From: Octopus sinensis
Lineage: Eukaryota
Length of the DNA stretch: 37,546 bases
Direction: 5' to 3'
Assembly (NCBI RefSeq): GCF_006345805.1
Contig: NW_021824672.1
Coordinates: forward strand, 1-37,546
Position 1 is the stretch's first letter. Each line of letters begins with the position of its first letter. Position numbers and translations under genes: made by a program. The notes below the pieces were generated by a model. It saw nothing but the letters and a program-made list of their open reading frames with translations. It was not told where the DNA came from and did not search any database. Positions 1 through 37,546 of the stretch are shown in pieces.

Positions 1-343
1 TGTGTATGTGTGTGTGTGCATTAAAATTGAGTTGTTATTATATAGCGTGTTTTAGACAAGGAACAGAATTGATGGGGAAACTAAATGCTGGAATTAGAAT
101 TAAATTTATTCTAGATTAAACAGAAACATCGGTGTCTGATAGTCCGCAATATTAATTTAAAATCGTTTCGCGGTACCTCGAGTCGGAGAAAGATGATTCC
201 ACAATTCCTTGCCAAAGGAGTTGCTCAGATGGTTTGTTTATATTGATCAAAAGATTCTACTGGACATGAACACGTTCCCTCTCTCCATCAAATCGTCATT
301 ACCTACACAGGTGTACAGTGTATCACTCGTCAGATGTCGAAGT

Positions 344-730
344 GGTTAAGGCGGCAATCTGACAGAAACGTTAGCACGCTGGGCGAAATGCTTAGCGGTA
401 TTTCGTCTGTCTTTACGTTCTGAGTTCAAATTCCACCGGGGTCGACTTTGCCTTTCATCCTTTCGGGGTCGATTATATAAGTACCAGTTACTTACTGGGG
501 TCGATGTAATTGACTTAATCCCTTTGTCAGTCCTTGTTTGTCCTCTCTGTGTTTAGCCCCTTGTGGGTAGTAAAGAAATAGGTATTTCGTCTGTCTTCAT
601 GTTCTGAGTTCAAATTCCGCCGAGGTCGACTTTGCCTTTCATCCTATCGGGGTCGATAAATTAAGTACCAGTTCCATACTGGGGTCAATGGGGTTCCATA
701 CTGGCCCCTCCTCCTAGAGTAGAGTAGAAA
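344..730 (+). mobile_element. SINE family B (tRNA-like head, 184-bp internal tandem unit x2)
   Basis: Head ggcggc..ctgacagaaacgttagc; unit ggtatttcg..gagttcaaattcc..ggtcgactttgcctttcatcc at 397 and 581; 12-bp TSD AGATGTCGAAGT at 332-343 and 731-742. Confidence 0.85.
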
Positions 731-932
731 AGATGTCGAAGTTGTTCTCCAACACCGAATCCCATAGAGGGCGCTGTCCAACGTTTCAGTGTTCATCACT
801 GGTTCTCAACCGGGGTGCATATGGCCCTTAGGGGTCCCTATAAGGTTTTATTGTTAAAATTTATCTGCAACAAACTCGTTATGCTTCTACAACACATACA
901 TTTTTTTTAAATGCAATCCCTAAAAGTATTTA

Positions 933-1100
933 ATTATTCTTTTACTTGTTTCAGTCATTTTGACTGCGCCCATAGTCGAATAAATCGACCCCTGGACTTA
1001 TTCTTTGTAAACCTAGTATTTATTCTAACGTTCTCTTATGTCGAACTGCTAGGTTACGGGGACGTAAACACACCAGCGTCGGTTGCCAAGCGATGGTGAG
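933..1100 (-). mobile_element. SINE family C, 3' half
   Basis: Reverse complement of the tail of the full copy at 34523-34920. Confidence 0.75.
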
Positions 1101-1105
1101 GACAC

Positions 1106-1136
<31 letters not shown>

Positions 1137-1206
1137 CACACACAAACACACACAACTGCTTGTTGTTTACACACCTGTCCTCGTTTATTGCTCTTTTGTA
1201 AATTCC

Positions 1207-1241
<35 letters not shown>

Positions 1242-2070
1242 TACACTAGCATTATGACCCATCGTTGCTGGGTCATAGTGCTAGTGCATGTATATATGAG
1301 TATATATATGTGTACATATTACATGTACATCTATATATATATACATCTACACATAAAATACAAAATACAAAGTTATATCTTGACATCGCTAGTGATAACA
1401 ATACTCAAAATATATAACAGAGTGGAATGTCTCTTGCAATTTCGATCAGTTGTATCTTGTCCTCCCTCTTGTATAGAAGTGTGGCTACAATCCAGCCTAC
1501 CTCTACCTCTGGGGAGACATTTTTAATTTTTATCCGGGACGTTCTACGTCCCGGATATAAAGGTAAAAATAAAATATTTTCACTTTGCAAGGTTCGAGTC
1601 GAATACTCCCTTACACGCTCCGTTGACTCGAACCTTGCTTCTATTGTGGCGAATTTACCGCCTCTGGTTAGATATCTTTCATAGTCGCACCAAGACACTT
1701 TTCGATGGTGCTTTCCTTCAGGTGTTCAAATCTTTTTTTTTCTCTACATCTTTTCTTTAATTTAATTTTTTATTTCGTTTGGTGGTGTTTGTCGGTGATC
1801 AATCCGAAATAGGTTTGTATTTCTTCCATTTTAATTTTAATGAGTTCGCGCCCGCCGACGGTTGCAGCGAAATTCATTTTTGGACTATTCCATTTTTGCA
1901 CACTAATTTTATTTTTAATTTATTGCCATTCATGTGAAACCACTTATTCAAGTTCAAGACATTGAGGCAATTTTATACCAATTGCTATTTTTACTTTTAA
2001 TTGCTATGTTACGATTTAATTTAGTTTGATTTTAATTATTGCTTACTACGTATAATTCAATTGTTATTAT

Positions 2071-2343
2071 TATCTCTAATTTTTATTGTTAAAGTGAAAG
2101 TATCTGACATAAAATAGAAAAATGTCTTTGTTTCACTTTTAACACGTAATACTGAAATATGAAAACATATGATATTGCTATGGGCTCGCCCTAGGCAGGA
2201 ATTTGAACATTTTTTTTGCCCATGAAACTACATGGACCCTAAGTAAGGCATGTGTAAAATTTGAATGAAATTGGTTGTGTAGTTCTCAAGTTTTAGGGAA
2301 ACACACAGACAGACACACATTCTCAGTTTTATATATATAGATA
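2071..2343 (+). mobile_element. Helentron/DINE-1-like non-autonomous element (tentative)
   Basis: End aaatttgaatgaaattggttgtgtagttctcaag...acacacagacagacacacattctcagttttatatatatag resembles HINE/DINE-type ends as I recall them. Confidence 0.35.
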
Positions 2344-2488
2344 TATACCGGAGTAAACACATAAATGTGAAACAAGGTGGAAAAAAGAGTAATCAAATAC
2401 CAGGAGTAGAGTAATATGCTTTATTTAAAACCAGTAGAAATTCAACAAAACCTGTTTTTCGGAGTTTATATATATATAGACATATTTA

Positions 2489-2722
2489 TCGGTTTTCAAG
2501 CGATAGTGGAAGGGGGAACGAACACAGACACACACACATACACACATGTATATGTATATACGAGGAGCTTCTTTCAGTTTCCATCTACCATACCACTCAC
2601 AAGACTGTGGTCGGCTGGAGGCTACAGTATAAGACTCTTGCCCAATGTGCGATGCAGTGGGACTGAACCCAGAACCATGTGGTTGGGAAGCAAGCTTCTT
2701 ACCACTCAGCCACTCCTGCCGC
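2489..2722 (-). mobile_element. SINE family C, 5' half
   Basis: Reverse complement of the tRNA-like head ggagtggctg..ggttcagtcccactg. Flank tatttaattat at 2735-2745 matches 927-937, a possible TSD shared with 933-1100. Confidence 0.8.
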
Positions 2723-2887
2723 TTTTCCTAAGAATATTTAATTATAAAAATATAATTTTGAAACAGTGAATGGGTATTAGGGTCCATCCAAGTGAAATAG
2801 GCATCGAAGGGGCCCAAAGGGGAAACAAGGGTTGAGAAACACTGGTGCACATGAATGTATTAAGTATATTCACAGACATATATACTT

Positions 2888-3254
2888 GGAGGCGCAATGG
2901 CCCAGTGGTTGGGGCAGCGGACTCGCGGTCGTAGGATCGCAGTTTCGATTCCCAGACCGGGCGTTGTGAGTGTTTATTGAGCGAAAACACCCAAAACTCC
3001 ACGAGGCTCCGGCGTGGGGTGTTGGCGAACCCTGCTGTACTCCTTCACCACAGTTTTCTCTCACTCTTTCTTCTCGTTTCTTTTGTACCTGTATTTCGAA
3101 GGACCGGCCTTGTCACGCTGAATCTCCCCGAGAACTACGTTAAGGGTACACGTGTCTGTGGAGTGCTCAGCCACTTGCACGTTAATTTCATGAGCAGGTT
3201 GTTCCGTTGATTGGATCAACTGGAACTCTTTCCGTCGTAACCGACGGAGTGCCA
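2888..3254 (+). mobile_element. SINE family A, full length
   Basis: A box tggcccagtgg, B box gtttcgattccc, tail gaactacgttaagggtacac..ccgacggagtgcca. Four near-identical copies in the window. Confidence 0.9.
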
Positions 3255-4176
3255 CGACACATAGACACATACACATATGGATACTGCATGTCTGCTTTTA
3301 AACCACAGCAAAATCCCACCCTCATAGAAAGCTGATGCCTATCACAAACCATTTCTGACATAAGCCTTCTTCAATGCACTCATTGCAAAAATCAGAACCA
3401 AATCTGTAAAAGGTTGATGTAAAAAATTTATAAAAACAGTAGAGATAATGAAAGATGGAAAACACATTACGGTATACAGGAACTGACATCCTCAGCTGTC
3501 CATCTAATATTTTCATAGTTTCGACACCATGGACAGCACTACTCAGTCTGATTACTTCAACACTGAATAATAGTTTGAATACTGTTTAGGAATACTACGA
3601 ACAGGAGATAAAGTGGAAATTACACACAGTCGTATGCACATATAATGATACGAACATGGACGTACAAATGGGGGAAAGATTACTCAACGCATTAAGTAGA
3701 GTTTATTTGTTTGAAGATGATGAAGATTTTGTTGATCTGTAGGATCTTTGAGATGATAAGGCAAAATGAAGGCAGTGTATATTGTTTCATATACTGAAAT
3801 CTTCAGTATATTTGTGCGACAGTCAGTATTCATTGTCTGTATGCATGTGTATGTCTGTGTACGTGTATGTGTACATGTACTTGTATGTATAAGTATTTCT
3901 GTTTGACTTTTGATATTTCGTAGTTAAGACAATGGTTACAGATGCACATCAGCTGTCTGTGTACCATTTCAAAAATCGTTGCTCTTGTACTTTACTTAAT
4001 TCAACTTTCAGCTCGGAATTACTAACATGTGTCTTCTGGGAAAATTGTCTTCAAAAGACTGGCTTTCTATCCAGTGGTAGATGTATTTCTCGAACGCTGG
4101 ATATACGAATGGATCTCTTTGATTCTTAGGAATAGTTACTGTCTCACTTAATCAAAGAGGAATTGCGATTTCTATT

Positions 4177-5190
4177 TCAGATATCATTTAAAAACGTATC
4201 AATTTTCTTCTGAAAATCTGCACCCAGAACTGCCCGCTTGAGTTCTTCATTATCCCGAGAAATATTTGGTTCCTCTGTTGTGCCAGACGCCAAATTATTT
4301 AGATTTTGGTCAACCATTTTCTCCAGTGTCCTCATACACATATCAACGTCTTCTGAATCTACAATAAAAGTTCCTTGTCTACGAATTCTTGGTCTCTGTT
4401 CAGTTTCAGGCAAAATCGTCAGATCTTTGCTTGGATCAAACTGGTTTCCTCTGCTTGGAACATTGCTGTTTCCAACCGAATAATTTATTCCCGGAGAGGA
4501 ATTTTGAAGAGGGTTTACCGAGGAGCCAACTCTGCTATTTACCGAAGTTCGATGAGGATTTTCGAAACTGTTACCCAATGTTTCCGCTTTAGCCGAATTG
4601 TTCCAAACATTTGAATCGGCACCTGCACCTGCTCCTCCTGTCTCTCCTCCCACTCTTCCCTTTTCTGCTGGTTCTCTATTTTTCCTCTCTCTTGGCTTTC
4701 TTCCGTCAATATCCCCTACTTTATTTCCCCCTCTTCCTTCCCTTCCAGAATATTCTCTTTCTGAATTTTGTCGAACCTTTCCCGAAGTACTGTTCGTATG
4801 TGTAGCTTCGGCTGCTGCTGCTGATGCGAGTAGTGACGATGATGATGGTAATGGCGGTAGTGATGTTGCCGACAAAGAGTTCGTAGAATGAGGCTGGTTG
4901 TGTCTTGGATTATCATCGACAGCAGTTGGATTGCTTCCTCGAACCGGTTGTCTTTGGGATTGGTGAGAAGAGTGGATTGGACATTTCTTGTCTTCTAGAG
5001 GACAAGGTTCGCGGCAGAACGCCGCAAACTCATCATCATAACTATCGTGAGCAGCTGCGGCAGCGCCGCCACCGACGCCGCCACCGCCGCCGCCACCTCC
5101 ACCGCCATCGCTAACACCAGCACCAACACTAATACCATCAACATCACCATTTTCCTTGTTATTCTGTTTATGATTCCGTTTATTATTATT

Positions 5191-5238
<48 letters not shown>

Positions 5239-5355
5239 GGTAGGTTGGGGCTCTTCAACTGACCTCACAGATACCGAAGAAACGGTATCCGTTCGATTTT
5301 CTTCCGGCTGTTTTTCTTCTTCGCTATCTTCCCTTCTTTCGATTGCATCAGAACC
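4177..5355 (-). CDS. Terminal coding exon (392 aa + stop) of an unidentified gene; low-complexity, likely disordered, with poly-Asn/Gly/Ala tracts
   Basis: The 363-aa ORF stays open upstream to a strong acceptor (ttttttttctttttgtag|GGT, AG at 5357-5356) in phase 0, adding GSDAIERREDSEEEKQPEENRTDTVSSVS. Stop TGA at 4179-4177. GC is higher than the flanks. No domain recognised. Confidence 0.85.
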
Positions 5356-5399
5356 CTACAAAAAGAAAAAAAATATCATATACATATATATATAGTAAA

Positions 5400-5585
5400 T
5401 AAAAAAAAAACGAAGAACAAACACAAGTAAAAGAAACAACAGCGCGAGGACGTGATACATGCAAAGTATTAGCAGACGCCCAGGGAAGGAAAGAAAGGTG
5501 GTTTTACGTTTCGAGCAAAGCTCTTCTTCAGAAACAAGAGACCAAGGAAGACGGAGGAAAAAATCGCCAACGATTCACGTGTGCT
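5400..5585 (-). mobile_element. PLE-derived non-autonomous repeat carrying a hammerhead motif
   Basis: Homologous in reverse to 10305-10460 (shared cacgtcctcgcg and hammerhead core). Confidence 0.6.
5501..5535 (-). ncRNA. Minimal type-I hammerhead ribozyme, intact core
   Basis: GUUU-CUGAAGA-A-GAGC(UUU)GCUC-GAAA-CG-U-A-AAAC: stem I GUUU/AAAC, stem II 4 bp, palindromic ACGU stem III, GUA cleavage triplet. Confidence 0.7.
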
Positions 5586-5592
5586 TACAATT

Positions 5593-5672
<80 letters not shown>

Positions 5673-6171
5673 GTATACATATATATGTGTACATGAATAT
5701 GTGTATACATGAATATAGTAATTAAAAAAATACAGAGGACCACCATCAAAATAAATTACCCAAAGCATAAATACGCCGAGAAAAATATATTTATTGAAAA
5801 TATTTCTCGACACTTTGCTAACAGCGTTTCGATCGAAAGATCTTATCAAGCAGCGAAGAGAAAATTGAAATTTCGGGTGAATAAGCTTTTCGCGAAGAGA
5901 ATTACGTTGCAGTTTGTTGTAAGTGGTAAGTGAGGTAATTGAATGGTAAATATCATAGAAATTCAAATATTTAATTAAAGGGAGTTAATATAGGAAGGAG
6001 ATAATGTTAACGTATATGCGTTTCTACTAATCTGCACAGCAAAAAATATCACAAAGCTGGAGGTAAGAGATAAGTGGAACGGTTTGATGGACTATTAAGG
6101 TAGAAAGGGGATATGGTTATATGTTTGTGTCTGTGTGTTATAGGCTCATATGTAGGCTCATGTATATATGT

Positions 6172-6552
6172 GGAGGCGCAATGGCCCAGTGGTTAGGGCA
6201 GCGGACTCGCGGTCGTAGGATCGTGATTTCGATTCCCAGACCGGGCGTTGTGAGTGTTTATTGAACGAAAACACCTAAAGCTCCACGAGGCTCCGGCAGG
6301 GATGGTGGTGATCCCTGCTGTACTCTTTCACCACAACTTTCTCTCACTCTTACTTCCTGTTTCTGTTGTACCTGTATTTCAAAGGGCCGGCCTTGTCACT
6401 CTCTGTGTCACGCTGAATATCCCCGAGAACTACGTTAAGGATACACGTGTCTGTGGAGTGTTCAGTCACTTACACGTTAATTTCACGAGCAGGCCGTTCC
6501 GTTGATCGGATCAACCGGAACCCTCGTCGTCGTAACCGACGGAGTGCTTCCA
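6172..6552 (+). mobile_element. SINE family A, full length
   Basis: Same head, body and tail as 2888-3254. Confidence 0.9.
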
Positions 6553-6582
6553 CCATGCATATATACGTACACAAGTACATAC

Positions 6583-6950
6583 ATACCAGTAATTATTGGG
6601 GTACTAGGATATATAGCCAACTGTCTCAGCACCGATTTTGAGAAATTAGGTTTCTCAAAACCAGAATGGAAAATGCTGATTCGAATACCACAGATACAAG
6701 CCATCAATAGAACTGTCAAAATATGTAAAACTTTCCAAAAGTTTAGTATATGAATAGATATGAACTTGTCTAAACATGCAAATATATGCATGAATATACA
6801 TACGTAAAACAAAACATACAGATCTACACATGCATTGGTGCCAACTATTTGCACATATACACACATACGTGCATATCTACCCTGTCACTGTTTGTTAAAA
6901 TTCTAATGAAAGAGCTTTCAATCTAGGTTAGAAACCGGCTGTGACCCCCA
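6583..6950 (+). mobile_element. 3' fragment of an RLE-type (R4/Dong-like) non-LTR retrotransposon
   Basis: IPVIIGVLGYIANCLSTDFEKLGF..QIQAINRTVKICKTFQKF matches the C-terminus of restriction-like endonuclease LINEs; homologous to 14313-14680. Confidence 0.7.
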
Positions 6951-8671
6951 TTGACAAGAAAGCTAGAAAACTACTACTAAAACTATAATAACAGAACATA
7001 CAAAGGCACAGCGAGATAGACAGAAAGCCACACAGACAGAGCGACCGACAGACAGACCAACAGACAGATAGACAGACAGACAGGCACACACCCTGAAGAA
7101 AATCCATGACTCACAGACAGACCATCAGGTATGTTCAATTCGTAGTGGTGAAGATTGTAATTTGATTGTACTGTTGTTGCTTAGTCTCATAGATTTGATC
7201 ATATCATTCCAGAAATGACCACCTAGTCTTTTATTGACGCATCGTATGTAGATGCCTCACACGCGAATGCCTAAAAAATACGTGAATCTGTACTTTGTAG
7301 CACACGGACGATGATCATCGGCGAAGGGTTGTGCCTAGGAGGCACTTCTGTAACCCAAACACGAAGACCTGTTGCAACGACCATGCAGCATTCTAGCGGA
7401 CAACCGGGAAAACGTAACAGACGACAGTAAGACCTGCAGGCGAAGAAAAAAGCAGTTGATGTAGATGTTGTTTGACTTACAGCAGACTGGGGGTGGGGGA
7501 AAGCTCCAGGAGGGATGAAAGAGTTCGGCAGCTGGTTCTTGGAAAGGAATTGTTACTTCTCTTTCCAGTGATGAGCTCACTGGGGAGAAAATTTTGTCGC
7601 AAGCATCGGAAAGTACAGTCACGAAAAATGAAAGCATCAAGAAATATGAGAGAAAGGGTATAACACTGAAAACAATCTTCACCCCGAGGAAAATTACAAC
7701 AACGCTAAGTATATCTTGGAGTAGAGTACAAAATGAACGCTTGTTTCATCTAAGTTGGCAGGGTGTTAGTTGAGAGAAATTTAGCTCTTATTTTTATCAT
7801 CTCGTGTCATGGGATCAGGAACAGGTGGTGGGTGTAAAAGCATCCCTAAAATTTTGAGTGGGCAATGAAAACGCTTTAAATACCTTCTTAAAGGTTTGCA
7901 CCCACTAAGCAAATTTCATTCCCACACTTATGTCTTGAGCAGCCATTCTGAAGTCCTCTCGCTGCTCCTTCGAAGTGTTATGGTTTCATACTTTCTGAGA
8001 GATAAAAAATCTCAGATAAGATTTTATGGGGCGAAACCAGCATAACCTTATAACATCATTAATTTCTAGTCTTATAATGATGTTAACTTGAACAGGACTA
8101 TCTTTCGAACTGGATGATCGATGAACACAATCAATAATCGATCGATGTATCAACGAAAAAAGTCACCATATCCTGTTGAATGTTGCGTTTTGTACGAAAC
8201 AATAAAAGACAGAAAGCGATTTGTTAGCGAATCACAGTTGAATGCCTGGAGGGTCAGTGTTTAAAAAACTCCGGTTTCTTGGTTTGTTCCTCCGCAACCA
8301 ACCGCATCCCAAGCATCAGCGAGTTGTAACTTAGACAGCAAATGCCAAAACTTGCATTAACTCCATCACTGCAGACTTGGAAACCGTCACTAGCATAGCT
8401 AGAGTGTGTGCGCCCGGGGTGGCCCTTCAATTTGCCGCCCACGAAGAATTCATATTGTCTACAGCAGACCCAAAATTAGTGCCACTCGGGTTGGACCTCC
8501 AACTCCGCGCCCCTATTGCTACGTTAGTGGAAACCGTTCGCCAATAACAATAGTGGTTGTGTTGGTGGAGGAATCACGCTAATCTTGTCTCCTTCAACCA
8601 TCATACGTCACAACCATCAAAAGTGACAACCATCATGCACTTCAGAAAAGCAATATCACACCTTATATTCC

Positions 8672-8924
8672 TTAATCTTTTTGGTACCGACCCGCCTAGA
8701 GACCCATCCCATGTTCTGTGATACAGACTTCCTGTTTTAGTATAATCTAAATTAAAATGAAATTTAAAAAATTTCATGCTAATTTATGCTAATTTCATGC
8801 TAATTTATGTTTCGAACAACAGAATTATAACAGTAAAGTTCTTTACTCAGTTCTTCGTTATTTCCAAAATTTATTCAAACAAACGCAATGTATTTCAACA
8901 GAAATATGCTAACAAAATGGTTAA
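8672..8924. mobile_element. piggyBac-like MITE with further partial copies at about 9142-9400, 9530-9640 and 9840-9920
   Basis: TTAA at both ends (8672-8675, 8921-8924); the blocks ttcctgtttta..atctaaatt and tatttcaacagaaatat recur downstream. Confidence 0.55.
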
Positions 8925-8942
8925 CAATGGTTTGAAGTTTTA

Positions 8943-9141
8943 GTACAAGGCCAGCAATTTCGGGGAGGTGAATAAGTCGATTACATCAGCCTCAGTGTTC
9001 AACTGGTACTTATTTCATCGACCCCGAAAGGATAAAAGCCAAAGTCGATCTCGGTGACATTTGAACTCAAAACGTAAAGACGGACGAAATGCCGCCAAGC
9101 ATTTTGCTCGGCGCGCTAGCGATTCTGCCAGCTCGCTGCCT
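8943..9141 (-). mobile_element. SINE family B, single-unit copy
   Basis: Reverse complement of the family B head plus one unit and tail. Confidence 0.8.
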
Positions 9142-9644
9142 TGACAAACAGGTTAATAATAACAAGGTTATTTTAATAAATTCTTCATTATTTTAAAAAT
9201 TAATTGAAAGAAGGACAAAATACTTCAACCGGAATATAGCAAGAAAAGGATGAAGGTTATCTGAATAACAAAATTACGAATTTCATGCTATTTTATGCTC
9301 TAAACACCATCTTAATAGCGGTAAGGTTATTTTGCTAAATTCCTCATTATTTCCAAAATTAACTGAAACAGACGTAGTGTATTCCAACAGAAATATAACA
9401 AAGGAGTTAAGTAGGAGTTGTCAAGTGGATGCTTCCCTGCCTTTTACAGGATGGCAACACTTGAAGCAAATCTCTGGTTTCTTGCATGCCAACTTAAAAT
9501 CTCCTTACCTCTTATGGTAGGAATGCAGCTAAGACTGTCCTGGTTCTGATAAGAATTTCCTGTTTTAAAGTAATCTAAATTGAAGCTGTCCATCAAAATT
9601 TCATTTTAATTTATGTTCCAAACACCAAATTATTAATGATAAGA

Positions 9645-9832
9645 GATTTCATTTGAAGATGAAGAAGAAAGTCTGAGAGATATGTTGTTTATTAGATTTT
9701 TGATAGTGCTTTTGGGGTGGTTAGATTGCTTATGTATATAATGAATTTTTTCGTTACCTTTCTTGTGTGGTTTATAGATGCTTGATTCCTGGTCTTGGGT
9801 GATATCTAGGAAGTTGACTGACTTTTTTTAGT
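9645..9832 (-). mobile_element. Penelope-like element RT fragment (frameshifted)
   Basis: Translates VNFLDITQDQESSIYKPHKKGNEKIHYIHKQSNHP / IKNLINNISLRLSSSSSNEI, the FLD...YKP..K...Y....SNHP...RL pattern of PLE RTs. Confidence 0.75.
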
Positions 9833-10218
9833 AGTATTTCTACAACTTTTACTAAATTCTTCAATATTTTAAGATTAATAAATATAAAGGTAGTGTATTT
9901 CACGGAGTTAAATATGATCAGTACGGAACAAGAGCCTCCGTGATCGCTTCAAATATTCAGCCTCATCATCCAAATCACAGAGAAATCTTCCCTGACGATT
10001 ACATCACCTTAGCAGACCAAACACTGCATCTTAGAGTTTGCCATTTGTTTTGAGAACAATTCCTAATCTTTTATAACAGTGCTCTTGAGGGTGGGGTGCA
10101 TAACTACACCACATCAGTGGGCCGCGACAATATTTTGATAAGGGACACGGAACTTTAGGATGTAACAAGTGACTAACACAAATAAAGTTTTAATTAAACC
10201 TCTTTTGAATGCATAGTA

Positions 10219-10249
<31 letters not shown>

Positions 10250-10326
10250 TGTATGTATGTATGTATGTATGTATGTATGTATGTATATATATATATATCC
10301 CTTCTCTGGATCTTTCCTTCTCCTAT

Positions 10327-10361
10327 GTTTCCGACGAAGAGCTCCGCTCGAAACGTTAAAC
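10327..10361 (+). ncRNA. Hammerhead motif, U4C variant, within PLE-derived repeat 10305-10460
   Basis: GUUU-CCGACGA-A-GAGC(UCC)GCUC-GAAA-CG-U-U-AAAC. Confidence 0.5.
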
Positions 10362-10732
10362 CCTCCTTCTTCCCTTCTTTCCTGAGCGTCCAATAATACT
10401 ATATTTATTCCACGTCCTCGCGTTGCTGTGTTTTTTGTGCTTTCTTGTTTGGATTAACTATATATATATATATATATATACACACAACACATAACTTTTG
10501 TTCGTTCATAGCGGGGCACACGTATGTTTAGAAAAATCGAAGTAGAGTGTTGGACAAAAAAGGTCGGGAAATACTGCTTCATAAAGTTGTAGTGAGAGCC
10601 ACAGCGGAGTCCTGCTCCCATATCTCGACACTGCTACTGCTGCTGCCCCTGCTGCTGCTACACACACAGACATTCGAGACTACACCGAAAGAATACATTC
10701 ACCACTCCAGTCTTTCGTTCACAGACGTTCTG

Positions 10733-10891
10733 TCCCTTATCCCTTCCTCTCCCTGCCTTTTGTAGCATTCCCACAACGGCCTCTATCCCTTATCCCTTCC
10801 TCTCCCTGCCTTTTGTAGCATTCCCACAACGGCCTCTATCCCTTATCCCTTCCTCTCCCTGCCTTTTCTAGCATTCCCACAACGGCCCCTA
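10733..10891. repeat. 53-bp minisatellite x3
   Basis: Unit tcccttatcccttcctctccctgccttttgtagcattcccacaacggcctcta at 10733, 10786 and 10839. Confidence 0.95.
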
Positions 10892-11438
10892 TTTATCGGT
10901 GCCAGCTGGATCCGTGCCGCACCAACTCAAACACTCTCCACACCCTTATCTCTTCTCTCATCGTCCATATGGTGTCCAACACTCTCGAAGCTACACTGAC
11001 CACTGAGCTTGGCCTCTTTCCCTCACATCACCGAATCTCCCGAATTTCTTCACTGCGCATGTCCCGTATCGGTTCCACAGGAACGTTAATGATATCAACC
11101 TCACTGACATCTGAAGGCCTGTGAGGGTTATGTGCAATTCGATAGCAACATAAATTGAGCAATTCAATAACACCATAAAGGAAATTAAATGGGTCACCAG
11201 ACAATACTAATTCCCACACGGCTTTTCCCTATGTTGTCCTGCACAACGGTGTCTTCTTTCGCTCAGATAAGCATTTAATTGAGTTTCCGGTTTGTGGAAA
11301 AGCTGATTGTCAATGATGGCAACATCCAACTGCATGGTACTAATATAAACACACATTGACGTGAATATACATAAACATACATTTATATATACACACACAC
11401 TCACAGACATTCATATATACATACATTAATACATTCAC

Positions 11439-11470
<32 letters not shown>

Positions 11471-12492
11471 GTATGTATGCGCATACTCATATAAACATAT
11501 ACAATATAATCATACACACGAGAATGTGTGTGTATGCGTACATACATTTATGCGTATATGGTGATTGCTCCGTATTCATAGATGATTGTCGTCTCCTTTT
11601 GCTTCCTTGTTACCAACGGCATAATTGACTCACCGTCCGTAAACCCTCAAGTGATCATACGATCCCACTACAAAGATCCATAACTGTGCGCTTCCAGTTG
11701 ATTAGGTCTGTACACGTGACCACTCTTCCATTGCCATGGGGCTTTCAGCAGATGAAATGCCAAATGAGGTCACCATAAAGAAACAACCGTACGTCATTGG
11801 ATTACAGCCTTAAACGCTTGTACAACACAAGTACCACATTATGAGTCTCAACGATTATTACCCAGTGACAGGCCGAAGCCAGAGGATCTGTAATCATGTG
11901 AAACTGCGACTTTTACATCAGAGTGTCCTTCTTACAGAAGGACGCCGTGGAAACAGTTGGGGAGTCCTCACTTCCAGTGGTTTTAATAGGATAGCCGTTG
12001 ACTCCCCTGAGTTCATTTGCCCTTATACGGGCCTTGCTCTTCATCCTGTAGGTTGTCCAAAGACAACCCTACTCACCAAGCATGTTTAGTGATGTTCCTG
12101 GTTTAGTCACCGACTGTCTGACCGCGCAACAGGCTGTACTGGGTTACATGTTACCAGTAGTACTTAAGAGCGACCTGGCATGCGTACATACATACATACA
12201 TACATACATACATACATACATACATACATACATACATACATACATACATTCATACATACATACATACATACATATATGGAACTGCATGTAGATAAATAAA
12301 TTTACACAAATACATACATGCACACGCACACACACATACACACATGCATTTTTTATTAGCATATACATACAAATATACGTTCATACATAAATACATTTAT
12401 ATACATACAATAATATATACATGCCAGCATACATACACATATAAAGACATATGAACATAAGCACATACAGAAGAGGCATACATAATTACAGA

Positions 12493-13479
12493 CAGGGCCG
12501 TCGCTAAGCCCCTGCAACCCCTGCGGATCAGGGGGCCTACGCGGTTGAGGGGCCCCATGTGAAGATCAAAGTACGTAGATGAGTTATCTATTTACTTTGG
12601 TTATAATGGTGAACAAGAATTAAGCAATGCTAACCGAAAACTTCAAGAAATAAAATGGTAATACACTGTACCTGCAAAAGTTCTTGTAAAAATATTGCGT
12701 TGTAACACGAACATCCCCACCTAAATATGTTCTTTAGGATAACGTGAAATATTGAACTTCAGATAGAATAAAGTAAAATATAACTATGAATAAAAGATGC
12801 GTAGATAATAAATTTTGAAGGTGACGATCTGACAGAAACGTTAGCACGCCGGGCGAAATGCTTAGCGGTATTTCGTCTGCCGCTATGTTCTGAGTTCAAA
12901 TTCCGCCGAGGTCGACTTTGCCGTTCATCCTTTCGGGGTCAATTAAGTAAGTACCGGTTACGCACTGGGATCGATATAATCGACTTAATCCCTTTGTCTG
13001 TCCTTGTCTGTCACTTATGTGTTTAGCCCCTTGTGGGTAGTAAAGAAATAGGTATTTCGCCTGCCGTTACGTTCTGAGTTCAAATTCCACCGAGGTCGAC
13101 TTTGCCTTTCATCCTTTCGGGGTCGATTAAATAAGTACCAGTTACACACTGTGGTCGATATAATCGACTTAATCCGTTTGTGTGTCCTTGTTTGTTCTTT
13201 CTGTGTTTAGCCCCTTGTGGGTAGTAAAGAAATAGGTATTTCGTCTGTCTCTACGTTCTGAGTTCAAATTCCACCGAGGTCGACTTTGCCTTTCATCCTT
13301 TCGGGGGTCAATAAATTAAGTACCAGTTGTGTACTGGAGTCGATCTAATCGACTGGCCACCTCCCCAAAATTTTCGGGCCTTGTGCCTAGAGTAGAAAAG
13401 ATAATCAATTTCGATTGAAGGAATGGGGACTCGAAAGGAAAAGTTTCACTGGGGCTCTAAAAGTCAAGTGACGCGCCTG
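12493..13479. mobile_element. hAT-type MITE interrupted by a SINE B
   Basis: Ends cagggccgtcgc.. and ..gtgacgcgcctg; 8-bp TSD attacaga/attacagg. Confidence 0.6.
12818..13402 (+). mobile_element. SINE family B with three 184-bp units
   Basis: Units start at 12867, 13051 and 13235; imperfect TSD agataat(a/c)aattt. Confidence 0.9.
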
Positions 13480-13919
13480 ATTACAGGCATACATTCTGCT
13501 ACCCAAAAAGCATCCATCCATGCATCCATCCCAGCAAACATCCACCCGTATATATAAATGTATGGCTCTCTGTTGGTTTCGGCGATGAGGGTTTAATTGC
13601 TCGACCTCAATAATTATCAGCTCCTGAATTAAGTAAGGTATAAGTAGCTAAATACACCACAGACTTGTGTACCCTTAATATAATTTGCAGACAGAACCAG
13701 CATGACCCATTAAGACAAGTAGGGTGTAGCTTATAAATTCCAGGTACAATCCAATCGATGGGTTTCTATACAATTTCCGACAACCCGATTTCATCCACAC
13801 AGTACAGATCGATTTGAGGGTTTTTAAGATGATATTTGCTCAAAAGCCACGCAGTGGATCGCACCTGAGATCTTGTGGTTGTGAAGCGAACTTCTTAACC
13901 ATTCAGCCATTCTGCTGAT

Positions 13920-14305
13920 ACACACACACACTTACATACATACACACATACATACATAAATACACATATACATACATACATACATACATACATACATACA
14001 TACATACATACATACATACATACATACGTACGTACGTACGTGTGTACGTACATGTATGCATGCATCCATCCATCCATATACATACATACGGTCATACATA
14101 CGTGCGTACATACATAGATACATACATGCGTACATACATATGTACCTACACGTATACATACATACGTACATACATACACACATACATACGCACATACACA
14201 CACACATACATACACACATATATACATAGATACATACACACATACAAACATAGATACATACGTACATGCGTACACATGTACATACATGCATACATATATA
14301 TACAT
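13920..14305. repeat. Compound (TACA)n/(CA)n microsatellite
   Basis: Directly visible; source of the spurious YVCM-type ORFs. Confidence 0.95.
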
Positions 14306-14312
14306 ACTTTAC

Positions 14313-14680
14313 AGACCATACATAGCGATTTGTGACAGAAAAGAGAATCTGTTTACAGTTGTCGAATTCAATTACCCAGCGGGTGTCAACTTTAAGCTTA
14401 AAGATCAGCGGAAAAGAAAACACCAACATCGAACTATAAAGACATTTACAGATACTCTACCCGGGGTGCAAGGTCAGATTTATACCCGTAATAATTAGAG
14501 CACTGGTATATATAACAAATTGCATCAGTACTAACTTTGTGAGATTCTCAAAACCAGAAAGATGAAAGCTAATTAGAAGATTAAAGGTACAAGCAATCAG
14601 TGGAACAGTCATAATATTTAAACCTTTCCAAAAGTTTAGCTTATGAGCACGTACGCAGCATACGTCTAGACATATAACTT
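14313..14680 (+). mobile_element. RLE-type (R4/Dong-like) LINE endonuclease fragment, frameshifted
   Basis: RPYIAICDRKENLFTVVEFNYPAGVN..K / RHLQILYPGCKVRFIPVIIRALVY matches the RPD..D....VE...P..N...K...IP.IIGALG pattern. Confidence 0.75.
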
Positions 14681-15403
14681 AGGTGTGAGCATTGACAGCT
14701 CAACCAACATATTAATTTAATCACATATTTACAAGCCCCGGGAACTCTCTTAATACAAGAAGTCTTGTCGCTTTGTTAGCAGCTAAGTTGGACCCTCTTA
14801 AGAATGTAAATAAAGTTCAGAGGAAAATTATACATCCATCGCTCGATCGATCCATCCATCCATATATAGGCGTGTATCAATCCATGGATGCATTCATCCA
14901 TGAATACGGATATAATATCACCAAGTGTATTATTTATCTTTCTTATATAATAATAATTATAATAATGGAAAAAAAAACCCCAGCTTTAGTCTAGTATTCT
15001 CTAATTCCGCAATTCTATTTGTTTTTTTTTTTTATCAAACAGAATGGCGTTTGTTTAATCTATGTTGCACAACAGTTGAGAAATAAAGTTTTGTCTCTGT
15101 AATACTCAGTATACACACACACGCTCTCTCTCTCTCTCGTTCTCTCTCCCTCTCTCTCCCCCTCTCTCTCTCACGCATGCATGCATATATCGATTTCGTA
15201 TCGATTTTTGCGAGCTTTTGAACATGTCTTTGATCTGATATACGCATTGATTGACTGATCTGAAAAACGGAAGCGTCAGGACAGGTGCAAACATGTGTCT
15301 GTTCCTGTAGACTGGGGAGTCGTTTCAGTTGCTAGAAACAACAGCTGAAATCACTAATTACGCACTGCGGCATAGAGAAAATGATATTCAACAAATTAAT
15401 TAC

Positions 15404-15578
15404 TCTTTCACTCTTTTACTTGTTTCAGTCATTTGACTGTGGCCATGCTGGAGCAAATCGACCCCAAGACTTATTCTTTGTAAGCCTAGTACTTATTCTA
15501 TCGGTTTCTTTTGCCAAACCGCTAAGTTACGGGGACGTAAACACACCAGCATCGGTTGTCAAGCGATGTTGGGGGGGA

Positions 15579-15627
<49 letters not shown>

Positions 15628-15812
15628 ATACACACGCACACATATACATACTACGGGCTTCTTTCAGTTTCAATCAACCAAATCCACTCACAAGGCATTG
15701 GTCGGCCCGAGGCTATAGTAGAATACACTTGCCCAAGGTGCCACGTAGTGGGACTGAACCCGGAACCATGGGGCTGGTAAGCAAGCTACTTACCACACAG
15801 CCACTCCTACGC
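15404..15812 (-). mobile_element. SINE family C, full length
   Basis: Reverse complement of 34523-34920, with an internal (CA)n. Confidence 0.9.
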
Positions 15813-15911
15813 TCATAAGTTTGGAATGGCTCTGATCATTAGGCCGACTTAGTCAGGGATTACCTGGGGCTCACCAACATCAATAACGAGGACAGCAACA
15901 TATTCAGTTAT

Positions 15912-16082
15912 TATTTTAATTGCTTCAGTCATTGGTGTGCGGCCATACTGGGGCAATGCCTTGTAAACTTCGACCCCAGAACCTATCTAAGTCTAGTACT
16001 TAATCTGTCGGTCTCTTTTGCTGACCAGCTAAGTTACTGAGACGTAAGTAGGCCAACACCGGTTGTCAAGCAACGAGGAGAA
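15912..16082 (-). mobile_element. Diverged SINE C 3' half
   Basis: cagtcatt..gcggccatactggggc..cgacccca..ccggttgtcaagc. Confidence 0.6.
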
Positions 16083-16434
16083 AAAACAAAAGGCACGCGT
16101 GCGCGCACACATGCATGCATACACACAGCATACCCCACACCCAAACATTTGTTTCAACGCACGAGTTCATATAAAGAATCTTGTAAACCAGACGAAATAT
16201 ATATACGAAATATATATACACCTGTACACAAACAAAAAAAAAAGAAAAAAAAAAAGAACGCAGCTCCGATAAGGGACAGAATCAACGACTATTGAAGAGG
16301 TTGCAAGAAGCAACAAAAATTTTAGAAAAAAACAACTTAAATGAGTAGAAACAGAACCGGTGAGTGTGTTAATTAACAAGACATTAAAACAGAATAACTC
16401 TCCCCTGACACAACAATATATATATATATATATA

Positions 16435-16651
16435 TTAGGTTGGTGCCTAATTATTGCGGCTTTTTTTTTTCAATAAATTTTTATTTAACAAAAAATTAAA
16501 ACAAAATGCCAATTTAAACAAAACACCAAGTAGAAATTGAAGTAGATGGTGAATATGCTCCGGAATAATCATTTAAAGATGTTTTTGTTAAATGTTTTTG
16601 TTAGATAAAATTTATTGAGAAAAGCCGCAATAATTATGCACCAACACCTAA
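16435..16651. mobile_element. mariner MITE
   Basis: TIRs ttaggttggtgcctaattattgcggc and gccgcaataattatgcaccaacacctaa, with TA flanks; Hsmar1/MADE1-like TIR. Confidence 0.85.
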
Positions 16652-16661
16652 TACACACACA

Positions 16662-16698
<37 letters not shown>

Positions 16699-16699
<1 letters not shown>

Positions 16700-17195
16700 G
16701 AGTGAGTGGACTAAAGAAAGAAGGGCACTCAACACATTTATTGGGAGTTACATGTATGGATCAAAGCAGTTGTTGGTCTGTCCGTGCAGGCAATCCTAAC
16801 GTCTGGATTCTTCACGACAACAACGCACCCTGTTACTGACATCTCCTCAATCGTGAGTTTCTCACCAAGAACAACATGGTATCGCTTCCGCATCTTCCCT
16901 ATTTGCCAGATTTAGCACCTGAAGACTTCCATCTCTTCTCCAACATGAAAATGCAGCTCAATGCTCACTGTTTTAACACCGTTGTCGAGATCCAGAGCGA
17001 ATCGCAGAAGGTCCCCGACTCGCTTACGGAAAACGACTTCAGAGCCGGGTTCCAAAAGTGGCAGGAACGCTGGGACCATTGTATTGTTGCGCAAGGTGCT
17101 TCTTTTGAAAGAGATGGTGGTAAAATTTAGGTCAATAAATTGTTGTTTTTTTTATTAAATATCTCTAGTCCGGGAACTCTTTGATACCACCTCGT
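16699..17195 (+). mobile_element. Internally deleted mariner with decayed transposase C-terminus
   Basis: WILHDNNAP and LPHLPYLPDLAPEDFHLF..KWQERWDHCIVAQG (HDNA / YSPDLAP.D motifs); ends tacgag.. and ..ctcgt. Confidence 0.9.
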
Positions 17196-17798
17196 TTAAG
17201 AAGTATAGGCTTAAAAACTATACATATGTCTATGGTATATACTAAGCAAGCTCGCTCAAAATGTTGCCCTGGAGAAACATTTATAGAATTGTTTGGTTTC
17301 TAACTATCTGAAAATGACAAATGAAGGGGCACGGAGAAAAATTTGCAATGCATAGAACTATTCATCTGGTTTGTTAAATGTGGCACTTGGTGTATCGCCT
17401 TTCAGTAAGTAAATTTATCCTTAGTGCTACTGTACGTATTGAGTAGTTAGCATGCTTCATACGTTCGACACAGTCCAATGCATAGAAATAAATAATTTAT
17501 AAATGAATAAATAACACAACGGATGATGTAACAGAAGTTAAGTAACCCAGAGGAGACAATAAAAGAAATTATACATTATATATTTGCTTTCAAACTTGCT
17601 GAGCAGGAAAAGCGCTGAGGAAGTCCGTTGATCGAAACTACTCACTGCGAAGAAATGAATATTATTTTTTTCGATATTTATACATCACAAGAGAGAACGT
17701 ACAAAAAACAAAAAAAAAAACAAAACAAACAAAAGACGTAAACGGGTGTGTAAACATCAAACAGATGTATTAGTTTGACGTTCGGGAAATGAGAAAGT

Positions 17799-17834
17799 CT
17801 TTTACATTTCGAGCCTACGCTCTTCGACAGAAAG
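17799..17834 (-). ncRNA. Hammerhead motif, decayed variant, within PLE-derived repeat 17690-17885
   Basis: CUUU-CUGUCGA-A-GAGC(GUAG)GCUC-GAAA-UG-U-A-AAAG; A6U and stem III substitutions. Confidence 0.45.
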
Positions 17835-17902
17835 GAACACAGAAATAAGCAGAGAGAGAAAATAGAAGAAAGGTATAGGGGCTAGCGATCTATCATATAT
17901 AT

Positions 17903-17948
<46 letters not shown>

Positions 17949-18600
17949 ATAATATATATATATATATACTGATAATAAGAAGAATGTACACAAACAAAAA
18001 AGACCTAAGTAGTCAAAATATAAAACGTAACGTCGGATGGAAGTTAAAAGAAATTTACCATAAGACGCACCTTCTGAAGAAACCAGCCTTGGCATTTTAC
18101 TCAGAGAAATTCGGTATCTACCTGGATATTTCATCCCATCTCTTACTGTGTATATATATATATATATGCGTGTGTGTGTGTGTATGTATGCATATATCTA
18201 TATCTATATCGTTGTATATATATATATTTACTGTTAACAAGAGTGGATGTGTTGCATTCAGTTATTCCATATATATGAAAAATCCATTAAATTCTACAAA
18301 ATGTACACGTTTAACAGACACAAGAACTCTAATACTTCATCAATTATTGACCGAAAAATATCAATACCTAGTTTCATGATAAGACTAGGGACTTCATACA
18401 TCGGCGGCACCCGCCAGATTTGCAGAGTATTAGGGCTCGAACAAGCAAAAATAATACAGGGTGGAGGTACGAAAGTAAACAACAGTAATTTGAAACGGTA
18501 GACGAAGACATCAAATAATAAATATAACCTTGGACCAAACATTAGAACGATGGATTAACGACTGGGAGAAATCCTCAAATGGATTTTATATTCTCGTGTC

Positions 18601-19001
18601 ATATTTCTTTATTGCCCACAAGGGGCTAGACATAGAGGGGACAAACAATGGCAGACAAAGGGATTAAGCCAATTAGATTGACCCCAGTGCGTAACTGGTA
18701 CTTAATTTATCGACCTCGAAAGGATGAAAGGCAAAGTCAACCTCGACAGAATTTGAACTCAGAACGTAACGGCAGACGAAATACCTATTTCTTTACTACC
18801 CACAAGGGGCTAAACACAGAGAGGACAGACAAACGGATTAAGTCGATTATATCGACCCCAGTGCGTAACTGGTACTTATTTAATCGACTCCGAAAGGATG
18901 AAAAGCAAAGTCGACCTTGGCGGAATTTGAACTCAGAACGTAGCGGCAGACGAAATACCGCTAGGCATTTTGTCCGGCATGCTAACGATTCTGCCAGCTC
19001 G
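18601..19001 (-). mobile_element. SINE family B, multi-unit, 3'-truncated
   Basis: Reverse-complement units and head ctgccagctc. Confidence 0.85.
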
Positions 19002-19102
19002 TGTTTGGTCTCAAGGCTATATTAATTATTTGATGTCTTCGTCTACCGTTTTAAATTATTGTTGTTTACTTTCGTACGTCCACCCTGTATTTGTGTATGT
19101 AT

Positions 19103-19162
<60 letters not shown>

Positions 19163-19251
19163 TTTTATGTATTGATTAAGTCTTTCCTTGTTTGGTTTTA
19201 AAATAGTGGTTTTGTCTCGAATTATATTATATATATATATATGGCTATATA

Positions 19252-19478
19252 CAGGGTGCGGAAGATATTCGTCGAATTTGGGTCAGTTTGTCTTCGTGAC
19301 ATGTTCTTGGTCTCGATAGCAGCCTTCAGGCGAGTTGGGTGGCCAAATGCCAGGTGTGATGGAAGAAATTCTCGAACAGCCAGGCCTACATCTTCCGGCT
19401 GGTGTGGTATAAGGCGCAGAGTTTTGTTAACGCACATACGGTCTACCTTGCAGCTACCGTCTACCATTGCACTCAAAA
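19252..19478 (-). mobile_element. Tc1/mariner (maT/DD37D-like) transposase remnant
   Basis: Across frameshifts: GRPYVR*QNSAP, HTSRK..AWLFENF, ITPGIWPPNSP; TA-cagggtg terminus at 19250. Confidence 0.7.
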
Positions 19479-19908
19479 AGTCGAGGACTTACTGAAATGC
19501 AATTGTTCAAGGTGCTGCACAGTGGGACCGAACCGAAGACCAGATGGATGGGCAGCAAAGCCTCTAACCACAAAGCCACGCCAGCGATCTCTCCCTAGAT
19601 TTTACAATTGAAATATCATTTTATAATTAATGATGTGAAGAGAAAGAGTGTGTTTATGCTATCCGACTTTGGTACTAATGATTTCACAAGTAAATGATCA
19701 ATGAGAGATCAATAGCGTTGCTGTTTTCCTATTTGATTAGTTATGTGTGTCTGTGCGCATTTGCCTGTATGTGTGTGACGGTGTGTGATATTATTGGAGA
19801 TTGTGGCTGTGGTTCTCGACGACTGGGACAGACAGACATTCATAAAGTTACATAAGAAGTCAGAGTAAATAGACCGCAATAAAGCATGGTTATGACAAAG
19901 GAAATGTA

Positions 19909-20512
19909 AAATATATTTCTTTATTGCCCATAAGGGGCTAAACATGGAGGGGACAAACAAGGACAGACAAAAGGATTAAGTCGATTACGTCAACCCCTGT
20001 GCGTAACTGGTACTTATTTAATCAACCCTGAAAGGATGAGAGGCAAAGTCAACCTCGGCGGAATTTGAACCCAGAACGTAGCGACAGACGAAATACCTAT
20101 TTCTTTACTGTCCTCAAGGGGCTAAACACAAAGAGGACAAACAAGGATAGACAAAGAGATTAAGTCGATTATATCGACCCCAGTGCGTAACTGGTACTTA
20201 ATTTATCGACCCCGAAAGGATGAAAGGCAAAGTCGACCTCGGTGGAATTTGAACTCAGACCGTAAAGACAGACGAAATACCTATTTCTTTACTAACCACA
20301 AGGGGCTAAACACATAAGGGACAGACAAGGACAGACAAAGGGATTAAGTCGATTATATCGACTCCAGTGCGTAACTGCTACTTATTTAATCGACCCCGAA
20401 AGGATGAAAGGCAAAGTCGACCTCGGCGGAATTTGAACACAACGTAGCGGCAGACGAAATACCGCTAAGCATGTCGCCCGGCGTGCTAACGTCTCTGCCA
20501 GCTCACCACCTG
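19909..20512 (-). mobile_element. SINE family B, three-plus units
   Basis: Tandem reverse-complement units; TSD aaaggaaa(t/c)gta at 19897-19908 and 20513-20524. Confidence 0.9.
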
Positions 20513-20529
20513 AAAGGAAACGTAGTATA

Positions 20530-20790
20530 GGCGCTGGCATGGCCTTGAGGTTAATACGTTTGCTTCCTGATCATATGGTTCCGACATGTGTCTCACTGTG
20601 CGTTAAATTAAGCAAGTGTCTTCCATAATGTCCGCGGTCCAACAAACACTTTGCGAGGGAATTTGATTGACGGAAACTGTGTGGAAGCCTGTTGTGCTCT
20701 TGAGCGAGACACTTCATTTCACGTTGCAGCAGTCCAGTCAGTTGTAAATAAGTAACCCTGCAACAAATTAGCCTTCCGATTTGTTGGGGT
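20530..20790 (+). mobile_element. Old SINE fragments (C-like head plus second SINE body)
   Basis: ggcatggccttgaggtt..gcaagtgtcttc and cttgagcgagacacttcatttcac motifs. Confidence 0.45.
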
Positions 20791-21396
20791 GAGGGTGGGG
20801 GTGGGGAGGAGTGTGTATCCGGCAGGGTGGCTTCATTCGAAAGCTAAAACGATGTAAGGAAGTGCATTGTGACTAGCGATGTAAAACAAAATCCGATAAT
20901 CTGATCAACACATTGATACACACACACACACACACACACAACACACACACACACACACACACATACATACACACACACACATATATATATATATACATAT
21001 ATATAATTCTTTAATTATTTCATTACTTTACTTTTTTCAGTCATTTGACACGCTACACACTTAGAACATTAAAACTTAGAGTTCCAGGTCAATCTGTGCC
21101 CACCATCTTCACTCACCGTTCGTTACTATAGCAGCAGTCCGGATACACATTGATCTGACCGCGTAGAGTATATATATATATTATATAATTATATAAAGTA
21201 GATGTATTATAAATTGTTATATAGACCAGAGAGAACATTACAGAGGTATATAAAATATAAATATAATTCTTATATATCACTGATATATATTTGTTATATA
21301 TTATGGATATATATTATAGTGATATGCTAAATAATACATTATATTGATACACAACTTCGTAAATTAGATCTGTTTGGTGGGTATACAGAGTAAGAG

Positions 21397-21773
21397 GGAG
21401 TACGATGGCCCAGTGGTTAGGACAGCGGACTCACGGTCATAGGATCGCGGTTTCGATTCCCAGACCGGGCGTTGTGAGTGTTTATTGAGCGAAAATGCTT
21501 AATGCTTCACGAGGCTCTGGCAGGGGGTGTTAGTGAACCCTGCTATACTCTTTCACCACAGTTTTCTCTCACTTTTCTTTCTGTTTCTGTTGTATCTGTA
21601 TTTCAAAGGCCCAGACTTGTCACACTCTGTGTCTCATTGAATCTCCCTGAGAACTACATTAAGGGTACACGTGTCTGTGGAGTGCTCAGCCACTTGCACG
21701 TTAATTTCACGAGCAGGCTGTTCCGTTGATCGGTTCAACTGGAACCCTCGTCGTCGTAACCGACGGAGTGCCA
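21397..21773 (+). mobile_element. SINE family A, full length
   Basis: Same as 2888-3254. Confidence 0.9.
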
Positions 21774-22010
21774 TGATGCATATATATATATATATATATA
21801 TGTATATGTATGTATGTATGTGTGTAGGCATACATACAGGTAAGGCTTGTATATCACCTAGATTCATTTTATTCTCCATAGTTCCGATTCCTATCTGGGA
21901 TTTTAACTCTTAAGTCTTGCTGAGATTAATCTCAACGACCACAAAACAACAACATAAGCATTAATAGCTGTAACGGCTGCCAGAAAAGCAGCAAAACAAC
22001 TAGAAGCAGT

Positions 22011-22570
22011 TGGGTGCTGATGAAGGGGAACCCCGCCTCCCCGAACTATGGCATATATACACATTACCCATTCTTGTCTTCGATCTCATTGTTTACATCT
22101 GACGTCCCGATACGAAAAGTTGTAGTCAAAACATTAGTGCTGGTTATAATTTCTGTAGAAATAACCTTTAAAAATAATGTAGAGAGCACTGCTAACACAG
22201 TAGAACGTTGTGCTAACTTATAAAAACATTATGACTTATAAAATACTTATAAAATACTTTATGGTGTATTTTGATTGCATAACGAAATACCACGTGCCTA
22301 CAAGGCATTAATGTCTACATAGCAGCTCCAGGAATGCGTTTAATATGTAAATTGGTATCTCAAATAACTTAATACCAGTGGCTATATAAGCAATGTGTTC
22401 AGAGGCGAGAGTGGGTTAAGTCGCTGATGATGAAGGAGAAAAAACTCCGAAAATTGGTATATACACTCATTACCCATTTTTGTCTTCGATCTCATTGTTT
22501 ATTTACATTTGACGTCTTGATGACAAGAAATCAGTCCTGGTTATAATTTCTATGGAAATAACCTTGACAA
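22011..22570 (+). repeat. Two diverged direct repeats about 406 bp apart, each starting with a hammerhead-like motif
   Basis: ttaccca..gtcttcgatctcattgttt..ctggttataatttct..gaaataacctt at 22064 and 22470; CTGATGA..stem..GAA(A) at 22017 and about 22424. Confidence 0.7.
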
Positions 22571-22609
22571 ATTAAGGTAACCATTATACGTTAGTTATCA
22601 CTATCTTGT

Positions 22610-22988
22610 ATCTTTTTACTAGTTTCACTCATTAGACTGTGGCCATGCTGGGGCATCACCTTGAAGAATTTTTAGTCAAATGAATCGACCCCAGGACTTA
22701 TTTTATTGTTAAGCCTCTTACTTATCCTATCTGTCACTTTTGCCTAACCGCTATGTTACAGGGTCCTAAACAAACCACCACCGGTTATCTAGTTGTGGTG
22801 GTGTTCGTGGGAGGTGGGGGCGGGGCAAATACAAACAGAAAAACACACACACACATACGCCGGGATTTTTTCAGTTTCCGCCTACCAAATCCACTCAATG
22901 TTTTTGGCCTGCCCTAGGGTTTAGTGGAAGATACTTGCTCTAAGTGCCCACACAGTGGAGCTGAACCCGGAAGCACGTGGTTGAGAAA
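22610..22988 (-). mobile_element. Diverged SINE family C
   Basis: gactgtggccatgctgggg..tttcagtttccgcctaccaaatccactc..gaacccggaagcacgtgg. Confidence 0.75.
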
Positions 22989-23016
22989 CATGCAGTAATA
23001 AAGAAACCATATCTAC

Positions 23017-23619
23017 CTGTCACTCAATATTTTCATGAACAGCTAAGATTCGTCTTTGAAGGAGAACTTTTTGAGCCAGTGGAATGTTGTAGTCTTGATT
23101 GTTGTTGACAAAAGAGCCACTTCGAGTACGTTTGGATCGAGTTCGTAAACGTGGCTTTTCTACCACTATATCGGTTGAACTTTCATTACTTGTATTAGCC
23201 CACCCTTGCCGTACCCCTTCAAAGCGATTTCCTCGCTCTAACGAAGTACCCGCCATATTTAAATCGTTCGTTTCAAACCGAGGTACAACTGGACCAACGT
23301 CCATATTCAACTGGAAAGGATGTCCTGCTAAGTATGTACTATACACTGGCTGTAGTGGTTTATTATACGACGACGGGAAATCGTTGGATGCGAATGTATT
23401 TGTAATCAGTTCATTGTTTTGATGTAAGAAGTCCATTTCTGTTATGAAACTTGAGTTGCTGTCGCAATGTGTTGGTTCTGGGGTCGGAGTTCGTCTGGCA
23501 TCAGTCGTTTCTTTGGTTAAATGCGTGATATCAACACTTTCACTTGAATCCGAGTCATCCCAGAATTCAAAGGTGTTCTCAGCTCTATCAGAAGTCTGTG
23601 GAGGATTGTTACAAGGGTC
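23017..23619 (-). CDS. Internal coding exon (603 bp, phase 0/0) of probably the same gene, with TGA at 23022-23020
   Basis: The 138-aa ORF extends 61 open codons upstream (DPCNNPPQTSDRAENTFEFWDDS...) to acceptor cttttattcctag|GAC. The best donor CAG|GTAGAT lies 3 nt after the TGA. Linkage to exon 5355-4177 is inferred from strand, phase and composition. Confidence 0.75.
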
Positions 23620-23996
23620 CTAGGAATAAAAGTAAGGGTAACATTTCACTATTTTCAGATCCCAACGTTTTTTTTTGTGAAATTTTTCTTTCTGCGTTTA
23701 TTTTTTTGTTTTTACTCACAAAACAAACTACTACTTAGAATGATAGATTTCTTTGTGCTTATGAACATATGTGTATTTACACGGTCACGTATATACACTC
23801 AGGGGGAGAGAATTTTCAGTTGCAGACTGCAATATTTGTAATCTAAGACCATCTTATCTTCCCTTATTTTTTGCCAGTTTAACGTCTTCAAACACTAGAG
23901 AGTGCCACTCGTGTTGGACGAGCATTTGTCACTTTGACAGTTAACGTGTAGGCCCATTTTCGGCCCCTTTTTGCGTTAGCTAAGTTTCGAACTTAC

Positions 23997-24053
23997 TGGA
24001 ACCCAAATAGCCCGTGTACCTTTTTGTTGTGGCGATCGCGGTATTACGGATGT
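23997..24053 (-). CDS. Small 57-bp phase 0/0 exon (TSVIPRSPQQKGTRAIWVP)
   Basis: Acceptor tttcattgtcgcag|ACA and consensus donor CCA|GTAAGT. It joins in frame to exon 23619 across a 377-bp intron. Confidence 0.55.
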
Positions 24054-24379
24054 CTGCGACAATGAAATACTACCATTTCCTTAGCTTCTTCCTTCGTTAG
24101 GACATACAGAAGGTGTAGAATAGAAGAGAGAATTTACGATTCTCTGATTATTCAAATGGTTTTGTACTTTGTTGTACGTGGGGATTTGGTTTTGCCATAC
24201 TATTGTATATCTTCGTCATTAGGGGAGGGCACGATAGGACAGCATTGCGTCTGTAATTTTAGCGTAGATGGTGGTCATAATCGATAAACTGTGAATAATC
24301 ACCATGTGTATCTATGTATCCCTGTTTGCATGTATGTATATCTCTATCTATCTGTACGTAAGTAAGGCTATATATATAC

Positions 24380-24426
<47 letters not shown>

Positions 24427-24429
<3 letters not shown>

Positions 24430-24660
24430 GGCAAGTAAGGAAACAGAGAGAATTTTATATCCTCCCCGTTTTCTTACTTGCCGTATAAATCATGGATAAA
24501 CCACTCTTTTACCCCCGTCCATATATAATACTCAATTGCGAGATTGCCATGCAATGACTAGCACTCGACTATGAACAATTAGCTACACTACCAGCAATAT
24601 ATTGGATACATACTATCCCTTAGTTGGTTTCTCAACCTCTAACTCACACAGATATATATA

Positions 24661-24695
<35 letters not shown>

Positions 24696-24917
24696 GGCAA
24701 GTAAGGAAACAGAGAGAATTTTATATCCTCCCCGTTTTCTTACTTGCCGTATAAATCATGGATAAACCACTCTTTTACCCCCGTCCATATATAATACTCA
24801 ATTGCGAGATTGCCATGCAATGACTAGCACTCGACTATGAACAATTAGCTACACTACCAGCAATATATTGGATACATACTATCCCTTAGTTGGTTTCTCA
24901 ACCTCTAACTCACACAG
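24427..24917. repeat. Exact 266-bp-period tandem duplication bounded by (TA)n
   Basis: 24427-24651 matches 24693-24917. Confidence 0.95.
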
Positions 24918-25880
24918 ATATATATATAATTATATATATATATATATAAACACATATGTATACAAATATGGCTATATTTATGTGTGTGCATGCATGCATC
25001 TCTCTCTCTCTCTCAATATATATATATAGATATGTATATATATGTACATATATATGTGTATATGTATATATATATATATATATACACACACACTCACAAA
25101 TATATATTTCATGTTATGCTTGGAAACGATGCGTGTTACCAGAATTTTCGACTCGAGTAAAATAGAAACAACAACTTCGTCGTCAGAGTATCCGTGCGAA
25201 TGAAGTCAAGTGAGGCAAATTATTACTGGCATCAAGTTGTGTGAATTATAAATAATAAAGATAATCAAGAACTGATATTTTGAACTCATTTAATACGTAC
25301 GTTGCAGATCATTATGTAATATGAAGTAGGAATACATATCTTACGCAAGACCTTCCTCAGTTAATACATTTAAAAATTTTAAGATGTTTTAGCTGAGGAA
25401 GATCTTCATTCATTTTCGGGGTTGATAAAACACTGGGGTCAATGTAATCAACCCATACCCTTCTCCAAAATTGGACCCTTGGGGCAAAATTTGAAACCAC
25501 TATTATTATTATTTTATACATATATATTCATATATACATGCATACATACATGCATAATACATACACACACACACATATATCTTTCACCATTTTACATCAG
25601 TGAATAATATATATATATACACACACACGCTCTACTCCATAACCTATAAAACAATCTGAAGGCTCATGTTTTAAAAATTATGTTGTTTCATGCCTCAGAA
25701 ACATTGAAAATACATATTCCCTTAAATTATTTCCAAGAATCTGGGGATTGCAGAGCCCTAAGGCAGAGATTCTTCCATAGTTCTGAAAATTCCGTGTACT
25801 CAATAAGCCCAATTCCACAGTTTCGCCTGTCAAAAGATATGCGTAGCTCTATCTTGTTTTAAGCCCTGAACTCCTTATTA

Positions 25881-26002
25881 GGTCGACTTTGCCTTTCATC
25901 CTTTCGTGGTCGATAAATTAAGTACCAGTTGCGTACTAGGGTCGATCTAATCGACTGGCTCCCTCCTCAAAAATTTCTGACCATGTGCCTAGAATAGAAA
26001 AG
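25881..26002 (+). mobile_element. SINE B 3' fragment
   Basis: ggtcgactttgcctttcatcc..gtgcctagaatagaaaaga. Confidence 0.8.
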
Positions 26003-27021
26003 ATTCCACCCCTCCCCAGGTTGGATCACTGTCGATTCCTCCCAGAAGAGAATGAGACAGTAAGATGAAGACAAAAATTCACCGCAGTTCTTGACTGGTA
26101 TTTTATTTTATCAACTCTGTAATAACAAAATCCCATGTCAACCTCGGTAGCTTTTGATCTCAAAGCGTAGAGAGTCGCAACTTATTTATCTGTCGCATAA
26201 TTGCCGTTTTGTTATTTGTGATGTACGGATTATGTTATCCAATTCGCTGGTGATATGTAGAGTGTGGTATGTGTGTGTGTGTTGTGTTGAGGGTATACTA
26301 TTGAAAGTTTAGCCTTGCATTGATAGTGTCACGCAACGCTATTTGGGGAACTGGGTAGTATAGTGTTGTGTGATTTTAAAGATGTCTCTGTTCACGATTT
26401 TCTCCATAGTAACAAGCACACAAAACACCAACCGCCATAGAAAAAAATCCACCGTCTCCTTGTTTCAAGAAGGCCAAGATTGTGTCTTGCGCTTGGAAAA
26501 AGAGTGGGTGCAGAAAGTACTTGCAGATCAAATGTTATAATGATAAACACTTGTACGAGGCAATTACTGCTTTTTAAAACTTTCAAGCAGGTAAACAGGG
26601 GAAAGTGTTAGATACCTAGAGAGTAGAGAGCTTGCATGTCTCGAGCGAGAGTCTTCTTTCCCTATGTACATTTAAATTATCATGTGAAAATACATACATA
26701 TGTTCATGTCATATAAATGTAAATTTAATGTACAAATTTGCTATTAAATTATTGAGTATTAATTGAAACGGCTGTAAGAATAGAAGATTGCCAATTTGTT
26801 AATAATAAATAATTGTTAACTTCCTTATTCTTATTTTCTTTTCATCTTTCAACTGGATATAAACTTTATGCTTAATATACACCAATTGTTTTAAGATAAT
26901 TTCATTCCCCCAACAATACTGGGTATTGAACCAGTATTTCCTTGGATGCACCCATCCCTCCGCGAGGTTAACTTATCCTCTAGTTAAATGTATATACATA
27001 CATACATATATATGTATATGC

Positions 27022-27180
27022 GAAGGGATTCTTTCAGTTTCCCTCAACTGAATCCACTCACAAGGCTTTGGTCGGCCCGAGGCTAGAATAGGAGATACTC
27101 AAGTGGCCACGAAGTGGGACTGATCCTGCGACCATGTGGTTAGGAAGCAAGCAGTTTACCACACAGCCACGCCTGTGCCT
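27022..27180 (-). mobile_element. SINE C 5' half
   Basis: tttcagtttcc..ccactcacaaggctttggtcggcccgaggct..accacacagccacgcctgtgcct. Confidence 0.8.
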
Positions 27181-27182
27181 CG

Positions 27183-27216
<34 letters not shown>

Positions 27217-27390
27217 TGTATGTATGTATGTATGTATGTATGTATGTATGGATGGATGGATATATGTATGCGTGGATATGTATATATAGATATTTATATA
27301 TATGTGTGTATGTGCATATACAAGTACATATATTTGCATATATATGTACATATATATGCATATATGTGTGTGTGAATATGTGTGAGTGTG

Positions 27391-27910
27391 TGTGTGCACA
27401 TACATTTATACTGACTATTAAAAGGCTGTTGGCTCTCTTCAGCTCCGGGATCGCGCTCGCGTTGTTAGCCCGTTTTAACACCATCATCTGTCAACTTCCG
27501 TTGTCAGATGGTCGTGTTAAGCAAACAAAACCCCTACCACCACCATGCTTATTTCAGGAACCTTGTACTTTGAAGGATTCTTGACATCCTCCCGGTCAGT
27601 GATGTGGGTCAATAAAAAACCGAGGGGTTTATCGGAGTGAACGGATTTTTGTTCCAGTTCTCGATGTGGTATTGATATTTTACGTGAATCAATACGACAA
27701 ACTATATCGATATAACCAAGTAAATAGATATGTGAAAAATAAACATTTGAGGAAACATCAAAGTAGACGTTATCAATGTATTATGTTGCAGTTATGGCAA
27801 CCAGATCGATATATACCTGCCTCTTATCGAATTGATTTGTCGCTATATGCCCGCTGATTGATTAAAAACGCCCTCCCCCATAGAAATGTAACTATATCTG
27901 TTCCGACTGG
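27391..27910. repeat. About 500-bp direct repeat, copy 1
   Basis: Aligns to 30991-31476 (offset 3600 at start) with scattered substitutions and indels. Confidence 0.9.
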
Positions 27911-28140
27911 ATTATCTTATCTAACATATATTACATTATGTTGTACTGTATTCAATTGTATTGTAGTGTAGGTATAAGTAAAACTGTGTGGTATAGAAGT
28001 TTGCTTCGCAACACCGTGGTTCTGTGTTCGATTTCACTGAACACCATTTTGGATAAGTGATTTACCGTAGCTTTGCTTGACCTATATATATATTGGGGTC
28101 ACGATTTAGAAAACGGAAACTGTGCTGAACGCAGTCACAA

Positions 28141-28173
<33 letters not shown>

Positions 28174-28189
28174 GATATGCACATATGTA

Positions 28190-28435
28190 TTGTGATTGTG
28201 CTTCATTATTGCGGCTTTTTTCAACAAATTTTATTCAACAAAACAATAACAACATGTAACAAAAACATCTTTAAAGGATTATTCCGGAGCATATTCACCA
28301 TCTACTTCAATTGTTGCTTCCCATTTGCTTGGCAGCAGACGGTCAGACCATCATTTAAAGATGTTTTTGTTAAATATTGTTTTTGTTGAATAAAATTTGT
28401 TGAAAAAAAGCCGCAATAATTAGGCATAAACAAAA
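28190..28435 (-). mobile_element. mariner MITE, same family as 16435-16651
   Basis: TIR attattgcggcttttt/aaaaagccgcaataat; the minus strand retains transposase end [21 protein letters not shown]. Confidence 0.8.
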
Positions 28436-28505
28436 TATATATAATATATATATGTATATATATATATATATAACATACATATATAAATATATCTATATAT
28501 ATATA

Positions 28506-28543
<38 letters not shown>

Positions 28544-28566
28544 TATGTATATATATATATATGGTT

Positions 28567-28626
<60 letters not shown>

Positions 28627-28744
28627 TCTATATATATATATATATCCGTAACAATAAAGGGTGAAATTAATTAATTTGGAATAATTATTAATTACACAAG
28701 TAGATTTCGGCATGTAAAAGCCTCATTCGAGGAAAATTTAAGTA

Positions 28745-29041
28745 ATACTAAGCAGTTAAGGGTTTAGCAACGAATTGCCTCACCAACACACCGAATTTAG
28801 AAATAGCAGTCAAAGAGATATAGCTATTCCTTCTACTAAAAGGGAGATCTCAGTAAAAACACAGCACTTGAAAGGCAAACACAGACAGGTCTGTGTTTGT
28901 GTTTGTGTTTGCCTTTCAAGTGCTGTGTTTTTACTGAGATCTCCTTTTAGTAGAAGGAATAGCTATATCTCTTTGACTGCTATTTCTAAATTCGGTGTGT
29001 TGGTGAGGCAATTCGTTGCTAAACCCTTAATTGCTTAGTAT
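28745..29041. repeat. Near-perfect 297-bp palindrome (fold-back)
   Basis: About 140-bp arms centred on cagac-ag-gtctg; one mismatch, one 1-bp indel and a 12-bp gtgttt duplication. Confidence 0.95.
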
Positions 29042-29368
29042 ATATATATATACATATTTATATATGTATGTATATATATATTGTATATATATGTATGTAT
29101 ATATATATGTATATATATATATGTATGTATATATATATGTATGTATATATTATGTATGTATATAAATATATGTATGTATATATATATGTATGTATATATA
29201 TATCTATGTATATAAATATATGTATGTATATATATATGTATATAAATATATGTATGTATATATATATGTATGTATATTATATGTATATATATATATCTAT
29301 GTATATATTATGTATATATATATATGTATATATATATATGTATGTATATATATGTATATATATATGTA

Positions 29369-29399
<31 letters not shown>

Positions 29400-30031
29400 A
29401 TATATATGTAATATATGTATATATATGTTTATATATGTATATATGTATACATATGTATATATGTATATATGTGTATATATATATGTATGTTATATATATA
29501 TATATATAATATATATATATAATATATATATATATATATAATATATATATATATGTATATATGTATATATGTATATATATGTATATATGTATATATGTAT
29601 GTATATATATATATGTATATATTTTTTTATATATATATATATAATGATATGTAAATGTCAGATCCAAGGTTCCAAGTGTAGGAAGTTAGTAAGCTTGGAA
29701 CAGTCCGTAGAAGGTATAAAAAATAACTTCCAGGAATAATAGTAGCTTATTGACAAAGTTCGATATGTTAAAAAACGTTTTTTTTCATTATAGTTCATGG
29801 TTAGCGCCTTGACTGCAATGTATACGAATAAAAATCCAAATTTCGGTCAAATCTCATGCGAGTTAAATCGGGGTCCCTTGACGATATTGTAGTCTTTATT
29901 TAACAATGGTATTTTCGACAGATGAATAGTTAGTGAAGGCCCCTTCGTTAAGTAATTATTACTTCCGAAGTTCTGTTAGCTCGGAAACATATGTAGCCTG
30001 GATTTTACATGCTCCATTCGCTCAATTGGTA

Positions 30032-30071
<40 letters not shown>

Positions 30072-30202
30072 TGTATATAAATATGTATGTATATATATAT
30101 ATGTATGTATATATATCTATGTATATATATATATCTATGTATATATATATGTATATATATATGTATATATATATATGTATGTATATATATGTATATATTA
30201 TG

Positions 30203-30237
<35 letters not shown>

Positions 30238-30258
30238 ATATATATGTATATATTTTTT

Positions 30259-30289
<31 letters not shown>

Positions 30290-30865
30290 ACATATGTATA
30301 TATGTATATATGTGTATATATATATGTATGTATTATATATATATCTATATATATATATATTATATATATATATATATAATATATATATATATAATGTATA
30401 TATGTATATATATGTATATATGTATATATGTATGTATATATATATATGTATATATTTTTTTATATATATATATTATAATGATATGTAAATGTCAGATCCA
30501 AGGTTCCAAGTGTAGGAAGTTAGTAAGCTTGGAACAGTCCGTAGAAGGTATAAAAAATAACTTCCAGGAATAATAGTAGCTTATTGACAAAGTTCGATAT
30601 GTTAAAAAACGTTTTTTTTCATTATAGTTCATGGTTAGCGCCTTGACTGCAATGTATACGAATAAAAATCCAAATTTCGGTCAAATCTCATGCGAGTTAA
30701 ATCGGGGTCCCTTGACGATATTGTAGTCTTTATTTAACAATGGTATTTTCGACCAGATGAATAGTTAGTGAAGGCCCCTTCGTTAAGTAATTATTACTTC
30801 CGAAGTTCTGTTAGCTCGGAAACATATGTAGCCTGGATTTTACATGCTCCATTCGCTCAATTGGT
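29041..30865. repeat. (TA)-rich compound microsatellites with an about 835-bp tandem duplication
   Basis: Unique block 29641-30030 matches 30475-30865 except one base indel; the intervening TA/TATG arrays are also similar. Confidence 0.9.
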
Positions 30866-30990
30866 ATATATATATATATATATTATATATATATATATAT
30901 ATATATGTATATAAATGTGTGTGTGTGTGTGTGTGTGTATGTGTGTGTGTGTGGTGTGTGTGTGTGTGTGTGTGTGTGTGCATATGTTTG

Positions 30991-31476
30991 TGTGTGCACA
31001 TACACTTATACTGACTATTAAAGGGCGGTTGGCTCTCTTCAGCTCTGGGATCGCGCTCGCGTTGTTAACCCGTTTTAACATCATCATCAGTCAACTTCCG
31101 TTGTCAGATGGTCGTGTTAAACAATCTCCTCCCCATCATTATGCTTATTTCAGGAACCTTGTACTTTGAGGGATTTTGACATCCTCCCGGTCAGTGACGT
31201 GGGTCAGTAAAAAATCGAGGAGTTTAGCGGATTTCATGGATTTTTGTTCCAGTTCTCGATGTGTTATTGATATTTTACGTGAATCAATACGACAAACTAT
31301 ATCGATATAACCAAGTAAATAGATATGAGTAAAATAAACATTTGAGGAAACATCAAAGTAGACATTATCAATGTATTATGTTGCAGTAAATGTCTCTTAT
31401 CGAATTGATTTGTTGCTATATACCCGCTGATTGATTTAAAACCCTCTCTATATGTAACTATATCTGTTCCGACTGG
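30991..31476. repeat. About 500-bp direct repeat, copy 2
   Basis: See 27391-27910. Confidence 0.9.
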
Positions 31477-31793
31477 CACAGATATAGAAGAACTTTATCT
31501 TAATAACTGACAAGGGAGGTAAGACTCCTCAGCATCCAGGTATAGCCAGATCACCTGATTTTGCATTTTCACTAATACTCTTCAGTGACTCACTCTCACC
31601 CAGCCGTCTTGGGTTAAACTTAGCTCACCTTGTCAATTTCCAAGTCATTCACTAAGATAAAGTGCTTCTTGTGGCTATGAGCTGTTTTAACCTCTTATTT
31701 CTAGCAATAGTGCTACTGAATAGTGTCTCTAATCACTTTATTGACGTATATATTTCTGCCAATCGGTTGTAAAATTGCGAATAAGCCACCCCA

Positions 31794-31794
<1 letters not shown>

Positions 31795-31878
<84 letters not shown>

Positions 31879-31910
31879 TATGGTGAGTGTATGTGTTGTG
31901 AGAGAGAGCG

Positions 31911-31985
<75 letters not shown>

Positions 31986-31990
31986 GAATA
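31795..31990. repeat. (CA)n-(TA)n-(GATA)n compound microsatellite
   Basis: Directly visible. Confidence 0.95.
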
Positions 31991-32840
31991 GATAGAGAAT
32001 TCATGCTTAACCCTCAGTTCCAGGTTTTTGACGAATGCGAAACCACCGTTAAGTCATTATTGATTCCATGTCTACTCGGGCACGAAGAAGAAGCACCCGT
32101 TAAGGTCCTAGCTGTGGGTTGAATAGTATGGAACCACCCGAGCCAGGGTACGCTGAAATCATGTGATGTAGTATGGTGGATATGAACTATTTTGGCGAAA
32201 GAACTTATTGAAACAAAGACCTTTGTGAAGGATCGATAGGTAGCAGTAGATCTGAAGAAATAGAGTTTATGGGTGCAGAGAAATGTTTCTTCAGGCCTGC
32301 TACAACCTACCGAGTCTTCACAAAGGAAAAGAGAGAGAGAGACACATACACAGAAAAAAGGAAAATGTCTTAACTATTTGAAGACTATGGAAATATTTAC
32401 AAAACATTTCATTTAATTTTTTCTTCAATTTAATTGTTTTTCTTGTTTTACTCGAAAATGCCAGAGACCGAAACCAGTACTAACCTTTACAAAATGTATT
32501 TCATGATGAAATTTTTTAGAATTTTCTACCTTGTCTTATTTTCCTTACACACACACACACACACACACGCAGCGCTGACCAGAAGTTACCCGACAGTAAA
32601 TCAAAATTCCATAAATATTGTCTGTAATTCTGTATTGACTTGAATGGAAGAATGTGTCGCTCAAGAAGGACTTCAGTTTGAACAATTTTCATGATGTTTC
32701 ATATTTAGATGCTTTTATTAAATTCACTCATTTGTTAAACATAAATAAATCTTGAAATTAAATGGTTTTGATTTACTGTCATGTGGCCTTGGGTCAACTC
32801 TGTACATCTATTTATCTATCTACCTATCTATAAATATTAA

Positions 32841-33216
32841 CCATAAGGACACATTAAAGTGTCTACCTGCTAGAAATAAGAGTCAAAACCCTTATTTAGA
32901 CCATATTTACACTGAAAAAAAAACCCCAAAACAAAACAACTCCAACAGTATACTAGCAGGTCTAAAAAAGCTCACATACCAATATAGCATAAAGCTATAT
33001 ATTTATCGGTACAGGTATATATGTGGACCGGTTTCTGGTTTGATCCAAAGATCTTAACTTCTTCAGCACATCTCAACCGTGTGAAACATTATTCCAATCT
33101 GTCACGTTAATATCTGCTAGCGCCCTGTTATTTTCAGTGTAAATAATTTCTAGTGGTCCAAATAAGCGTTTTGACTTTTATTTCTAGCGGGTAGACACTT
33201 TAATGTGTCCTTATGA
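32841..33216. mobile_element. piggyBac-like MITE with about 85-bp TIRs
   Basis: TTAA|ccataaggacacattaaagtgtctacc.. and ..ggtagacactttaatgtgtccttatga|TCAA. Confidence 0.75.
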
Positions 33217-33426
33217 TCAATATAATTTTAATTCTTTAGCTATGTAATGCTATTTTTTTTAGGCCTGCAACTACCTATATTAATGTTTCTGTTATTATCA
33301 ACTATTTATTTTGCCTCCGATAATAATAGAAATATTAATATCTTATAAATATTCACTTCCGAATAATTTTACTGCTGATTCTCTCTCTCTCTCTTTCTCT
33401 CTCTCATATATATACATATCTCGCTG

Positions 33427-33798
33427 TGGTCGGCTACGACGACGACGATTCCAGGTGATCCGATCAACGGAACAGCCTGCTCGTGAAATTGACGTGCAAG
33501 TGGCTGAGCACTCCACAGGCACGTGTACCCTTAACGGAGTTCTCGTGGAGATTCAGAGTGACACAGAGTGTGACAAGGCTGGCACCTTTGAAATACAAGT
33601 ACAAAAGAAACAGGAAGAAACATTGAGAGAAAGTTGTGGTGAAAGGGTACAGCAGGGTTCACCACCGCCCTCTGCCAGAGCCACGTGGAGCTTTAGGTCT
33701 TTTCGCCCAATAAACACTCACAACACCCAGTCTGGAAATCGAAACCGTATGCTACGACCGCAAGCCCACTGCCCTAGCAACTGGGCCATTGCTCCTCC
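33427..33798 (-). mobile_element. SINE family A, full length
   Basis: Reverse complement of 2888-3254; explains the 204-aa ORF at 33311. Confidence 0.9.
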
Positions 33799-33921
<123 letters not shown>

Positions 33922-34045
33922 ATAATATATAATATATATATATATATATATATAATATTATTAGAGACAAAACCACTATTTTGCAAAACAAACAAGGAAA
34001 GACTTAATCAATACATGAAATTTTAATAAAAAGTCAAAATAACCG

Positions 34046-34088
34046 CCACTACAATTGTTTCTTGTCTTGATCGACAATCTTCAGGTGG
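34046..34088 (-). ncRNA. Minimal type-I hammerhead ribozyme, intact core
   Basis: CCAC-CUGAAGA-UUGUC(GAUCAA)GACAA-GAAA-CAAUUG-U-A-GUGG: 4-bp stem I, 5-bp stem II, palindromic ACAAUUGU stem III, GUA triplet. Confidence 0.7.
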
Positions 34089-34522
34089 ACTTCCAATAAG
34101 TCAGTTTCAAATTATGAAGTATATATTATATATTATATATATATATATATAATTCAAAGAGAGTTAGAGGTTGTGAATCCAACCAACTAAGGGATAATAT
34201 CTATCCAATATACTGCTGGTAGAAAACCCAATTATTAATACGCAAGTGTTTTTTCATTACATGGCATTTACACTACTGAATGTAATAAAAGGGTCAGGGT
34301 AAAAAGTTTTTTTACCCTTAATAAGAAAATGAAGGAGGTGGTATTCATCAACTTTTAGACATTATATTATGTCGATTTATAAATTAAAAAAGAACACACT
34401 TCTAACAATATAACAATAAACAAACATGTATAACATTATGGTTTACATATATAATATATAAAAATACCAGTAAATTATTAAAATATATAACGCAGAGCAT
34501 AGAAAGTAGGGTAGTTTCTTAC

Positions 34523-34920
34523 AGGAACAGGAGTGGCTGTGTGGTAAGTAGCTTGTCTACCAACCACATGCTTCCGGGTTCAGTCCCACTGCATGGCACC
34601 TTGGGCAAGTGTCTTCTACTATAGCCTCGGGCCGACCAAAGACTTGTGAGTGGATTTGGTAGACGGAAACTGAAAGAAGCCCGTCGTATATATGTATATA
34701 TGTGTGTGTTTGTGTGACTGAGTTTGTCGCCCCAACATCGCTTGACAACCGATGATGGTGTGTTTACGTCCTCGTAAATTAGCGGTTCGGCAAAAGAGAC
34801 CGATAGAATAAGTACTAAGCTTACAAAGAATAAACCCTGGGGTCAATTAGCTCGACTAAAGGCGGTGCTCCAGCATGGCCACAGTCAAATGACTGAAACA
34901 AGTAAAAAAATAAAGAGTAA
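34523..34920 (+). mobile_element. SINE family C, full length
   Basis: tRNA-like head ggagtggctgtgtggtaag..gggttcagtcccactg; tail gtcaaatgactgaaacaagtaaaa. Confidence 0.9.
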
Positions 34921-35172
34921 GGCATAATATGTTATACATGTATGTATATTATTATAAGTGTTTTTTTAAATAAATAAATAGACATAATATAATGTCTAAT
35001 TATGCACCAACCCAATACATATAAGCTGAAAAACGTACTGGATTGATACGAAAGTCTTAAGCCGTTCAAGACGATGCACCGTCATTACCGAAATCCAGCG
35101 ACGAAAACCAATAAAAGAAAACGAATATTGTTCCATTCCTTAAAATATTCCTTTTATTCCATACTTGTCGGA

Positions 35173-35482
35173 TGAAGGTGCGTGGCTTTGGGGATAGGGT
35201 TATTCAGCTAATGATCATAATGTATCGAGTTCGATTTCCAGTGGCACTCTGTGTCCTTGAGCAAGACACTTTATTGCACTCAACTGGCAAAATGGCAAAA
35301 ATGAAGAGTACCTGTAATTCAAAGGGCCAACCATGTCACATTCTGTGCCACGGTGAATCCCCATTGAACGACGTTAAGGGTACGCATGTCTGTGGAGTAC
35401 TTAGCCACTTTAATTTCACGAACAGGCTGTTCCATTGGTCAGATCAACTGGAACCCTCCTCGTCGTGCCCGACGGAGGGCCA
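35173..35482 (+). mobile_element. Older SINE with a different head/body but the family A tail
   Basis: gagttcgatttcc B box, tgtgtccttgagcaagacacttta body, then cgttaagggtacgcatgtctgtggag..cgacggagggcca. Confidence 0.7.
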
Positions 35483-35729
35483 CTTTAATTTCTTTGCCTT
35501 TGTTCACTGAGATTATTTTATATATTTTCCATTAATCTTGTAATTCATACAAACGCTTGAAGATTGGAGGCCAATGTGGTTTCAAATACAATGTGGTTTC
35601 CAATACAATCTCACTGATTTTAAAAGACATTATATAGAAATTACAGTGTTAGTCGTGACATGCAAGTAACTTTATAAGAATATTTTTGCTATCATGGATA
35701 ATATCAGAAAATATGGCACGCGTGCGAGT

Positions 35730-35910
35730 GGGTGCTGAAAAGTTCCTGATTTTAAAGGTATCGCGAAAGGCTTAGTTGCAGGCCCAACCTTCCGAGTTCT
35801 TTTACAGGGCTTAGAAAAACTGAAGGACCACTGTAATAAGTGTGTGAATCTGAGAGAAGAATATGTCATAATTAACTGTACTTCTTTTTATCCAAATGCA
35901 AGAACTTTTC
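35730..35910 (+). mobile_element. mariner-derived MITE (decayed)
   Basis: gcgagtgggtgctgaaaagttcc start; QGLEKLKDHCNKCVNLREEYV resembles a mariner C-terminus. Confidence 0.65.
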
Positions 35911-35926
35911 TCTCTCTTACTATATT

Positions 35927-36478
35927 AGTTTCCACTCAAGGCACAAGGCCCGAAATTTTTTTGTTGGGCGGGGGGAGTCAATTTGGTCGACCCCAGTACG
36001 CAACTGGTACTTAATTTATCAGCCCCGAAAGGATGAAAGGCAAAGTCAACCTCAGAGGAATTTGAACTCAGAACGTAGTGACGGGCGAAATACCTATTTC
36101 TTTACTACCCACAAGGGGCTAAACACAGAGAGAACAAACAAGGACAGACAAACGGATTAAGTCCATTACATCGACCCCAGTGGATGAAAGGCAAAGTCGA
36201 CTTCGGCGGAATTTGAACTCAGAACGTAACGGCAGACGAAATACCTATTTCTTTATTACCCACAAGGGGCTAAACACAGAGGGGACAAACAAGGACAGAC
36301 ATAGGTATTAAGTCGATTACATCGACCCCAGTGCGTAACTGGTACTTAATTTATCGACCCCGAAAGGATGAAAGGCAAAGTCGACCTCGGCGGAATTTGA
36401 TCTCCCAACGTAACGGCAGACGAAATACGGCTACGCATTTCGCCCGGCGTGCTAATGTTTCTGCCAGCTCACCGCCTT
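35927..36478 (-). mobile_element. SINE family B, three units with an internal deletion
   Basis: 14-bp TSD tctcttactatatt at 35913-35926 and 36479-36492. Confidence 0.9.
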
Positions 36479-37516
36479 TCTCTTACTATATTCTCATCAT
36501 CGTACAGTGAGTGGTTGTGCTAATCAGTGGAACGACCATAATAAAAACAGACAAGAGGCGATAAGCAGTGATGTGCTTAAATATAAACTTATAACCAGTT
36601 CAAATATGATTGAGACATATTTGTACCCGCAAGAAAGCCAGTCCTCCTATTTTTGTTATGGAAAAAACAGAGGGAAAACGTAAAGCCTAAAAGTATTATG
36701 CTTTTTGCCTTTTTTTGTGGTATTTATTTCGTACCGAGTTAGAGACACTCCCTTGTCATTTTTGTTATCAAAAATTAAGTAAACGAAGAATTGGTGTTTG
36801 AAACACACCAAGTCATTTCGAAGCGACTACCCGGACTGATTTATTACATTAAAATAAAAACAAAGCAAATTTCTCACTTGTATATTTGCTATTGCTTTTC
36901 TTAACTTTTATTAGCATAATTATATTTTTTTTCTATCGGAAATCTATCTCTGCGAAATTTCATTAAAAAAAGATTTTTTTTCAGTAAGTTATCATTGCCT
37001 GCCACCAAGCCTCGTATGTGCTCGCATTCTGCATCTCTTGTATTAATCGTCTCTGGATTTCTCTTTTATTCTCCTTACCCCTGTCTCTAAATGATTTCAA
37101 GCGTTACTGGAGAAACAAACCAACCAACTAACCAATATTTCTATCAGCTGTTTTCATATAAAAATGAGGTGTATTAGTATTTATGGATGTTGGAGGGATG
37201 TTTTATATATATATTTTACCGAAGTGTATCGACGAAGGATGTAAACACCGTTAAGAAAACAGAGGAAAAAAAGAAAACCCTAAAACTAAGATGCTTGCTG
37301 CCGCTGTTTTATATTCTTTTGATATTTATTCTGTACCGAGTGAAAGACACTCCCTTGTCATTTTTGTCATTTTTGTCATCAGAAATGCAGTAAACGAAGA
37401 ATTGGTCTTTGAAAGTCAGCATTAATCAAGGAAACTGTAGTTTACCACTTGAGATGTATGGAACAATACCCGAAACGGGAATCAAAACTGTATCGCAAGC
37501 ACTACTTTACAATGTA

Positions 37517-37546
37517 CGAGGGGTGTATGAAAAGTTTCGAGCCTTC
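37517..37546 (+). mobile_element. Start of a mariner-type TIR, cut by the window edge
   Basis: TA|cgaggggtgtatgaaaagtttc, similar to the termini at 16699 and 35730. Confidence 0.55.

What the first reader, a model, noticed from the sequence alone, without database searches (positions are those of the whole stretch)
23011..23030. Single in-frame TGA one codon before the donor of an otherwise phase-0 exon chain: possible readthrough or A-to-I stop recoding
Seen: the minus strand reads ATT GAG TGA CAG|GTAGAT. Exons 24053-23997, 23619-23017 and 5355-4177 all join in phase 0. Spliced, they give one frame broken only by this TGA, followed by 392 more codons. Established: UGA-C is a leaky stop context; A-to-I editing turns UGA into UGG (Trp); coleoids recode mRNA extensively; a stop within about 50 nt of the last junction escapes NMD. 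Inference: the locus could make a short and a long isoform switched by editing or readthrough. Mundane alternatives are a CGA>TGA nonsense allele, an assembly error, use of the weak GA|GTGACA donor with an unseen phase-2 exon, or two separate genes.
Basis: partly seen in the sequence, partly recalled or inferred. Interest (0 to 1): 0.72.

Follow-up and report, generated by a model that had tools for sequence, protein, structure and literature searches.

The report
Conserved stop in alternative octopus exon
The TGA is the normal stop codon of the short form of an uncharacterised octopus gene, conserved across octopods, and the long reading frame 17.6 kb downstream is reached by skipping this exon, so no stop-codon recoding is needed.

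Summary
The sequence is as described: on the minus strand, ATT GAG TGA CAG|GTAGAT at 23028-23011, then a 392-codon frame at 5355-4180. The recoding interpretation is not needed.

The window is Octopus vulgaris-like DNA, about 98% identical to OX597830.1. Annotated models show one gene with two 3' coding exons:
- O. vulgaris and O. bimaculoides have a 255-aa protein: exons 1 and 2 (56 aa) plus exon '3a' (23619-23023), ending at this TGA.
- O. bimaculoides also has a 449-aa protein with the same 56 aa joined directly to '3b' (5355-4180).

Both exons accept from the same phase-0 donor of exon 2, which lies about 120 nt beyond the window's right end. That explains the 'phase-0 chain'.

The TGA is identical in four Octopus-like sequences, and Argonauta hians has a stop at the same codon. 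This rules out an assembly error or a nonsense allele.

One twist: a more divergent relative (Logan contig, species unidentified) has AGA CAG|GTATAT at the same position, with no stop. The GT after the TGA therefore looks like the donor of a once-internal exon.

For editing, the 5' G is unfavourable and I found no convincing local RNA structure. No SECIS was found. Whether 3a still splices to 3b is untested.

The parts
23020..23619 (-). Exon '3a': 199 sense codons plus the TGA stop (23022-23020). It is the C-terminal coding exon of the 255-aa short isoform.
   Evidence: Searches give the sequence and translation. P0006 (O. vulgaris, 255 aa) residues 57-255 map to 23619-23023 at 99% identity. 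The O. bimaculoides 255-aa product ends at the same codon. dN/dS is 0.35-0.40 against a third octopus.
23020..23022 (-). The TGA stop codon. It is conserved at this codon position in all five octopod sequences examined.
   Evidence: The context GAG TGA CAG GTA GAT is identical in the window, O. vulgaris L006, O. bimaculoides L001 and the third octopus L003. Argonauta hians has CAA TGA AAC at the same codon. L005 has AGA there.
23011..23019 (-). CAG|GTAGAT, a 5' splice-site-like sequence directly after the stop. It is probably the donor of a formerly internal exon. Whether it is used today is unknown.
   Evidence: It matches 7 of 9 positions of the CAG|GTAAGT consensus (read). L005 has CAG|GTATAT at exactly the same codon distance, 17 codons after the LAQK motif, and no stop. 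It is absent in Argonauta.
22980..23022 (-). A 43-nt block from the stop onward that is unusually conserved. It could be 3'UTR or the intronic flank of an alternative exon.
   Evidence: 43 of 43 positions are identical to O. bimaculoides and 41 of 44 to L003. Flanking introns are 89-91% and 83% identical. P is about 0.01 and 0.05 under intron-like divergence.
4177..5355 (-). Exon '3b': 392 codons plus a TGA stop (4179-4177). It is the C-terminal coding exon of the long isoform and is low-complexity (N-, G- and S-rich) with a conserved C-terminal ~110 aa.
   Evidence: Searches give the sequence. It is 81-85% identical to residues 57-449 of P0001 (XP_014789739.1, O. bimaculoides). Argonauta has the same exon with a phase-0 acceptor and a conserved C-terminus. 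dN/dS is 0.41.
5356..5390 (-). Polypyrimidine tract and AG acceptor of exon 3b.
   Evidence: The sequence is ...gatattttttttctttttgtag|GGTTCT. The boundary matches the start of the P0001 match.
23997..24053 (-). It is not a conserved coding exon and is part of the intron between exon 2 and exon 3a.
   Evidence: It is not in the P0006 or P0001 models. It has a 1-nt insertion in O. bimaculoides, and its acceptor AG is AT in L003.
37400..37546 (-). Intron sequence just downstream of exon 2. The real exon 2 (18 codons, donor ATG|GTAAGT) and exon 1 (ATG, 38 codons) lie beyond the window's right end.
   Evidence: Window 37543 aligns to L006 12991, exon 2 is at L006 12818-12874 and exon 1 at L006 10001-10114.

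Best explanation
This is the 3' half of one uncharacterised, largely disordered cephalopod gene on the minus strand. It has two alternative C-terminal coding exons. Exons 1 and 2 encode 56 aa and lie just beyond the window's right end. Exon 2 ends in phase 0 and splices to one of two exons. Splicing to 3a (23619-23020) gives a 255-aa protein that stops at this TGA. Splicing to 3b (5355-4177) skips 3a and gives a protein of about 448 aa. The TGA is therefore an ordinary, conserved stop codon. The 'phase-0 chain' exists because 3a and 3b share the same upstream donor. The CAG|GT after the stop is best read as the donor of an exon that was once internal. A divergent relative still has AGA CAG|GT there, and in octopods the codon before it became a stop. 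These points are shown: both acceptors, both annotated isoforms in O. bimaculoides, the conserved stop, and purifying selection on both exons. These points are inferred: that the same two isoforms are made in this species, and that the ancestral exon was internal. One point is unknown: whether the short-isoform mRNA is polyadenylated in the downstream intron or still splices from 23017 to 5355, which would make 3b its 3'UTR.
For: -: the O. vulgaris 255-aa protein P0006 is 99% identical over 23619-23023 and ends at the TGA.
- the O. bimaculoides locus L001 has two products with the same start, 255 aa ending at 17532 and 449 aa ending at 26438.
- both products share the 56 N-terminal residues, followed by 3a or by 3b.
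- the TGA and its context are identical in four Octopus-like sequences.
- Argonauta hians P0003 (40% identity) ends at the same codon.
- Argonauta has the 3b exon about 1 kb downstream, with a phase-0 acceptor.
- dN/dS is 0.35-0.41 for both exons.
- L005 has a 246-codon open exon bounded by AG and CAG|GTATAT, with AGA where octopods have TGA.
- exons 1 and 2 lie off-window.
Against: - No transcript data could be reached for this species. The isoforms rest on other groups' gene models in O. vulgaris and O. bimaculoides, whose RNA support I could not inspect.
- The O. vulgaris annotation has only the short form.
- Argonauta annotates 3a and 3b as separate genes.
- The 'formerly internal exon' inference rests on a single 1.1-kb genomic contig from an unidentified species. 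That exon's splicing is itself only inferred.
- The donor and the 43 nt after the stop are perfectly conserved among Octopus species. This also fits continued use of the donor.
Confidence: 0.8

Rival explanations
1. Penultimate-exon architecture with low-level recoding. Exon 3a still splices from CAG|GT (23017) to 3b (5355), so the TGA lies 3 nt before the last junction. A fraction of ribosomes read through UGA-C, or a fraction of mRNAs are edited UGA>UGG. Either route would give a protein of about 648 aa (56 + 199 + X + Q + 392) that restores the presumed ancestral full-length form.
For: - The frame is open across the junction.
- The donor-like site is at the same position as an exon end in L005.
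- The donor and the next 40 nt are 100% conserved between the window and O. bimaculoides.
- UGA followed by C is a relatively leaky context (established knowledge).
- Stop-loss editing is a recognised category in coleoid editome pipelines (PMC8382921).
- The spliced context folds slightly better than shuffles, z = -1.96.
Against: - The long ORF is already explained by 3a skipping.
- No annotated model in three species joins 3a to 3b.
- Argonauta keeps the stop but has lost the GT donor, so the fused form is not conserved across octopods.
- The target A has a 5' G, the least favoured ADAR neighbour (established knowledge). PMC8382921 mentions only UAG>UGG.
- The pre-mRNA fold is unremarkable, z = +0.5 and +0.9, and no inverted repeat among the 25 longest of 457 pairs listed covers the site.
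- The phase compatibility is a frozen consequence of the shared exon-2 donor, so it is not evidence of selection.
Confidence: 0.06
2. The TGA is a nonsense allele, a sequencing error or an assembly error in this individual.
Against: The same TGA in the same 15-nt context occurs in independent assemblies of O. vulgaris and O. bimaculoides and in two Logan contigs of a third octopus. Argonauta has a stop at the same codon.
Confidence: 0.01
3. These are two separate genes. 3a ends one gene, and 3b belongs to an independent downstream gene with its own promoter and start.
For: The Argonauta annotation calls a separate 265-aa gene over the 3b region. The O. vulgaris annotation has no protein containing 3b.
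Against: - 3b has no in-frame ATG until its last 50 codons, and it starts at a strong acceptor in phase 0.
- In O. bimaculoides the 449-aa RefSeq protein uses the same first 56 aa as the short form.
- The Argonauta model looks ab initio, because its range begins inside a GT microsatellite.
Confidence: 0.06
4. The UGA encodes selenocysteine.
For: It is an in-frame UGA near the end of a coding exon.
Against: No SECIS element was found anywhere in the window at Rfam gathering score or at E<=1. There is no redox motif around the site, which reads ENIE-U-Q. Annotated orthologues end here.
Confidence: 0.005

Closest known systems
Alternative 3'-terminal coding exons, or a stop-carrying penultimate cassette exon ('splicing-accessible coding 3'UTRs', Preussner et al. 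2020, PMC7392665)
   Same: One gene gives two C-termini. Including an exon that carries a stop gives a short protein, and skipping it lets the last exon be translated. If the 23017 donor is still used, the last exon serves as 3'UTR in one isoform and as coding sequence in the other.
   Different: In the described cases the switch is mostly a frameshift caused by a non-triplet penultimate exon. Here the exon is in frame and the switch is a stop codon one codon before its 3' end. I have not shown that 3a is spliced to 3b at all, so it may simply be an alternative terminal exon with its own polyadenylation site.
Programmed stop-codon readthrough (for example the UGA-C/UGA-CUAG genes of Drosophila and mammals; PMC3840789, PMC5868278)
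   Same: A UGA followed by C, with an open in-frame continuation.
   Different: In known cases the extension lies directly after the stop in the same exon and shows its own coding conservation. Here the continuation needs a splice 3 nt after the stop. The downstream coding signature is fully explained by another isoform. The unspliced extension is 31 codons of SINE-containing sequence.
A-to-I stop-loss editing (UAG>UGG in coleoids, PMC8382921; PSC genes and DBF2 in Fusarium, PMC4817773, PMC13123824)
   Same: An in-frame stop that one A>I change would turn into Trp, in an animal lineage with very heavy recoding.
   Different: The codon is UGA, so the editable A follows a G, whereas the documented sites are UAG. 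I found no convincing local structure, and no RNA data were available.

Membership tests
Gene with alternative C-terminal coding exons (alternative last exon or stop-carrying penultimate exon) | Two protein isoforms share upstream exons and differ in the 3' coding exon | tested here: met
   The O. bimaculoides locus has 255-aa and 449-aa products with the same start and the same first 56 aa. These are followed by 3a or by 3b.
Gene with alternative C-terminal coding exons (alternative last exon or stop-carrying penultimate exon) | The stop in the upstream alternative exon is a genuine, conserved terminator | tested here: met
   There is a stop at the same codon in the window, O. vulgaris, O. 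bimaculoides, a third octopus and Argonauta. Annotated proteins end there.
Gene with alternative C-terminal coding exons (alternative last exon or stop-carrying penultimate exon) | Both alternative exons are under protein-level purifying selection | tested here: met
   dN/dS is 0.35-0.40 for 3a (against L003) and 0.41 for 3b. C-terminal motifs are conserved as far as Argonauta.
Gene with alternative C-terminal coding exons (alternative last exon or stop-carrying penultimate exon) | Transcripts with exon2-3a and exon2-3b junctions in this species | not testable with these tools
   No RNA-seq is accessible. Exact-protein look-ups of window ORFs in Logan found nothing.
Programmed stop-codon readthrough | Coding-type conservation downstream of the stop that no other isoform explains | tested here: not met
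   The coding signal in 3b is explained by the 449-aa isoform that skips 3a. The unspliced extension is 31 codons running into a SINE.
Programmed stop-codon readthrough | A leaky stop context conserved across species | tested here: inconclusive
   The context is TGA-C in four closely related Octopus sequences, where the whole flank is conserved. It is TGA-A in Argonauta.
A-to-I stop-loss editing | The editable A is in an ADAR-favoured context (5' U or A; UAG is typical) | tested here: not met
   The site reads G-A-C, and a 5' G is disfavoured (ADAR neighbour preference is established knowledge). PMC8382921 names only UAG>UGG.
A-to-I stop-loss editing | Double-stranded RNA around the site | tested here: inconclusive
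   Pre-mRNA folds give z = +0.51 and +0.9, and the spliced context gives z = -1.96. P(paired) of the target A is about 0.7. None of the 25 longest inverted repeats listed covers the site.
A-to-I stop-loss editing | An A/G difference between DNA and RNA at 23020 | not testable with these tools
   No read data are available.
Selenoprotein gene | A SECIS element in the 3'UTR | tested here: not met
   No SECIS match in the window at gathering score or at E<=1.

The most novel reading that the evidence does not exclude
Octopus may keep splicing exon 3a to exon 3b through the ancestral donor, which would put the UGA 3 nt before the last junction. A regulated fraction of messages would then bypass the stop, by UGA-C readthrough or by editing at an unfavourable G-A site. 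This would rebuild the ancestral protein of about 648 aa, giving three proteins from two exons. My evidence does not exclude this, because no transcript, ribosome or peptide data could be reached. The donor region is perfectly conserved among Octopus species.
Probability: 0.05. Interest if true: 0.6.

Novelty: already known. Interest (0 to 1): 0.15.

Why it matters
Mostly this is a cautionary case. Two exons that join in phase 0 across an in-frame stop look like recoding when the shared upstream exon lies outside the window. Here existing gene models of O. vulgaris and O. bimaculoides already annotate the TGA as the stop of a 255-aa protein. O. bimaculoides also has a 449-aa isoform that reaches the downstream exon by skipping.

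One small evolutionary point may be worth keeping. An in-frame, once-internal exon appears to have gained a stop at its penultimate codon before Octopus and Argonauta split. That change turned one protein into two alternative C-termini. The old donor survives in Octopus and has decayed in Argonauta. If the donor is still used, this would be a clean natural example of a last exon that serves as both coding sequence and 3'UTR.

The gene has no recognisable domain and is known only from cephalopods, so its functional significance is unknown.

Tried and rejected
- **Pfam:** both pieces and all orthologues gave nothing above threshold. The RefSeq name 'merozoite surface protein 2' reflects low-complexity similarity only.
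- **N-terminal 56 aa:** I searched the window for them with tblastn and found nothing. Synteny with O. vulgaris then showed these exons lie off-window.
- **Word-indexed protein searches with 3b:** the first was swamped by poly-N and poly-G words. A second, restricted to the C-terminal 123 aa, again found only the O. bimaculoides protein.
- **Exact look-ups of window ORFs in public assemblies:** the 363-aa and 138-aa ORFs are not on record.
- **Selenocysteine:** no SECIS was found.
- **Editing substrate:** local folds and the listed inverted repeats showed no convincing duplex at the TGA.
- **Species behind ERR3431203 and SRR11869390/1:** literature searches failed. Only the neighbouring run ERR3431204 is documented, as Mytilus coruscus. 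From memory, the same laboratory also sequenced the cuttlefish Sepia pharaonis, but I could not verify this.
- **Polyadenylation signals downstream of the TGA:** AATAAA occurs at 22707, 22503 and 21873, and ATTAAA at 22344. In 60% A+T DNA this carries no information.
- **The weak GA|GTGACA donor:** joined to 3b, it gives a stop after about 29 codons (read), so I rejected it.

Full report
**Observation.** On the minus strand the window reads ...CAT GAA AAT ATT GAG TGA CAG|GTAGAT. The TGA is at 23022-23020 and the GT at 23016-23015. The exon beginning after cctag| at 23619 translates to 199 sense codons, the TGA and one more codon. At 5355, after a long pyrimidine tract and AG, a frame of 392 codons runs to a stop at 4179-4177. 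The coordinates, the frame and the 'single TGA' are therefore all correct.

**What the locus is.**
- The composition, the SINE arrays and the microsatellites look like an octopus genome.
- The 392-aa piece is 81-85% identical to residues 57-449 of the O. bimaculoides protein P0001. Its accessions are XP_014789739.1 and XP_014789740.1, and it is named 'merozoite surface protein 2 isoform X1'.
- The first 56 residues of P0001 are not exon 3a.
- The 199-aa piece is 99% identical to residues 57-255 of P0006, an O. vulgaris 'hypothetical predicted protein' of 255 aa that ends at this TGA.
- In the O. bimaculoides locus L001, two products share one start. One is 255 aa and ends at the orthologue of this TGA. 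The other is 449 aa and ends at the orthologue of 4177.
- tblastn places exon 1 (38 aa), exon 2 (18 aa), exon 3a and exon 3b in that order.
- The arithmetic fits: 255 = 56 + 199 and 449 = 56 + 393.
- This is therefore one gene in which exon 2 joins either 3a or 3b. Both must start in phase 0 because they share exon 2's phase-0 donor (ATG|GTAAGT).

- The window is about 98% identical to the O. vulgaris chromosome OX597830.1.
- Window position 37543 aligns to L006 12991, and exon 2 is at L006 12818-12874.
- Exon 2 therefore lies about 120-170 nt beyond the window's right end, and exon 1 about 2.9 kb beyond it.
- That stretch has a 1-nt insertion in O. bimaculoides, which breaks the frame, and has lost its acceptor AG in a third octopus.

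**Is the TGA real and conserved?**
- The 15-nt context GAG TGA CAG GTA GAT is identical in four sequences. These are the window, O. vulgaris, O. bimaculoides and two Logan genomic contigs of a third octopus that is 83-84% identical in protein.
- The Argonauta hians protein P0003 (GAB1603742.1, 40% identity) ends at exactly the same codon...ENIQ TGA.
- A nonsense allele or an assembly error is thus excluded.
- Exon 3a is under purifying selection, with dN/dS 0.35-0.40 against the third octopus. Exon 3b has dN/dS 0.41.
- The most conserved part of 3a is the motif YN(I)PLAQK..LQRR just before the stop. This suggests a functional C-terminus.

**The twist.**
- The 1.1-kb genomic contig L005 (Logan, run ERR3431203) carries a more divergent orthologue of exon 3a, 31% identical (P0004, E = 1.3e-7 against 1.8 billion proteins).
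- There the exon is a 246-codon open frame, AG|GAA ... AGA CAG|GTATAT, in phase 0 at both ends.
- Counting from the conserved LAQK motif, both L005 and Octopus have 17 codons before the GT. L005 has AGA (Arg) where octopods have TGA.
- The GT after the octopus stop is therefore unlikely to be a coincidence. It is most simply the donor of an exon that was once internal and coding throughout.
- Octopods acquired a stop at the penultimate codon before the Octopus-Argonauta split.
- In Argonauta the donor has since decayed to TGA AAC GAG GGC. The 3b exon persists there about 1 kb downstream, with a phase-0 acceptor and a conserved C-terminus.
- Two caveats apply. The species of ERR3431203 could not be established, so the direction of change is inferred from the shared donor and not from a known outgroup. 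The L005 exon end is also inferred from sequence only.

**Recoding hypotheses.**
- Editing: the A of UGA is preceded by G, the neighbour ADARs like least (established knowledge).
- Squid editing sites show the usual neighbour preferences (PMC4384741).
- The coleoid pipeline that handles stop-loss editing mentions UAG>UGG only (PMC8382921).
- Local folding of the pre-mRNA around the site is no better than shuffled controls, z = +0.51 and +0.9.
- The hypothetical spliced context is marginal, z = -1.96.
- The 25 longest of the 457 inverted-repeat pairs found in 21000-25500 are all TA microsatellites, and none covers the site.
- Readthrough: UGA-C is a relatively leaky context. However, the continuation needs the 23017>5355 splice, which no annotated model contains. 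The coding signature of 3b is already explained by the skipping isoform.
- Selenocysteine: no SECIS was found at any threshold.
- None of these readings is needed, and the editing reading is disfavoured by the site's context.
- One fact keeps a small door open. The 43 nt from the TGA onward are 100% identical between the window and O. bimaculoides and 93% identical to the third octopus, against 89-91% and 83% for the flanking introns. That fits a 3'UTR, or the conserved intronic flank of an alternatively spliced exon whose donor is still in use.

**Mechanism, with confidence.**
- I put 0.8 on the model in which the TGA terminates the short isoform and 3b is translated only when 3a is skipped.
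- Within that model, I cannot decide between two routes for the short mRNA, and I hold them about equally likely. It may end by polyadenylation downstream of 3a, or it may splice on to 3b, leaving the stop 3 nt before the last junction and 3b as its 3'UTR.
- The second route would resemble the 'splicing-accessible coding 3'UTR' architecture (PMC7392665).
- Functional recoding that produces a 3a-3b fusion gets about 0.05.

**The gene itself.** It has no Pfam domain. It is rich in low-complexity N, G and S runs, and I found it only in cephalopods. Its function is unknown.

**Verdict.** The stop and both isoforms are already present in public annotations, so I rate this ordinary. It carries a minor evolutionary curiosity and one cheap decisive test, namely counting junction reads.

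Noticed in passing
window 12867-13354 and 19914-20463: Two arrays of a 184-nt SINE-like unit (2.6 and 3.0 copies) lie in opposite orientation about 6.5 kb apart, both inside the 3a-3b intron. Their consensus units are reverse complements of each other. They could form a long intronic duplex in the pre-mRNA, which is a typical target for ADAR hyper-editing and could influence exon choice.
   Followed up: partly
window 23619-23023 compared with 5355-4180: Synonymous divergence from O. bimaculoides is much lower in exon 3a than in exon 3b. dS is 0.039 (5 changes in about 130 sites) against 0.14, and the flanking introns diverge by about 0.09-0.11 (Fisher p = 0.004). The effect is absent in the comparison with the third octopus (dS 0.26). 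It may be chance, or a constraint on an alternatively spliced exon.
   Followed up: partly
window 22980-23022: The 43 nt starting at the stop codon are 100% identical to O. bimaculoides and 93% identical to a third octopus. That is more conserved than the exon itself. A SINE-like element starts right after this block, at about 22993-22710.
   Followed up: partly
window 27451-27910 and 31051-31797: Both segments match the same single-copy stretch of the O. bimaculoides intron (L001 13537-14311), at 91% and 84%. This indicates an internal duplication within the exon2-3a intron in this lineage.
   Followed up: no
There is also a 2-kb TA/TG microsatellite stretch with G+C of about 0.20 and strong GC skew.
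   Followed up: no
L001 28625-36438 (O. bimaculoides, downstream of the gene, opposite strand): The neighbouring gene downstream of exon 3b encodes a CFAP90-domain protein (PF15074). Window positions 1-2895, which may hold its orthologue, were not examined.
   Followed up: no
L005 (Logan ERR3431203): The species of this contig is unknown. The adjacent run ERR3431204 is the Illumina data of the Mytilus coruscus genome project. The high similarity of the motif SESVDISHLTK...RTPTPEPT to Octopus argues for a cephalopod. From memory, the same laboratory sequenced Sepia pharaonis, but I could not verify this.
   Followed up: partly
window 33311-33925 (+): A 204-aa ORF with a non-repetitive middle part, flanked by TA repeats, lies inside the exon2-3a intron. 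It was not searched and may belong to a repeat element.
   Followed up: no
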